Part shown: positions 1 through 64,000 of the stretch, piece by piece
Layout: every line of letters begins with the position of its first letter
Position numbering within the stretch: position 1 is the stretch's first letter
NCBI GenBank assembly: GCA_035653075.1
Contig: DASRCN010000067.1
Location: 13,233-77,232 of the forward strand
Source: Chthonomonadaceae bacterium
Lineage (GTDB): Bacteria; Armatimonadota; Chthonomonadetes; Chthonomonadales; Chthonomonadaceae
DNA: 64,000 nucleotides
Reading direction: 5' to 3'
Notes under the pieces: model-generated
The model's input: the letters and a program-made list of their open reading frames with translations, nothing else
Databases searched by the model: none
What the model was told of the DNA's origin: nothing
Made by a program: the position numbers and the translations under genes

Positions 1-423
1 CCAGGCCTGCCGGCGAAGGTCCGCCGCCGTTTGCTGCCAGGGCAGACCGATAACCATAGTGTAGGGGCCGGCGGATACCGTCCGGACGCGCCAGCCATCG
101 TCCCGGCGCGGCCAGGCCGGCGCCTCTGGCTGAGATTGCTGGAGGGCATGCCCCCTGGCATCCACGATCAGCAGCGCCAGACGGTCGGGCAGCAGGTCCT
201 GTCGCTCGTCTTCCATCAATCGCGACAGCGGCACATTGCGGTCTTCCCCATTGAGGTCGTTGCGCACTTTCCGGGCCGCCGCCTGCAGCAGGACATCGGC
301 ATTCCGCTCCGCCACATAATGGGCATACGCGATCAGCCCTCCGCAGGCCAGCAGCATGAGCAGCGCGATGCTGCCGGCGAAGGCGAGGGTCATGCGCGCC
401 CGGATCGATTTAGCTATCATGGT
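1..423 (-). CDS. Sensor histidine kinase, N-terminal part only (continues beyond the window edge)
   Basis: Reverse-strand ATG at 421-423 opens a reading frame running off the left edge. Manual translation MIAKSIRARMTLAFAGSIALLMLLACGG... gives a TM/periplasmic-sensor-like N-terminus. It overlaps the stop of the upstream response regulator, a typical RR-HK operon layout. Confidence 0.5.
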
Positions 424-1087
424 CGGCGCTCATCCGGAATCCCACGCCGCGCACGGTGTGGATCAGGGGAGAAGAGTGGCCCTTATCGATCTTGCTGCGA
501 AGATAGCTGATGTAGACGTCGAGGACGTTGTCGTTGCCCTCGAAATCGTACTGCCAGACGTGGTCCAGGATCATGGCGCGCGTCAGGACCCGCCCGGCGT
601 TACGCATCAGGTACTCCAGGAGCGCGTATTCCGTGGCGGAGAGGGCGATCGTCTTGCCCGCGCGGGTCGCCTGGCGGGACGCCAGGTCCAGCGTCAGGTC
701 ATCCACGCGCAGCACCGCCGGAGAAAAGCTGCTGCGCCGCAGCAGCGCCCGGACGCGCGCAAGCAGCTCGGCCACTTGAAACGGCTTGACGATATAGTCG
801 TCCGCTCCGCTGTCCAGTCCCTCGATCTTGTCTTCCAGCGTATCTCGCGCCGTGAGGATCAGAATGGGCGTGCTGATCTTCGCGTTGCGAAGCCGGCGGC
901 AGATCGTGTAGCCATCCAGCCCCGGCAGCATCACGTCCAGCAGGATCAGGTCAAAATCTCCCGCCAGCGCCAGGTCCAGCGCCGTTGGCCCGTCGGCCAC
1001 GACCTGCGCCGCGTAGCCGGATTCGGCGACGGCCTGCTTCAAAAACCGCGCGACGCTTTCATCGTCTTCTACGATCAGGATATTCAC
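410..1087 (-). CDS. OmpR-family two-component response regulator (receiver plus winged-helix)
   Basis: MNILIVEDDESVARFL...LDVMLPGLDGY...LTARD receiver motifs (D, D, T, K positions). C-terminal winged helix ...YISYLRSKID...IHTVRGVGFR. Confidence 0.9.
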   Translation of the reverse strand: MNILIVEDDESVARFLKQAVAESGYAAQVVADGPTALDLALAGDFDLILLDVMLPGLDGYTICRRLRNAKISTPILILTARDTLEDKIEGLDSGADDYIVKPFQVAELLARVRALLRRSSFSPAVLRVDDLTLDLASRQATRAGKTIALSATEYALLEYLMRNAGRVLTRAMILDHVWQYDFEGNDNVLDVYISYLRSKIDKGHSSPLIHTVRGVGFRMSADHDS

Positions 1088-1105
1088 CTCTCACCCTCTT
1101 CCAGT

Positions 1106-2485
1106 TCAGTGTAAGGTAATCCCGGCCTGCGGCTGGACAGGCAGGGCGGCTCCGGTCGCCGCCAGAATCTCATCCTGGGCCTTGTAGAGGGCGAGCAGGC
1201 TGTTGATATAGCCCACCCGCGCATTCCGCAACGTCGTCTCCGCATCGATCACCGGCAAGATTCCCGTCGCGCCTTGCTGATAGCCGATCTGGGCCAGTTC
1301 CAGAAGCGTGCTCGAGGGCGTGAGAATATCGGTCTGATACTGGCTCGCCATCCGGCGCGCCTGCTCGAAATCCGCATACGCCTGGGCCACCTGCTGCTCT
1401 AACTGCTGCTCGCTCTGCTGTTTCTGGGCTATGGCCTGACGCCGGCTGGCCTGCGCCGAGCGTATCGCCTCGCGCACGCTGCCGAAATCCAGCAAGGGAA
1501 ATCGGATCACGCCGATCACCGCGTAGAGCGGCTCCAGTAGTGACCGCTGGTAGTCGAGGGAGAGATCCGGCAGGCGCGCCGCCTGGGCCTGCTTCACGGC
1601 GTAGTCGCCGGCGCGCACCTGCTCCGCTGCGGCCAGAAGCAGCGGACGGTTCCGTTGGGCCTGGCGCAGCAGCTCCGGCAGGGGAGGCAGGTCGGGCAGC
1701 AGGGTGGGGGTGGTCGAGGCGGTCGTGAGGGTGTCGGCCAGGCGCACGGGCGCTTCGGGCGAGCGAGCCAGCAGCGCATTGAAGGCGACGAGGGCGGCAT
1801 GCGCGCTGCCCTGGGCCGAGACCGCGCTCTGCCTGGCATTGGCGACGTCGATGGAGGCGCGCAGCACATCGGTCCTGGGCACCTCTCCGGCCGTAAGCTG
1901 GGTCTGGGTGAGCTGGTAGACCTTCTCGACGTCGGCAAGGCTCTGCTGCGCGATCTGGTTCTGGGCCTGGGCGGCCACGAGGCTCCAGTAGGCATCTCGG
2001 ATCTGCTGCGCCAGCGTGAGGCTGGATTCCTCGAAGCGGTAGCGGGTAGCGTTGAGCTGGGCTCTGGCGCCGGCTGCCTGGAAATGGCGCTGGCCGCTGG
2101 TATCCAGGTTGCCGATGACATCGATGAAGACGTCGCTGTTCTGGTTGTTGACGGTGGGAGCGGACGTGTTACCGGTGGCGCCGGTGACGCTCAGGTCGAT
2201 GGGGGGGAAGGCGGCCAGGGAGCGGTAGGTACCGGCAGCGGCGGCGATCCCGGCGATCCCGGCGGAAGTATTGGGATTGCGTTTCAGGCCGATGCTGACG
2301 GCCTGCTCGACGGTGAGAGGCTCGGGAAGGGTATCGTCAAGGGGCGTTGGATTCGTCGGGGGCATCTGTGCCGAGACCGTCCGGCTCAAAAACACGGCCA
2401 GACAAAGCGCGGCACTCAGAACGAGGCCGCGCCGCCGTTTCGCCCGGAAAGATCGAATGTGGGTACTCCGTCTCTCCCCTGCCAT
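1106..2485 (-). CDS. TolC-like outer membrane efflux protein (OEP family)
   Basis: Signal peptide. Two repeated alpha-helical/beta-barrel halves with Q/A-rich coiled segments typical of the outer membrane factor family. Sits in the same locus as an RND MFP/permease pair and a two-component system. Confidence 0.7.
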   Translation of the reverse strand: MAGERRSTHIRSFRAKRRRGLVLSAALCLAVFLSRTVSAQMPPTNPTPLDDTLPEPLTVEQAVSIGLKRNPNTSAGIAGIAAAAGTYRSLAAFPPIDLSVTGATGNTSAPTVNNQNSDVFIDVIGNLDTSGQRHFQAAGARAQLNATRYRFEESSLTLAQQIRDAYWSLVAAQAQNQIAQQSLADVEKVYQLTQTQLTAGEVPRTDVLRASIDVANARQSAVSAQGSAHAALVAFNALLARSPEAPVRLADTLTTASTTPTLLPDLPPLPELLRQAQRNRPLLLAAAEQVRAGDYAVKQAQAARLPDLSLDYQRSLLEPLYAVIGVIRFPLLDFGSVREAIRSAQASRRQAIAQKQQSEQQLEQQVAQAYADFEQARRMASQYQTDILTPSSTLLELAQIGYQQGATGILPVIDAETTLRNARVGYINSLLALYKAQDEILAATGAALPVQPQAGITLH

Positions 2486-2605
2486 ATCTTCTTGATTCCC
2501 TCTCAGAACTCGGAAGCTGCGGGGAGTGTTGCCTGTCAGCGGAACGACAGCGGCCGGGCCTGGAGAGAACCCGGCCGGAAAAAGGATCGACCCCGCGCTT
2601 CCGGT

Positions 2606-2989
2606 CTATGGTTTATGACGGTGATGCGCCGGCGATTTGCCGCCGTGGCGCGCTTTGGCAGCGTCCGCCCTGGCCTCTCGCTGCTCTTCGGCCTCCGAGG
2701 TGACCTCTACGGTAGCGATCTTGCCCGTTTTGGCGCTCACCATGACCTCGCGCAGTATTTTTCCGGAGCGGACCAGCACGCTGTACTGCCAGGCGCCCTC
2801 TTCGTTTTCCAATTTGACCGGCCCTTCCACGCGGCCGTGGTAGCGCTTCAACGCGACCGCGCGGGCCTGCTGTGTGGTTATTCTGGCATGGCCGTGGGTG
2901 TGCTGTGCCTGAGCCGCTATCGGGCAGAGGCACGCCCCGAGCAAAGCGAACACGCCGACAGAGCCTATCGCCGTTCGTACCGTTTTCAT
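2606..2989 (-). CDS. PepSY domain-containing secreted protein
   Basis: Signal peptide followed by a PepSY-like repeat (ARAVALKRYHGRVEGPVKLENEEGAWQYSVLV). PepSY proteins are frequently adjacent to two-component systems. Confidence 0.55.
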   Translation of the reverse strand: MKTVRTAIGSVGVFALLGACLCPIAAQAQHTHGHARITTQQARAVALKRYHGRVEGPVKLENEEGAWQYSVLVRSGKILREVMVSAKTGKIATVEVTSEAEEQREARADAAKARHGGKSPAHHRHKP

Positions 2990-3353
2990 TGTAGCCGATA
3001 TTTCCTTTCCTGGCGGAAGATACTATATTGAGTACTCTCCCATCTTAACGTCTGTTTCTTAAACGGGCCTTAAAGAAACCTGAGAGTTTGTTAAATACGA
3101 GGCGCTTTCTGCGGCCATTCGCGCCGGGTATCCTGAAATTTAAGCCGATTCTAAGGGAACACACAATATTTTTTAATGTGGAGCAGGGATAATTATGTAG
3201 GCGAAACGGGAGCACATCCTTTTCTCATCTTCTCAATTCTATACTATCCGTGCCCCGATTGACAACATAGCGCCCACGCCGAAAACAACTCCAGGCGATG
3301 CCTGCGATCTATCGAGGCACGTCACCACTCGGATTACGAAAAGGAGAACCTCT

Positions 3354-4397
3354 ATGCACTATCGTGCTTTTCTGCTCACCGGAGCCTTTCTCGGGCTTCT
3401 CGTTCCCGTCGCCGTGTCCGCACCGGCGCCCGAATACCATGTCGTCAAGACTATCCCGCTCACCGGGGATGGCGGCTGGGACTATCTGAGCATCGACGGC
3501 GCGGCCCACCGCCTCTACATCTCGCGCGGCACGCACGTCATGGTGGTCGACATCGACAAGGGCGAGCAGGTGGGCGACATCCCCGATACGCAGGGAGTCC
3601 ATGGAATCGCCATCGACCACGCGCTCAATCGCGGCTTTACCAGCAACGGCGGCGCCAACAGCGTCACGCCCTTCGATCTGAAGACTCTCAAGGCCGACGC
3701 GCCCGTTTCCGTGGGGCAGGGACCGGACTGCATTCTCTTCGATCCGGGCTCCAATCGCGTCTTCACCTTCAATGGACGCAGCCAGGATAGCACGGCCATC
3801 GACGCCGATTCGGAGAAAGTAGCGGGCACCATCGCGCTGGGCGGCCGGCCGGAGTTCGCCGCGGCAGACGGACGCGGCCACGTCTATGTGAATATCGAGG
3901 ACAAGAGCGAGATCGTCCAGATCGACTCTAAGGCGCTGACGGTCCTGAACCGCTGGCCCATCGCGCCCGGCGATAGTCCCTCCGGCCTGTCCATCGACAG
4001 CCGTCACCACCGCCTATTCTCGACCTGCCACAACAACATGATGGTCGTGATGGACGCCGATACCGGCAAAGTGATCGCGACGCCCGCCATAGGCCGGGGC
4101 ACGGATGCGTCCGCCTTCGATCCCAAGACCGGACTGGCGTTCAGTTCCAACGGAGACGGCACGCTGACGGTGGTGCAGGAGAAGGATCCGAACACGTTCG
4201 AAGTGGCGCAGAATGTTACCACCGAGCCGGGAGCGCGCACGATGGCGCTGGACCCCAAGACGCACTCGATCTATCTGTGTACCGCCAAGATAGACACTAC
4301 TCCGCCGCCGGCCGGTCAGGAGCAGGGACAGGGACCGCAGCGATTCCGCCGCCGGTTCGTGCCCGGCTCCTTCCATCTCATTGTCGTGGGGGAGTGA
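3354..4397 (+). CDS. YVTN-family beta-propeller repeat protein, secreted
   Basis: Signal peptide. Repeated roughly 40-aa units (...HGIAIDHALNRGFTSN..., ...LFDPGSNRVFTFN..., ...AFDPKTGLAFSSN...) matching the YVTN/NHL-like propeller repeat. RBS AAGGAGA lies upstream. Confidence 0.8.
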   Translation: MHYRAFLLTGAFLGLLVPVAVSAPAPEYHVVKTIPLTGDGGWDYLSIDGAAHRLYISRGTHVMVVDIDKGEQVGDIPDTQGVHGIAIDHALNRGFTSNGGANSVTPFDLKTLKADAPVSVGQGPDCILFDPGSNRVFTFNGRSQDSTAIDADSEKVAGTIALGGRPEFAAADGRGHVYVNIEDKSEIVQIDSKALTVLNRWPIAPGDSPSGLSIDSRHHRLFSTCHNNMMVVMDADTGKVIATPAIGRGTDASAFDPKTGLAFSSNGDGTLTVVQEKDPNTFEVAQNVTTEPGARTMALDPKTHSIYLCTAKIDTTPPPAGQEQGQGPQRFRRRFVPGSFHLIVVGE

Positions 4398-4685
4398 AAA
4401 AGCCCCCACCCCCAACCCCTCCTCGAACCTTCGGAATTCTAGGGGAGGGGAGATTCTATTCAAAGCTCGCTCGCTCTTACCTGAGCAGCGAGAGAGGCTA
4501 GGCAAATAGTTTCAGTTATGCTCCTGGTCCCAGGAAGCCTTTGGGAAAGAGTATTAGCCCTAAATCTAGTCCCCTTCTCCTAGATTTGGGGAAGGGGAGA
4601 CTAGATCAGGTGCTAACAGAGAAGGAGGTAAATTGCGTAGTAGTAGGCGACGCCTAGGGGCTATCTATTTCGGAGGACGGCTGTT

Positions 4686-6293
4686 TTGAGGATTTCATCT
4701 CCGCCATCGTTACGCCGCGCCGCTCTGGCGGCGCTGGCGCTTCTCATGGCGGTTTTCGTATTTAGCGGATGCTCGCATGGCGGCAGTGACCCTGCGGCGG
4801 GAGGTAAATCCGACACGGCGGCGCCGGTCGCCGTCGAGATGGCGACTGCCGAGACTCGCCCGATGAGCACCACCGTCCTCGCGCAGGGCACGCTGTCGCC
4901 GGGGCAGGGGGCCGTCGCCCACGTCGCGGCGGTGACGGCCGGGCGGCTGGTGAGCGTGCCTGTGCGGGAGGGCGACCGCGTGCGCAAAGGGCAGGTCGTC
5001 GCCCTGGTGGACAGCCGCCCGCAGCAGGCGCAGGCGCAAAGCGCGGCGGCAGCCTATACGGCGGCAGAGTCGCAGGCGCGCGAGGCCGCGCTGGCGGCCC
5101 AGGCCGCCGCCACCGACCAGACGAACGCCGTCCGCCTGGCGCGGCTGGCTTTGGAAGCGGCGCAGCGCGACCGGGATAGCTCCGTGGCGGCAGCCCGCCT
5201 CGATCTGGAAACGGCTCTGACCGATCTGCACAAAACGCAGGCCGGCGCTCGCCCGCAGGAGATCGCGCAGGCCGAGCAGACGGTCGCCCAGGACGAGGCG
5301 ACGTACAAGCGGGCAGAGACCGAGCTGGCGCGCGTCCAGTATCTCTACGGCAAGGGCATCGATGCCAAGCGGCAGTTGGACGATGCCCAGGCCGCGCTGG
5401 CGATCGCCGACTCGACGCTGAAGAGCGCTCAGGCTAGCCTTAGCCTGGTGAAGGCCGGGGCGCGTCCCGAAGATCTGCGCGCGGCTCAACTGCGCGTCGA
5501 TCAAGCGCGGCAGGCGCTGTCTGCCGCCAAGACCGGCGGCGACACGAAGGTTCGGCAGGCTCAGGCTTCGCTGCAGCAGGCCGAGCAGGCCGCGCTGCAG
5601 GTCGCCGTCAAGCAGCAGGACGCCCGCGCCATGCAGCAGACCGCCGCGCAGAAGCGCGCCGACCTGGCCGGCGCGCAGGCCGCCGCCGGCTATGCCGCGC
5701 TGCACGCGCCCCTGAGCGGCGTTGTCACCCACCGCGCGCTCAATCCCGGCGACATGGCCGATCCTGCCACCCCCGTGCTGGAGATCACCGACACGCGCGC
5801 CCTCAACCTCCTGGCGAACCTGCCTGCCGAGGACGGCATGAAAGTCCGGGTCGGGATGCCGGTGCGCATCTCCACAGCGGACGCGCCGGGCCATCCCTTC
5901 GCCGGACGCGTGCTCAGCGTGGGCGAGGTCGATCCGCAGACGAACCTGATGACCGCGCGCATCGCGGTCGCCAATCCCGAAGGGATACTTAAGGTCGGCT
6001 CGTTCGCCACGGGAGACATCCTCCTTCGCACCGATCCGCGCGCTGTGGTCGTGCCCAAGCAGGCGATCGTGACCCATGAGGACAAGACGGTCGTGTTCGT
6101 GGCCGGCGACGATAACGTGGCCCATCAGCGCGAGGTGACGACCGGCGCGGAAGAGAACGGCCTGGTGGAGATCCTGAACGGCATCAAGCCCGGCGAGAAA
6201 GTGATCAAGCTGGGGCAATATGAGTTGAGCGACGGCGCGAAGGTGCAGCCTGCCGAGAAGGCGGAAGCGGCGAAGGACGAGGACAAGAAATGA
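4686..6293 (+). CDS. RND efflux periplasmic adaptor (membrane fusion protein, HlyD family), lipoprotein
   Basis: TTG start with GGAGGA RBS 10 nt upstream. Lipoprotein signal ...LLMAVFVFSGC. Biotin-lipoyl-like and long alpha-hairpin (QAQ-rich) segments. 4-bp overlap with the downstream RND permease. Confidence 0.85.
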   Translation: MRISSPPSLRRAALAALALLMAVFVFSGCSHGGSDPAAGGKSDTAAPVAVEMATAETRPMSTTVLAQGTLSPGQGAVAHVAAVTAGRLVSVPVREGDRVRKGQVVALVDSRPQQAQAQSAAAAYTAAESQAREAALAAQAAATDQTNAVRLARLALEAAQRDRDSSVAAARLDLETALTDLHKTQAGARPQEIAQAEQTVAQDEATYKRAETELARVQYLYGKGIDAKRQLDDAQAALAIADSTLKSAQASLSLVKAGARPEDLRAAQLRVDQARQALSAAKTGGDTKVRQAQASLQQAEQAALQVAVKQQDARAMQQTAAQKRADLAGAQAAAGYAALHAPLSGVVTHRALNPGDMADPATPVLEITDTRALNLLANLPAEDGMKVRVGMPVRISTADAPGHPFAGRVLSVGEVDPQTNLMTARIAVANPEGILKVGSFATGDILLRTDPRAVVVPKQAIVTHEDKTVVFVAGDDNVAHQREVTTGAEENGLVEILNGIKPGEKVIKLGQYELSDGAKVQPAEKAEAAKDEDKK

Positions 6294-9200
6294 GTCTGAG
6301 CCGCTTCGCCACCCACCACATCAAAGCCATCCTGTTCGTGACCGTCATCCTCTGCGCCATTGGCGCGTGGCTGGTCGGCTCGTTCCCCGTCTCCATCTTG
6401 CCCGACGTGACCTTTCCCCGCGTGGTAGTCATCGCGGAGTCGGGCGACCGGCCCGTGCGCATGGTCGACGTCGGGATCGCGCGCCCGCTGGAAGAGGCTA
6501 TCGCTACGGTTCCCGGCGTCACGAAGATACGCACGAAGATGCAGCGCGGCGCGGCGGAGATTTCGGTGGACTTCGTCTGGGGCACCGACATGGTGATGGC
6601 CCAGCAGTTGGTCAGCACCAAAGTCAACGAAACCCGCCCGCTGCTGCCGCCGGACACGGATGTCAGCGCCGAGCGCATGAACCCGACGGTCTTTCCGATC
6701 CTGGGCCTCTCCTTGCGCGCAAAAGGGCTGACCCAGTCCCAACTTTGGAGCCTGGCGACCTACACCATACGGCCCCACCTGACTCGCGTGCCCGGCGTGG
6801 CGCGCGTGGTCGTGCAGGGGGGGAGCGTGCCGGAGATCGAGGTCGACGTCAATCCGCAGCGGCTGGCCGCCTTTAAGCTGTCCCTGCCGGAAGTCGAGCA
6901 GGCGCTCTCCCAGACCAACGTCATTCGCGCCGTCGGACGCATGGACCGCCAGTTCCAGCAGTACCAGGCGCTCATCTCCGGCCAGACCACCGACCCGGAG
7001 CAGTTGGGCGGCATCGTCGTGGCGCAGCGCAGCGGCGTGCCGATCACCCTGAGCGAGCTCGCCGACATCCGCCACAGCGTGCAGGACCGCACGACGATCG
7101 TCACGGCGGACGGGGCGCAGTCGGTCCTGATCAACATCGTGCGCCAGCCGGACGCCAACACAGTCACCGTCGTGGACGGCGTGCGGCGCGAACTGGCGGC
7201 GATGCAGCCCTCCCTGCCGCAGGGAACGGACGTGAGCGTCTTCTACGACCAGTCCGTGCTGATCGGCGAGGCGGTCGGCAGCGTACGCGACGCGGTCCTG
7301 ATCGGGGCCGTTCTGGCGGTGATCGTGCTGCTGATGTTCCTGGGGAACGTGCGCGCCACGGTGGTGACGGCGGTCATCATTCCGGCGACGGTGCTCATTA
7401 CGTTCCTGTTCATGCGGCTGGCCGGTCTCACAATGAACCTGATGACCCTGGGCGCGCTCGCCGTCGGGATCGGCCTGGTGATCGACGACGCGATCGTGGT
7501 GGTGGAGAACGTCTTCCGCCATCTCTCGCACGGCGAGCAGCGCACCATCGCCATCCAGAAGGCCGCCTCCGAGATCGCCGCGCCCATGATCTCCTCGACG
7601 CTGACCACGGTGGTCGTCTTCCTGCCGCTGGTGTTGGTCTCCGGGGTCTACGGCGCGTTCTTCACGGCGCTTGCCGTCACGCTGACCATCGCCCTGATGG
7701 TCTCGCTGGCCCTGGCGCTGCTGGTCAGCCCGACCCTGTGCGCGGCCTTCCTGCAGGTGCGGCAGGGCGCACCGGAGCATGGGCGGCTCTTCGAGCGCGC
7801 GATCGGCGGGTACGAGCGGATACTGCGCGTGGGGCTGCGCTACCGCTGGCTGATGCCCGTCACCGCCGCCGTCATCATCGGCCTCACCCTTTTCTTCGCC
7901 TTCAAACTCCAGACCGGAGTGATGCCGGACATGGACGAGGGCGCCTTCGTGCTGGACTACTGGACGCCGCCGGGCACCTCGCTGCAGGAGAGCGACCGCC
8001 TGCTCCGCAAGATCGAGGCGATCCTGGCGGAAACGCCGGAAGTCAGCTCCTATTCGCGCCGCACGGGCACGGAGCTGGGCTTTGCGATCACCGAGCCCAA
8101 CACGGGCGACTTCGCCGTCACCCTCAAGCCGAAGTCGGAGCGCCATCGGTCCATCGACGCGATCATGGACGGCGTCCGCGATAAGATCCAGGAAGAGGTG
8201 CCGGGCGTCGATCCCGATTTTCACCAGGTCTTGCAGGACCTGATCGGCGATCTGCAGGGCGCCCCCTCGCCCGTCGAGATCAAGCTGTTCGGCGAGAACC
8301 AGCAGGCGATCAATGCGCTTGGGGACCAGATCAAAGACGGGCTGGATAAGATCAAAGGGGTCTCGGACACCAAGTCGAGCGCCGTCGAGTCCGGACCGGA
8401 GCTGGTGGTGCATATTGATCCGATGCGGGCCGGACGGGTCGGGCTGACGCCGGACGCGGTCGCCACGCAGGTCAACGCCGCCATGTTCGGCGACGTGGTC
8501 ACCCAGATTCTGGAAGGCGACCGGCAGGTGGGCGTGCGCGTGCGCTATCCCGCCGCCTACCGCGCCGACGAGGCGCAGTTGATGCAGTTGGCCATCCATA
8601 CGCCCGGCGGCTTTAACGTCCCGCTGGCGGCGCTGGGGACCGTCGAGCGCGTTCCCGGCACGACCGAGCTGAACCGGGAGGACCAGCGCCAGGTCGTCTC
8701 CGTTACCGGAGAGCTGGACGGCACGCGGGACCTGGGCAGCGTGAAGCGGGACGTCGAGGCCATGATGGGCAAGATGACGCTGCCGCCCGGCGTCACCTAC
8801 GTGCTGGGCGGCCAGTTCCAGAGCCAGGCGGAATCGTTTAAGAACCTGCTCATGGTGCTGGCGCTGGCGATCCTGCTCGTGTTCGCCGTCATGATCTTCC
8901 AGTTCGGCTCGTTCACCGCGCCAACGGTCATCCTGCTGGTCATGCCGCTCTCCCTGTTCGGCGTGGTGCTGGGACTGTTCGTCACGAAGACGCCGCTGAA
9001 CGTCTCCTCCTTCATGGGCGCGATCATGCTGGTGGGCATCGTGGTCAAGAACGGTATCCTGCTGCTGGACCGCGCGCAGAAAGGCGAGGCGGAGGGCGCG
9101 CCGCTGGAAGAGGCGGTCCTGCAGGCGGGCCGAGTGCGGCTGCGGCCTATTCTCATGACCACCCTGACGGCGATTCTGGGACTCGTTCCTCTGGCGCTGG

Positions 9201-9382
9201 GCATCGGGGCGGGCGCCGAGATGCAGAAGCCGCTGGCCATCGCCGTCATCGGCGGGCTGAGCTTCTCGACCGTCTTCACCCTGCTCTTCGCGCCGCTGCT
9301 CTACGTCGCGCTTCGCCGCCGGCAGGCGCCTCATCCCATTGCCCTGCGCGCCCGTGGCGAAGAGGCTGCCGAAGCGGATTAA
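6290..9382 (+). CDS. RND efflux permease (AcrB/CzcA superfamily), 12 TM helices
   Basis: 1030 aa with characteristic RND N-terminus MSLSRFATHHIKAILFVTVIL...ILPDVTFPRVVV and two large periplasmic loops. Translationally coupled to the MFP gene. Confidence 0.95.
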   Translation: MSLSRFATHHIKAILFVTVILCAIGAWLVGSFPVSILPDVTFPRVVVIAESGDRPVRMVDVGIARPLEEAIATVPGVTKIRTKMQRGAAEISVDFVWGTDMVMAQQLVSTKVNETRPLLPPDTDVSAERMNPTVFPILGLSLRAKGLTQSQLWSLATYTIRPHLTRVPGVARVVVQGGSVPEIEVDVNPQRLAAFKLSLPEVEQALSQTNVIRAVGRMDRQFQQYQALISGQTTDPEQLGGIVVAQRSGVPITLSELADIRHSVQDRTTIVTADGAQSVLINIVRQPDANTVTVVDGVRRELAAMQPSLPQGTDVSVFYDQSVLIGEAVGSVRDAVLIGAVLAVIVLLMFLGNVRATVVTAVIIPATVLITFLFMRLAGLTMNLMTLGALAVGIGLVIDDAIVVVENVFRHLSHGEQRTIAIQKAASEIAAPMISSTLTTVVVFLPLVLVSGVYGAFFTALAVTLTIALMVSLALALLVSPTLCAAFLQVRQGAPEHGRLFERAIGGYERILRVGLRYRWLMPVTAAVIIGLTLFFAFKLQTGVMPDMDEGAFVLDYWTPPGTSLQESDRLLRKIEAILAETPEVSSYSRRTGTELGFAITEPNTGDFAVTLKPKSERHRSIDAIMDGVRDKIQEEVPGVDPDFHQVLQDLIGDLQGAPSPVEIKLFGENQQAINALGDQIKDGLDKIKGVSDTKSSAVESGPELVVHIDPMRAGRVGLTPDAVATQVNAAMFGDVVTQILEGDRQVGVRVRYPAAYRADEAQLMQLAIHTPGGFNVPLAALGTVERVPGTTELNREDQRQVVSVTGELDGTRDLGSVKRDVEAMMGKMTLPPGVTYVLGGQFQSQAESFKNLLMVLALAILLVFAVMIFQFGSFTAPTVILLVMPLSLFGVVLGLFVTKTPLNVSSFMGAIMLVGIVVKNGILLLDRAQKGEAEGAPLEEAVLQAGRVRLRPILMTTLTAILGLVPLALGIGAGAEMQKPLAIAVIGGLSFSTVFTLLFAPLLYVALRRRQAPHPIALRARGEEAAEAD

Positions 9383-9540
9383 CACTCCTTATCCTTCTGG
9401 GTGCTTCCGAAAGCTAGAAAGGGAGGGAACTGGAGACAAAACGGAGCGGGCACGCTACCTGGAAGCCGTCCAGCAAGGGTATTTGGAGAATTACGCTGCC
9501 CTGGCTGACTTTTTCCGAGAAACAGTGGAACGGCGCTTAT

Positions 9541-9570
9541 CCGGCTCCGTTTGAGGTTGAGCCGGCTTTA
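9541..9570 (+). terminator. Weak hairpin (CCGGCTC-N11-GAGCCGG followed by CTTTA) downstream of the RND operon
   Basis: Inverted repeat seen directly. The T-tract is poor. Confidence 0.25.
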
Positions 9571-9965
9571 GTCCTCGCGCGCCTTCCAAAACAGACGAGG
9601 CCCGCGCGTCCTGTTCGATCATACGCTGTCGCTGTTGACGATCGCGTAGATAAGGGTTTGTCTCTGAAAGTGAAGCCATTCCAGTTTCCTCTTGCATAAT
9701 GCAATTGTATTATATTGTACCACGTTTGCCACTCCCGTGCTATTCATGAGCCGAAAAACGTTAAGATGATCTGGTTCGGAAATTTCGGTGGTTTTATGGT
9801 ATCCAAACACTCAGACATGAATGATCGGCAATCCCGGCACAGGGGAGGCGTTTACGGCCCGGAGGGTGAGGGGCAACGCGTCAGCGGCAATTCTGCTGCC
9901 GGCGTGCAACAGATCATTCATGCGTTCTATTCATTTTACAGGAGACCGGAGGAAACAGGAACAGG

Positions 9966-11957
9966 ATGGATCTGACGATAGAGGCTGGAGTGCTGAATGA
10001 CTTTGCCGCCGCTTCCGCGCGCGAATGGCTGGTAACCAACGGTATCGGCGGCTATGCCTCCGGCAGCCTTTCAGGCGCCAACACGCGCCGGTATCACGGC
10101 CTGCTCGTCGCGGCGCTGACTCCGCCGACGGGCCGCATGACGCTCCTCTCCCAGCTCGACGAGGCGGTCACGATCGAGGGCGCCGTCTATGAGCTCTCCG
10201 CGAACCAATATCCCGGCGCGATCCATCCGCAGGGCTATCGCTTTCTGGAGAAATTCGAAGTCTATCCCGTTCCCACGTTTTCCTACCGTATCCGGCCGGA
10301 TATTTTGATCGAAAAGCGGATCTGGATGGCGTATGGGCGAAATACGACCTATATCCAGTACCGATTAGCGGCGGCGCCGGAGCCGGTCGCCTTGCGCCTG
10401 ACGCCGCTGGTCTGCTGGAAATCCTTCCACGCGGAGATGCATCCCTGGGAAGGCTTCCCGCTGTATCTCTCCGCCGGGCCGGGCGAGATGCGGATGCGCG
10501 CCACCTCGGATGCCCCGCTGCTGCGTCTGGTCGCAGGAAGCGCCGACTGGCAGCCGGCAGGCTACTGGCATGTCCATATCGAGCACGAGCGCGAAAGGGA
10601 GCGGGGCCTGGACTGGCAGGAGGACCTCTACGCTCCCGGCCATTTCCTGGCTACCGTGCAGCCCGGCGGCAGCCTGACGCTTCTTGCCACCATCGAGAAC
10701 GCTTGCGACACGCCGGAGCAAGCCAGAAACGCCCTCTTAAACCGGCAGCAGGAGCTGCTGGGCCGCGCTGACGTTTCCGACGACTATGCCCGTGCGCTCG
10801 TTCTTGCGGCCGATGCGTTTGTGATCGAAGGCGCCAAGGATGGTACGGCGGGTCCCAGGCGCAGCACGATCCTTGCCGGATATCCCTGGTTTTCCGATTG
10901 GGGCCGGGATACGATGATCTCCCTGCCGGGCCTCTGCCTTGCTACCGGGCGACCGGAAGTGGCCCGCACCATCCTGACCTCTTTTGCCGGCTTCGTCAGC
11001 GAGGGAATGCTGCCCAACCGTTTTCCCGATCAGGGCGAGACGCCCGAATACAACACGGTGGATGCGACGCTCTGGTACTTCCAGGCGATAATCGCCTATT
11101 GCGAGCAGGCAAAGGACGGCCTGGAGCTGGCGCGCGAGCTCTGGCCGGTGCTGAAAGACATCCTCGCCTGGCATGAGAAGGGAACGCGCTACGGCATCCA
11201 CGTCGATCCGCAGGACGGGCTGCTGCACGCGGGCGAGCCGGGCGTGCAGCTGACCTGGATGGACGCCAAGGTGGGCGATTGGGTGGTAACACCCCGTATC
11301 GGCAAGCCGGTGGAGATCAACGCGCTCTGGATCAATGCGCTCCAGGTCATGGCCGACCTGGCCGCTCGGCTCGGCGAAGACACGGCGGCCTATCGCAAGC
11401 GCGTGGAGAAAGCGGCCAAAAGCTTCCGCGCCGCCTTTGTGCGCTCCGACAAGCGCGGCCTCTACGATGTCCTCGCGGAGACAGGGCCGGACGCCTCTAT
11501 CCGTCCCAATCAAATCTTTGCTGTCAGCCTGCCCTATTCGCCGCTGACCCTGCCCCAGCAGAAGGCGGTCGTCAAGACCGTCGAAGAAGAGCTCCTCACT
11601 CCTTTCGGGCTGCGGACGCTTTCGCCCAAAGACCCGGCCTATCGCCCGCATTACGGCGGCAGCCCTGCCGAGCGGGACGGCGCGTACCATCAGGGTACCG
11701 TCTGGCCCTGGCTGCTGGGGCCGTTCGTGACGGCGCATTTGCGTGTCTACCAGGACGCAGACCGCGCCCGCGCCTATCTGCTGCCGCTTCAGGCCCATCT
11801 CCAAGAGGCCGGCATCGGATCTATTTCCGAAATCTTCGATGGCGACCCCCCGCACGCGCCGAACGGCTGCATCGTGCAGGCCTGGAGCGTCGCCGAAATT
11901 CTCCGCGCCTGGACCTTATCCTCTTCATTCCTTAATCCGCTTTTAACAATTGCTTAA
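9966..11957 (+). CDS. Glycogen debranching enzyme, archaeal/bacterial amylo-alpha-1,6-glucosidase type (GDE_N plus GDE_C)
   Basis: N-terminus ...WLVTNGIGGYASGSLSGANTRRYHGLL and the C-terminal (alpha/alpha)6 region (...TVWPWLLGPF...CIVQAWSVAE) match the GDE family. Confidence 0.85.
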   Translation: MDLTIEAGVLNDFAAASAREWLVTNGIGGYASGSLSGANTRRYHGLLVAALTPPTGRMTLLSQLDEAVTIEGAVYELSANQYPGAIHPQGYRFLEKFEVYPVPTFSYRIRPDILIEKRIWMAYGRNTTYIQYRLAAAPEPVALRLTPLVCWKSFHAEMHPWEGFPLYLSAGPGEMRMRATSDAPLLRLVAGSADWQPAGYWHVHIEHERERERGLDWQEDLYAPGHFLATVQPGGSLTLLATIENACDTPEQARNALLNRQQELLGRADVSDDYARALVLAADAFVIEGAKDGTAGPRRSTILAGYPWFSDWGRDTMISLPGLCLATGRPEVARTILTSFAGFVSEGMLPNRFPDQGETPEYNTVDATLWYFQAIIAYCEQAKDGLELARELWPVLKDILAWHEKGTRYGIHVDPQDGLLHAGEPGVQLTWMDAKVGDWVVTPRIGKPVEINALWINALQVMADLAARLGEDTAAYRKRVEKAAKSFRAAFVRSDKRGLYDVLAETGPDASIRPNQIFAVSLPYSPLTLPQQKAVVKTVEEELLTPFGLRTLSPKDPAYRPHYGGSPAERDGAYHQGTVWPWLLGPFVTAHLRVYQDADRARAYLLPLQAHLQEAGIGSISEIFDGDPPHAPNGCIVQAWSVAEILRAWTLSSSFLNPLLTIA

Positions 11958-12045
11958 TATTCTCTTTACAATCGATGACTATAATACTATAATGCTGGTG
12001 TCGCTAGACGATACACTCATCCCCAATTCTTAAAGGAGAAATGTC

Positions 12046-12909
12046 ATGAAGCGCCGTGCGTTCACCCTGATCGAGCTGCTCGTAGTCATCGCCATCATTG
12101 CGATCCTGGCAGCCATTCTCTTCCCCGTCTTCGCGCAGGCCCGCGAGAAAGCCCGAGCGATCAGTTGCCTCAGCAACCTGAGGCAGGCCGGCCTCGCCTT
12201 TGCCATGTATACGCAGGATTACGACGAGAACTGCCTGCCCCAGGAGGTGCATAGCCCGATCTCCCACGGAGGCTACTGGTATGTCCTCATGCAGCCCTAT
12301 GTCAAGAACTGGAACATGCTGCTCTGCCCCGATCGATCGGATACCGTATGCACCGAGAGCGCCGCGGCCCAACTTGGTATTCCGTTCTCGCCTCGCTGCT
12401 TAGGCTACGGCTATGAGGACGGCTTTATCAGCGACACCGGTTACGGTCTGTCGGAGACTTCCCAGCCCGATCCGGAGGGTTACACGATGCGTCCGGGCAA
12501 GGCTCTGGCGGCGATCTCGACCCCTGCCCAGATGGTGGCCTTTGGCGACACGTACGATAATCCCGGCTACTCGGTCGCGATGGATAATATCCTGAGCCGG
12601 CTGCCGGATGGCTCCAGCACCAAGGCCCTGCGTCACATGGGAGGAACCTTCAACTATGCGTTCGCGGACGGCCACGCCAAGGTGGTGCGCGTCCAGTCTG
12701 CGGAGTACAACGGCTATGGGCACGTCGGCAAGCCCGCCAGCGAGACCGACGGACTGATGTGGTGTTCCGATCCCAGTGTCACTCCCAGCTCGATCTTCCA
12801 AACCTACGACTGGGGAGGCGCCGGCAGCTATCCGATGCAGGATCCTACAGAGACGTGCCAGAAGGCGGTCAGCGACTTCTTCAGCAACCTGGTGACTGTA
12901 AACCCGTAA
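12046..12909 (+). CDS. Prepilin-type N-terminal cleavage/methylation domain protein with H-X9-DG motif (DUF1559 family)
   Basis: [47 protein letters not shown]... is the canonical type IV pilin-like N-terminus of the DUF1559 family. C-terminal ...[17 protein letters not shown] is the H-X9-DG motif. RBS AAGGAGA lies upstream. Confidence 0.85.
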
Positions 12910-12922
12910 TCGCATCGCTTCG

Positions 12923-12959
12923 CTCCGCATCGCGGATAGGCTGAATCCGCGATGCGGAG
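12923..12959 (+). terminator. Perfect 15-bp stem hairpin (CTCCGCATCGCGGAT-loop-ATCCGCGATGCGGAG) immediately after the DUF1559 gene
   Basis: Inverted repeat seen directly. There is no strong U-tract, so this is either a stabiliser or a factor-dependent terminator. Confidence 0.35.
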
Positions 12960-13006
12960 CAAAATCGGTCGCTGACAACGTCGTCCTTCGGAGCGAAATC
13001 TACCCT

Positions 13007-13216
13007 ATGGCTCAGACACTTCGTTATGCACTTCTGGCCGGACTTACCGTGGCGCTCGTGGCTATGCTTCTCGGCTGTACGCATGCGGTGACAGGGCAGA
13101 ACGTGATGCCGGACAATCCTAATTTGTCGCCCGCGCAACAGCGGCAGGCCATGATCAAATGGCACCAGCAGCACGACAAGCCCGCGGCAGGCGCCACCCC
13201 TTCCGGTGGACAGTAG
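13007..13216 (+). CDS. Small putative lipoprotein (69 aa)
   Basis: Signal peptide with lipobox LLGC. Short and without recognisable family, so the call is weak. Confidence 0.3.
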   Translation: MAQTLRYALLAGLTVALVAMLLGCTHAVTGQNVMPDNPNLSPAQQRQAMIKWHQQHDKPAAGATPSGGQ

Positions 13217-14714
13217 TCGCGCTCGATCCTCTTACTCGCTCTTGCCTGCACGTCTTCTCTTCTGCGGTCTGCTGGCTCTGATAATGCTGGGCAGGCCGGC
13301 CCTCGCCTCCCCATCCTCTTCGTCTGCTCCGGCTTCGTCCCAGGCGAAGCGGCTCTTGCCGCTGAACCGCTTCCGCTGGTCGCGCCAGGCTCAACAAGAC
13401 CCGCAGGGCTTTTATTATCAGCCGGCCGGTCTCTGCGAGGATTATCCGACGGAATCGCGCACGCCTGAGAAAGTGCAGCGCGACCTGGAGGTCCTGCGGC
13501 AGGTAGGAGCCAGAATACTGCGGGTCGGCATCTCCTGGCTGGACACAGAACCGCGGCCGGGAAAGTACGACTGGCGTTTCTGGGACCTGCTCGTCGAGAA
13601 GACCCGGCGCGCCGGCGTGACTCTGATCCCCTACGTCTGCTACACGCCCCAGTGGGCGGCGCAGAGCCAGGACAATTTCTGGCGGCAGCCGCCTAAAGAT
13701 GTCCGCGCGTTCGGCCGGTTTATGTATGCCATCGCCCATCGCTATCGCGGCCAGATCCACTCCTGGGAGCTATGGAACGAGCCGGACAACCCGGATTTCT
13801 GGCTGGGCAGCGTGGACCAGTACGCCCGGCTGGTCGCGGAAGGCGCGCGGCAGGCGCGCCGGGCGGACCCGAAGGCTGCTATCGTCCTCGGTGGGATTTC
13901 CAACGAGCAATCGCCTTTTTTTCGCCAGCTTCTGAGCCAATACGCCATTACCCGCACGGTGGATGTTATCAACCTGCACGGCTACGCGGAGACCTGGAAC
14001 GCCGACCGGATCGAGGACTACCCATACCACATCGACGCGCTCGCTCACGATGTTTACGCGACCGGGCAGAAACCGGACCTATGGCTGGCGGAGTTTGGCT
14101 ACAGCGACTTCCGGTTTCCTGCCGGCCAGGGGATGTGGCCGATTTTCTTCGACTACGAGCACACGCGTGCCTACCAGGCGGTCGCGCTGATCAAGTCGCA
14201 CGTCATGGCGCTTTCCGCCGGCAAGCTTTCCTTGACGGCCTGGTACCGGATCAACGACCTTAAGCCGAACGTCGGCGTGATCGGCGACGAGAACAACAAG
14301 TTCCTGGGTCTTGTCGATGTGCAAGGCCATCCCAAGCCGGCCTACTATGCGTTCCGCTTCATCACCCGGCTTTTCGATCAACCGGTCCGCTGTATCGACG
14401 ACCGGGTCCGGATCGAAGCGCCTCCTCACTCCCAGAGCGAGGTCCACGTCTTCGAGAAGAAGAATGGGGAGAAGGTCGTGATCGGCTGGCTGCGCCGCCC
14501 GCGCCAGGGCGAGGTCGCGGGCGCTTCCGGCCAGGCGAAAGATACAAGGCAAGAGGTCGTCACGATCCGCCTGCCCGCCGGAATTGGAAGCCATCTAAAG
14601 ACCTACGACGCGCAGGGCCATCCCTTCCCGACCGGGGCAACCTGGAGCGACAACGCCTTGCGCAACGTTACCTTGACCGGCCCACTGCTCTTCATCGGCG
14701 TGCTAACAAAATGA
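13206..14714 (+). CDS. Secreted glycoside hydrolase, TIM-barrel (GH5/GH39-like clan GH-A)
   Basis: Signal peptide. Catalytic-type motif IHSWELWNEPDN (the NEP acid/base motif of clan GH-A) and ...LHGYAE... region. Start may be at a downstream Met. Confidence 0.75.
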   Translation: MDSSRARSSYSLLPARLLFCGLLALIMLGRPALASPSSSSAPASSQAKRLLPLNRFRWSRQAQQDPQGFYYQPAGLCEDYPTESRTPEKVQRDLEVLRQVGARILRVGISWLDTEPRPGKYDWRFWDLLVEKTRRAGVTLIPYVCYTPQWAAQSQDNFWRQPPKDVRAFGRFMYAIAHRYRGQIHSWELWNEPDNPDFWLGSVDQYARLVAEGARQARRADPKAAIVLGGISNEQSPFFRQLLSQYAITRTVDVINLHGYAETWNADRIEDYPYHIDALAHDVYATGQKPDLWLAEFGYSDFRFPAGQGMWPIFFDYEHTRAYQAVALIKSHVMALSAGKLSLTAWYRINDLKPNVGVIGDENNKFLGLVDVQGHPKPAYYAFRFITRLFDQPVRCIDDRVRIEAPPHSQSEVHVFEKKNGEKVVIGWLRRPRQGEVAGASGQAKDTRQEVVTIRLPAGIGSHLKTYDAQGHPFPTGATWSDNALRNVTLTGPLLFIGVLTK

Positions 14715-14865
14715 GATGCGCCATGATGTATGGAAAAGCGCGATGGAATGGTTTGGCGATGGACGCAAGTCCTTCGCTTTTAGGCGCTCCCTTCGCGAGG
14801 CGGGCGCAAGCGCCGCTCGCTCGTGTCGCGCCGGGCGTGCTGCGCACACGCTTTCCAGATCGATT

Positions 14866-14896
14866 TCTCCCCTCTGCTTACGAAGGAGAGGGGAGG
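14866..14896. repeat. C-rich/G-rich palindromic repeat, family B copy (TCTCCCCTCT-loop-GGAGAGGGGAGG)
   Basis: Seen directly. Same arm motif as copies at 4403-4452, 4566-4604, 24610-24643 and 42559-42610. Confidence 0.45.
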
Positions 14897-15033
14897 GGTG
14901 CGGTTCCGTTACCCCGCACCGATGGCGATCGGACTGGGGTGAGGTCCGTCCGCAGGACACCCAGCCGAAGGCTTCACAGCGAAACGCTGTAGTCCATCGT
15001 GAAGGCGTTTTTACCGGCAAATAGGGCAACTGG

Positions 15034-15804
15034 TCAGCGGCTCTCTGCCTCTGTTTCCGCCTCCACGAAAAAGAAAGGGTCTTCTTGCAGCTTCTGGACG
15101 CCCACGCGGTGCAGCGCCGGGGCATCTATGAGGTGGCACGAAGCATTTCCCACCGGGCCGGTACGCAGCTCAGCCTCGTTCAACAGCCCGGCCACCCGGT
15201 CGTACCGCTGCCGATAACCCCGGAAGTTGTGCCGGACGTAGGTCTTGCGGAAGACGTTGCCGTCCTGGTCGGTGAGGGTATATTCCCGCTCCGGCCCGAA
15301 CAGATAGGGCGGACAGACATACTCCTCGACCGCGTGCATGGTGGTGTTGGGCCGCAGGCCGCAGCCGATCATCAGGATCTTTCCGCCCCGCTCGATCAGG
15401 CGATTGAACGGCGAATATTTGCCGCAGGGCGTCGTGTCTCGCCAATGCTCTCCCAGCATCTCCGGAACCTGCGCTCCGACCGCACAGACGGAATGGGTAG
15501 GATGGAGGCTGCGCACTGTGCCCGAACGCGTGCGGAAATACTCGGTCAGAAAGCCCACGCAGGAAGGCGCGGTGCGGGTGTCGTGCAGGTCGGGCGGCTG
15601 CTGCTGGTACGTGAGGGCGGGCATGAGAAGGGTTCCCCGCGGTCCCAGCGCATCCAGCAGCGCGCCGATGATCTCCTCCGGGTCCGTGATGCCCAGAGAT
15701 TTGAAGGAGGAATGCACGAGAACGATGTCGCCGGCCTGCAGTCCGAGCGATTCTAATTGGGAGCGTAACAGAGTTCTCATAGATTCGTATCCGATCCACC
15801 ACAC
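15034..15804 (-). CDS. Aminoglycoside N3-acetyltransferase family protein, AAC(3)-like
   Basis: ...DIVLVHSSFKSLG...LLMPALTY...HAVEEY... matches the conserved blocks of the AAC(3)/YokD family. Confidence 0.75.
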   Translation of the reverse strand: MWWIGYESMRTLLRSQLESLGLQAGDIVLVHSSFKSLGITDPEEIIGALLDALGPRGTLLMPALTYQQQPPDLHDTRTAPSCVGFLTEYFRTRSGTVRSLHPTHSVCAVGAQVPEMLGEHWRDTTPCGKYSPFNRLIERGGKILMIGCGLRPNTTMHAVEEYVCPPYLFGPEREYTLTDQDGNVFRKTYVRHNFRGYRQRYDRVAGLLNEAELRTGPVGNASCHLIDAPALHRVGVQKLQEDPFFFVEAETEAESR

Positions 15805-16490
15805 TACTCGCGGCGTTCTTCACGTATAGGCTTAACGTCGATAGGGACTTCCTCGGCACGCACCGATTTCCATTCCACATCGAAGCTTCCTTCATAGCCG
15901 AACAGGGATCCCCATCGTGGGTTCGTCACATGGACGCTGATTCGGTATCTCTCTGCCCGATCGTCGTACCACTCGCAGACGTCGGCCACGCCGGAAAAGA
16001 GCATGGGAAAGCGAAAGCCGATACGGCCTTCATAGAAGCGTTGTTCACCGGAGCGCAGACGAAGCCCTTTCGTTTGCTCGTCTACGGAGAGATGAATGTC
16101 GACAGCCAGATGCTGATGCGTTCCCAGGTAGTCCACAATGCGTCCACGCTGCGAGCTGTAAATCATAGTGGCATCGAATCGGCGCTTCTTCCGGGTCTCA
16201 AACGTGCGTATCCATGTCACCGTTTCCCGGCCGAAGCGATCTACGTAGGCGTAATTCTGAATGGTGAAGGGAACGTTTCTGCCATATTCGGGAAACATGA
16301 TCCGCCGCCAGGTTCCTATGTAGAGGAAGGGCAGCGTGTAGAGCCGGCCATGCCATATCCGGTCCATCGTTCCGGTTCCGATCGCGGCGATCTTGTCCTG
16401 GCTGCTAAAGCCGAAGCGCTGCTGGATTTTGGGATGCAAGCGGCAGAAATCGGCTCCTAAAACCTGCTGATAAATCGAGGTCACGACCAT
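15804..16490 (-). CDS. DUF4166 domain protein
   Basis: N-terminus ...IYQQVLGADFCRLHPKIQQRF is the signature start of DUF4166. That family is commonly encoded next to DoxX-like/SRPBCC proteins, as here. Start assigned to internal Met to limit overlap. Confidence 0.65.
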   Translation of the reverse strand: MVVTSIYQQVLGADFCRLHPKIQQRFGFSSQDKIAAIGTGTMDRIWHGRLYTLPFLYIGTWRRIMFPEYGRNVPFTIQNYAYVDRFGRETVTWIRTFETRKKRRFDATMIYSSQRGRIVDYLGTHQHLAVDIHLSVDEQTKGLRLRSGEQRFYEGRIGFRFPMLFSGVADVCEWYDDRAERYRISVHVTNPRWGSLFGYEGSFDVEWKSVRAEEVPIDVKPIREERRE

Positions 16491-17389
16491 TTCTCCGGCC
16501 GTCTGCGGCGACAAGACCGGGCGCTAGGCAGATCGTGCGCCGACAAGAGACCGATACCCGAAAGAGACGCCATCGCCAGAGTCAGCGTCAGCGGGTTAAA
16601 CGGAGCGACAAAGAGGGACGGCTGGCTCCACAAAGCTCCTGCTCCGAATAGGACCAAAATCAGAATGTTGAGCGCAAGCAGGAACCGAGAATGCCAGCGC
16701 CAGACGAGCAGGCAGCCGAAGAGAATCTCTCCCAGGCCGATCAGATTCAGAACCGTCGTCTCCCGCCCCCCAAACAGGCGCGTGTGTTGGAGAAGGACCA
16801 TCTCGCCGGTGTCGTGGAACAGCAGCTTGGGAAACAGGCCCTGATAGATCCAGATGCAGGCCAGCGTTACCCGTGCCAGGCCGTAAAGGACGCTCCGTTC
16901 CAGCGCGGCGGTCGGATCGACGTTTCGTTCCAGCCAGAGGCGCAGCCGGTCGAAACTCCAGGCGGTGGCCCATCCCAGCAGAGGACGAAACAGCAGGCGG
17001 TCTATCCAATGCCCCGGCCAGCCGAAGCGTGTTTGATAGTTGTATTGCGTGAGGAAGCGAATGCCTTCGGAAGTCGGGACATACTGCCAGTAGCCGGAAC
17101 CTTCGCGAATGAGCGAGCGGGGATCGTCCGACCAGAATTTGAGCGCGGAGGTACGGCAATCACTGCTGTCTTCCCGGCTGCCGACCGTTTCTCCTTTGCC
17201 GCGGATAGTCATCCCAAAGCCGATGCGGGTGGCGTAGAGAAACTGCTGGGGCTGTGCGGCGTCCGGACGCGGAAGATAGTCGATCGTGCTGAACCGTAAA
17301 TCCCAGCGCGCGTGAACGTTCGGGTTCTGCGTGTATTCCCAGAGTTTATCCATATCCGTGCGCATTAGGATTTCGACATAGATGCTCAT
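16481..17389 (-). CDS. SRPBCC (polyketide-cyclase-like) domain fused to DoxX-like membrane domain
   Basis: N-terminal roughly 150 aa soluble SRPBCC-like domain. C-terminal four predicted TM helices (LYGLARVTLACIWIYQGLFPK..., ...LILVLFGAGALW...) typical of DoxX-like proteins. Confidence 0.6.
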   Translation of the reverse strand: MSIYVEILMRTDMDKLWEYTQNPNVHARWDLRFSTIDYLPRPDAAQPQQFLYATRIGFGMTIRGKGETVGSREDSSDCRTSALKFWSDDPRSLIREGSGYWQYVPTSEGIRFLTQYNYQTRFGWPGHWIDRLLFRPLLGWATAWSFDRLRLWLERNVDPTAALERSVLYGLARVTLACIWIYQGLFPKLLFHDTGEMVLLQHTRLFGGRETTVLNLIGLGEILFGCLLVWRWHSRFLLALNILILVLFGAGALWSQPSLFVAPFNPLTLTLAMASLSGIGLLSAHDLPSARSCRRRRPEKWS

Positions 17390-17494
17390 GCTTGCGTCCC
17401 CCGGATGTTCTCTATAGGAGCTATCCTACCCGATCTCCGGACGGTTCCTGCTTTGCGGCGCCTGTGCCTTCCAGCCTATACGGAAAACCTGCCG

Positions 17495-17560
17495 GTCGTT
17501 TTAGCCGGGCCATGCATTACCCGCCTGCGGGGCACTACCCGTTGCCCTGCGGGCGGGAAG
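17495..17560. repeat. Dispersed intergenic repeat, family A copy (GTCGTTTTAGCCGGGCCATGCATTACCCGCCT...GCCCTGCGGGCGGGAAG)
   Basis: Near-identical 5' module to the copy at 41424-41492. Related copies lie at 26377-26470 and 48852-48940. Confidence 0.5.
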
Positions 17561-18227
17561 GTCTGGGTACTCGTAGTCCTGTCCCTGGCTACTCCTTTGC
17601 GCCCGCCTGCTTGAGCATCTGGAAACCGACGAGATCGAAATCCTGGCCCTGTCGGTGCTGTTTGCCTGCCCGATAGCAGAGGAATGGAGTCCTGCGAGAG
17701 TGCCACCCATCAGCAAAAGAAGCGAGCCTACGATCAGGCGAAGGTGTTTCATGATAATACTGCCTCCGACTATTGACAGTATACGCCAGCTACGTTACGC
17801 TATCGTTACAACACCGTTACAAGTCCGCCTGCTTTCCCGTCCGGTAGGACGGTGTGTCTTTCCTGCCGGGTCGTTTATCGGCCCGGCATAGATGGGCCAG
17901 GGATAGAAGCCTGGGTCCTCCCCTTCCAATCGCCTAGCCCACCCCTTACCCCATCCAATCGCCGACGCGTTCCCCATTCCCTGCGAATGGAGTGAGCGTA
18001 GCAGGGAAGGCAGGGCCACCAGGCCTGTGGTCAAGTGAGGGGTCAGGTAAAAGCGGGCCCAGCATTAAAACGATGTTAAAAACGGGGAAAATTCCTTCCC
18101 ACAGCGCCTTCTTTTGGAGGTATACTGTTGGGGTTGATGGCGATGGAAACGCCGTCTAAGATAACGGCCTCCGCCGCCAGAGACAGTATCAGCAGTTTCT
18201 CCGATGATGGCTCGCGCAGGAGGCGCC

Positions 18228-20375
18228 ATGCCGACCGGCCAAAAAGACCCGGCGCGCGTAATTCCCAGTACAACCCATATGAACGACAAGGGCGGCTTGA
18301 GCCTGGATGACCCGTTGCAATATCTGAAAGGCGTCGGGCCGCAAGCGGCGACCGTGCTCGGCAAGATCGGCCTGCGCACGGTAGCGGACCTGTTGCGCCA
18401 TATCCCCCGCCGTTGGGAGGATCGGACCAACTTCCGGCGGGTGGCCGACGTGCGCGGCGGCGAGATGGTGACCGTCCGCGGCGTGGTGATCGCCGCATCC
18501 ACCAAGTATCCCAGGCCGCGCCTGCAGATCACCGAAGCGCTCTTAGACGACGGCGGCTGCGCCCTGAAGCTGGTCTGGTTTAACCAGCCCTACATGGAAC
18601 GGACCTTCAAGGGGCTGGCGGCCACGCGCCGCCCGGTCGTCGTCTATGGGCTGGCCCGGCGCGCCGGCTGGGGCGTGGAGATCCAGAACCCGGAGTGGGA
18701 AGAGCTGGGCGAGGACGGCGACACGCTCTCGTCCAACCGCATCGTTCCCGTCTATCCCGCCACGGAGGGCGTGCGGCAGGGGCGGCTGCGGCGCATGGTG
18801 GATGCCGTGCTGCGCGCCTACCTGCCGCTGATCGAGGAGACGCTGCCCCCGGACGTGATCCGGCAGCACCGGCTTGTGGGCGCGCGGGAAGCGGTGCGCA
18901 ACATCCACTTCCCGGACAGCCTGGAGGCGCTGGAAGCGGCCCGGCGAAGGCTGGTCTTCGAGGAGTTTTTTGTCCTGCAGACCTTGCTGGCGATGCGCCG
19001 CAAGGCCCACAGCCGCGAGGCGCAGGGCATCCGATTTCAGGTTTCGCTGGAGCGGCTGCAGGAGGATCTCCAGCAGATCGTGCCGTTCACGCTGACGAAC
19101 GCGCAGCAGCGGGCCATCGCCGAGATCGCCGCCGATCTCTCCAGCGGGCACGCGATGAACCGGCTGCTGCAGGGCGACGTGGGCAGCGGCAAGACGATGG
19201 TGGCGCTGGCGGCCATGCTGATGGCCGTGGAGAACGGCTATCAGGCGGCGATGATGGCCCCGACCGAGATTCTGGCCCAGCAGCACGCCATCGTGCTGCG
19301 CCGCCTGCTGGAGCCGCTGGGCCTGGCGGTCGAGCTGTCGCTGGGCAGCCAGACGGTCAAAGAAAAAGCTGGCGTGCGGGAGCGGCTGCTCGGCGGGCAG
19401 TCCCGGCTGGTCGTCGGCACGCACGCCCTGATTCAGGAGGGCGTCGAGTTCGCCCGGCTGGGTCTCATCATCATCGACGAGCAGCACCGCTTCGGGGTGC
19501 TGCAGCGGCAGGCGCTGCGCAAGAAGGGCGAGCGCCCGCACGTCCTGGTGATGACGGCCACGCCGATCCCGCGAACGCTGACCCTGACGCTCTACGGCGA
19601 CCTGGACGTCTCGCTGCTGGACGAGCTGCCGCCAGGCCGCAAGCCGATCACGACGCACTGGAAGCCGCAGGACAAGCACGCCCAGGTCTATGCCGGGGCG
19701 CAGCGGCTTCTGGAAGAGGGCCGCCAGCTCTACATCGTCTGCCCGCTGGTGGAGGAGAGCGAGAAGCTGCAGGCCAAAAGCGCCACGCAGCTCTGCGAGC
19801 ACATCGCCAACGAGGTCTTCCCGCAGTACCGGGTGGGACTGCTGCACGGCCAGATGCGCTCGGATGAAAAAGAGGCGGCTATGGCCCGCTTCAAGGCGGG
19901 CGACCTGCACGTTCTGGTCGCCACGACGGTCATCGAGGTGGGCATCGACGTGCCCAACGCCTGTGTGATCGTCATCGAGGACGCCGACCGGTTCGGGCTG
20001 GCACAGCTCCATCAGTTGCGCGGGCGCGTGGGACGCGGGGAGTACGCCTCCTACTGCATCCTGGTCGCCGATCCCAAGACCGAGGACGGGCGGGCGCGCC
20101 TGGAGGTGATGACGGCCACCCAGGACGGTTTCAAGATCGCCGAGGAGGACTTGCGGCTGCGCGGTCCCGGCGAGTTCTATGGCACGCGCCAGAGCGGGAT
20201 GCCGGAGCTGATCGTCGCCGACATCGTCCGCGACATGGACATCCTGACGGAGACGCGGGAGACCGCGTTCCGTCTCGTCGAGTCGGACCCGACGCTCTCC
20301 CGATCGGAGCACCAGCCGCTCCGCCGCGCGCTGCAGCGCACGGAGATGGGCGTCGAGCTGATCAGTGTGAGCTAA
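18228..20375 (+). CDS. recG: ATP-dependent DNA helicase RecG
   Basis: Wedge-domain N-terminus (...LQYLKGVGPQAATVLGKIGLRTVADLL...). Helicase motifs I (GDVGSGKT), II (DEQHRFG), VI (QLRGRVGRG). Start is uncertain among Met codons at 18204, 18228 (AGGAGG RBS) and 18279. Confidence 0.9.
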   Translation: MPTGQKDPARVIPSTTHMNDKGGLSLDDPLQYLKGVGPQAATVLGKIGLRTVADLLRHIPRRWEDRTNFRRVADVRGGEMVTVRGVVIAASTKYPRPRLQITEALLDDGGCALKLVWFNQPYMERTFKGLAATRRPVVVYGLARRAGWGVEIQNPEWEELGEDGDTLSSNRIVPVYPATEGVRQGRLRRMVDAVLRAYLPLIEETLPPDVIRQHRLVGAREAVRNIHFPDSLEALEAARRRLVFEEFFVLQTLLAMRRKAHSREAQGIRFQVSLERLQEDLQQIVPFTLTNAQQRAIAEIAADLSSGHAMNRLLQGDVGSGKTMVALAAMLMAVENGYQAAMMAPTEILAQQHAIVLRRLLEPLGLAVELSLGSQTVKEKAGVRERLLGGQSRLVVGTHALIQEGVEFARLGLIIIDEQHRFGVLQRQALRKKGERPHVLVMTATPIPRTLTLTLYGDLDVSLLDELPPGRKPITTHWKPQDKHAQVYAGAQRLLEEGRQLYIVCPLVEESEKLQAKSATQLCEHIANEVFPQYRVGLLHGQMRSDEKEAAMARFKAGDLHVLVATTVIEVGIDVPNACVIVIEDADRFGLAQLHQLRGRVGRGEYASYCILVADPKTEDGRARLEVMTATQDGFKIAEEDLRLRGPGEFYGTRQSGMPELIVADIVRDMDILTETRETAFRLVESDPTLSRSEHQPLRRALQRTEMGVELISVS

Positions 20376-20378
20376 ACG

Positions 20379-20855
20379 ATGCCACGCGCGCTGGTGCCGG
20401 GCAGTTTCGACCCGGTCACAAACGGACACCTCGATATCATCGAGCGGGCGGCGGGAATGTTCGACCGCGTGCTCGTGGCCGTGGCGCGCAACTACTCCAA
20501 AGCGCCGCTCTTCACCATCGAGGAGCGGATGGAGATGCTGGCCGAAGTCTGCGTACCCTACCCCAACGTCGCGGTAGACGCCTTCGAGGGCCTGCTGGTG
20601 GATTACGCCGTCGCGCACGAAGCGACCGTCATCGTGCGCGGGCTGCGGGCCGTCACGGACTTCGAGTACGAGATGCAGATGGCGCTGATGAACCGGCGGC
20701 TCAACAGCGCCGTCGAGACCGTGTTTATGATGCCGGGGGCGGAATACTCCTACCTCAGCTCCAGTATCGTCAAAGAAATCGCCCGCCTCGGTGGGTCTGT
20801 GAAAGGGCTGGTACCAGACCGTGTTGAAGAACGACTACGACAGAAAGTCGGATAA
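20379..20855 (+). CDS. coaD: Phosphopantetheine adenylyltransferase
   Basis: [21 protein letters not shown]... carries the T/HxGH motif and matches the CoaD length. Confidence 0.95.
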
Positions 20856-20874
20856 CACCGAACAAACCGAACTC

Positions 20875-21582
20875 ATGAATCCCGATTCTCCCCCCAAGAA
20901 TACCGATACCGTACCGGTCGCGCCTACCCAGGCCGCCGATCCGCCGCGCTTCGTCGTGCCGCCTCAGGGCAGCGTGGACCTGTTAAAGCTGCTGACCGAG
21001 CTGGAAGAGCTGGTCGAGAAGACGCCGCGCCTGCCGATGGGCACGCTGTTCCGTTTCGACGAGGACCGCTTCCACATGACGCTCATGAAAATTCGGGCCA
21101 ACCTGCCGGAGGACCTGAAGCGCGCCTCGAAACTTGCCCGTGAGTCCGAGCGTATCGTAGAGGAGACGCGGGAGAACGTCGAGCGTGTCACGGAAGGGGC
21201 GCGGAAAGCGGCGCTGACCGAGCTGGAGCGCGGGCGCGCCGAGGCGGCGCGTCTGAAGGAGCAGGCCGTGGCGGAGGCCCAGCGCCTCCATGAGGCCGCC
21301 GTGCAGGAGGGGCAGCGAATCCAGGACGAGGCCCGCGTGGAGGCCGAGCGGATTCTGGAGGCCGCGCATGCGGAGGCGGCCGCGCTGGTGTCCGAAAGCG
21401 GCATCCTCCGGCAGGCCGAGGGCGTGGCCGAAGATATTAAGAAGCGCGCCTGGCAGGAAGCGGAGAAGATGCAGCGCGGCGCGGACGACTACGCGCACGG
21501 CGTGCTTGCCAACCTGGAGATCACCCTCGGCAAGACGCTCGCGCAGGTCCAGCAGGGGCGCGTGCTACTGGAAAAAAGCTGA
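20875..21582 (+). CDS. Coiled-coil hypothetical protein in conserved position between coaD and DUF177/rpmF
   Basis: Highly charged alpha-helical E/A/R-rich sequence. Start set at the internal Met after the coaD stop. No family recognised. Confidence 0.55.
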   Translation: MNPDSPPKNTDTVPVAPTQAADPPRFVVPPQGSVDLLKLLTELEELVEKTPRLPMGTLFRFDEDRFHMTLMKIRANLPEDLKRASKLARESERIVEETRENVERVTEGARKAALTELERGRAEAARLKEQAVAEAQRLHEAAVQEGQRIQDEARVEAERILEAAHAEAAALVSESGILRQAEGVAEDIKKRAWQEAEKMQRGADDYAHGVLANLEITLGKTLAQVQQGRVLLEKS

Positions 21583-21599
21583 GGTCGATTCAAGGTGTC

Positions 21600-22163
21600 A
21601 TGATGCGGCTTGATCTAACCGAGCTTCTGCATGAAGTCGGGAAGCAGGTAGAATACGACATCAACGAGCCTCCCCTCGTGGATGAGGATGTCGAATGTAC
21701 GCAGCCTATCCAGGGCAAGGCGACCTTTACCAATACGGGCGGCCTGCTGCTCATTCGCGGGAATGCCCGGACGGCGGTCGCCCTGCCGTGCAGCCGCTGC
21801 GCGCTCTACTACGAACAGCCTGTCGCGTTCCCGATCGAGGAGCAGTTCGAGATCCATCGGGTGTCGGGACCGCGCGGGCCGCAGGCGATAACGCTTCTGG
21901 AAGAGGACCAGAGCCCGATTGCGGGTAAACTGTTTGAGGGCTACGTGCTCGACCTGACGGAGATGCTTCGCCAGTATATCCTGCTGGCCGAGCCGACGCA
22001 GCCCTTGCCGCCGCTGGATGCCGGCGGGCGCTGCGCGCACTGCCACCGGACTCCGGAAGAGGTCCTGCAGGAAGCTACCGGAGAGACGGAAACGGACGAA
22101 GCGCCGATCAACCCGGCCTTTGCCAAGCTCGGCGAGCTACTGGATAAAAACAAGCCGACCTGA
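21600..22163 (+). CDS. DUF177 (YceD/YlbN family) protein, large-subunit ribosome accumulation factor-like
   Basis: Conserved position directly upstream of rpmF. CxxC...CxxC motifs (LPCSRCALYY; GGRCAHCH) typical of YceD. Confidence 0.85.
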   Translation: MMRLDLTELLHEVGKQVEYDINEPPLVDEDVECTQPIQGKATFTNTGGLLLIRGNARTAVALPCSRCALYYEQPVAFPIEEQFEIHRVSGPRGPQAITLLEEDQSPIAGKLFEGYVLDLTEMLRQYILLAEPTQPLPPLDAGGRCAHCHRTPEEVLQEATGETETDEAPINPAFAKLGELLDKNKPT

Positions 22164-22208
22164 TACAATAGGACGTAATAAGGAAATAGATAGAAAGGAG
22201 GTCATGGC

Positions 22209-22415
22209 ATGCCGCTTCCCAAACGTCGTCATTCCAATCAGCGCACGCGCAAGCGACGCACGCACTATAAACTCGCGCATCACCCCGCGATGGTGCCCAG
22301 CTTCGAGAAGCAGGGCGGATATACCTTAATGCACCGGGTCGATCCGGAGACGGGTCGCTACAAGGGTCGCCAGGTCTTTGACGTGGCGGATGAGACCCAG
22401 CAGGGCCAGGGTTGA
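22209..22415 (+). CDS. rpmF: 50S ribosomal protein L32
   Basis: MPLPKRRHSNQRTRKRRTHYKL... is the canonical bL32 N-terminus. RBS AAAGGAGG lies upstream. Confidence 0.95.
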   Translation: MPLPKRRHSNQRTRKRRTHYKLAHHPAMVPSFEKQGGYTLMHRVDPETGRYKGRQVFDVADETQQGQG

Positions 22416-23509
22416 TTACCGGCCCGCGAGCGGAGGTGAATCGGGCGACCCGAATCGCCGTCGATGCCATGGGCGGCGACAAGGGTCCGCCGGAGGTAGC
22501 GCGCGGCGTCATCGAGGCTGCGCGCCGCTCGCAGGCTTTTTTTTCGCTGGTGGGCGATCCAGGCGTCTTGCAGCCGGAGCTGGAGCGCCTGCCCGCGAAG
22601 CCGGCTAACATCGAGATCGTCCCGGCCGCCGAAGTCATCGCCATGTGCGAGCCGCCTGCGGCGGCGGTACGGCGCAAGCCGGACGCGTCGATCGTCGTGG
22701 CGGCGCGCATGGTCAAAGATGGCAAGGCCGACGCGCTGGTCACCATCGGCAACACCGGGGCGGCCATGGTGGTCGCGCACCGCATCTGGGGACCGATCCA
22801 GGGCGTCGATCGCCCGGCCATCGCCGCGCCCCTGCCCTCCCTGACAGGCACCGTCATCCTGCTCGACGTGGGCGCGACGGTGGACTGCGACCCGAACAAC
22901 CTCTATGAGTTCGCCATTATGGGGGGCGCCTACGCGCAGGCGGTCCTGGGGGTCGCGCGGCCGCGGGTCGGGCTGCTCTCCAACGGTGAGGAGGCCAGCA
23001 AGGGCAACCTGCTGGTCAAACGGACTCACGCCCTCTTTCGGCGGCTGCCGGAGAACCTGAGCAGCTTCGAGTTCATCGGCAACGTGGAGGGACGGGACAT
23101 TTTCCGGGGCGGGGTGGACGTGGTCGTCTGCGATGGCTTCGACGGCAACGTCGTCCTCAAGACGGGCGAGGGCGTGGCGGAGATGGTGCTGCGGCTGATC
23201 AAGGCAGAGCTAGGCCGGCACGTCTGGCTGAAGCCGTTTGTCGTTCCTTTAATGCCTGCCCTGCGGCGTCTGCACCGGCGTATCGACTACGCCGAGCGCG
23301 GCGGCGCCCCGCTTTTGGGCGTGAACGGCGTCTGCATCATCGGGCACGGCCGCTCGGACGCCTACGCCGTCACCAACGCCTGCCGCGTCGCCGAGCTGGC
23401 CATTCAGCACGATCTCGTTCAGACGATCCGGCAGCGAATCTGCGACCAGCCTCTCGTGCCATCCAAGCTTTCGGACGATTCGTCCTCGGAACAGAAGGGA
23501 AGGGAATGA
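22412..23509 (+). CDS. plsX: Phosphate acyltransferase PlsX
   Basis: ...RIAVDAMGGDKGP... N-terminal motif and ...VLKTGEG... block. Conserved synteny rpmF-plsX-fabH. Confidence 0.95.
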   Translation: MITGPRAEVNRATRIAVDAMGGDKGPPEVARGVIEAARRSQAFFSLVGDPGVLQPELERLPAKPANIEIVPAAEVIAMCEPPAAAVRRKPDASIVVAARMVKDGKADALVTIGNTGAAMVVAHRIWGPIQGVDRPAIAAPLPSLTGTVILLDVGATVDCDPNNLYEFAIMGGAYAQAVLGVARPRVGLLSNGEEASKGNLLVKRTHALFRRLPENLSSFEFIGNVEGRDIFRGGVDVVVCDGFDGNVVLKTGEGVAEMVLRLIKAELGRHVWLKPFVVPLMPALRRLHRRIDYAERGGAPLLGVNGVCIIGHGRSDAYAVTNACRVAELAIQHDLVQTIRQRICDQPLVPSKLSDDSSSEQKGRE

Positions 23510-24597
23510 CTTCCACTCCAGGCGCGCTTCCCAACAACTCTCCGCTCCCCTCCACGACGGCAGGCGGCTTCGGCGCCGGTATTCTCGGGCTGGGTCTGTG
23601 CGTGCCCGACCGTGTGGTCACCAACGACGACCTCGCGCGGATGGTGGACACCAGCGATGAGTGGATCACCACCCGCACCGGCATCCGGGAGCGGCGGATC
23701 GCCGGGCCGGAGACGGCTACGTCCGACCTGGCCGTCTCTGCCGCGCAGGAGGCGCTCAAAGATGCCGGGATAGAGGCCGCGCAGCTTGATCTGATCCTCT
23801 GCGCCACGACCTCCGGCGACTATGTCTGGCCGGCGACCGCCTGCGTGGTCCAGCAGCGGATCGGCGCCGTGCGCGCCGCCGCCTTCGATCTGGCCGCCGC
23901 CTGCTCCGGTTTCTGCTATGGCATGGCGGCGGCGGCGGGCTTTATTCAGACCGGGGCCATGCGGCGTATTCTGGTGATCGGCGCGGACATGCTTACCCGG
24001 CAGACCAATTGGGAGGACCGGGGGACCTGCATTCTCTTTGGAGACGGCGCGGGAGCGGCCGTCCTCGGCCCCTGCGCGCCGGAGGAGGGGATCCTGGCCT
24101 CCGTGCTGGGCGCGGACGGCAGCGGCGTGGATATGCTGCTCATTGCCGCCGGGGGCACGCGCCGGCCAATGACGCGGGAAGCCCTGGAAGAGAAAAAGAA
24201 TACCATTTTCATGCGCGGGCGCGAGGTCTACCGGTTCGCCGTCGAAGTCGTGCCGGAAGCGATCGAGGAGGCGTTGCGGCGCGCCTGTCTGCGCCCGAGC
24301 GACGTGAATCTTTTGGTGATGCATCAGGCGAATATCCGTATTCTCACGGCAGTCGCGGAGCGGATGGATATCCCGATGGAGAAGGTGTTCGTCAATATCG
24401 AAAAGTACGGCAACACGTCCGCCGCCTCTATCCCGATCGCCCTGGCGGAAGCCGCCGCGCAGGGGCGGCTGCACAAAGGCGATGTCGTCGTCACCGCCGG
24501 CTTCGGCGCGGGTCTGACCTGGGCCACCAATGTCTTGCGCTGGAACCGTGAAGAAAATAGACCTCACCCCTGTCCAATCGCCATCGGTGCGGGGTAA
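23506..24597 (+). CDS. fabH: 3-oxoacyl-ACP synthase III (FabH), with short N- and C-terminal extensions
   Basis: ...GILGLGLCVPDRVVTNDDL... Active-site Cys context AAACSGFCYG. ...HQANIRIL... and ...YGNTSAASIP... motifs. Confidence 0.95.
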   Translation: MTSTPGALPNNSPLPSTTAGGFGAGILGLGLCVPDRVVTNDDLARMVDTSDEWITTRTGIRERRIAGPETATSDLAVSAAQEALKDAGIEAAQLDLILCATTSGDYVWPATACVVQQRIGAVRAAAFDLAAACSGFCYGMAAAAGFIQTGAMRRILVIGADMLTRQTNWEDRGTCILFGDGAGAAVLGPCAPEEGILASVLGADGSGVDMLLIAAGGTRRPMTREALEEKKNTIFMRGREVYRFAVEVVPEAIEEALRRACLRPSDVNLLVMHQANIRILTAVAERMDIPMEKVFVNIEKYGNTSAASIPIALAEAAAQGRLHKGDVVVTAGFGAGLTWATNVLRWNREENRPHPCPIAIGAG

Positions 24598-24609
24598 CGG
24601 CCCCGCTAA

Positions 24610-24643
24610 TGTTCCCCCTCTCCTTATGAAGGAGAGGGGAACA
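24610..24643. repeat. C-rich/G-rich palindromic repeat, family B copy (TGTTCCCCCTCTCC-TTATGAA-GGAGAGGGGAACA) between fabH and fabD
   Basis: Near-perfect hairpin seen directly inside the fab operon intergenic gap. Confidence 0.5.
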
Positions 24644-24684
24644 GAGCCGAGGAAGCTGTTTAGTCATTCAGGCCGGGTTTAAGT

Positions 24685-25632
24685 ATGAAAGTCGCTTTTC
24701 TATTTCCAGGGCAGGGCGCGCAGAAGGTCGGGATGGGCTGGGAGTTCTACGAGAACTTTCCCCAGGGCCGAGCCGTCTACTTGCGTGCGAATGAGCTGCT
24801 GGACTTCGATCTGGCCAGGCTCTGCTTCGAGGGGCCGGAGGAAAGCCTGCGCGAGACGGAGAACGCTCAGGTCGCCCTGTTTGTGACGAGCATCTCCGCC
24901 TTGCGGTGCCTGGAAAGCATCTGCACGCGCCGGCCCGACGTCGTTGCCGGCCATAGCGTGGGCGAGTACGCGGCGCTCGTGGCCGCGGGGACACTGGCCT
25001 TCGACGACGGCCTGAATCTAGTGCGGAAGCGCGGCGAGCTGATGCGCGACGCAGCCAGAAGCACGCCGGGAACGATGGCGGCCGTGCTCGGGCTGGACGC
25101 GGAGACGGCGCGGCAGGCGTGCGAGGAGGCGCGAGCGAGCGGCGCTGGCCTGGTCGTGGTGGCGAACGTTAATGGCGCCGGGCAGATGGTGCTCTCCGGC
25201 ACGCCGGAGGCGGTGGAGAAGGCGGGCGAGATCGCGCGAGAGAAAGGCGCAAAGCGCGTGATTCCGCTATCCGTATCCGGCGCCTTCCACTCTCCGCTGA
25301 TGGTCAGCGCCGGGGATGCGCTGTTTACGCATCTCTCCCACACGGCGTTCCGAAAGCCGGAGGTGCCGGTCGTCTCCAACGTGACGGCCCGTTATGTCGA
25401 GATGCCGGACGATCTGATGGGCGGGCTGACGCGGCAGGTGAGCGGCAGCGTCCGCTGGGAAGAGTCGATGCAACTGCTTCTGCAGGACGGCGTGGACACG
25501 TTTATCGAATTAGGCTGTGGCGACGTGCTGACCGGACTGATCCGGCGCATGGATAAGTCCGTTCATGCGCTCAGCGTACAGGATGCCGATTCCCTGCAGG
25601 CCGCCTGCCATCTCCTTCAATCAGAAGCCTGA
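24685..25632 (+). CDS. fabD: Malonyl-CoA:ACP transacylase
   Basis: ...FLFPGQGAQ...GHSVGEYAAL... carries the GHSxG active-site motif. Confidence 0.95.
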   Translation: MKVAFLFPGQGAQKVGMGWEFYENFPQGRAVYLRANELLDFDLARLCFEGPEESLRETENAQVALFVTSISALRCLESICTRRPDVVAGHSVGEYAALVAAGTLAFDDGLNLVRKRGELMRDAARSTPGTMAAVLGLDAETARQACEEARASGAGLVVVANVNGAGQMVLSGTPEAVEKAGEIAREKGAKRVIPLSVSGAFHSPLMVSAGDALFTHLSHTAFRKPEVPVVSNVTARYVEMPDDLMGGLTRQVSGSVRWEESMQLLLQDGVDTFIELGCGDVLTGLIRRMDKSVHALSVQDADSLQAACHLLQSEA

Positions 25633-26375
25633 TGAAATTACAGGATAAAGTCGCGGTGGTGACGGGCGCCGGGCGCGGGATCGGCCGGGCGATCGCGCTG
25701 AAGCTGGCGGAAGAGGGCGCGAAGGTCGTCGTCAACTACAGCCGCAGCGCCGAAGCCGCCGAGCAGGTGGTCGCGCAAATCCGCGCGCAAGACAGAGAGG
25801 CGATCGCCGTTCAGGCCGACGTGGCGGATGCGGCGCAGGTAGAAGCCCTCTTTACGGCGGCGCGAGAGCGCTTCGAGCGCATCGACCTGCTGGTCAACAA
25901 CGCCGGCGTCACCCGCGACAAATTGCTGCTGCGCATGAGCGAAGAGGACTGGGATGCCGTTCTGGATACCAACCTCAAGGGCGCCTTCCTGTGCGCTCGC
26001 GCGGTCGCGCCGCTCTTTCTAAAGCAGAAGGGTGGGGGCATCGTCAACGTCGGCTCGGTGATCGGTACGGTCGGCGGCGCCGGCCAGGCCAACTACAGCG
26101 CCTCCAAGGCCGGCCTGGTGGGCCTGACGAAGTCGCTGGCGAAGGAATTGGGCTCGCGGAATGTGCGGGTCAATGCGGTCGCGCCGGGATTTATCGAGAC
26201 CGAGATGACGGAGGTCCTTAAGCCCGACTATCGGGAGGCGATCCTGCGCCAGATTCCGCTGGGGCGCTTCGGGACGGTCGAGGATGTGGCTCGTGTCGTC
26301 GCTTTTCTGTGTTCCGAGGATGCCGCCTATATCCAGGGACAGGTGATCTCTATCAACGGCGGGCTGTTTATGTGA
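25632..26375 (+). CDS. fabG: 3-oxoacyl-ACP reductase
   Basis: SDR motifs TGAGRGIGRAIA (TGxxxGIG) and YSASKAG (YxxxK). Confidence 0.95.
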   Translation: MKLQDKVAVVTGAGRGIGRAIALKLAEEGAKVVVNYSRSAEAAEQVVAQIRAQDREAIAVQADVADAAQVEALFTAARERFERIDLLVNNAGVTRDKLLLRMSEEDWDAVLDTNLKGAFLCARAVAPLFLKQKGGGIVNVGSVIGTVGGAGQANYSASKAGLVGLTKSLAKELGSRNVRVNAVAPGFIETEMTEVLKPDYREAILRQIPLGRFGTVEDVARVVAFLCSEDAAYIQGQVISINGGLFM

Positions 26376-26376
26376 G

Positions 26377-26470
26377 GCGCCGGGCCATGAAATACCCGTC
26401 TGGGGGGCCTTCGGCCTGCGTAGCGAGCGGCGCTTGCGCCTGCCTGGCGAAGAACCGTCCTGCCGGACGG
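26377..26470. repeat. Dispersed intergenic repeat, family A copy, between fabG and acpP
   Basis: GCGCCGGGCCATGAAATACCCGTCTGGGGGGCCTTCGGCC... shares the GCCGGGC-ATG-AT(T)ACCC-GGCCTTCGGCC core with the copies at 17495, 41424 and 48852. Confidence 0.45.
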
Positions 26471-26528
26471 AAAAACCGGCAGCGGAAATCTTTCCTATCA
26501 TGACCATCGAGAAGGAGAAAGGGAGCGC

Positions 26529-26765
26529 ATGAACACTTTCGAGCGTGTAAAGAAGGTACTGGTCGAGCAGTTGGACGTGAGCGAGGACGAGGTGACGCCG
26601 CAGGCGAACATCGTCGATGATCTGCATGCCGACTCGCTGGACGTGGTCGAGATCATCATGGGGTTGGAAGAGGAATTCGACATCGAGATCCCGGATGAGG
26701 ATGCCGAGAAGATCACCACCGTCCAGCAGATCATCGACTACGTCGAGGATAAGGCCAAGGGCTAA
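26529..26765 (+). CDS. acpP: Acyl carrier protein
   Basis: ...[25 protein letters not shown]... carries the DSLD phosphopantetheine attachment motif. Confidence 0.95.
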
Positions 26766-26831
26766 GGGAAGGAGAACGAGGCCGCTCTTCCGGCCGCGCG
26801 AGGTCCGGCAGGGGGCGATGAGGAGCGTGTT

Positions 26832-28241
26832 ATGAGCGCAGAGAGCAAGCAGAGGGCGAGCGCGCGGCGCGTGGTCATCACGGGCGTGGGCGCGGTGACG
26901 GCGCTCGGCCAGACCGCCGAGTCGCTCTGGAAAGCATGCCTGGCCGGCTGCTCGGGAATCACGCCCATCAGCGGCTTCGACGTCAGCAACTACACGACCC
27001 GCTTCGCCGGGGAGATCAAGGAGTGGGACCCTTCCCCCTTCATGGACCGTAAAGAGGCGCGGCGGATGGATCGCTTCGTCCAGTTTGCGGTCGCGGCGGC
27101 TTCTATGGCGCTGGAAGATGCCGGGCTTCAGATCGACGACGGCAACCGGGACCGGATCGGCGTCTATATCGGCTCGGGCATCGGGGGCCTGGCGACCATC
27201 GAGGAGCAGCACAGGGTCCTGCTGGAGCGTGGGCCGGGCCGGATCAGCCCGTTCCTCATTCCGGGGATCATCTGCGATATGGGGGCCGGCATGGTCTCCA
27301 TCGTGACGGGCGCGCGGGGTCCCAATGCCTGCATCACGACGGCCTGCACCACGGGCACCAACAACCTGGGCGACGCCTACGAAGTCATCCGCCGGGGAGC
27401 CGCCGACGCGATGATCGCGGGCGGGGCGGAGGCGTGCATCACGCCGCTGGGCATGGCGGGCTTCTGCGCGGCCCGCTCGCTCTCGACTCGGAACGATGCC
27501 CCGGAGTGTGCCAGCCGTCCCTTCGATGCCGGCCGGGACGGCTTTGTGATGTCCGAAGGCAGCGGCATTCTGATCCTGGAAGAATTGGAGTCGGCCCTGG
27601 CGCGCGGCGCGAAGATCTATGCGGAGATCGTCGGCTACGGCATGTCGGGCGACGCGCATCACATCACGGCCCCGTCTCCCGAAGGCGAGGGCGCGGCCCG
27701 CGCGATGAAAGCCGCCCTGGAGAGCGCCGGCTTGCGGCCCGAAGACATCGACTATATCAACGCGCACGGCACCTCCACCGAGCTCAACGACAAAAACGAG
27801 ACGGCGGCGATCAAGGCCGTGCTCGGCGAGCATGCCTATCGGGTCCCGGTCAGCTCCACCAAATCCATGACCGGCCATCTCATCGGCGCGGCGGGCGCGG
27901 TGGAAGCCATTCTCTGCGCGCTGACCATTCGGGACAGTGTTCTCGCCCCGACCATCAACTACGAGACCCTCGATCCGGAATGCGATCTGGACTATGTTCC
28001 TAACGCGCCCCGCAAGGCCAACGTGCGTGTCGCCATGTCCAACTCCTTCGGTTTCGGCGGCCACAACGCCACCATCATTCTCAAGCGCCTGGAAGCCGGC
28101 GCGTCGCAGGTGTCGCTGTTAGAGGAGCGGGTTGCCGAATCGCCGGAAGCCGCAATCGACTTTGCGGGATTGGAAGAGGAAATCGAACTCGAAGCCCTCG
28201 TCCGGGACCTGGAGGAGGACGCCATAGCGCCCATACGTTAG
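26832..28241 (+). CDS. fabF: 3-oxoacyl-ACP synthase II (FabF) with an unusual roughly 55-aa acidic C-terminal extension
   Basis: Active-site context ...CTTGTNNLG (Cys in a TACTTG-like block). ...NAHGTST... and ...KSMTGHLIGAAG... motifs. Confidence 0.95.
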   Translation: MSAESKQRASARRVVITGVGAVTALGQTAESLWKACLAGCSGITPISGFDVSNYTTRFAGEIKEWDPSPFMDRKEARRMDRFVQFAVAAASMALEDAGLQIDDGNRDRIGVYIGSGIGGLATIEEQHRVLLERGPGRISPFLIPGIICDMGAGMVSIVTGARGPNACITTACTTGTNNLGDAYEVIRRGAADAMIAGGAEACITPLGMAGFCAARSLSTRNDAPECASRPFDAGRDGFVMSEGSGILILEELESALARGAKIYAEIVGYGMSGDAHHITAPSPEGEGAARAMKAALESAGLRPEDIDYINAHGTSTELNDKNETAAIKAVLGEHAYRVPVSSTKSMTGHLIGAAGAVEAILCALTIRDSVLAPTINYETLDPECDLDYVPNAPRKANVRVAMSNSFGFGGHNATIILKRLEAGASQVSLLEERVAESPEAAIDFAGLEEEIELEALVRDLEEDAIAPIR

Positions 28242-28258
28242 GGAAAAGGCAAAAGACG

Positions 28259-28774
28259 ATGGCACAATCGCTGCCCCATCCGATCCATCCCGGTAAAATG
28301 ACCTTCGAGGAGTTTATCCACTGGGGAGACGAAACCTCGTTTGCCGAATGGATCGATGGGGAAGTCGTCGAACTGCCCCTGCCTACCTGGCGGCATCAGG
28401 ATCAGGTAGGCTTCCTGATGGCTCTGCTGCGTACGTTTTCCGAAGAACACCGATTAGGTGAAGTTCTTTCCGTCCCCTTCCTGATGCGATTGCCGGTACG
28501 CCCCTCCGGACGCCGACCGGACATCATGTTCGTCGCCAATGAACATCTCCACCGCTTCAAAGAATACTATCTCGATGGCCCCGCCGATCTTATCGTCGAA
28601 ATCAGCCTAGCGGAAACTGAAGATTGGGATCGAAACGAAAAGCTTAACGATTATGCCCAGTCCGGCGTGCGTGAATACTGGCTGATACATTCAGAGCGCA
28701 ATCAGGCAGAGTTCTATCAACTTGGCGAGAACAATACCTATCGTCCTGTCTCCATCAATCAAGTAGAGACTTGA
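28259..28774 (+). CDS. Uma2-family (DUF820) putative PD-(D/E)xK endonuclease
   Basis: ...MTFEEFIHWGDE...AEWIDGEVVE... and ...DLIVEISLAETEDWDRNEKLNDYAQSGVREYWLI... match the Uma2/DUF820 family. Confidence 0.8.
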   Translation: MAQSLPHPIHPGKMTFEEFIHWGDETSFAEWIDGEVVELPLPTWRHQDQVGFLMALLRTFSEEHRLGEVLSVPFLMRLPVRPSGRRPDIMFVANEHLHRFKEYYLDGPADLIVEISLAETEDWDRNEKLNDYAQSGVREYWLIHSERNQAEFYQLGENNTYRPVSINQVET

Positions 28775-29345
28775 CGACCTTGTAGACATGAGTCCCTGGA
28801 AATGAAGGCCAGAGTTCGTTAGGGGCACTATCCAAATTCTTAGCCCGTTGAATTGCCTGTCGGATATAGGGCTTATAAGCATCGATATCAAGGTTCTTTT
28901 TGCTATAGCTACCCAATTGTGACCGCAGACGGCTTTCTATGGCTCTACAGTCTGTATCAGAAACTTCACAATCACCATGATGAAGCCAAAGCCAGAGCTC
29001 AAAACAAGGATTACTTACAGCCAACCCTATATTCATCTGATTGGCCTGTTTACAAACTGTCGCCAAGTTTTCAAGGGACCATCTATCTACATCGATCATA
29101 AGCCACAGTTTATCTTCTGGCCCAAGATTATACTCATCATGGAATAAGCTCAGTCTATCAAAGACATGCGCAGGGCTTGATTTCCCGTCTGGCCCCGTTG
29201 GTATGACCCTCACCTTGACACGCGGACTTTGGAAGATTGTGAAATATTGCCCCTCTGTCTTTTCGCCTTCGGTAGCGATTATATATAACCTAGCATCGCG
29301 GACGCTGTCTTGACGTTGCAGAAGTTTCGTGCGGTCAAGCTTCAT
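28755..29345 (-). CDS. RloB-like (Toprim/OLD C-terminal-like) protein; AbiLii-like partner of an AAA ATPase
   Basis: N-terminus LYIIATEGEKTEGQYF matches the RloB signature (hhhhcEGe+TE..YF). A DxD Toprim-type acidic motif (MIDVDRWS) is present. Translationally coupled (4-bp overlap) to the upstream AAA_21 ATPase. GC is about 45% against a roughly 63% background. Confidence 0.75.
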   Translation of the reverse strand: MKLDRTKLLQRQDSVRDARLYIIATEGEKTEGQYFTIFQSPRVKVRVIPTGPDGKSSPAHVFDRLSLFHDEYNLGPEDKLWLMIDVDRWSLENLATVCKQANQMNIGLAVSNPCFELWLWLHHGDCEVSDTDCRAIESRLRSQLGSYSKKNLDIDAYKPYIRQAIQRAKNLDSAPNELWPSFPGTHVYKVVKSLLD

Positions 29346-30745
29346 CTCTCCTCCCCTGACGCTGCCGAAGTCTTCTGATCGGACGGGACCCAGCCAAGAT
29401 TGCAGATATCGCCGATGAACGGAATAGCCCCAAAGCGGCCATTCAGATAGCCTTTTTCGATTTTTAGATCTGGACGGATTTTGAATTCCGCCAATGAGTA
29501 CATATGGGACGCCCCTGACAAATCCTTTTCGACAAACCAGATCTCATCGCGACGCAAAATATCCAAATCGAGTAGACTTGTTTCATGGGTTGTGAAAATA
29601 AGTTGACCTTTGTTTGCATGATCTTCGCAATCTAAAGCCGTTTGTAGAAACAAGCGCGACAGTAGTGGATGCAATCGACGATCTAGTTCGTCAATAATGA
29701 ATACTCTTTCACGGGCCTGCTTTAAGCTAAATAGCGCAGGAGTAAGATGCATGAGGCGTTGAGTCCCATCCGACTCTTCATCAATATCAAATTTAACAAG
29801 ACGGTTATCGCTAGTCCGATGCTGTGTTAGAAGACGAATAAAGGCAATTTGTCCTTCGGATCCATGAGTAATTAGATACCTGTCTCCTTCGGGTGTGTGT
29901 ATAAGCAGCCCACCACGGTCGCCAAGTTCTGATGCTTGCTGTAGAAGTTTGTCTTTGTATTCCTCTGGCATACCTGGAAAATACTGCTCAAAATTAGCCT
30001 CTACTTCCTCAGTCGTCAAACCATCTATGCCTGTTCCTGCCGCACGCAGAAATGTTCCCAGGAAATCCGTTAATTTCGACCTTGTGTGTATATAATGTTC
30101 AAGGGCCGCACTTTCTGAATCCGCAGGAATGACTATCAGCACGTCTTTAAACCATTGATAGATTGGAAGGATTTGTGCCACATTTCTATCTACTGCTTCC
30201 GTTAAGAAGAGTTGATTAGGCCGAGTTCCCTTCGCAACAAATGACAGGAACAGTTTCTGCTCCTGACCTTTGCCGGAGAAAGTAGCACCAAATTCTACCT
30301 TTACTTTATCCCCATCCGTTATACGCTCAAAGTAACGAAGCTCTTTTTTATTTGGAGTCGCATACAGCCATTCCTCCAGTATATGACTGGAGGTTAGCAC
30401 AAATCCATAAGAGTAGAGAACGCCTTCATGAGCAAAAATAAACTCAAATCTGCTCGGCCGCATGGTAGGCGTATCAAGCTTATAGGGAGAGATAGGAATT
30501 GTTTTGTTGCTGCGTGTACCCTTGATAATGAGATTCTGTGCAAACTGAATCGCCTTCACTACATTGGATTTCCCTGATGCATTAGCGCCATAAATGGCAG
30601 CAGCCCGTAATAGAGTTGGCACCTTGCTACTGTCGTCAGCAATCAGATGATCGGGATGGCGCTGATCATCCTTTATAGCTGCCATACTAAAGGTAGTCTT
30701 GTCTCTGAAAGATCGAAAATTTTCTACCGTAAATTGTACTAGCAT
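29342..30745 (-). CDS. AAA_21/ABC-type ATPase (OLD/AbiLi/RloA-like)
   Basis: Start MLVQFTVENFRSF with GAGGAG RBS. Walker A GANASGKSN, ABC-signature-like IIDELDRRLHP, D/H-loop region LIFTTHETSLLD. Low-GC island. Confidence 0.8.
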   Translation of the reverse strand: MLVQFTVENFRSFRDKTTFSMAAIKDDQRHPDHLIADDSSKVPTLLRAAAIYGANASGKSNVVKAIQFAQNLIIKGTRSNKTIPISPYKLDTPTMRPSRFEFIFAHEGVLYSYGFVLTSSHILEEWLYATPNKKELRYFERITDGDKVKVEFGATFSGKGQEQKLFLSFVAKGTRPNQLFLTEAVDRNVAQILPIYQWFKDVLIVIPADSESAALEHYIHTRSKLTDFLGTFLRAAGTGIDGLTTEEVEANFEQYFPGMPEEYKDKLLQQASELGDRGGLLIHTPEGDRYLITHGSEGQIAFIRLLTQHRTSDNRLVKFDIDEESDGTQRLMHLTPALFSLKQARERVFIIDELDRRLHPLLSRLFLQTALDCEDHANKGQLIFTTHETSLLDLDILRRDEIWFVEKDLSGASHMYSLAEFKIRPDLKIEKGYLNGRFGAIPFIGDICNLGWVPSDQKTSAASGEER

Positions 30746-30888
30746 TTGGCTCCTCGCTAACTTGCGTGTCTCGCACAATAAGATTATACCACGTTTCCAC
30801 GAGAATAGTTTGCTTTAGGAGAAAAAATCACGCAAAATGCCATTTTCCAGGCCAACTCCATTCATTTAGCTAAACGGGTAGAAACTAT

Positions 30889-30921
30889 GACAGCCGGGGT
30901 ATGAACGATACCCCGACTGTC
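30889..30921 (-). terminator. Hairpin (GACAGCCGGGGTAT-GAACG-ATACCCCGACTGTC) just downstream of the flotillin gene stop on the minus strand
   Basis: 14-bp stem with one G-U pair, followed on the minus strand by a T-rich stretch. Confidence 0.45.
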
Positions 30922-30950
30922 GTTTAGGTGTAGAGGTGTGTTATTGAATG

Positions 30951-33050
30951 TTAAGCCTTCGGCGTGGGAACGAGGTCCTTCTTGCCGTCCGCCTTGCCCG
31001 GCTTGGCGGGAGCCTGCGTTTCCACGATCGCCTCCACCGGAGCAGGCTGGCTGGGAGCGGACGGGCCGGGCGCGGTCAGCGCCTCCTGCAGGGCATTCAG
31101 GAAGGCCGGGTTCTCGGCCAGACTGCGCGCCACCTGCTCGGTCATCTCCGGGGTGACGCGGGCGGGATCGCCGCCGGTCACTTTGGCGAGGGCGGGCTGG
31201 AGCAGGCCGCCGATCTGGGAGATCAGGCTGCCGACCGCATCGCCGCTGCCTTTGCCGTTGCCCTCCGCCGGAATGTGGCCGTTGGAAGCAATGGCGCCAT
31301 TGGCCTGCGCGCCGTTGACGAAGCCTTCGACCATCGCTCGCAGCCCGAACCCTTTTGCCATGCTGTCCAGCATCGTCGTGGCCGTTTCCGGCGTGCCGTA
31401 AAGGGTCATGTGGCCGCTGGCCAGGAAGTTGGCTAACGCCTGCGCGAAGGCGATCTGCACGTCGCGGCTGGCCTGGATGGTCAGCTTCTGGATTTCGAGC
31501 TGGATACCGGCCTCAGCGAACTCCTGCCGGTTCTCCCACTGCTGGCGCTCGACGGCTACCTTCGCCTGCTCGACGTTGACCTGCTCGCGGGCCACGTCCA
31601 CTGAGACCATCTGCTGGGCCTTCTCGCCGCGCGCCACCAGCTCTTTGGCCTGCGCTTCCGCCTCGGCGAGCTGGCGCTTGGCCTCCGCCTGCTTGGCCGC
31701 CGCTTCCTGCTCGGCCTCCGCCTGCTTGACGCGGCTGTAGGCCTCCACGTCCGCCGTGGTCTGCTGGCGCAGCTTGCCCTGCTCAATCTCCTGGCGGGCG
31801 GCGATGAGCTTCTTGTTCGCCTCGCGGTCGGCTTCCGCCAACTGCGTCACCGTCTGCACCTGCTGGCCCGCCTTCTCGCGCTCGGCGGCGGCGCGCAGCG
31901 CCTCCTCCTCGGCTTTGGCGCGGGCCGCTTCCTGCTCGGCGATGGCGATCTGCTTCTGCCGCTCGGCCAGCGATACGCTCTTCTCGCGCTCGACCGTGGC
32001 GATCTGCACCTGCTGGTCCTTGGCGATCTGGGCGGCCTGCACCGCCTGCTCCTGCTGGGCGCGGGCGACCTCGACGACCTGCTGGCGGGCGATCTCCTGC
32101 GCCTGGACCTGCTTCTCCTTCTCGATCTTGGCCAGCTCGACCTGCCGTGCCTGAGTGATCTGTGCCTCCTGAGACTCCCGCTCTTTATCGGCGCGCACCT
32201 TGGCGATCTCGGTCGCCTGCTGCGCCTCGGCTTCGGCCTGCTTGCGCTCCAACTCCAGAATCTGCTGGCGCGTCTCCACGTCTTTGAGCTTGCGGGCGCG
32301 CTCGGCCTCCCGCTCCAGATTGTTGCGCTCAACGGCTGCCGCCGCGGTGATCTCGGTGATCTTGCGCTTGCCCTGCGCGTCGAAGACGTTGTTGTCGCTC
32401 AGCTCGCCCGGATCGGTCTGGTCGAGCTCGGAGATGGTCACCGACTCCAGCAGCAGACCGTTGGCTTCCAGGTCCGTCTTAACGTGCTCCTTGACCCGCT
32501 CGGCGAACTCGTCGCGCTTGGTGTGGATCTCGAACAGGTCCATCTGCGAGGCGATGGCGCGCAGCGCGGAAACCAGCTTCTCGCTTACCAGCGCCTCGAC
32601 CGCTTCGGCATTGACGCTGCTCTGGCCGAGGGAGCGCGCGGCATTCAGAATGTGCTCGGTATCGGCCTGTACGCGAATGTAGAACTGGGCCAGGACGTTG
32701 GCGCGCAGATTGTCGTGGGTGATCAACGCGTTCACCCCGCGCGGATTGACCCCCAGCTTCATCGTCTTGAGGTTGATCTCAAGAATGTTATGGAAGAACG
32801 GGAAGACATGAATGCCCCCGTCCAGTACGACCCGGCTGCCGCCCATGCCGGTCCGCACGAACGCCTGATCGGCGCTGGTGCGCCGGTAGAACGACATGTA
32901 GGTCAGGGCAAGTCCGATCAAACCCAATGCGGCGCCGGCGATACTGAGAATGAATCGCGTCGCTCCGGGCAAGGCAATCCCCATTTGGGCGCCGAACATG
33001 CCCAGAATCATCAAGGCGATGCCCACGAGAATAACAAAAAATGCTGCCAT
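30951..33050 (-). CDS. Flotillin-family protein (SPFH/band-7 domain plus long E/A/Q-rich coiled coil)
   Basis: N-terminal TM segment then SPFH domain (...VVLDGGIHVFPFFHNILEINLKTM...). Extended EA-repeat coiled coil (...EREAERARKLKDVETRQQILELERKQAEAEAQQATE...) typical of FloT/YuaG. Confidence 0.85.
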   Translation of the reverse strand: MAAFFVILVGIALMILGMFGAQMGIALPGATRFILSIAGAALGLIGLALTYMSFYRRTSADQAFVRTGMGGSRVVLDGGIHVFPFFHNILEINLKTMKLGVNPRGVNALITHDNLRANVLAQFYIRVQADTEHILNAARSLGQSSVNAEAVEALVSEKLVSALRAIASQMDLFEIHTKRDEFAERVKEHVKTDLEANGLLLESVTISELDQTDPGELSDNNVFDAQGKRKITEITAAAAVERNNLEREAERARKLKDVETRQQILELERKQAEAEAQQATEIAKVRADKERESQEAQITQARQVELAKIEKEKQVQAQEIARQQVVEVARAQQEQAVQAAQIAKDQQVQIATVEREKSVSLAERQKQIAIAEQEAARAKAEEEALRAAAEREKAGQQVQTVTQLAEADREANKKLIAARQEIEQGKLRQQTTADVEAYSRVKQAEAEQEAAAKQAEAKRQLAEAEAQAKELVARGEKAQQMVSVDVAREQVNVEQAKVAVERQQWENRQEFAEAGIQLEIQKLTIQASRDVQIAFAQALANFLASGHMTLYGTPETATTMLDSMAKGFGLRAMVEGFVNGAQANGAIASNGHIPAEGNGKGSGDAVGSLISQIGGLLQPALAKVTGGDPARVTPEMTEQVARSLAENPAFLNALQEALTAPGPSAPSQPAPVEAIVETQAPAKPGKADGKKDLVPTPKA

Positions 33051-33096
33051 AGTGTGCCTCCTCCTTTGAAGGCTATCGAACGTTGCGTGCAGGAGA

Positions 33097-33900
33097 TCAC
33101 CGGACGGAGTCGGGGATCTCCTCGACAATCAAACGACCTTGCGTATCCATGTCCACGACGATGGCCCGATGTCCTTTTTCGATCGGCGGATGGCCGGAAG
33201 GGACCCGGCACATTTCGTCGTGAAGCGTTCCGAAGGAATCATAGATATGAATGCGTCCGGCTTCCTCGCTTACCGGGAACGCGATCGCCCCGGTGAGGCC
33301 GAACAGCTCTTGCTGCGAGACGGCAAACGACTCTTCTTTGGGCAGGACGCGCGAAAGCAGCTCCGCCGCCAGCCGGGAGCCGACGATCCCACCTCCCAGA
33401 GCGATGCCCAGGGACGGCAGCATCTGCAGCAGCGATGGCGTGGGCGTGCGCACCAGAAACTCGTTGGCCCAGAAGCCGCACAGCCCCCAGGCGATGCAGA
33501 ACGCCTCCAGGACCATCGGCGCCGGAGCGCGCCCGAAGCCGAGCAGCCCCAGCAGCAGGCCCGCCGGGGTGATAATGTTCTCTTTGGTCCCATTCGCTGT
33601 CGGATGGGCTTTTCCTCCTGGCCGGGCCGCCGCGCCGTGCGGCTGCGCATGGCCGCCCGCCGTCGCCGTCGCGTGCCCGTGAGCAGGCCCGGCGTGCCCG
33701 CCTGCCGCATGCGCGCCATGCGGAGCCGCGTGGCCGTGAACGGCGGCGTGCCCGTGGGCGGCCACATGGCCGTGACCGCCAGGGCCGGTATGATGTCCCA
33801 GGCGCAGGGAGGAGAGCAGCAGCAGGAGCAGGGCCGTGCCGAGGGGAAGCAGGAAGATCAAATAGTGCCACTGCAAGAGCAGCGTTGCATCTGTCGTCAT
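33097..33900 (-). CDS. NfeD-family membrane protein (flotillin-associated, YuaF-like) with a His-rich low-complexity insert
   Basis: Directly upstream of and co-oriented with the flotillin gene (46-nt gap). TM helices plus C-terminal OB-fold-like segment (...RAIVVDMDTQGRLIVEEIPD). Contains HGHVAAHGHAAVHGHAAPHGAHAAGGHAGPAHGH. Confidence 0.65.
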   Translation of the reverse strand: MTTDATLLLQWHYLIFLLPLGTALLLLLLSSLRLGHHTGPGGHGHVAAHGHAAVHGHAAPHGAHAAGGHAGPAHGHATATAGGHAQPHGAAARPGGKAHPTANGTKENIITPAGLLLGLLGFGRAPAPMVLEAFCIAWGLCGFWANEFLVRTPTPSLLQMLPSLGIALGGGIVGSRLAAELLSRVLPKEESFAVSQQELFGLTGAIAFPVSEEAGRIHIYDSFGTLHDEMCRVPSGHPPIEKGHRAIVVDMDTQGRLIVEEIPDSVR

Positions 33901-34090
33901 AGCGTTATGACCTCCGGACCTCCAGCCCATTCTGGAGGTTCTCTTCCATTATACGCCTTGCTTTCGTAGCTTGCAATCTATTTCTTAACACATAACGTGT
34001 TAAATTCGTCACTGGTTGCATAAAATGCGAGGACGCTCAATCTGCGCCCGTTCAATCTTTGAGTTGCCTCCGTTTGCCTGTCGGCGCGGA

Positions 34091-34119
34091 TTGAAGATTG
34101 CTGGCCGATAGAGTATAAT
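34091..34119 (+). promoter_or_regulatory. Sigma70-type promoter TTGAAG-17-TATAAT giving a roughly 330-nt leader to the 34454 CDS
   Basis: Hexamers and 17-bp spacer counted directly. An inverted repeat TTAACAC-N5-GTGTTAA lies about 80 bp upstream (about 34007-34025). Confidence 0.4.
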
Positions 34120-34453
34120 GAGGGCAACTCGACTTTTACTATTCGCGCTATCATCCGCTTTTTCATCCTTCCGTAGCTAGCGCAAGGGGTGCGTTTTCCG
34201 GATCGAAGCTAGCGCAATCGGCGTGAACGCACCCAGGGAAGGCTGTTTTTCGGCTGTCGGCGGTGGCAGTCTGCGCAGGCGGGCCTGGTTCCGTGGTTGC
34301 AGCGACTCCAGCCGTCCGATGAAACCTGAAGCGCCCGGTAAGCCGGTTCCTTTGATATTGCTGCCTGCTTCCTTAGTCGGGAAGCATCGCGCGTGCAGTA
34401 GGAATCATAGCCGGCGCAAACCGTTTGGCAAGCACAATTTAGGAGAAAATCGC

Positions 34454-37400
34454 ATGAGTCATGACGAGCTCCCGCCGGACTCGGCGCCGGCCCGTCCCCT
34501 GGGGGACAGCGCCGCGGAGTCCAGGCCGGAAGCCTCTGCGCCGGAGACGCCACCTGCCGCGCCCGCGCGCCGTCGTCGCGGAAGGACGGCGGGGTCTGCC
34601 GCCGCCTCCCATCCCGCTCCCCCCGTTTCCGAACCACCCATTTCCGAGACACCCAAGCCGCGGCGCCGTCGCAAGGCGGCGGCGCCGGAAGAGGCCGCTG
34701 CGCCGCCGGTCGTAGAGAGCCGCGCACCTGCACAGGCGCCGGAGCCGGAAGCGCCCTCCCGGCGCCCGCGCGGCGGGCGCCGTACCTCCGGCAAGCAGCC
34801 GGAACAGGCGGCTGCGCCGCTGATAGAGAACGCCGCTCCAGCGCCGGAGACACCGGCCTCGAAAGGCCGCCGCGGCCGGCGCCGCAAAGCGGAGGCCGCC
34901 CCGGCTGCCGAAGCCGCTGTGGAGGCCATCTCCCCGATGCCCGAGACGCTTCCGTCGGCGCCTCCGGAAGAGGCGACACCTCCGGCCAAAACGCCGCGCC
35001 GCCGTCGTGGGCGCAAAGGAGCCGCGGAGAGCGCAACACCGGTCGAAGCCGTCTCCGCAGAGCTGGCCGCCGAGGCGATCTCCCCGCACGTCGAGCCGGC
35101 TCCGGAAGCGGAGCGTCCGGCAGGACGGCGCTCGCGCCGCCGTCGACCCGCCCGGGAGGCCGCGCCAGCGGCAGAGGCCCCGACTGCACTCCGACAAACG
35201 GAGCTGGGGCCGGCCTGGGAGACGGGTGAGCCGATGGCCTCCACCCCTGTGGAAGCCGCTACTCCCGCTGTCAAAGAGCCCTCGCGCCGTAGGCGGCGCG
35301 GAGAGCGCGCCCGCCGCGCCGAAGAGACCGTGGAAGCGCGGGCGCCGGAAGGCGAGGAGATCGAAGAGCGCATCGACCGCTCGGTCGGCGCGCACCTCCT
35401 CTCTCGCCACGGGATGCCCGAAATCCATATCGACGGCAAGCCTTTTCCGCCCATCCTGTTTTTCGGGAACATGGAGAGCGCGTCCAGCGCGCAGCGTGTC
35501 CTCTCGGAAGTGCGCCGCGCCGCCCGCGCCGGAGTCCACCTGCACTCGACTCTCATCGAGCTGCCCTGTCCGCTCACCGAAGCGACCGACGCCCTCGACA
35601 TCATCGACGACCGCCTGCGCGAGATCCTGGAAGCCGACCCGGAAGGCTACGTCATGCCGCGCCTGCTCTTTGTCCCCAGCCGCGGCTGGCGGCGCGAGTA
35701 CCCGACTGAGATCGCCACGTATGCCGACGGCACCACCGGCGATCCCTCCATCACCAGCGAGCGATTCTGGCAGGAGGCGGAGCGATCTCTGGTCGCCCTG
35801 ATCGAGCACCTGAGGATGTCCGAGTGGGGCCAGCGGGTCTTTGCCTTCCACCTGGAGCGCGGGGAGTGGTTCCAGCCGATGAGCACGGGCTACGACCGCA
35901 GCATGGCCAACCGCGAGGCGTTTCGAGACTGGCTGCGCGAGAGGTATAAGCACAACCTCGTCTCCCTGCGCGCCGCCTGGTACGACGGCAGCGTCCAGTT
36001 CCATACCGCCGAGATCCCCGCGATGCCCGCCAAGCCGAACCCGCAGCAGGCGTTCTACGAGCCGCGGCGGGAGCGACGCATCATCGATTTCCACGAGTTC
36101 ACCGCCGAGAGCACGGCCCGGCGGCTGGTCCAGTTGGCGAAAGTGGTCAAGAAGGCCACCAACAACACGGCGCTGGTATCGGTCTGCTACGGCTACACCT
36201 TCGAGTTCGGCCATCCCTTCAGCGGGCACCTGGCGCTGAACCTGTTGCTCGCCGCGCAGGCGATCAACCTGATCTGCGGCCCGCCCTCCTATCGCGACCG
36301 CAAACCCGGCGGCGCGGCCTCCTATCCTGCCCCAGTCGACTCGCTGCCGCTGCACGGCAAGCTGTGGCTGTCGGAAGACGATACCAAGACCTATCTGTCT
36401 CCTCCGAACCAGGACCCGGAAGACTTCAATCCACGCCTGAGCGACCGCTTCCTGACCGAGCAGGCGCAGGCGCGCGCCTTCGGAAAGGCGCTGGTGCATG
36501 AGGCCGGCATCAGTTGGATGGACCTGTGGGGCGAAGGCTGGCTCGACGGCGAGGAGATCTGGAACCGCCTGGTCGGCTATACGCAGACCTATGCAGCCTG
36601 GATGAAGCACCGGGAGCGAGCGCAGCCGCCCGAGGTGGTGGCGCTGATCGGGGAGAAGAGCCTGCTGCACATCCAGCGCGGCGAGGCCTTCTTCCGCAAG
36701 CTCACCAACGGCCTGCGCGAGGTGCTGCAGCGTGCCGGGGTCCACTTCGGCCTCTATCTTCAGAGCGACCTGCTGGCCAGGGATTTCCCGACCGACGCCA
36801 AGCTCTATCTCTTCCTGACGCCCTTTCGCATGCCGTCAGAACAGCGCGCGGCCATCAAAGAGAAGCTGCATCGCGGCGGCAAGACGCTCGTCTGGCTCTA
36901 TGCGCCCGGCGCCTGTGAGGAGCGGCCCGTCGCCGCGACCGGCATGGAGGAGGGCGTGACCGACGCCATCGGAATCGCGCTGCGGCAGCAGGAATGGAAT
37001 TCGGAGATCGGCTCGCGCATCATCGAGCCGTATCATACGATCACCGAGCGGCTGCCCAGCCGTGAGATCGGCGTGCGGGAGCGCCTGAACCCCTCCTTCT
37101 ACGTGGATGATTCGGACGCGATCATGCTGGCGGAATATCAGGGCTCGGGCTTGCCATCCCTGGCGGCCCGCAACTTCGGAACGTGGCAGTCGGTCTTCGT
37201 GGGCGAGCCCACCTTGCCGCTGGAGCTGCTGCGCGGCATCTGCCGCTATGCCGGCGTTCACGTCTGGACGCCGCAGGGCGATGACGTGGTGGAGATCGGC
37301 AACGGCTGGGTCATGATCCACGCCGCCCGCGACGGTCAGCGGACGCTGCAGTTGCCGGAGGTGACCGGACTCTACGACCTGACCGAGCGGCATTGGGTGG

Positions 37401-37942
37401 GCGGCGCAACGCGGGAGCATCGCTTTTTCCTGCGGGCCGGCGCGACGCGCCTCTTTGCCGTCGGCCCCACCGAAGAGCTGGTGCGGCGCGGCCTGCCGGA
37501 CATCCCGGCGCACGGCAAGGATCGCGCGCGCGCCGTCCTCGAACCGCCCAAAGAGCGTGAAGCGCCCCGCGAAATCCACGCGGACGAGGCGGTCCCGCCC
37601 CCTTCGCTGCGAGAGGATCTGGAGACGCTGGAGGCCATCCTGAAGATGGATGTAAGCCAGTTGGAGGACCTGGAGACGAACGGAGCGGAGATGTTCGAGG
37701 GCAGTAGGATCGAAGCGTCCGGGATTGAGGCGGCCGAGCCTCAGACGGAAACGCCGGGCGAGGTGACTGGAAACGGCCGCCGTCGCCGCCGGCGGGGCGG
37801 GCGCGGGCATGGGCGGCGCCGGCAGGGAAATGCCTCGGAGCTTGCCGAGGGGGCCGGATTGGAAATGAGCGCGCCTCCTACGCCGGAAGGTACGCCCTTC
37901 GACCCGGTCCACGAAGCGCCGCCGGACGGCTCGGAGGAGTAG
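34454..37942 (+). CDS. Large (1163 aa) protein: roughly 310-aa Arg/Pro/Ala-rich disordered N-terminal region with repeated RRRRGR(K) motifs, central GH42-like (beta-galactosidase-fold) domain, and a C-terminal poly-Arg tail
   Basis: Start chosen at ATG 34454 with AGGAGA RBS (the ORF track extends further upstream). Central region ...AFHLERGEWFQP...GYDRSMANREAFRDWLRERYKHNLVSLRAAWYDGSVQF... parallels the GH42 block (HIDNEYG...AFREWLKxKYGTxEALNxAWGTxFWS). N-terminus has at least 6 RRRRG-type motifs interspersed with PAPE/AAPA repeats. C-terminus has GNGRRRRRRGGRGHGRRRQG. Confidence 0.7.
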   Translation: MSHDELPPDSAPARPLGDSAAESRPEASAPETPPAAPARRRRGRTAGSAAASHPAPPVSEPPISETPKPRRRRKAAAPEEAAAPPVVESRAPAQAPEPEAPSRRPRGGRRTSGKQPEQAAAPLIENAAPAPETPASKGRRGRRRKAEAAPAAEAAVEAISPMPETLPSAPPEEATPPAKTPRRRRGRKGAAESATPVEAVSAELAAEAISPHVEPAPEAERPAGRRSRRRRPAREAAPAAEAPTALRQTELGPAWETGEPMASTPVEAATPAVKEPSRRRRRGERARRAEETVEARAPEGEEIEERIDRSVGAHLLSRHGMPEIHIDGKPFPPILFFGNMESASSAQRVLSEVRRAARAGVHLHSTLIELPCPLTEATDALDIIDDRLREILEADPEGYVMPRLLFVPSRGWRREYPTEIATYADGTTGDPSITSERFWQEAERSLVALIEHLRMSEWGQRVFAFHLERGEWFQPMSTGYDRSMANREAFRDWLRERYKHNLVSLRAAWYDGSVQFHTAEIPAMPAKPNPQQAFYEPRRERRIIDFHEFTAESTARRLVQLAKVVKKATNNTALVSVCYGYTFEFGHPFSGHLALNLLLAAQAINLICGPPSYRDRKPGGAASYPAPVDSLPLHGKLWLSEDDTKTYLSPPNQDPEDFNPRLSDRFLTEQAQARAFGKALVHEAGISWMDLWGEGWLDGEEIWNRLVGYTQTYAAWMKHRERAQPPEVVALIGEKSLLHIQRGEAFFRKLTNGLREVLQRAGVHFGLYLQSDLLARDFPTDAKLYLFLTPFRMPSEQRAAIKEKLHRGGKTLVWLYAPGACEERPVAATGMEEGVTDAIGIALRQQEWNSEIGSRIIEPYHTITERLPSREIGVRERLNPSFYVDDSDAIMLAEYQGSGLPSLAARNFGTWQSVFVGEPTLPLELLRGICRYAGVHVWTPQGDDVVEIGNGWVMIHAARDGQRTLQLPEVTGLYDLTERHWVGGATREHRFFLRAGATRLFAVGPTEELVRRGLPDIPAHGKDRARAVLEPPKEREAPREIHADEAVPPPSLREDLETLEAILKMDVSQLEDLETNGAEMFEGSRIEASGIEAAEPQTETPGEVTGNGRRRRRRGGRGHGRRRQGNASELAEGAGLEMSAPPTPEGTPFDPVHEAPPDGSEE

Positions 37943-37945
37943 CCG

Positions 37946-38164
37946 ATGTCCTCCCAGCCACCGGGCGCGAAGCAGATGATCGCCTTCAAGATCGGCGCCC
38001 GCGCCCGGAAGTTCGCTCTGGAAGGCTGCCCCATCGAAGGCTATGAGATCCTCTATACGGCCCTCGCGGAAGCCAAAGAGACGGACCCAGAGCTTTATAC
38101 GCTCCTGCAGACCGAGCTGGAAAAGTACGAGCGCCGTGTCGCCTCCCTCGACGAAGAAATTTAA
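37946..38164 (+). CDS. Small hypothetical protein (72 aa), translationally coupled to the large upstream gene
   Basis: ATG 4 nt after the upstream stop. Ends immediately before a palindromic terminator. No family recognised. Confidence 0.5.
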   Translation: MSSQPPGAKQMIAFKIGARARKFALEGCPIEGYEILYTALAEAKETDPELYTLLQTELEKYERRVASLDEEI

Positions 38165-38200
38165 CCACCCGCTCGCTACGCGAGCGGGTGGTTTATTTCC
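38165..38200. terminator. Bidirectional rho-independent terminator (CCACCCGCTCGC-TACG-CGAGCGGGTGG then TTTATTTCC) between convergent genes
   Basis: Perfect 11-12-bp GC-rich stem with T-rich flanks on both strands. The same palindrome sequence recurs, split, at the ends of the element at 63297-63608. Confidence 0.6.
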
Positions 38201-38229
38201 TCCAAGCTGACAGCAGGTACACGCTATGG

Positions 38230-39387
38230 TCAGGCGAGGGCGTCGGCCAGGTCGGTCTCTTCCCACGGGAAAGCGGGGTTGCCGAAGTGGCCGTTGCGGG
38301 CGGTCTGGACGTACTGGATGCGCTCCGGGCGCAGCAGGCACAACCGCTCGATCATAGCGCGGGGTCGCAGATCGACCGCCTGGCGGACGCGCCGCACGAT
38401 CTCGGCGTCGGAGGCGCGGCCCGTGCCGAAAGTGTCCACCAGAACGCTGACCGGCTCGGCAACCCCGATGGCATAGGCAAGCTGGATCTCGACGCGATCG
38501 GCCAGGCCCGCCGCCACGATGTTCTTGGCGATGTAGCGGCCCGTGTAGGAAGCCGAGCGGTCCACTTTCGAGGGGTCCTTGCCGGAGAAAGCGCCGCCGC
38601 CGTGCCGCGCCGCGCCGCCGTAGGTGTCTACGATGATCTTGCGGCCGGTCACGCCGGTATCCGCCTGCGGGCCGCCGATGACGAAGCGGCCCGTCGGATT
38701 GATATAGTATTTGATATTGCCCTTGTTGACCCGATCGTACTTCTGCAGCACCGGCTTGACGACGTACTCCTGGACGTTCGCCTGCACGCTCTCCTGCGTA
38801 TGCGAGGGATCGTGTTGCGTGGAGACCACTAACGTTTCGATGTGATCGGGCCGCCCATCCGGGCCGTAGGCGATGGTCACCTGGGCTTTGCCGTCGGGCC
38901 GGAAGCCGAGCTCGGGATGGGCGCGGCGCGTTGCCGCCAACTGCCGGGTCAGGTCGTGGGCGATGGTGATGGGCAGGGGCATCAGGTGCTCGGTCTCATT
39001 GACGGCATAGCCGAACATGAGGCCCTGGTCGCCCGCGCCCTGCTCGTTGGGGTCCTCGCGGTCGACGCCCTGCGCGATGTCGGGCGACTGCTGCTGGATG
39101 GCGAGCATGACGCCGCAGGTATAGCCGTCGAAGCCGTAGTCCGTATGCGTATAGCCCACGCCCACGATGGTCTGGCGGACCACGTCGGCGATCTCCACGT
39201 AGGCTTCGGTGGTCAACTCGCCGCCGACCACGCACAGCCCGCGCGTCAGGAAGGTCTCCAGGGCCACGCGCGAGCGGGAATCTTTCTTGAGCAGCTCATC
39301 CAGAACGGCGTCGCTGATCTGGTCGGCGAGCTTGTCCGGGTGTCCTTCCGTAACGCTCTCCGAGGTAAACAGGGTGAAATCCGACAT
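38230..39387 (-). CDS. metK: S-adenosylmethionine synthetase
   Basis: [30 protein letters not shown]... is the canonical MetK N-terminus. ...[12 protein letters not shown]... and ...[17 protein letters not shown]... motifs. Start set at MSDF (the ORF track includes a 47-codon upstream extension). Confidence 0.95.
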
Positions 39388-39841
39388 ATCCAAATCGATC
39401 CTTTCTTCGCGGCCCGACCTCGCTCTGCGTTGAGTGGAGGCAGCTTCGGGCTGGAAAGTTCCTAATGGGCGCGCTGCCGGAAGAGCATGGCCCTCCTGCA
39501 GAACGGCGTCGTTCCTGATGCGCAAGCTTCGGTCTGCGTTCTGCCGTCGCCGGCAAATGCGGCGACAAACAAAAACCCCTTCTGCGTTGCAGAAGAGGTC
39601 GTAACGGCGGGTTAAAGGACGGTCTTCACGTAAAGGGACCGTGTCCTTGCCTTACGCTCTCTTATCTTGCAGTTGGCAGAATGTGCGACTGCCCGGATTT
39701 AGCACCTGCCCGGCCTCCTGGAAAAAGGCGGGTGGTTGTTGTGGTGTCGTCGGGCCGGTTCCCTCGACCACTCTCGATAAGAAGCTTCGCTATACGGTTG
39801 TCAGCGAAAGAGTATCATATTCCCTGTAGGAATGTCAATAT

Positions 39842-40111
39842 TCAGGGCTGCCTTCCTGCTGCATCTGCCGCCTGCTGGATAGGCTCTGTTGCGCTCAAAG
39901 GCAAGCCGCGCTTCACGGAGCGTTCTTGCCGTGCCGCCTCCAACTGCTCCATGAAGTCGAGGATTTCTACGCTGATAACTCGGCCACTCTTATCGTAATC
40001 GACGATCACACCCTCTTCAATCTCCTCCGTATCCTCCACGGGCTCATCAAACAGATCGATCGAGAGAGCATCCACTTCTGGATCATAGCGAAGTCTCATG
40101 ACTGCCTCCAA
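39842..40111 (-). CDS. DUF2283 family protein (putative antitoxin of a DUF4258/DUF2283 pair)
   Basis: MRLRYDPEVDALSIDLFDEP...GVIVDYDKSGRVISVEILDF matches the DUF2283 pattern (YDxExDxLxI...DxDxxGxxxGIEIL). Overlaps the upstream DUF4258 gene by 16 nt. Confidence 0.65.
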   Translation of the reverse strand: MEAVMRLRYDPEVDALSIDLFDEPVEDTEEIEEGVIVDYDKSGRVISVEILDFMEQLEAARQERSVKRGLPLSATEPIQQAADAAGRQP

Positions 40112-40350
40112 TATTTTGCTTTCGTAGTCGGGTAGATGGTGACGACTACTGCCGGGTCGGTTCGGTCGTCTACTATCAAACGAAGCATCATGATTTTATT
40201 CCCTCTAACGAGGAGAGATTGATAGGTTTTACGCCCTTTCTTCGCGGGCAGAATTTGTTGCGGATGCTGCATGACCGCATCGATTTCCTCGGCGGTCACA
40301 TTGCGCTTGACCATCTCTTCCTGTGTATGATCAGAAAGAATATAGTTCAT
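40096..40350 (-). CDS. DUF4258 family protein (putative toxin)
   Basis: MNYILSDHTQEEMVKRNVTAEEIDAVMQHP...GRKTYQSLLVRGNKIMMLRLIVDD...VVVTIYPTTKAKYW matches the DUF4258 pattern (hTxHAxxRMxxRxIxxxEVxxVL...GRxxYQ...VVVTVY...KYW). Lies in an AT-richer islet. Confidence 0.65.
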   Translation of the reverse strand: MNYILSDHTQEEMVKRNVTAEEIDAVMQHPQQILPAKKGRKTYQSLLVRGNKIMMLRLIVDDRTDPAVVVTIYPTTKAKYWRQS

Positions 40351-40501
40351 CCGCTCCCTCTTGTTATACGATCTCTGGCAAACTATATAAGCACTGGTGA
40401 ATAGGAAATATCACGTTCAAACCAGCTCTTATTACGCAGTCTACGGACGAACAGATAATAAGATGCTGCTTAGCCTCATGTCAAGAAAGTCGGGTCCTTC
40501 C

Positions 40502-41416
40502 CTATAAGGAAGAGGTGTCGGTCAGGCGTATGGCCTCAAGGAAGGCGCGGACGGCGGCGCGGCGCGAGCGCGACTTCTTTACCAGCAGGCCCGCCGGGCG
40601 CAGAAAGGCGTCTTTTGCGGAGAGCGGCACGACGGCCAGCGTACCTTCCCGTGCTTCCTGCCGCACCGTGTTCTCCGGAACGAGCGCCACTCCGCTGCCG
40701 ATCTCCACCAGGTTCTTGATCGTCTCGATATTGTCGAAGGCTGCTACGATGCGGACGTTCACACTGGCGGCGCTGAGATGCGCGTCGATCAGCTTTCGGG
40801 TGGGAATGTCGTCGGCAAAGGCGATGAACGGCTGCCCTTCCAACTGCCGCAAAGGAATTTTTTGCTTTCGCGCCAGCGGATGCTCCGGCGCACAGATAAA
40901 GACCATCGCCTCCTCGCCGAACGGCGCGATCTCGATACCGCTTCTGGGCGTGGGGCAGGCGACGATTCCCACATCGACCGCGCCCGACAGCACGTCCTGA
41001 TACACTTTCCCTGTCCGGCTGTACTCCAGGTGAACGGAGATTTTCGGATGCGCGGCCAGAAACGGCTTGAGCCGGCCCGGCAGGGAGTGGAGGCCCACCG
41101 AATAGACCGTCGCCACATTCACCGTCCCGGCGGCCTCATCGGAAAGTCCGCGCAGGCGGGCATCCAGCTCCTGCATCTCGCTCAAGATCGGCTTGGCGCC
41201 CTCATAGAGAATCTGACCGGCCTCCGTCAGTTGGAGGCGACCTTTTCCCTTGCCCCGCTCGATCAACACATGGCCGTACTCCTGCTCCAGTGCGCGCAGC
41301 TTCTGGCTCACCGCCGATTGCGACAGGTAGCTCCGCTCCGCCGCCCGCGAGAACGACTGTGTCTCCACTAGATCGCAAAACAGCCTCAGTGTTCGCAACT
41401 CCATACTTTTCTCCAT
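40502..41416 (-). CDS. LysR-family transcriptional regulator, divergent from sdhCAB
   Basis: N-terminal HTH ...LRTLRLFCDLVETQSFSRAAERSYLSQSAVSQKLRALEQEYG... and a C-terminal substrate-binding domain. Confidence 0.9.
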   Translation of the reverse strand: MEKSMELRTLRLFCDLVETQSFSRAAERSYLSQSAVSQKLRALEQEYGHVLIERGKGKGRLQLTEAGQILYEGAKPILSEMQELDARLRGLSDEAAGTVNVATVYSVGLHSLPGRLKPFLAAHPKISVHLEYSRTGKVYQDVLSGAVDVGIVACPTPRSGIEIAPFGEEAMVFICAPEHPLARKQKIPLRQLEGQPFIAFADDIPTRKLIDAHLSAASVNVRIVAAFDNIETIKNLVEIGSGVALVPENTVRQEAREGTLAVVPLSAKDAFLRPAGLLVKKSRSRRAAVRAFLEAIRLTDTSSL

Positions 41417-41423
41417 AGACCGT

Positions 41424-41492
41424 GTCGTTTTAGCCGGGCAATGAATTACCCGTCTCTAGGGCCTTCGGCCAACCGCCCTGCGGGCGGAAAAG
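41424..41492. repeat. Dispersed intergenic repeat, family A copy (GTCGTTTTAGCCGGGCAATGAATTACCCGTCT..GGGCCTTCGGCC..CCGCCCTGCGGGCGGAAAAG)
   Basis: Contains a GGCC-UUCG-GCC tetraloop hairpin and a CCGCCC-TGC-GGGCGG hairpin. Lies in the LysR/sdhC divergent region. Confidence 0.5.
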
Positions 41493-41668
41493 CCGTTATC
41501 TCCTCTTTTGGTTTATTATTAGCCTTGCTTCTAATTCCTATCTTAACATTTCATTTCTCATTTCTGCAAGCTTGTGCCATACTATACGCATGGCGGTGTA
41601 GTGGCAACCAACATCGCAACCTTTTTGTACAATTCCCCTCAAGTGACGAGAGGATAGGGAGTGAGGGA

Positions 41669-42493
41669 ATGGCTGTTCAAACCGCGCCTGCGCCGCGTCC
41701 GACGACCCCGGAGTCGCCGCATCTGCCCAAAATCGCGCGCAAAGACGCCTGGTGGATCGGACCGCTCTGGTTCTTCGTGCTCTTCAGCGCCTTCGTCGTG
41801 TGGACCACCTTCCGTACCTTTCAGAACGCCTACTACGACTATCAGAACTATCTGTCGCCGTTCTATTCGCCGACCATCGTCGTTGGCTGGACGGTCCTGG
41901 GCTACCATATCTCGCCGGCCATCTGGATCCTGATCTTCCCGCTCTCCTTCCGGCTGAGCTGCTACTACTACCGCAAGGCCATCTACCGCTCTTACCTGGC
42001 CGATCCGCTGGCCTGCGCGGTCACGGAGCCGGCGCCGCTGGAGAAATCCCGCTTCAAGCGCTATATGGGAGAGCGCGGGTTCCCGCTCATTATCCAGAAC
42101 TTCCACCGCTTCGCCTTCTATGCCGCCGTCGTGTTCATCGTCATCCTCTGGTATGACACCGTCGAGGCCTTTCTTTTCTGGAACACGCCCACCGGCAACG
42201 GTATCCACTTCGGCATCGGCATCGGGTCGCTGGTGTTCCTGGTCAACATCCTGCTGTTGACCTGCTACACCTTCTCCTGTCACTCCTGGCGGCATCTGAT
42301 CGGCGGCACGGTGAACTGCTACTCCTGCTCCCTCGCCAACCGGACGCGCTACGGCATGTGGAAGAAGGTTACGTTTCTGAACGAGTGGCACGGCCTCTGG
42401 GCGATGCTGAGTCTCATCTCCGTCGGCCTGACCGATGTCTACGTCTGGCTCGTCGCCAGCGGCAGGATTACGGATTTTCACCTGTTGGGGTAG
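41669..42493 (+). CDS. sdhC: Succinate dehydrogenase/fumarate reductase cytochrome b membrane subunit (Bacillus-type)
   Basis: Five predicted TM helices with conserved His residues. Directly upstream of sdhA/sdhB. Start set at MAVQTAP (the ORF track begins upstream inside the repeat element). Confidence 0.8.
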   Translation: MAVQTAPAPRPTTPESPHLPKIARKDAWWIGPLWFFVLFSAFVVWTTFRTFQNAYYDYQNYLSPFYSPTIVVGWTVLGYHISPAIWILIFPLSFRLSCYYYRKAIYRSYLADPLACAVTEPAPLEKSRFKRYMGERGFPLIIQNFHRFAFYAAVVFIVILWYDTVEAFLFWNTPTGNGIHFGIGIGSLVFLVNILLLTCYTFSCHSWRHLIGGTVNCYSCSLANRTRYGMWKKVTFLNEWHGLWAMLSLISVGLTDVYVWLVASGRITDFHLLG

Positions 42494-42558
42494 TGCCGGG
42501 GTTAAAACCCCGGTCTGAAATACAAAGCCCGCCTAAGCGGGCTATCCGCTTCCAACTA

Positions 42559-42610
42559 TGTTCCCCCTTCCTACGAGCGTAGCGAGCCAACCAGGGAGGG
42601 GAACAGGGGG
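42559..42610. repeat. C-rich/G-rich palindromic repeat, family B copy (TGTTCCCCCTTCC...GGAGGGGAACAGGGGG) between sdhC and sdhA
   Basis: Seen directly. Confidence 0.4.
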
Positions 42611-42620
42611 TAAGGGGTAA

Positions 42621-44435
42621 TTGGATTTCGATACCTTTGAATTCGATGTGCTGATTATCGGCGCGGGCGGCGCGGGCCTGCGGGCCGTTATCGCCGCGCG
42701 GGAGGCCGGCTGCACCGTCGGCGTGGTGTGCAAATCGCTTTTAGGCAAGGCGCACACGGTCATGGCCGAGGGCGGCATCGCGGCGGCGCTGGGCAACATG
42801 GTCGCTCCTGACGGCACCCGCGAGCCCGACGACTGGAAGGTCCACTTCGTCGATACGATGAAGGGCGGCGCCTTCCTGAACGACTGGCGCACCGTGGAAA
42901 TCTTCGCCAAGGAAGCGCCGGAGCGCGTCCTGGAACTGGAGCAGTACGGCGCCGTTTTCGACCGCACGCCGGAGGGCTTGATCGCCCAGCGCCCGTTCGG
43001 CGGCCATAAATACCGCCGCCTGAACCACGTCGGCGACCGCACCGGGCTAGAGCTGATCCGCACCGTGCAGGATAAGGCGGTCGGAGTCGGCATGGACGTC
43101 CTCATGGAGGTCACGCTCACGCGGCTCCTCAAAGAGGGCGACCGGGTCGTCGGCGCGTTCGGCTACTACCGCGAGACGGGCCAGTTCGTGCTCATCAAGG
43201 CCAAAGCGGCTGTGATGGCGACCGGCGGCTGGGGACGCATGTACAAGTACACCTCCAACTCCTGGGAAGGAACGGGCGACGGCCTGCAGATGGCGTATGA
43301 GGCGGGCGCGGACCTGATCGACATGGAGATGGTCCAGTTCCATCCGACCGGCATGATCTGGCCGCCCGGAATGCGCGGCATCCTGGTCACTGAAGGCGTG
43401 CGCGGCGAAGGCGGCATCCTGCGCAACAACAAGGGCGAGCGGTTCATGTTCAAGCCGGAGTACATGCCGGCCCTCTATGCCGGCCAGTTCGCCGAGTCGG
43501 AGGAGGAGGCCGCCCGCTGGCTGGACGATAAAAAGAACAATCGCCGCCCGCCGGAGCTGCTTCCCCGCGACGTGGTCTCCCGCAGCATCTATAAAGAGGT
43601 CGAGGCCGGCCGGGGCAGCGAGCATGGCGGCGTCTACCTGGACGTCTCCCATCGCGGCGAGGACTACATCAAGCGCAAGCTACCCAGCATGTACGAGCAG
43701 TTCCATGCCCTCGGCGAGATCGACATCACCAAGCAGCCGATGGAGGTCTATCCGACCATCCACTACACGATGGGCGGCGTCTGGGTCGAGCCGGAGACCT
43801 GCGCGACCAGCGTGCCCGGCCTGTTTGCCGCGGGCGAGGTGGCGGCCAGCCTGCACGGCGCGAACCGGCTGGGCGGCAACTCGCTCTCGGACATCCTGGT
43901 CTTCGGCAAGCGCGCTGGCGAAGGCGCCGCTGCCTATGCCAAAACGGTCTCGCACGGCCAGATCGATCCCAAACAGATCGAGGCCGAGGCGGATGTCCTG
44001 CTCGCTCCGCTAGGAACGAAGGGCGGCGAAAGCCCGTATGCGATCCATCAGGAGTTGCAGGAGACGATGCAGAAGAACGCCATGATCGCGCGTACGGAGC
44101 CGGGGCTTCTGGAGGCGCTGGAGAAGATTCAGGAGCTGCAGCAACGGGCGCAGCACATCAGCGTGCCCGGCGACCGCCTCTTCAATCCCGGCTGGCACGC
44201 CGCCCGCGACGTGCGGTTCATGCTCGTCACGTCCGAGATCATCGTCCGCTGCGCCCTGGAGCGCAAGGAGAGCCGGGGCGCGCAGTGGCGCACGGACTTT
44301 CCCGAGCGGGACGACGCCTATTGGGGCAAGCAGAACCTGATCGCCAAAAAGGCGGGAGATCGCATCGAGATCGCGCCCCGACCGCTCAAGGAGATGCCGC
44401 CGGAGTTGAAAGCGCTCTTCGAGGAGATCAAATAA
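42621..44435 (+). CDS. sdhA: Succinate dehydrogenase/fumarate reductase flavoprotein subunit
   Basis: FAD-binding N-terminus FDVLIIGAGGAGLRA. ...RSHTVMAEGGIAAA... and catalytic ...HYTMGGV... motifs. Confidence 0.95.
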   Translation: MDFDTFEFDVLIIGAGGAGLRAVIAAREAGCTVGVVCKSLLGKAHTVMAEGGIAAALGNMVAPDGTREPDDWKVHFVDTMKGGAFLNDWRTVEIFAKEAPERVLELEQYGAVFDRTPEGLIAQRPFGGHKYRRLNHVGDRTGLELIRTVQDKAVGVGMDVLMEVTLTRLLKEGDRVVGAFGYYRETGQFVLIKAKAAVMATGGWGRMYKYTSNSWEGTGDGLQMAYEAGADLIDMEMVQFHPTGMIWPPGMRGILVTEGVRGEGGILRNNKGERFMFKPEYMPALYAGQFAESEEEAARWLDDKKNNRRPPELLPRDVVSRSIYKEVEAGRGSEHGGVYLDVSHRGEDYIKRKLPSMYEQFHALGEIDITKQPMEVYPTIHYTMGGVWVEPETCATSVPGLFAAGEVAASLHGANRLGGNSLSDILVFGKRAGEGAAAYAKTVSHGQIDPKQIEAEADVLLAPLGTKGGESPYAIHQELQETMQKNAMIARTEPGLLEALEKIQELQQRAQHISVPGDRLFNPGWHAARDVRFMLVTSEIIVRCALERKESRGAQWRTDFPERDDAYWGKQNLIAKKAGDRIEIAPRPLKEMPPELKALFEEIK

Positions 44436-44437
44436 AT

Positions 44438-45241
44438 ATGGATAAGATAACTCTGCGCGTCTTTCGCGGCGATTCGGAAGGCGGCAAGATGATCGCCTAT
44501 GAAGTGCCGACGTTCCCCGGCATGGTCGTGCTGGATGCGGTACATTACATACAATCCCATCTGGACAGCACGCTGGCCTGCCGCTGGAACTGCAAAGCCG
44601 CCAAATGCGGCTCCTGCAGCGCCGAGATCGACGGCAAGCCGCGCCTGATGTGCAAGTCCCGCGTGGACGAGTACCCTTCCGGCGACATCAGCCTGGGACC
44701 GATGCGCGCCTTCCCGCTCATCAAGGACCTGGTGACGGACGTGTCGTGGAACTACCGCACGGCGGCCATGATCCCGCCGCTGGTCCCCAAACCGGAGGTG
44801 GCGGGCAAGCCGTTCGTGCTGCAGCAGATGGACGTGGACCGCGTGCAGGAGTTCCGCAAGTGCATCGAGTGTTTCCTCTGCCAGAACGTCTGTCACGTTC
44901 TGCGGGACCACCAGCGCATGGACGGCTTCTTCGGCCCGCGCCAGATGTGCCGTCTCGGCGCTCTGGAGATGCACCCGATGGACGACCTCAACCGCCGCGA
45001 GCAGTTGCGCCACGAGGCGGGCGTGGGATTCTGCAACATTACCAAATGCTGCACGGAGGTTTGCCCGGAGCACATTCACATCACGGATAACGCGATCATC
45101 CCCCTCAAAGAGCGCGTGGTGGACGACTACTTCGATCCCATCAGCGGCCTGCTGACCAAGATCGGGGTCCTCAAGCGGGAAAAGAAGCGGCCCATGAGCA
45201 GCGTCAAAAACAACCTGACCCGCTTCCACCGCCCCAAATAG
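44438..45241 (+). CDS. sdhB: Succinate dehydrogenase/fumarate reductase iron-sulfur subunit
   Basis: 2Fe-2S Cys cluster (CRWNCKAAKCGSCSAEI), 4Fe-4S (CIECFLCQNVC) and 3Fe-4S (CTEVCPEHI) motifs. Start at ATG 44438 (MDKITLRVF...). Confidence 0.95.
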   Translation: MDKITLRVFRGDSEGGKMIAYEVPTFPGMVVLDAVHYIQSHLDSTLACRWNCKAAKCGSCSAEIDGKPRLMCKSRVDEYPSGDISLGPMRAFPLIKDLVTDVSWNYRTAAMIPPLVPKPEVAGKPFVLQQMDVDRVQEFRKCIECFLCQNVCHVLRDHQRMDGFFGPRQMCRLGALEMHPMDDLNRREQLRHEAGVGFCNITKCCTEVCPEHIHITDNAIIPLKERVVDDYFDPISGLLTKIGVLKREKKRPMSSVKNNLTRFHRPK

Positions 45242-45557
45242 GGCACGATCCGAAAATGTTACTTTTTGATACCCTAGGATATGGAAAACCCCAGGATAAA
45301 GCAAAGAGCGCCGGATCGGCCTGGATCCGGCGCGTAGGACAGCGGGTAGGCTTGTCTTAGCTTCTATTATGGTCCTTCACACGCAGGGCATTCCCCGTAA
45401 ACCTACCAGGTTGATCGCCGGGCGGCTCAGGCAAAATAAATTTTTCGGGATCCTCCGCCAAAATACCGTCTTCTGGCACGCTTTATGCAGAGACCGGTAA
45501 TGATACTGTCCAGACCCAGGGATGGAACGCCGCCTTTTCAGGACGAAAGGAGATCTC

Positions 45558-45779
45558 ATGCGCCCGATCGACGATCGCTTGCCTGCCACGAGACAGGCGG
45601 AAGAGGAGCATGCCACGCAGCAAAACCTCGACTCAACGCATTCCAGGCTGGAGGAGCAGCGCTACCTGGCCGATGTCATGGAGGCGCTGGAGGCGGACCG
45701 GCTTTCGGAAGAGGAGCGAACGCATCTTAAAAGAGTCTTGATACGCTGCTTCGGCGAGGCCGTTCGCGGGGGGGTGTGA
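45558..45779 (+). CDS. Small hypothetical protein (73 aa)
   Basis: AAGGAGA RBS 6 nt upstream of ATG 45558. No family recognised. GC codon bias acceptable. Confidence 0.3.
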   Translation: MRPIDDRLPATRQAEEEHATQQNLDSTHSRLEEQRYLADVMEALEADRLSEEERTHLKRVLIRCFGEAVRGGV

Positions 45780-45813
45780 CGAATTTCACAGTCAAGATGT
45801 GACGAAATTCTCT
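45775..45813 (+). promoter_or_regulatory. Tandem CRP/FNR-type sites (TGTGACGAATTTCACA; TGTGACGAAATTCTCT) upstream of a TAGAAT -10 element
   Basis: First site is a perfect TGTGA-N6-TCACA palindrome. Site centres are about 65 and 42 bp upstream of the inferred start near 45848. Confidence 0.35.
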
Positions 45814-45847
45814 TCCCAACGTCTGCATTTTCTGTTAGAATGAACAT

Positions 45848-45940
45848 GCGAGTAGAGAATGCGAGTAAGAGTGAGACAAATTGATTGCAGAGTAAGCGAG
45901 GGAGGCGATTTCGCCTCCCTCTCCTTCTTTCTATCGCTTT
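45848..45940 (+). ncRNA. Candidate small RNA (about 90 nt) between a TAGAAT -10 element and a rho-independent terminator
   Basis: -10 box at 45836-45841. Terminator GAGGGAGGCG-ATTT-CGCCTCCCTC then TCCTTCTTTCTATCGCTTTT at 45898-45940. Body contains three GCGAGTA(A/G)GAG-like direct repeats. Alternatively this is simply the 3'UTR and terminator of the 45558 ORF. Confidence 0.25.
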
Positions 45941-46114
45941 TGGCACGCTTCTTGCAGGAAGACAGGTTGCAGTACTAAAAAAGCCGTGTCTTGCCGGGGA
46001 GAGCATTCCTGCGTCCTTGCTGCCTCTTGACCGACTGCAAGCCTACCAACCGCAGGAGGTAAAGCCATGCAAAGACGAAGGACGCCTGCCTGACAGACAC
46101 GGCTTTTGCACTGC

Positions 46115-47194
46115 TTACTGGCCGGACAGGCAGCCTAACTGGCCGCTGCTGTTCGGGTAGCCCGTGCCGGCATTGTAGGCCGCGTTAGACCACTCGCCCT
46201 GGATCTTCCACTGCGTGCCGTTGGAGAAGGTGACCAGCGGCGCCCCGAACGTCCAGGCGCATTTGTCTCCATTCTCGTTGTTGCCGGCATCGTACCAGCC
46301 GCCATTGCGCGGATCCGTGCGCGCCTCGGAGAGCTCGTGGCCGCTCACGTTCGCCAGCGCCGCCAGCCCCTGCGAGTGCAGGCCGGAGGTGTCTCCGGGA
46401 TCGCAGCCGGGATCGCCGTCCAGGTTGAAGAAGAAGGCGAACTGAACGGGAACGCCGCTGCAGGAGCCATAGCTGTGCCAGGCGCAGTAGCCCGCGCTGG
46501 CGGGCCGCGGCTTGTCAATGTAGACGGCATAGTAGCCGTTCGCGACCAGGTCGGAGGCGGGGATGACCTTGCAGACCTCGGACTGGATGGTCGAGACGGA
46601 AGGCGCGCGTTTCGGCGCCGCCGAGCCGTCGATGAAGTGTCCGTAGTACGAGGTGGTGGCCGTCACCTGGCCGTTCGTGCCGGTATACTCATCGGAGGCC
46701 TTTGCGTAGTTGCTGCCATTGAAGCCGTTATACCAGGAGTCCATACCGCTGATCTTGTCGCCTGAATAGCTGGGCCAGCTCGATCCCCAGAAGATGGCTG
46801 CGTTGGCTGCCGTCACCATGATCGCGCCGTTATGCCAGGTCATGTCGCCGTAGACGACCGCAGGCTGAATACCGCCGCCGCCTTTAACGCGAAGGAAGTT
46901 GGCGCGAGCCAGGAAATGACTGGGGCAGGGGAGAATGGAGTTGCGGTCCACATAGGCCATCAGCTTTTCGCCGGTCTGGGTGGCGATGCCATTGTGGTCG
47001 GCGGCATACAAGAAATAGGCTTCCGAGAACTGCCGCTCGTTGGAAAGGCAGGAGACTTTGCGATAGTCGCGAGCCTGAGCGATGACGGGGAACAGGGCGG
47101 CGGCCAGGATGGCGACGACCGCCAGGGCGATGAGGAGCTCGATCAACGTGAAGGCGTCTTGCCGATGACTTCTCCGAACGGTTGCTGCGTGCAT
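46115..47194 (-). CDS. Prepilin-type N-terminal cleavage/methylation domain protein (DUF1559 family), second copy
   Basis: [42 protein letters not shown]...SCLSNERQ... Start set at the MHAA Met. Confidence 0.8.
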   Translation of the reverse strand: MHAATVRRSHRQDAFTLIELLIALAVVAILAAALFPVIAQARDYRKVSCLSNERQFSEAYFLYAADHNGIATQTGEKLMAYVDRNSILPCPSHFLARANFLRVKGGGGIQPAVVYGDMTWHNGAIMVTAANAAIFWGSSWPSYSGDKISGMDSWYNGFNGSNYAKASDEYTGTNGQVTATTSYYGHFIDGSAAPKRAPSVSTIQSEVCKVIPASDLVANGYYAVYIDKPRPASAGYCAWHSYGSCSGVPVQFAFFFNLDGDPGCDPGDTSGLHSQGLAALANVSGHELSEARTDPRNGGWYDAGNNENGDKCAWTFGAPLVTFSNGTQWKIQGEWSNAAYNAGTGYPNSSGQLGCLSGQ

Positions 47195-47508
47195 GTAGGG
47201 TTCCTTTCTAGATCCACACGTGGGGAACTTGGTCAGTATTACCCAGTTACGAACAGACCGAAGATGGTCGGCACTACAGTTGCATAGAAGGTGACAGAGG
47301 GGAAGTGGCTCGATAGGCATCTCTCCTGAGCAGCACAGGCTGCCGCAAAGTGGCGATCATACGCGCATAATAACAGATTGCCGTCGCATTGTCAATAAGA
47401 ATTTTCGCTAGCTTTTATGTTCGATGATGCAAATGGGAGCAAACAACCGGAAAGCGCCTGCCGGAAAGCCGGCAGGCGCTCTTGTTGAGGGTTTAGAACG
47501 GGCCGGGC

Positions 47509-48045
47509 TTACGGGCGCATGGCCAGCAGCCGGGCTTTCTCGATGGCAAGTCGCAGGGTATCGATGTCCCAGAAGTCGTCGTGGCGGACGCCGTTGACGA
47601 AGAAGGTCGGGGTGCTGCGCACCCCGGCGGCCACGCCGCTGTGGAGGTCTTCGAGGACCCGCTCGACGAAGGTATGGTTTTCCAGGTCGGCGGCGAACGG
47701 GCGGGTATCCAGGCCCATCGCGGTGGCGTAAGCCAGCAGGTTCGCTTCGTCCAGAACATCCTGGTTCTGCAGCAGATGGCGATGCATCTCCCAGAACTTG
47801 CCCTGCTTGCCCGCGGCTTCGGCGGCTTCGGCGGCGCGCTGGGAGGGGGAGTGGGCGGTCTCGCGCGGAAAATGGCGATAGATCAGCCGGATCGGGTCGC
47901 CGGCCTCGCGGATTTCGTCCACGATGACCATGGCCTGCCGGCAGTGCGGGCAGTCGTAGCTGCCGTACATTACCAGCGTGACCGGCGCGTCGGCCGGACC
48001 CAGCGTATGATCGCTTTCGCGAACGGGAGTTACGAGCGTGCTCAT
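47509..48045 (-). CDS. DsbA-like thioredoxin-fold protein
   Basis: CPHC active site (...MYGSYDCPHCRQA...) and DsbA-like helical insertion. Start set at MSTLVTPV. Confidence 0.8.
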   Translation of the reverse strand: MSTLVTPVRESDHTLGPADAPVTLVMYGSYDCPHCRQAMVIVDEIREAGDPIRLIYRHFPRETAHSPSQRAAEAAEAAGKQGKFWEMHRHLLQNQDVLDEANLLAYATAMGLDTRPFAADLENHTFVERVLEDLHSGVAAGVRSTPTFFVNGVRHDDFWDIDTLRLAIEKARLLAMRP

Positions 48046-48214
48046 GAGGTTCCTCCTTGCGGACACGGCAAGGGAATGCGAATCTCGATGCCGTTCTTTC
48101 CGTATCATGGATTACGAATGGGCTGGACAGATAGCTGCAGGCAAAACTCACCTCGGTAAGACCGGCCCTACTTTGACCGATCCCTCCGTTCCCTCCGTCG
48201 CCAGGAATTTTCGC

Positions 48215-48259
48215 TTGACATTTCTCTGAGCCTCTGCTATAATCATTATCAATAATGAT
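48215..48259 (+). promoter_or_regulatory. Sigma70 consensus promoter TTGACA-17-TATAAT with overlapping perfect inverted repeat ATCATTAT-CA-ATAATGAT (candidate operator for the ArsR-like autoregulator)
   Basis: Hexamers at 48215-48220 and 48238-48243 with a 17-bp spacer. 8-bp inverted repeat arms at 48242-48249 and 48252-48259. GGAGGGAG RBS precedes the ATG at 48298. Confidence 0.5.
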
Positions 48260-48297
48260 AATACAGGGGCAAGCAAGCCGGAACGCGAGGAGGGAGC

Positions 48298-48843
48298 ATG
48301 GCTACTTCCAGGGCCGACCTGATCACCCATCCTATGCGGGCGCGCATCATCGCCGCGCTCATGGGCAGGCAGCTTACCACCCAGCAGATGGCGGAGCTGC
48401 TGCCGGACATTCCCCTGCCTTCTCTCTACCGGCACGTACGGCTGCTGGTGGAGGCGGGCGTTCTGAAGGCGGTCGAGGAGGTCCGCGTGCATGGCGCGCT
48501 GATGAAAGTCTATGCTCTGCAGGAGGGCGGCGGGCGACTGCAACCCCAGGATGTCGCCGACGCTGACCGCGCCGACCGCCTGCGCCACTTTACGACGTTT
48601 CTCAATACTCTGCTGGAGAGCTATCGTCTGAAGCTGGAGCAGAACGATCCCGAACCCGGCGCGGATTTCCTGAACTGTCTGGTCGAGCCGCTCTATCTGC
48701 GTCCGGAAGAGACAAAGGGCTTCGTCGAGGCGCTGCAGGCGTTTCTGGAGCCCTGGCGCGCGCACCCTTCGGCTCCGGATCGCCGCCGGCTGCTCTTCGC
48801 CCGGATTCTCTTTCAGGACAAGCCCGATCCGCCGCTTACTTGA
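48298..48843 (+). CDS. ArsR/winged-helix family transcriptional regulator
   Basis: N-terminal wHTH ...ITHPMRARIIAALMGRQLTTQQMAELLPDIPLPSLYRHVRLLVEAGVLKAVEE.... Followed by a hydrolase gene in the same orientation. Confidence 0.65.
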   Translation: MATSRADLITHPMRARIIAALMGRQLTTQQMAELLPDIPLPSLYRHVRLLVEAGVLKAVEEVRVHGALMKVYALQEGGGRLQPQDVADADRADRLRHFTTFLNTLLESYRLKLEQNDPEPGADFLNCLVEPLYLRPEETKGFVEALQAFLEPWRAHPSAPDRRRLLFARILFQDKPDPPLT

Positions 48844-48851
48844 GCCCGTGT

Positions 48852-48940
48852 GGGCCGGGCACGGAATTACCCACCTGGGGGTCCTTCGGCCCGCGGGGCG
48901 TCTACTCGAACCTTCGGGCAATCCTACGGGCGGGAAAGTC
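48852..48940. repeat. Dispersed intergenic repeat, family A copy (GGGCCGGGCACGGAATTACCCACCTGGGGGTCCTTCGGCCC...CGAACCTTCGGGCAATCCTACGGGCGGGAAAGTC)
   Basis: Shares core blocks with the copies at 17495, 26377 and 41424. Contains two CCTTCGG tetraloop modules. Confidence 0.45.
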
Positions 48941-49044
48941 AAGATCAGGTCGCTTACACAGAATGTTCGTACGGGCTCTCGACGTTCGCTACAAGTAACA
49001 CACCCGGTTCACCGGGTACACACCGACGAATGGAGATATTTTCG

Positions 49045-50574
49045 ATGCGAGACTATCTTTACTTGGGTCTTATTGCTACTATCACTAGCCTGGCCCTGGC
49101 CGTTGGCGCGGTATCGGCGGCTGCGCAAAGCGATCCGCCTGCCAATAATGCAGCGGCCCTTCCAGATACGCCGGCAGGACGACTGGACCGCGCGCTGCTG
49201 GAGGCGATCGATAGCGGCGATCGGGCCGCAATGCTGCGGTTCGTTACCACATCGACCACCGAGGAAGGGCTGCTGCGCTACCCGGCGGAAGACCAGGTGA
49301 CTTTTATGACCCGAATCTACGAACAGAGCGGTGGCCTGGAGGTCATGCAGGTTCTGCCGGAGCGGATGCGCGGCGAGCTGCGTATGAACGTACGCAGCAA
49401 GCGCGGCGACCACTGGGCGCAACTCTACCTGCGCGTCAATGCAGCCCACCCGGAGAAGCTGGACGGGTTCGGCCTGCTTCCTCGCCGAGATCCCGAAGCG
49501 GAAAAGGCGGATGCCTGGTCGGAGGGAAGGTTAAGCGAGGCCGGTATCGTCCGGGAAATCAGGAAGCATGTCGAGAAAGCGGTGGCGGAGGACCGCTTCT
49601 CTGGGGTGGCGCTGGTCGCCAAAGGAGAGAAGATCCTGTTTAACCGAGCCTACGGATTTCAGGAGAAAGGCAACCGCATCCCCAACCGGCTCGATACGAA
49701 GTTCAACCTCGGCTCGATGAACAAGATGTTTACCAGCGTGGCCATCGCGCAGTTGGTGCAGGCCGGCAAGCTCTCGTATCAGGACACATTGGCGAACGTA
49801 CTGCCGGAATATCCCAACAAGGAGACAGCCGCCAAAATCACCCTCCACCACCTGCTCACGCACACCGCCGGACTGGGGGACATCTTCGTGCCCGAATTCT
49901 TCCAGAACCGGGAGCGATATCGCAAGCCTGCCGACTACTTCCCGCTTTTCGCGCACCAGCCGCTCCTGTTCGCGCCGGGGACAGGCTGGTCCTACAGCAA
50001 CGCCGGATTCGTGGTGCTCGGCGCGGTGATCGAAAAGGTGTCCGGCCAGGACTATTTCGACTACATTCGCGAGCACGTCTATACTCCGGCCGGAATGCAC
50101 GATACCGATTCCTATGAGATGAATCAGGTGGTACCGAATCTGGCGGTGGGCTACATGCGTTATGACGATGAAGACCCGTTCGGCATCGAGCCGCGCCGGA
50201 GCAACTGGATGTTCCTTCCATGGAAGGGCAACCCGGCGGGAGGCGGCTACTCCACCGCGCCCGACCTGCTCAAGTTCGCGCAGGCGCTGCGCGGCCATAA
50301 GCTGCTCAATGCCGCTCTGACCGAGACCATCACCAGCGGGAAGGTAGACACTCCCTTCGGTCCGGACCGCCGGTACGGCTATGGCTTTGGGGAATCTCTT
50401 TTTAACGGCAGATCGGTGCGCGGGCATAACGGCGGGGGCCCGAATTCGGGCATCAATTCCGACCTGGAGATGTTCTGGGACGGAAGCTATACGGTCATTG
50501 TGATGGGCAACTACGACGCCCCGGCCGCGCAGGACCTGGCCACCAAAATCTGTACCTTCCTCTCCCGGCAGTAG
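49045..50574 (+). CDS. Secreted serine hydrolase of the beta-lactamase/transpeptidase family (class C-like)
   Basis: Signal peptide. SxxK motif in ...LGSMNKMFTSVAIAQL.... Y-x-N-like and C-terminal ...HNGGGPNSG... (KTG-equivalent region) blocks. Confidence 0.85.
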   Translation: MRDYLYLGLIATITSLALAVGAVSAAAQSDPPANNAAALPDTPAGRLDRALLEAIDSGDRAAMLRFVTTSTTEEGLLRYPAEDQVTFMTRIYEQSGGLEVMQVLPERMRGELRMNVRSKRGDHWAQLYLRVNAAHPEKLDGFGLLPRRDPEAEKADAWSEGRLSEAGIVREIRKHVEKAVAEDRFSGVALVAKGEKILFNRAYGFQEKGNRIPNRLDTKFNLGSMNKMFTSVAIAQLVQAGKLSYQDTLANVLPEYPNKETAAKITLHHLLTHTAGLGDIFVPEFFQNRERYRKPADYFPLFAHQPLLFAPGTGWSYSNAGFVVLGAVIEKVSGQDYFDYIREHVYTPAGMHDTDSYEMNQVVPNLAVGYMRYDDEDPFGIEPRRSNWMFLPWKGNPAGGGYSTAPDLLKFAQALRGHKLLNAALTETITSGKVDTPFGPDRRYGYGFGESLFNGRSVRGHNGGGPNSGINSDLEMFWDGSYTVIVMGNYDAPAAQDLATKICTFLSRQ

Positions 50575-50686
50575 AGGGAAGGCATGGAACAGGCTACACG
50601 CGCCTTCTCAGGAACAAAGCAGGAGGCTTTCCCGCTCTTACGGCTTGTAGGGCGAGATTTCATCATGCTGTCTCTGGAGGAACGAA

Positions 50687-50890
50687 ATGAAAGAGACGAG
50701 GCTGACATTGCCGGAGATCGGGCTGATAGCCGTAACGCGTGGAATGCTTGGGGCAGGAGTGGCCCTGTTATTGGGGGATAAACTGGATACGAGCCGGCGA
50801 AAAGCCATAGGGAAGGTATTGTTTCTTCTCGGAGCGGTGAGTACGATCTCCCTGGCGATAGATATATGGAGCAAGCGGCAGCCATCCTAA
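50687..50890 (+). CDS. Small membrane protein (67 aa, two TM segments)
   Basis: GGAGGAAcgaaATG RBS. Two hydrophobic helices. Confidence 0.4.
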   Translation: MKETRLTLPEIGLIAVTRGMLGAGVALLLGDKLDTSRRKAIGKVLFLLGAVSTISLAIDIWSKRQPS

Positions 50891-50969
50891 CGGTTTACAC
50901 CTTCCTGGCCTCTCTGAGCAACGGCGTGGAGGGCTATGAGAGTTGATGAGTTTTCGATAGCGATCTGCC

Positions 50970-51773
50970 TCATCGTTGTTGTCGAGTCCATTCGCTCTCG
51001 ATGTAGGCCAGACGCAGGCCGGCCCGCTGTTGATTGCGGAAGCTGCTCGAGTTGAAGCTGGCGGCGCCCGTCACGAAGGGACATCCTAGCTGATGGGCGA
51101 CGTGGAGACGATGGTGAACGAGCGCCAGGTGGCAGCCTTTTCGCCGGTATTGCGGGACGACGGCGCCCCCGACCACGTGCGCGACTCCGTCCTCATCCAC
51201 CCGAAGCGCGCCAACGCCGGCAGGCTTGCCCTCGTACCGAGCGAGAAACCGGCGCTCGCCCGGCGCGGCCTCCGTTCGCACCCCCTGCATCGCCGCTTCC
51301 CGCCAGGCTGCGTGCCATTCGAATCCGTCGGCGGTGGCGGTGACAAACTCTTCCAGGTTGTCCGCCGTGACCGGCTCGATGGTCACGGCGGATGGCAGCG
51401 AGACCGGCGCGTCCTGCGGCAAACCGTAGAGGAGCGCCTGCTCGAAGTCGCACTGCCCGAATCCTGCCGCCGTCAATGCCCGGGCGACCTTTCGCGAAAA
51501 TCCCATGGGAGCCAGGTAGAAATGGGGCTCCAGGTCGTCCTGCGCGTAGAAGCTTAGAATGTCTTCGAGATGGTGGATGTCATCGTGTCCGAAGCAGAAC
51601 ACCTTATTGCGGGGACGTCCGCCTCTGGCTTTGACGGCGATCGTTCGGCCGAATTCCGCGGCCTGCTGCGGGAAGGGGTCTTGCGCCTGATCGGGCGCTC
51701 GGAGACTGCCTTCCCCAACCCGCCGCTCGATCCGAAGGGCCAGGTCCCTGGTAAGGGGTGGAGCTTCTGCCAT
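50970..51773 (-). CDS. GNAT-family N-acetyltransferase (two-domain)
   Basis: C-terminal ...VVPQYRRKGCHLALVHHRLHVAHQLGCPFVT... acetyl-CoA-binding-like block. Weak overall. Confidence 0.5.
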   Translation of the reverse strand: MAEAPPLTRDLALRIERRVGEGSLRAPDQAQDPFPQQAAEFGRTIAVKARGGRPRNKVFCFGHDDIHHLEDILSFYAQDDLEPHFYLAPMGFSRKVARALTAAGFGQCDFEQALLYGLPQDAPVSLPSAVTIEPVTADNLEEFVTATADGFEWHAAWREAAMQGVRTEAAPGERRFLARYEGKPAGVGALRVDEDGVAHVVGGAVVPQYRRKGCHLALVHHRLHVAHQLGCPFVTGAASFNSSSFRNQQRAGLRLAYIESEWTRQQR

Positions 51774-52013
51774 AGATACCCTTTCCTATGCGCCTACCCG
51801 CGTTGGGTGACCGCTCGCGAAATGCCCCAGAGCACAGCTCCGTTTTCTACGGGGCCGGTAGAGAGTCCTACGGAACAGGCTGTTTTTGTCTCTTCCGTAA
51901 AATAAGGAACTCCGGAATCAGGTCCCATCCCGGAAACAGGCGACGATAAAGGCGGGATACAGACGGTAAAGAGAGCATTGCACCACGGATAAACAGGCAG
52001 ACACAAAGACAAA

Positions 52014-52042
52014 TTTTGACAAATCACATTTCAAATGATACA
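52014..52042 (+). promoter_or_regulatory. Sigma70 consensus promoter TTGACA-17-TACAAT upstream of the GloVer-repeat gene
   Basis: Counted directly. About 175-nt leader to ATG 52216. Confidence 0.4.
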
Positions 52043-52215
52043 ATTACCTGGAACAGTTTGTATGGCTTCAAAAGCGAGGGGCTATTGTGCCCCTCTTCAT
52101 TCGCAATAGCGCCCACCGCTGTGGCGTCCACCGATTCGGATGTTTCTGCCTTGCAGACCATTCCGGTATTCATCCCGGCAGTTTGTCCGGTTGTACTCTA
52201 AAGGAGATAGCATCA

Positions 52216-53725
52216 TGTTTGACAGCCGTGCGTTCTCGCATAGGCCCAAGGCGGTCCGCCTCGATCGCGCTCTGACGTTCTTATTGATCTTCTGTCTGGC
52301 GCTTGGCCTGGCGTCTGTTCGTCCGGCGCAGGCGCAATTGACCGACAGCGTTCTCTACAGCTTCAATAGCGCCAGCGGCGCCGCGAATTCAAGCTATACC
52401 ACCGGTCGCCTGGCCTTAGGAAAGGACGGCAACTATTACGGCACCACCGTTGGGGGTGGTCTTTATGGCTATGGCACGCTGTTCGAGGTCAGCCCTTCCG
52501 GCCAATTGACCGTCCTGCATAATTTCACCAATGGCAACGATGGCGCCAACCCTACGAACGGTGTCGTTTTCGACGGCAAAGGTAATCTGTATGGCGATGC
52601 GGCGAACGGCGCCATCGGCGGCTTCGGCGTTACCTACGAGTATTCGCCCGCAACGGATACCTTTACCGTCCTCTACCAGTTTCATGGCCCGGATGGCGAC
52701 GGCCCCAACGGCGTGATGCTCATCGGCAACAACCTGTATGGCGTGACATACTTTGGTGGAATCGGAAGCGGGCTGGGGAATGGTGTCGTCTACAAGATCG
52801 AGCTGCCCACCGCCACCCGGTCGCTGACCTTTAAAGTCCTGCACTATTTCTCCGGATCGGATGGAGAAAATATGTGGGGTCCGCTGGTGGAAGGCTCGGA
52901 CAAGTACCTCTACGGGACGACGGGCTTCGGCGCCAACGGAGAGGAACCGTCTTTCAAATCAGCCAGGATGGCCGCGTCTTCAACACGCTGCACACGTTCA
53001 GCGGGCCGGACGGCGCCTACCCGGTTGCCGGCCTGATCGAAGGCAGCGATGGCCTGCTCTATGGCACGACCGCCGATGGCGGCCCCAGTTGGACAGGCGC
53101 CAACACGGGCCATGGCACGGTCTTTCAGATCAGCCGGGACGGCGGTGTCTTCAATACCCTTCATGCCTTTGACGGCACGGATGGCGCGGACCCGATCAGC
53201 GCCCTGCTGCCGGCTACCGACGGGCTGCTCTACGGCACGACTCGCTATGGCGGCCCCGACTTCACCGGCAGCGCGACCGGCGGGGGCACGGCCTTTCAAA
53301 TGAGCCTGAACGGCAGCGTCTTCAACAGCTTCTACAGTTTCGGCGCTTCGAGCACGGACGCCGCCAACCCGATATGCGGGCTGCGGGAAGGGCCGGATGG
53401 CAACCTCTATGGGATCTCCGGTACGGGCGGAGCGAACGGCTCCGGCGCGGTGTATCTACTCCCGACCCAACTGCCGATCATCAAGGGCTTCAGTCCCACT
53501 TCCGGCAGCGCCTCGGCAGGCACGATCGTATCCGTCCGAGGCGTCAATTTGGAGAGCGCCAGCGCCATTACCATCGCCGGTGTCGCGCAAACAATCCTGA
53601 GTAAGACCGCCACAGCAGTCAAATTCAAACTCGCCGCGGCCACTCCGACGGGCAGTTACACCCTCTTCGTAACCACGCCCAACGGCACTGCGACCAGCGC
53701 CCGGACGTTTACCGTCGATCCGTAA
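52216..53725 (+). pseudogene. Frameshifted choice-of-anchor tandem-repeat (GloVer/Gloeo_Verruco repeat) protein with C-terminal IPT/TIG domain
   Basis: Signal peptide, then at least 9 repeats of the LYGTTxxGGxxGxGTVFxxxxxGxxxxL type. The reading frame shifts near 52938-52946 (GANGEEPSFKS... against the expected GANG-GTVFQISQDG, which continues in the +1 frame as ORF 52874-53725). C-terminal IPT domain (IIKGFSPTSGSASAGTIVSVRGVNL...). Confidence 0.6.
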
Positions 53726-53791
53726 GCCATTGCTGTTTCATCAGAAAAGCTCTCTGCCTTTTGACAGAGAGCTTTTTCATGGCAGCGGCGA

Positions 53792-56032
53792 CTAGGGCTT
53801 GACGGTCAGGGTGTGCTGACCGGACCCGGAGATCACCGCCCGTACCACGCCGCCACTGCCGAACTGAGCGGCAAACGGCTGGCCGCCGTCGATCTGGATC
53901 GTCCAGCTTAAGGTCGGATCCAGATCCAACAAGTACGCGTCCGTTTCCCTGGCGGTGATGGTAAAGCTCAGGCTGTAGCTGCTCTCCACCAGCCGGCTCG
54001 CCGCGTTGTTGGAGAAGACCGCCAGGGTCGCCGCCTCCTTGCCGGGGCAGACCAGCGCGCCGCTGATCCCGTTGCCATCTACCCGGCCGATCGCCGGCGT
54101 TGAGTTATCGTAGATACAGAGGGCATGAAGGAGGAAATGCCAGGCATTGTCATCGCTGAATGTCTCTCTGACCTGGTACTTGCGCTCTGTATTCGGAACG
54201 CCTCCATAATTGAAATAGAGATAGTTTCCCAGGCTATCTGTCGCCGACTCGTTGACGATGGAAAAGGCAGTCTGCGTGGGACTGGGCGCCAGCTCCTGGG
54301 ACACCACATACTGCCCGCCCGCCGTTTTCCAGGCGATCGCGCCATTCTGGATGGCCGGGGCGATGGGCATGTGCAAGGTCCATTGCAGCGGTCCGAAGGG
54401 AAAGACGCTCGTCTCGGCGTTCTGGATATTGGCGGCATCCCAGGATCGCCAATCATTCAGGAAGGAACCCGCCAGCATGGGATTGGTGGCGTTGACCCGA
54501 TCGGCCACGATCAGCACGTCGGCCGTCTTATTGACCCCATGCACGTAGAGGACGCTGCCCGTCTGCTCGGAGATGTAGGCAGGGGGCGGAGTATAGTAGT
54601 TGGAATTATAGGGCGATCCCGAAGTCTCGCTGCGCTGGTAGCAGTAGTTGGAGCCGTCCTCCCAGGCGGTAGCGGCATGCTGCCACATGACCCCTAGCCC
54701 ACCGGCCACGACCGTGTTGTTGCCGTTCTCATCGCAGCCCATGCCGCCATACGTGATCGGATGCGTCAGCGCCCATTCGCCTTTCCGGTACAGACGGAAG
54801 CTTCTAAAGACTTCATCCTGCTGCGTGTGATCGACCAGACTCATAGGGTCGGTGTTCACGCCGAAGACACTGTCGCCGGTCGTATCCCAGCCGCTTCTCC
54901 AGACGGAGAGGCCGCTGCCGTTGACGGGCCATGTCTCCGAGCGGAAATCGGTGGCGGGCGCAAAGGGATCCATGCAAAGATACATGCGGCAGGCGTAGCT
55001 TCGGTAGCCATAGAGACTGGCCCAGTAGTTGACCAGCCATTGCAGTTCGGCGCCAACGCCGGTGCCTTCCAACTGGCGGGCCAGCATCGTCATCGTGCAG
55101 AGGGTATCGGCGATGTGGAGCTGATGTGGGAATCCATCGTCTCCGAACTGGAACTCGTCGATCAGGGAGTTGGTCAGGATTCCGATTGCGGCCTGGCCGA
55201 TCTGGGGCAGGGCTGCGGTGACTTCCGGGAAATGGTCCTGGCCGGTGATCTCATTGATGGCCAGGGTATAGAGCAAGAGGGGTTCGAGGGAAGCGTTGAA
55301 ATACTGCGTGCCCTCCAGCCAGACGCCTCCCGAAGTGGGGGTCGGGCAGGTGCGGGTCACATAGTCGTAGATGGCGTTGCGGGCGCTGCCGCGAGGCCCC
55401 AGGGTGGCATCGTAGTCCAGGCCGCCATACGGCTTCCAGGCGCCACTGTCGTCCCAGGTGCCGGAAAGCATCGTACTGGCCTGGGGATTGTCGGGCGCGG
55501 AGATGAGCGACCACAGGCACAACCCCAGGTATTCGCCAATCAGCCCGTTCGCGTTTCCACTGAAAAAACCGGTTCGCGCCCTCTGCGCGATGCCGTTCAT
55601 CCAGGCGATGTAGAGCTGCTGGTCCGATGAGGAGAGCGTGGAGTAGAGAATGCGGAAGCAGATGGCGTACAGCCCGAAGTAGATGCGGATGCTATTGTTA
55701 TTGTTTCCACAGGGAAGCGTTCTTGCCTCAGCATACGGTTTGATGGCCGACCAGGCGTTTTGAGCATATTTGGGATTGCCGGTGTAGAGATAGGCGTACG
55801 CAGCGGCTGTCCCCTGGTTCTCGATCCCGGTCTGGCCCGTCGAATCGGAAGCGTACTTCAGCAGATAAGAAAACCACACGTTGTTGGTGGCGACCATCTT
55901 CTGGCGTATCGCCTGATCCTGCGCGGTATTGAACGGCATGGGCACCTGCTGGCCCTGGCTGATGGTGGGGAAAATCGAGAGTAGTATTGCTATAATAGCA
56001 AATAGTACCCTGACTCCTTTTTTCTGTTTCAT
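53792..56032 (-). CDS. Secreted hypothetical protein, (alpha/alpha)-toroid plus beta-sandwich, tentatively heparinase II/III-like polysaccharide lyase
   Basis: Signal peptide. Start at MKQKKG with AGGAGAGGG RBS. W/Y-rich catalytic-domain-like N-half and beta-rich C-half. Function is inferred from fold-type features only. Confidence 0.6.
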   Translation of the reverse strand: MKQKKGVRVLFAIIAILLSIFPTISQGQQVPMPFNTAQDQAIRQKMVATNNVWFSYLLKYASDSTGQTGIENQGTAAAYAYLYTGNPKYAQNAWSAIKPYAEARTLPCGNNNNSIRIYFGLYAICFRILYSTLSSSDQQLYIAWMNGIAQRARTGFFSGNANGLIGEYLGLCLWSLISAPDNPQASTMLSGTWDDSGAWKPYGGLDYDATLGPRGSARNAIYDYVTRTCPTPTSGGVWLEGTQYFNASLEPLLLYTLAINEITGQDHFPEVTAALPQIGQAAIGILTNSLIDEFQFGDDGFPHQLHIADTLCTMTMLARQLEGTGVGAELQWLVNYWASLYGYRSYACRMYLCMDPFAPATDFRSETWPVNGSGLSVWRSGWDTTGDSVFGVNTDPMSLVDHTQQDEVFRSFRLYRKGEWALTHPITYGGMGCDENGNNTVVAGGLGVMWQHAATAWEDGSNYCYQRSETSGSPYNSNYYTPPPAYISEQTGSVLYVHGVNKTADVLIVADRVNATNPMLAGSFLNDWRSWDAANIQNAETSVFPFGPLQWTLHMPIAPAIQNGAIAWKTAGGQYVVSQELAPSPTQTAFSIVNESATDSLGNYLYFNYGGVPNTERKYQVRETFSDDNAWHFLLHALCIYDNSTPAIGRVDGNGISGALVCPGKEAATLAVFSNNAASRLVESSYSLSFTITARETDAYLLDLDPTLSWTIQIDGGQPFAAQFGSGGVVRAVISGSGQHTLTVKP

Positions 56033-56056
56033 CCGTGTAACCCTCTCCTTGCTCAC

Positions 56057-56082
56057 CCTGCAGGCAGTCCTGCCTGCAGGGC
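56057..56082. promoter_or_regulatory. Perfect 12-bp-arm palindrome CCCTGCAGGCAG-TC-CTGCCTGCAGGG in the 5' leader of the 53792-56032 gene
   Basis: Seen directly, about 25 nt upstream of the minus-strand start codon. Could be an operator or a 5'UTR hairpin. Confidence 0.3.
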
Positions 56083-56645
56083 AACGGGAACCCTTGCATT
56101 CCCTTTGGGATTATGCGCGGACGGCAGATTATTGCTTACGCGTATAATCGCCGGAAGCGCGCTCGCCGGACGCGATTCTGCGGTTCGCGCGCTGCCGCAA
56201 AGCGACGAGGCGGCAAAAACACCGGCCGCCAGGCAGCATGACGGGCGCGAACGCAGTCGCACGATTGTGTCCAGCCTGCCTGCAAGCCGGACATAGCGCG
56301 AAGGCAGAGGCCTGCGCGCATCGATAGTGCCGATGGGCCTTATGGTTGGAAACGACAGAAGGAAAGGCGAGGATTCGGCTTACAGAGTCCGCTGCCCCCG
56401 AGAGGGCAACCGAATGTTTGCGCGATGCGCTTCTTTAAAAGAAGCGCATGCTAGTGGGGACGGGAAGGAAGCCGAGCTTCCAAAACTAAGGATGCCATCT
56501 ATCCGGGCCTGAGCCAGCCGGTAGAAGAACCTGTTTTGGGCATGCTCTCGTCTTTAATGACGCAGCCAGGAGCTAAAACAGCACGTCTCGGCAACTTAGA
56601 ATTTTCTAAAAGCTTTCGATTTCTTCGTGCCGCCGATCCGCTAAC

Positions 56646-57446
56646 TCAATGCACGCGTACAAACGGCTGTAGTTTGGCAAACTTCTTATCTCCGATGCCG
56701 GAGATTTCGAGCAGGTCCTCGACGCGCTTGAATCCCTGGTTCTGCCGGCGGTAGGCGAGGATGCGCTCGGCCATGGCCGGGCCGACGCCCGGCAGCCGCT
56801 GCAGCTCCTCGGAACTGGCCGTATTGATATTCACGGTTCCCTGGCTCGGATCGCTCAGCTTGGCCGGTTTCTCGCTGCCGCCCCGGCTGCGGCTGCCGGA
56901 CCGGGCCGGATGCGCGGTGGACCTGGCGCTCTTTTTGAGGGTCGAGGTTGCTGTATCCGGCGGCGTGGAAACGGTTTCCGGCGGCGCGCCTCCGGTGGGC
57001 TGTTCCTGGCGCGTGGGGAAATAGAGCTGCATGCCGTCGTCGAGCCTGGCGGCCAGATTGATGGCGTCTGTGTTGGCGTCGGCCATCGGTCCTCCTGCCG
57101 CTTTAAGAGCGTCCTCGCCCCGCGCGCCCGGCTTTAAATGATAGACCCCCGGCTTTTTCACGGCCCCTGCGACATGCACGACCACTTCGGCAGGAGCAGC
57201 ATCCGGCGCGGGCGCGCTGGCCGGCGCCGAAGACATCTCGCCGCGCGTCGAAGCCGAAGCGAGGCTATCGGCAGGGCGGATGGGAGGCGGCGCGGCCGGC
57301 GCCTGCGGAAAGGCGTCGTGGAGTGTAATGCCGGGCGCGGCGGCCGAGACCATTGCCCGCACGACGGTCACGCCGGTGATAATCACCAGGATTCCCAAAA
57401 GCGCCAGCACGCCGATGACCTGACTGCGCGATAGCGGTTTCATGGC
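56646..57446 (-). CDS. comEA: Competence protein ComEA (SLBB plus tandem helix-hairpin-helix DNA-binding domain)
   Basis: N-terminal TM anchor. SLBB-like segment (...VVVHVAGAVKKPGVYHL...). C-terminal HhH ...INTASSEELQRLPGVGPAMAERILAYR...LLEISGIG.... Confidence 0.85.
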   Translation of the reverse strand, partial: AMKPLSRSQVIGVLALLGILVIITGVTVVRAMVSAAAPGITLHDAFPQAPAAPPPIRPADSLASASTRGEMSSAPASAPAPDAAPAEVVVHVAGAVKKPGVYHLKPGARGEDALKAAGGPMADANTDAINLAARLDDGMQLYFPTRQEQPTGGAPPETVSTPPDTATSTLKKSARSTAHPARSGSRSRGGSEKPAKLSDPSQGTVNINTASSEELQRLPGVGPAMAERILAYRRQNQGFKRVEDLLEISGIGDKKFAKLQPFVRVH

Positions 57447-57523
57447 TTTTCTTTCCTTACCTTCGTGCCGCAATATTTGCCTTTAGGATGCTCGATAGTG
57501 AAAGTACTTTATAGCACAGCCCA

Positions 57524-57552
57524 ATTGTAGAGGTTGACCTCTCGATTGTCAA
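57524..57552 (-). promoter_or_regulatory. Sigma70 promoter TTGACA-17-TACAAT for comEA (minus strand)
   Basis: Reverse complement of 57524-57552 reads TTGACAatcgagaggtcaacctcTACAAT. Confidence 0.4.
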
Positions 57553-57557
57553 GAGGG

Positions 57558-57573
57558 TGTGATGAATTTCACG
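57558..57573. promoter_or_regulatory. CRP/FNR-like half-palindromic site TGTGATGAATTTCACG in the comEA / TIR-STAND divergent region
   Basis: Resembles the TGTGA-N6-TCACA consensus with one mismatch. Highly similar to the site at 45775-45790. Confidence 0.3.
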
Positions 57574-57583
57574 CTCGAAAGTC

Positions 57584-57612
57584 TTGACGAGCAGACTTGA
57601 ACTTGCTATAGT
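57584..57612 (+). promoter_or_regulatory. Sigma70 promoter TTGACG-17-TATAGT for the TIR-STAND gene
   Basis: Counted directly. About 35-nt leader to ATG 57648. Confidence 0.45.
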
Positions 57613-57647
57613 ATCAGCCATGGAATTGCTGCCGAAGGTGAGCTCAT

Positions 57648-60461
57648 ATGGCTGCAGAAATCTTTATCAGCTATGCCCGCAAAGACAACCGAAAGGTCTT
57701 GCCACTGGTGCGGCATCTGCGAGACGCAGGTATTTCCGTCTGGTTGGATACCAGCGACATTGATGCCGGCGTGCAATGGCGACCGGAAATTGAAAAGGGC
57801 ATAAAAGATTGCCAAGTTGTGCTCTTGATGCTTTCAGCTTCCTCGGCTGCTTCGGAAGAGGTAGGTAAGGAGATTGTTTTTGCTCAGAAACTGGAAAAGC
57901 CCATCGTTCCCCTGGTTCTGGAGCCGGTGGCACTTCCTCCTGCTCTTCTCTTTCTTGAAGATATTCAGCAGGTGATACTGTTCGGAGAGGGACTGCAACA
58001 GAGATGGCAGGCATTGGGGAGCTCTCTGGTTAGATTGGGCGTGAAGCTAGAACGATCTCTTGAGGGCTTCGACCAGAATTTGCCTCTTGCCTCTACTTCT
58101 TTCATCGGACGTCAGAAGGAGATGCAGGAGATCGGGGAACTGCTCTTGCAGGCGCGGCTGCTGACGCTGACAGGAGCAGGCGGATGCGGCAAGACGAGGC
58201 TGGCTCTGGAGATAACAAAAGCGAACCTGGGCGCTTATCCAGACGGTGTATGGTTGGTAGAACTGGCCGATCTTTCCGATCCTTCCTTAGTACCCCAGCA
58301 ACTGGCGACTGTCCTGGGATTGAGAGAAGAGCCAGGCAGAACGCTAACAGAGACACTACGGGACTATCTGCAACCCAGGACCGTACTTCTGTTGCTGGAT
58401 AACTGCGAGCATCTGATTACAGCCTGTGCGGAGTTGGCAGATAGACTGCTGAGAGGTTGTCCGCAACTGGGCATCTTTGCCACGAGCCGGGAAGCATTGG
58501 GAGTGCCGGGAGAGCAGATCTATCGGACGCCCCCTCTGTTCGCCCCATATCCTGCTCACCTGCCCAAAAATGAGAAAGACCTCGCTGTAATCGTCTCTGG
58601 ATATGATGCTCCGCGTCTGTTCGTGGAGCGAGCCGGGTTGAAGAAGCCAGGCTTCGCGCTGACAACCCAGAACGCGGCTGTCGTGGCTTCGGTGTGTTAT
58701 CGTCTGGACGGCATTCCCCTGGCTGTCGAGCTGGCCGCCGCTAGAGTCAGTGTCCTCTCGGTCGAAGAGATCAGCATGCATTTAGAGCATCGGTTCCGCT
58801 TGCTCATAAGCGGTAGTAGTACTGTTCTGCCCAGACAGCAGACCTTGCAAGCAACTCTGGATTGGAGCTATGAGCTTTTGACCGAGCAAGAGAGGCTGTT
58901 GCTTTCCAGGCTGTGTGTGTTTGCCGGAGGATGGACCCTGGAAGCCGCTGAGGCCGTTTGCGCAGAGGAGCAGGATTCTGTCCTGGCTATGCTCTCTTCC
59001 GGCAAGCGGGTCGAACGAGAAGGGATGATGGACATCCTGGCCTCTCTTGTAGAAAAGTCGCTGGTAATTGTCGAGGAGCGGGAAGGCAAGAGTCGCTATC
59101 GCATGCTGGAAACCATTCGAGAGTATGCATCTGAGAGACTAAGAGAGAAAAGAGAGGAAAAGCTCTGGCACGGTCGTCATCTAAATTTCTTTTTGAATTT
59201 GGCCGAAGAGGCGGAGACTAAACTGACAGGAGCCGAGCAAGCCGAGTGGCTAGAGAGGTTGCAGGAGGAGAATGAGAACCTGCAGGCTGCATTGAACTGT
59301 TGCACGATAGATAAGGAGAAGGTCGAACCATGTGTGCAGCTTTGGGGAGCCATCTGGCGGTATTGGTATATCCGTGGCTGCTATAGTGAGGGCCGAGAGC
59401 AGCTGCAAGCCGCATTATCTCAAGATGCGAGGAATTTTCGCTCACAAGCATGGGCTAAGGCCTTTTATGGATTAGGCAGCTTGATATTGATGCAAGGAGA
59501 CTATGCCGCAGCGCGCTCTCAGTTTGAGGAAAGCCTGGCGATATCAAGGGAATTAGGAGATAAGAGATATATGGCCGCCTCGCTTATCGGTCTTGGGAAT
59601 GTGGCCATGGATCAAGGTGATTATGCAGCCGGACAGGCCTTTTATGAAGAGTGTCTGGCATTATTCAGGGAACTAGGAGATAAGAGGGGTATCTCTGTTG
59701 TGCTCAACAACTTGGGCAATGTGGCCTATCATCAAAGCAACTATAAAGCCGACCGAGCGCTACAAGAGGAAAGTCTGGAGATACAAAGGGAGTTAGGTGA
59801 TAAGCGGAGCATTGCCATCTCGCTCAATAATCTTGGAAATGTGGCATATCATCAAGGCGACTATACAGCCGCACATGCGTTCTATGAAGAATGTTTGGCG
59901 TTATTTCGGCAGCTAGGAGACAAGTGGGGCGTTTCCATCGCATTAAACGGTGCTGGCGGTGTGGCTAAAGCCTGCGGCGACTATGGAGCGGCAGGCGCTC
60001 TATACGAGGAAAGTCTTTCGTTAAGCAAAGAGACAGGAGGGAAGAGCGGAGTTGCTAGCGCCCTCAGTAACCTGGGAGAGGTGGCCTATCGGGAAGGCGA
60101 CTATGCCAAGGCAAGTTGCTTTTATAAGGAGAGTCTAGTTATCAGACGAAAAATAGAGGAAAAACCTGGCATTGCCGAATCGCTGAGAGACATGGCTGAT
60201 CTTGCGGCAGGGCAGGGACAATTCGAGATGGCCGCCAGACTATGGGCTGCAGCAGAAGTCTTGCGTGAAACGATTGGCTCGCCCTTGCCACCGAAGGAGA
60301 AAGAAGAGGTTGACCGTAAGGTGGCGACAGCACGAGCGTCTTTGGGAGAAGAGGCGTTTGCGAGTGCCTGGGAACAGGGACAGGCCATGACCTTCGAGCA
60401 GGCCATTGAATACGCCCTTCAGGAGAATCCGCAAGAAAGCAAAGGACGTCCTGCTGAATAG
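57648..60461 (+). CDS. TIR-domain / NB-ARC (STAND NTPase) / TPR-repeat protein, NLR-like
   Basis: N-terminal TIR (AEIFISYARKDN...ISVWLDTSDIDAGVQW...VVLLMLSASSAASEEVGKEI). NB-ARC: Walker A LTGAGGCGKTRLA, Walker B LLLLDNCEHL, RNBS-B-like FATSRE, GxP motif LDGIPLAVELAAARV. At least 8 TPR-like repeats with the LGDKRGISVVLNNLGNVAYHQGDY core. GC about 50% against about 63% genome background. Confidence 0.85.
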   Translation: MAAEIFISYARKDNRKVLPLVRHLRDAGISVWLDTSDIDAGVQWRPEIEKGIKDCQVVLLMLSASSAASEEVGKEIVFAQKLEKPIVPLVLEPVALPPALLFLEDIQQVILFGEGLQQRWQALGSSLVRLGVKLERSLEGFDQNLPLASTSFIGRQKEMQEIGELLLQARLLTLTGAGGCGKTRLALEITKANLGAYPDGVWLVELADLSDPSLVPQQLATVLGLREEPGRTLTETLRDYLQPRTVLLLLDNCEHLITACAELADRLLRGCPQLGIFATSREALGVPGEQIYRTPPLFAPYPAHLPKNEKDLAVIVSGYDAPRLFVERAGLKKPGFALTTQNAAVVASVCYRLDGIPLAVELAAARVSVLSVEEISMHLEHRFRLLISGSSTVLPRQQTLQATLDWSYELLTEQERLLLSRLCVFAGGWTLEAAEAVCAEEQDSVLAMLSSGKRVEREGMMDILASLVEKSLVIVEEREGKSRYRMLETIREYASERLREKREEKLWHGRHLNFFLNLAEEAETKLTGAEQAEWLERLQEENENLQAALNCCTIDKEKVEPCVQLWGAIWRYWYIRGCYSEGREQLQAALSQDARNFRSQAWAKAFYGLGSLILMQGDYAAARSQFEESLAISRELGDKRYMAASLIGLGNVAMDQGDYAAGQAFYEECLALFRELGDKRGISVVLNNLGNVAYHQSNYKADRALQEESLEIQRELGDKRSIAISLNNLGNVAYHQGDYTAAHAFYEECLALFRQLGDKWGVSIALNGAGGVAKACGDYGAAGALYEESLSLSKETGGKSGVASALSNLGEVAYREGDYAKASCFYKESLVIRRKIEEKPGIAESLRDMADLAAGQGQFEMAARLWAAAEVLRETIGSPLPPKEKEEVDRKVATARASLGEEAFASAWEQGQAMTFEQAIEYALQENPQESKGRPAE

Positions 60462-60579
60462 AGGGCATGAGACTACCGCATTTCGCACTCCAGCGATCCA
60501 CCGCCTCTACCTGAACAGTTCCATTAACTGTACATTTCGTTTTGGCAAACTTTTTATCGCTTTCTTCACCGCGACAGGA

Positions 60580-61248
60580 CTACCGGCTGGCGCCTGCTTG
60601 CTTGAGCAGGCGCGCGGTGTCCGGATGTCTTTGCCGGATGGCTATACGCAGGGCTGTCGTGCCGTCGTTTGCGCGCATATTGACGTCTGCGCCCCGCTGC
60701 AGCAGCATCTTGACGATGTCGTTTCTGCCGATTCGGGCTGCCTCCATCAACGCCGTATAGCCTTGCAGGGTACGATTGACGTTGGCGCCCGCTTTTAGCA
60801 GCATCTGAACGCCCTCAGCGTCTCCGTTTGCGGCGCGGTTCATGAGCAGGGTATAGCCGGAGGGAGCGGTGGGCATAAAATTCTCGCCGTTCAGGGAGTG
60901 ATCCTGAGCGAGAAGGCGGCGCGCGATCTCCGGGCGCTGCTGAAACAGCGCATATGCCACGAGAGTATCGTTCGGCCTGGCCCCATGCCGGAGCAGGGCA
61001 TCGACCGTATCCCCGGAGCCGGAACGGACGGCCTCCGTTAAGGGAGTATGTCCGTTTAAATTTAAATTCGGATCGATCCCCTGCTTCAGCAGCGACTCAA
61101 CGGTCACGGTATCCCCATGCTGCGCCGCTTGCAGCAGTCTCTCCGGCATACGGTTGCGATAGAGGCGATTGGCTCCGATCCCTGCAGCCACCAGGATAAA
61201 GAGAACGATCAGGACCCGGTCACGCCAGAGGCTGAAATTCTTGCCCAT
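60580..61248 (-). CDS. Ankyrin-repeat protein with N-terminal membrane anchor
   Basis: N-terminal TM helix then at least 5 ankyrin repeats (...GHTPLTEAVRSGSGDTVDALLRHGARPN..., ...GYTALMEAARIGRNDIVKMLLQRGADVN...). Confidence 0.85.
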   Translation of the reverse strand: MGKNFSLWRDRVLIVLFILVAAGIGANRLYRNRMPERLLQAAQHGDTVTVESLLKQGIDPNLNLNGHTPLTEAVRSGSGDTVDALLRHGARPNDTLVAYALFQQRPEIARRLLAQDHSLNGENFMPTAPSGYTLLMNRAANGDAEGVQMLLKAGANVNRTLQGYTALMEAARIGRNDIVKMLLQRGADVNMRANDGTTALRIAIRQRHPDTARLLKQAGASR

Positions 61249-61259
61249 CTCCTCGTCCT

Positions 61260-61625
61260 CTATCTGTCTCTATGAGGTCCCTTCGGTCGCCTTTGGCGCA
61301 GGTAAAAAATGCCGAAGACCGCGCAGCCCAGGGATACGCAGAGCAGCACCACACCCATAAGCAGACGTCCCGGTCCGGTGATAGGGCCGTTCGTGCGGCT
61401 GAAGATCACGAATCGGGTATCCAGTTCAACCCAGGCGCAGAGACCCGTTACTACACTGATAATGAGAGCATGAACCGCGATATGTAAGTAGGGGTCCCGC
61501 TCTCGAAGGCGATCCAGCCACTCGAACGGACGCTGACCGAGCTGGGCCCAGACCTGAAATGGGCGGATAATCCACCGGACGGCCCGTCTTCCCCAGGATA
61601 ACTCGGGGCTGACCTCCTCTGCCAT
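61260..61625 (-). CDS. Small membrane protein (121 aa)
   Basis: Start set at MAEEVSP. Two predicted TM helices. No family recognised. Confidence 0.4.
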   Translation of the reverse strand: MAEEVSPELSWGRRAVRWIIRPFQVWAQLGQRPFEWLDRLRERDPYLHIAVHALIISVVTGLCAWVELDTRFVIFSRTNGPITGPGRLLMGVVLLCVSLGCAVFGIFYLRQRRPKGPHRDR

Positions 61626-61723
61626 GGCTCTCTCCTTCATGGGTATTTGGTGTTTAAATCTAACACTCAATACCCTGCACTCAAGAGAGCGGTTTCGCCG
61701 GCATCTTCTGTTGCAAAGCGAGA

Positions 61724-63154
61724 TTATCGGGTCGGCTGCGCGAACGCGACCGGACTCCAGTCGTCCTGGCGATTCATGGCACGCACCCCGAAATAGTAAT
61801 CGTCTTTGGAAAGTCCGTGCAGCGTGTAGCGCGTCACGTTGCCGACCCAGAGCGAGCGTTCCCAGGACGGAGCGGTCGTCGATCGCCACTCGACGTAGTA
61901 GCCGGCCAGATCCGGCTCGGTATTGGGCGCCCACTTCAACTCCGTGTCGTTGGTCAGCTCGCGCGTGACGATCCCGACCTCCTGGGGCGTCGCTGGCGCC
62001 AGCGCCAGCATCGCCAGGGCCGCGGCGTTGACGCGCGTCACCTGCGCCAGGTAATCGAAGTCCAGGAACTGCGGCAGGTCGCCGTAGAGCACGCCACCTA
62101 CCGAGCGCACATTCTGATGCTGGTGCCGGAAGTCCTCGTTCGGCTCGGTAAAGCGCACGGCCGGATAGCCGCGCTCCTGGAAGGGGATCTGATCGCCGCC
62201 GCGCAGGAAGCGGTCCCGCCGGTAGACCAGGTTCACGTCAAAATGATGCACGTAGCGCGCGCCGACCCCCTGGATAAAGCGGGCCAGCTCCCGCGAGGGC
62301 GAATCGTTCTCGCCGCCGACGGCGCGCAGGATGCGCAGGCCCGTAGGCGTCTCTTCCGAGGGTACGCCTTCGGAGAAGACGCGCACAGAATGATTATCGT
62401 GGATGCCGTTGGCGCCGTGCGAGCTGCCGATGATGTCGTTATTGAGCATCCCCATGATCCGCCAGCCCTTCTCCTTCGCCCGGTCCGCGAAGTAGGTCGA
62501 GCCGTACAGACCTTGCTCCTCGCCCGCCACGCAAAGGAACACGATGGAGGCTCCATAATGGTATTGGGACATCACCCGCGCCATCTCCAGCACGGCGGCC
62601 ACGCCGGAGCCATCGTCGTCCGCGCCGGGCGCCTCCGCTGTGGGATCGTCGGCATTGCTGGCTCTGGAATCGTAGTGCGCGCTGACCACGTACACTCGCT
62701 TGTTGAGGTTGGGCAGGTCGCCGGGCAGGATGGCGGCGATGTTGGTGATGCGCACCGGATGCGGGATGCGCGGGCCGGCCGGCTGCTCGAAGGTCTGCAT
62801 CTCCACCTCCAGCCGCCCCCCGGACTGCGCCCGAATCTGCTGGAACTGGCTCAGGATCCAGTCCCGCGCCGCGCCGATGCCGCGCCGTGGATCGTCTTGT
62901 ACCGACAGCGTGTTGCGCGTATCGAAGGAGACCAGCTTGCGGATGGCGGCCTGGAGATAGTAGGAGTCGATCTCGCGGACGATGCGCCGGATGTCCGTCT
63001 GGGTCGCCTCCAGCATCGGACGCGGCGCCGTTTTCGACCTGGGGGGGCGCGCGACCACCCGGCCCTGCTGTCGGCCCTGCGCATACACGGCAAGGGAGAC
63101 GGCGCAGAGCCCAGCCACTCCAAACAGAGAAAGGCGTCGTTTTAAGTCTTTCAT
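61724..63154 (-). CDS. M28-family zinc aminopeptidase with C-terminal fibronectin type III-like domain, secreted
   Basis: Signal peptide. Metal-ligand blocks ...VVSAHYDS..., ...DDDGSGVAAVLEMARV..., ...GEEQGLYGS.... C-terminal FN3-like ...YYVEWRSTTAPSWERSLWVGNVTRYTLHGLSKDDYYFGVRAMN.... Confidence 0.85.
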   Translation of the reverse strand: MKDLKRRLSLFGVAGLCAVSLAVYAQGRQQGRVVARPPRSKTAPRPMLEATQTDIRRIVREIDSYYLQAAIRKLVSFDTRNTLSVQDDPRRGIGAARDWILSQFQQIRAQSGGRLEVEMQTFEQPAGPRIPHPVRITNIAAILPGDLPNLNKRVYVVSAHYDSRASNADDPTAEAPGADDDGSGVAAVLEMARVMSQYHYGASIVFLCVAGEEQGLYGSTYFADRAKEKGWRIMGMLNNDIIGSSHGANGIHDNHSVRVFSEGVPSEETPTGLRILRAVGGENDSPSRELARFIQGVGARYVHHFDVNLVYRRDRFLRGGDQIPFQERGYPAVRFTEPNEDFRHQHQNVRSVGGVLYGDLPQFLDFDYLAQVTRVNAAALAMLALAPATPQEVGIVTRELTNDTELKWAPNTEPDLAGYYVEWRSTTAPSWERSLWVGNVTRYTLHGLSKDDYYFGVRAMNRQDDWSPVAFAQPTR

Positions 63155-63296
63155 GCCTATAGTTTCTCGATAGATTGCTTATCCCCCTCCTTGCATCGCC
63201 CAGGCGTGTACCTGCCGTTAAGCTGCAAGAGATCGAACCCCCCGCTCGCAAAGCACTACCCCAAGCGTGTCCTTATTCCTAAGCTCCTTAATATGT

Positions 63297-63608
63297 CACC
63301 ACCCGCTCGCTACGCGAGCTAGAGCCACAGAGCACACAGAGGAAAAGCCAATGCGAGAAAAGCAAGAAGACAAGAAAGAGGCTGGTGCAAATAGAGATGC
63401 CTGTGCCGCTGCTATCCACACAAGGAGAACACAGAGAAAAACCAACCCTAGAGAAGAGAGGCCTTTCTCTGTGCTCTCCCTCGTGATGAGGAAGAGGCAA
63501 TGGCTTGCTAATTTGGTATAGCCTGCTTTCTTTTCTCTTTTGTTTTTCTCGCATTGGCTTTTCCTCTGTGTGCTCTGTGGCTCTAGCGAGCGAAGCGAGC
63601 GGGTGGTG
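63297..63608. mobile_element. MITE-like element: about 70-85-bp terminal inverted repeats flanking about 140 bp, inserted within a copy of the CCACCCGCTCGCTACGCGAGCGGGTGG palindrome
   Basis: Left arm CACCACCCGCTCGCTACGCGAGCTAGAGCCACAGAGCACACAGAGGAAAAGCCAATGCGAGAAAAGCAAGAA... Right arm ...TTTTCTCGCATTGGCTTTTCCTCTGTGTGCTCTGTGGCTCTAGCGAGCGAAGCGAGCGGGTGGTG. Both strands yield mirror-image ORFs (84 and 116 aa), an artefact of the inverted repeat. No transposase present. Confidence 0.5.
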
Positions 63609-63702
63609 AAAATCTCTGCAGCCTGACAGCAGGCACACGCTTGAGGTAGAGCCTGGCGAGTGGGTGGTTTAATCTTCGGCAAACTGGCGGTAGGTACAGG
63701 CT

Positions 63703-64000
63703 CAGGTCAGGGGGAATTCGGTGATGCGCAGATGGGCGCTGCCGTAGGGGATCAGCGTGATCGGTTCCAGAGGCGTATCGGTAGAAACGGGACTTTGGGG
63801 CAGGGGGCCGGCAGAGTTCAGCTCCAGGGTCCACTGTGGCAGCCGTTGACCTTGAGTTGTCAGGACGACCGGCGGGGCCTTCGGGTCGAAAGGAATGGGG
63901 CTGACCGGCGTTTCCTGGATAGAGAAGGAGGGCGCGGCGGGGTCAAGCGCCAGGCCGTAGTTCCAGGGGGTCGTGGGAAGAATTTCCCAATCGGCGCGGG
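63703..64000 (-). CDS. Partial CDS (C-terminal about 99 aa only; N-terminus beyond window), beta-sandwich tail possibly of a glycoside hydrolase
   Basis: Manual translation of the minus strand: ...RADWEILPTTPWNYGLALDPAAPSFSIQETPVSPIPFDPKAPPVVLTTQGQRLPQWTLELNSAGPLPQSPVSTDTPLEPITLIPYGSAHLRITEFPLT*. Strong GC3 codon bias, open to the window edge. Confidence 0.45.

Follow-up and report, generated by a model that had tools for sequence, protein, structure and literature searches.

A family of long hairpin-forming intergenic repeats, probably mobilised in trans, in an uncultured Chthonomonadaceae bacterium

In the genome of an uncultured soil Chthonomonadaceae bacterium (Armatimonadota), two genes on the minus strand are separated by a 547-nt spacer that is almost entirely filled by a nested palindrome. 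The locus lies close to the right-hand end of the 64,000-nt stretch of DNA analysed here (the window), so that only the 3' end of the upstream gene, encoding a GH127 beta-L-arabinofuranosidase-like protein, is included; the complete gene is found in locus L001 (4160-6043). The downstream gene encodes an M28 family metallopeptidase, whose start codon (63154) is 47 nt from the outermost repeat module (63201). A promoter scan of the spacer found none. The core of the nested structure is a near-palindrome of 310 nt (63298-63607), which a preliminary description, made from the sequence of the window, had read as a MITE-like element inserted into a palindromic terminator-type repeat. The features of the locus are the following.

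61724-63154, minus strand: downstream flanking gene, M28 family metallopeptidase
63183-63199: possible third, decayed 'a' motif (tentative)
63201-63297: left outer layers of the nested palindrome
63201-63237: outer R-type module, left
63238-63249: second 'a' motif, left, CCCCCCGCTCGC
63250-63297: inner R-type module, left, in a variant (...CTTATTCCTAAGCTCCTTAATATGTC) common to locus L016
63298-63361: left terminal inverted repeat, containing the 'a' motif, an atypical 8-nt variant and a 42-nt perfect arm
63299-63310: 'a' motif CCACCCGCTCGC, in the left terminal inverted repeat
63312-63319: atypical variant ACGCGAGC of the left arm, where the family consensus is TCGCTCGC
63320-63361: 42-nt perfect arm TAGAGCCACAGAGCACACAGAGGAAAAGCCAATGCGAGAAAA, in the left terminal inverted repeat
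63362-63543: interior, a degenerate palindrome whose left/right asymmetry is kept across copies
63424-63439 and 63464-63479: inner hairpin of the interior, 16 bp
near 63450: central loop of the interior
63544-63607: right terminal inverted repeat
63544-63585: 42-nt perfect arm, right side
63586-63600: GCGAGCGAAGCGAGC, that is GCGAGC-GAA-GCGAGC, in the right terminal inverted repeat
63595-63606: complement of the 'a' motif, GCGAGCGGGTGG, in the right terminal inverted repeat
63608-63701: right outer layers of the nested palindrome
63608-63655: inner R' module, right, TGAAAATCTCTGCAGCCTGACAGCAGGCACACGCTTGAGG...
63656-63667: complement of the second 'a' motif, right, GCGAGTGGGTGG
63668-63701: outer R' module, right, abutting the stop codon of the upstream gene
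63702-64000, minus strand: 3' end of the upstream flanking gene, GH127 beta-L-arabinofuranosidase-like, stop codon at 63702

The near-perfect terminal inverted repeats of the preliminary description are real, with boundaries that had to be redrawn: the outermost 14 nt of the two arms are perfectly complementary (ACCACCCGCTCGCT and AGCGAGCGGGTGGT), the 8 nt inside them contain three mismatches (ACGCGAGC against the complement TCGCTCGC), and the innermost 42 nt, TAGAGCC...GCGAGAAAA, are perfect. A 26-mer from the arm occurs exactly twice, once on each strand, where shuffled sequences lead one to expect 0 occurrences. The centre, thought to be about 140 bp of unique sequence, proved to be an interior of about 180 nt whose halves are about 65% alike as inverted arms around the 16-bp hairpin. 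Fold prediction, which had been proposed as a check, yields a single hairpin for a 326-nt stretch, with -207 kcal/mol for the plus strand (z = -18.9) and -211 kcal/mol for the minus strand (z = -17.5). The element is small and non-coding, and contains only the mirror-image phantom reading frames that had already been pointed out, in which HHPLA..RATEHTEEKPMREKQ can be read on both strands; the phantom reading frames used as queries against a protein database, in an attempt at a census of copies, returned one spurious match only.

Inverted symmetry extends beyond this core from 63204 to 63701, with 162-nt arms (63204-63365 and 63540-63701) that are 77% complementary, and the segment 63180-63710, folded as DNA, forms one nested hairpin (-163 kcal/mol, z = -16.3). 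The added layers are made of a module of about 61 nt (a-R), found on both sides of each copy, in which R comes after the 'a' motif (CCACCCGCTCGCT.CGCTCTACCCCAAGCGTGTRCCTGCTGTCAGGYTGCAGAGAWTTTCA) and whose first 20 nt or so are the same as the end of the element itself. The window copy has two a-R layers on each side, and decay of both the 'a' motifs and the R modules is further advanced in the outer layer than in the inner one. These layers, built of a related 61-nt module, are older and more decayed than the core, which lies on their axis of symmetry.

The element is not confined to this spacer. A 24-mer from the arm matches 17 metagenome stretches, 16 of which align to the element in full, truncated or interrupted form. 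The proteins flanking these loci belong to the same NCBI metagenome-assembled genome (MAG; HZT4xxxx) and the same run (SRR5579884) as the window, and two JGI metagenomes contain the identical strain with identical sequence, so that all 17 copies come from one population; the 24-mer has no match in GTDB representative genomes, and the species is therefore not among them. Thus the search for further copies that had been recommended revealed 16 more at other intergenic sites of the same MAG, giving a family of at least 17 intergenic loci, and the description of a non-coding inverted-repeat element of MITE size holds. The copies lie between convergent, tandem or divergent genes, 15-190 nt from the gene ends and mostly 15-100 nt past a stop codon, with no bias of orientation relative to the flanking genes (two are between divergent genes). 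Pairwise identity among them is 93-98% in the ends and 76% on average in the interior, the 42-nt inner arm being the most conserved stretch, above the CCACCC end. The mismatches of the interior are conserved between copies, not corrected, and its asymmetry and subfamily variants are common to different loci (for example, the window and L018, or L014 and L010), which suggests that the palindromes did not form independently of one another, the copies being derived from diverged master elements. Some copies have T-rich tails (L013, L014), and the copies in L012 and L015 reach the end of the retrieved locus sequence, which in L015 is also the end of the contig. Other elements treat the copies as ordinary DNA. 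In L006, a higB/higA-like toxin-antitoxin pair (1781-2503, minus strand) takes the place of the left half of the copy, with the breakpoint at the central loop, and the copy in L010 is split by an insertion sequence (IS) that separates its CCACCC end from the rest and has the ends GAGGGTGTTATGAAC and GTGCATAACACGCTC and a 4-bp target duplication, CTAG.

L010, 7430-8290: IS5-family IS of about 860 bp, at the CTAG between core and end

The ends of the element were defined by aligning 12 full copies and, in all, 28 arms. The consensus end, ACCACCCGCTCGC-TTC-GCTCGC-TAGAGCCACAGAGCACACAGAGGAAAAGCCAATGCGAGAAAAGCAA, is mirrored exactly at the opposite end; the left end, CCACCCGCTCGC-TTC-GCTCGC-TAGAGCC, is the exact complement of the right end, with no direct repeat between the two, and the sequence GCTCGCTTCGCTCGC within it is an internal direct repeat (GCTCGC-TTC-GCTCGC), not a local palindrome. 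The terminal inverted repeat measures 66-69 nt, starting with ACCACCCGCTCGC, followed by two GCTCGC units, CTAG and two CACAGAG units, and closing with GGAAAAGCCAATGCGAGAAAAG, and, counted from ACCACCC, it is perfect in L003, L005, L013 and L016. Nearly every copy has the CCACCCGCTCGC ends and GCGAGCGAAGCGAGC, and only the IS-split copy of L010 and the truncated copies are devoid of a CCACCC end. The left junction reads GCTCGC, not GCGAGC, in 10 of the 12 full copies, the GCGAGC variant being limited to the left arm of the window copy and one arm of the L006 copy. The duplicated GCGAGC(GAA) of the preliminary description is therefore present as sequence but is a part of the terminal repeat of every copy, and its appearance as a target duplication stems from the atypical variant in the left arm of the window copy. 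No direct-repeat target duplication was found in any copy, including the 12 full ones in the alignment, at any candidate boundary. Immediately beyond the ends, all copies have inverted and not direct flanking sequence, perfectly inverted over 16-33 nt in L010, L013, L014, L017 and L019, where copy-specific variants are mirrored on both sides.

A second genome scan, in which the 18-nt 'a' pattern ACCACCCGCTCGCTNCGC was used and the distribution over phyla was sampled among the matches listed, gave mostly single, chance-like matches in coding DNA. Among the matches listed there are also at least six true terminus loci from three taxa: at least four in one Verrucomicrobiae chromosome and at least one each in a Nitrospirae MAG and in Pelovirga terrestris (Desulfuromonadota). 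At these loci the motif continues as ...TTCGCTC(T/G)CTAGAG..CACAGAG..CACAGAGGA..., which means that the first 50 nt or so of the element recur in genomes of Verrucomicrobiae, Nitrospirae and Desulfuromonadota among the matches listed; the CCACCC and CACAGAG units form one terminus conserved across phyla and hence belong to the element. The four Verrucomicrobiae elements are full, with 50-nt terminal inverted repeats around a non-palindromic interior of about 120 nt, and are nested in an unrelated outer palindromic module with no clear duplication; their version of the terminus contains a local palindrome, GCTCTCTAGAGAGC. Being kept as one unit both within the family and in other phyla, the CCACCCGCTCGC ends and GCGAGCGAAGCGAGC are, on this comparative evidence, part of the element, not a split target.

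Several further observations concern sequences akin to this terminus or its surroundings. The outer module of the Verrucomicrobiae composite (L097, L112, L119, L120; OY970179.1) ends in repeats of the heptamer GCCCGTG/GGGCACG, more of which lie beyond it, making up a second short-period motif system that is built like the GCTCGC and CACAGAG units. On a contig from another metagenome (L007, 300-365), tandem units of 9-10 nt (CGCAAAGGA..., CACAGAGTA CACAGAGCA CACAGAGGAAAAGCC) occur without the CCACCC motif, and the CACAGAG units may be distributed independently and more widely. Plasmid, phage and viral collections contained nothing relevant beyond a small hairpin with the same stem, AACCACCC[GCTCGCTTCGCTCACT]GGGGTGGTT, on an IMG/VR contig (L138, 399-424), which has 24 nt in common with the Pelovirga version of the terminus and, from its sequence, may be another collapsed relative.

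Within the window, the ends of the element have a counterpart in a much shorter structure.

38165-38228: short relative, a 27-bp palindrome followed by a partial R' module
38165-38191: 27-bp palindrome, CCACCCGCTCGC-TAC-GCGAGCGGGTGG
38192-38228: partial R' module

It is located between a small convergent gene and metK (38230-39525, minus strand), upstream of which a SAM riboswitch is recognised (39659-39783, minus strand; Rfam RF00162, 66.8 bits). The segment 38163-38193 scans as a terminator on both strands, as had been proposed, and the palindrome is probably the shared terminator of metK and the small convergent gene; the long element in the window gave no hit in the terminator scan. Also in agreement with the preliminary description, the outer ends of the window element match the two halves of the palindrome, its first 21 nt being identical to 63299-63319 and its last 12 nt to 63595-63606. 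The interpretation then offered was that a smaller MITE (TAGAGCC...GGCTCTA) had transposed into a pre-existing REP-type palindrome, CCACCCGCTCGCTACGCGAGCGGGTGG, duplicating GCGAGC; a transposase specific for such a target would account for the halves at all copies, and IS1397 and ISKpn1, specific for REP loops, provide a precedent. The 21/21 identity is what this scenario would produce, as are the GCGAGC direct repeat at both junctions of the window copy, the position of the short palindrome relative to the R' module, which is that of the long elements, and a 42-nt inner arm that is better conserved than the CCACCC end. It is contradicted by the GCTCGC left junction of 10 of the 12 full copies, which implies no duplication, by the complementarity of the consensus ends, and by the right junction, which would require an extra, unmirrored GCGAGCGAA. 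Moreover, the CACAGAG motifs accompany the CCACCC end in three other phyla too, and 'a'-pattern matches without this extension are, among the matches listed, single, mostly coding and chance-like. Finally, for 17 long elements about 235 kb of this genome contain a single free palindrome, the reverse of the ratio that a common REP target would give. We regard the insertion of a smaller MITE into a REP-type palindrome as very unlikely. The partial R' module places the short palindrome in the structural position of a long element, and a deletion between the two GCGAGC repeats of a window-like copy would give exactly the sequence found at 38165; as far as the sequence can tell, it is most likely a relative of collapsed or minimal form that acts as a terminator, deletion between the GCGAGC repeats being the route by which it would have arisen; for this single pair of sequences the reverse course is less likely.

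The very stable fold of the element, the location of most copies shortly past a stop codon and the terminator-like behaviour of the short relative on both strands could also be accounted for by a functional structured RNA or cis-acting hairpin (terminator, attenuator or mRNA stability element) that is kept by selection at each locus and is not mobile; a few changes affecting both arms preserve pairing, for example G>A with C>T in the 'a' motif of L010, L017 and L019. Such an origin is highly improbable on the evidence of the copies themselves. No Rfam 15 family reached the gathering score in the window or in the 16 other loci, the inner hairpin of the window element giving only weak, chance miRNA-like matches; compensatory change is confined to 5 of 104 pairs, and the covariation term (+2.27) is unfavourable; and G-U columns are about as frequent as A-C mismatch columns, so that neither strand is favoured. 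The random orientation of the copies, including the two between divergent genes, the outcome of the terminator scan for the long form and the conservation of interior mismatches all speak against this alternative as well.

A cognate transposase, which the preliminary description had suggested looking for, was found neither beside any copy nor among the genes annotated with Pfam in the roughly 60 kb that surround three copies. No IS with matching ends is present in the 64-kb window and about 235 kb of loci, nor did one with these ends appear in plasmid or phage collections; about 45 kb further along two contigs contain no more a, R or core sites and no transposase domains. An all-against-all comparison of the open reading frames of all loci detected no recurring real protein near the copies. 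No empty site of the element was found: the nearest orthologues of the M28 gene (70% and 65% identity) are preceded by another gene, across a spacer of 33-80 nt and with no synteny, and the two JGI metagenomes, being of the identical strain, show no presence/absence polymorphism. A full-text literature search for the sequence motifs returned unrelated primer matches only. A tRNA-derived origin, an integron attC site, a CRISPR, a retron and a CsrB-like GGA decoy RNA were also considered and had no structural or contextual support.

The flanking modules bear on how the copies came to be where they are. Left and right flanks within a copy are 0.68 alike, barely more than flanks of different copies (0.64), and the R variants are shuffled among loci, the left R of the window copy being the left R of L016 and its outer right R the right R of L016; together these point to recombination as a process that is also involved. 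Recombination could even be the whole explanation, with a-R as a REP/BIME-like host repeat and the core copied by homologous recombination or gene conversion through the a/R homology arms, no dedicated transposase being required. The invariable a/R context of the copies, the shuffled R variants, the missing target duplications and the fruitless transposase search are all consistent with such spread. Against it, the initial dispersal of a/R modules to 17 or more unrelated intergenic sites would still need a mechanism, the occurrence of the same 50-nt terminus in four phyla with unrelated flanking modules would be left unexplained, and free a/R recipient sites are almost absent. We consider it quite unlikely that recombination accounts for the family by itself.

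On balance, the feature is probably one copy of a non-autonomous, scar-less, hairpin-forming (MITE/REPIN-like) repeat family that is mobilised in trans. Its mobility we infer from dispersal alone. Under this reading, the conserved ends are probably what the trans-acting enzyme recognises, and the copies would descend from diverged master copies, as suggested by their interior asymmetry and common subfamily variants. Insertion appears to leave no target duplication and places every copy exactly on the axis of further palindromic a-R layers, which suggests that the apex of related hairpins might be the place to which the element is copied, either through a site-specific enzyme or in the form of a folded single strand. 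An HUH/RAYT-like tyrosine transposase would be the first guess for this enzyme, and a site-specific recombinase would be the other economical guess. Alternatively, the whole multilayer composite may move as one unit; with no uninterrupted R-R' palindrome seen in about 235 kb of this genome, nested insertion and movement of the composite look alike. Recombination between copies would add to the mosaic.

A broader proposal can be formulated around the terminus of about 50 nt, ACCACCCGCTCGCTTCGCTC-TAGAG-CACAGAG-NN-CACAGAGGAA. It might define an undescribed, horizontally spreading class of scar-less hairpin transposon, present in at least four phyla (Armatimonadota, Verrucomicrobiota, Nitrospirota and Desulfuromonadota), that inserts precisely at the apex of other palindromes, including its own relatives, and so builds nested palindromes, driven by a candidate single-strand or site-specific enzyme. 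We put this forward as a speculation that is unlikely to hold.

By analogy with the Correia and ERIC elements, the palindrome of about 500 nt probably hinders read-through from the GH127 gene into the M28 gene, as a strong barrier formed by the hairpin, or offers a site for RNase III-type processing, and the element probably uncouples or processes the transcripts of neighbouring genes. Practical consequences arise in genome analysis, since such palindromes break assemblies (the L012 and L015 copies are at sequence ends) and phantom reading frames derived from the element can be mis-annotated as proteins (P0121).

The window contains at least three other families of short repeats, one of them with the sequence GCCGGGCMATGAATTACCCGYCTG..GGGC, which indicates a genome rich in REP-like repeats.

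17495-17533, 26370-26408, 41424-41462 and 48845-48883: other short repeats
14900-14946 and 24560-24606: other short repeats
14791-14821 and 26422-26452: other short repeats

Three copies of a repeat with a 171-nt period, about 74% identical, lie inside a coding region (52943-53345) and probably correspond to a repeated protein domain. On a related Chthonomonadaceae-like contig (L134, 5440-5680), an unrelated nested palindrome, GGGCGACTAAAGTCGCGGC ... GCCGCGACTTTAGTCGCCC, is found downstream of the M28 orthologue.

Comparison with known palindromic repeats places the family between established classes. The BIMEs of Escherichia coli and the NIMEs of Neisseria (dRS3 and RS modules) are alternating REPs or cassette arrays, and they resemble the present family in that a short motif, here the 12-nt 'a', punctuates variable modules, here the R variants and the core, that are combined differently at each locus. 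They differ from it in sequence, with no known similarity, and in arrangement: the motifs of the present family are direct on one side and inverted on the other, resulting in a giant nested palindrome. Insertion sequences that target REPs (IS1397, ISKpn1, and IS110/IS1111-type elements in REP or attC hairpins) likewise present a mobile element at the centre of a palindrome. These, however, are autonomous insertion sequences; IS1397 and ISKpn1 produce duplications of 3-4 bp, and insertions are greatly outnumbered by the REP targets. The present element, by contrast, encodes nothing, leaves no scar and has 17 copies to one free palindrome.

Bacterial MITEs, such as Correia of Neisseria, ERIC/IRU of enterobacteria, RUP and Nezha, are non-coding elements of about 100-400 nt with long terminal inverted repeats. 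They have the potential to form a hairpin over their whole length, occur in dozens of intergenic copies that fall into subfamilies, and are often co-transcribed with their neighbours. The window family is similarly small and non-coding, with terminal inverted repeats and many dispersed intergenic copies, but none of its copies has a target-site duplication, the search of loci, plasmids and phages brought to light no cognate IS sharing its ends, its terminal inverted repeats (66-69 nt) are unusually long, and every copy is on the axis of further related palindromic layers.

[quoted passage not shown] The likeness to the window family lies in two conserved inverted ends around a variable spacer, in an almost exclusively extragenic location, in the lack of target duplication and in clusters and higher-order arrangements. 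The unit of the window family, on the other hand, is 310 nt, a local palindrome in the end is seen only in the left arm of the window copy, one L006 arm and the Verrucomicrobiae version, and no RAYT gene was seen in the sequence around the copies. In addition, the inheritance of REPIN-RAYT systems is described as mostly vertical, whereas the terminus of the window family is common to four phyla among the matches listed.

The element thus lacks a defining property of each of its two closest models, namely the target duplication of a MITE and the self-palindromic REP and length of about 100 bp of a REPIN. If the reading preferred here holds, it represents a previously uncatalogued repeat family that forms palindromes of about 500 nt and fills whole intergenic spacers in uncultured Armatimonadota. 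Repeats of such a kind are fairly ordinary in genomes, and at present the family extends the list of bacterial palindromic repeats in a descriptive way without being surprising. What sets it apart from textbook MITEs is the combination of a terminus common to distant phyla with missing target duplications, which could lead to a new transposase-substrate pair.
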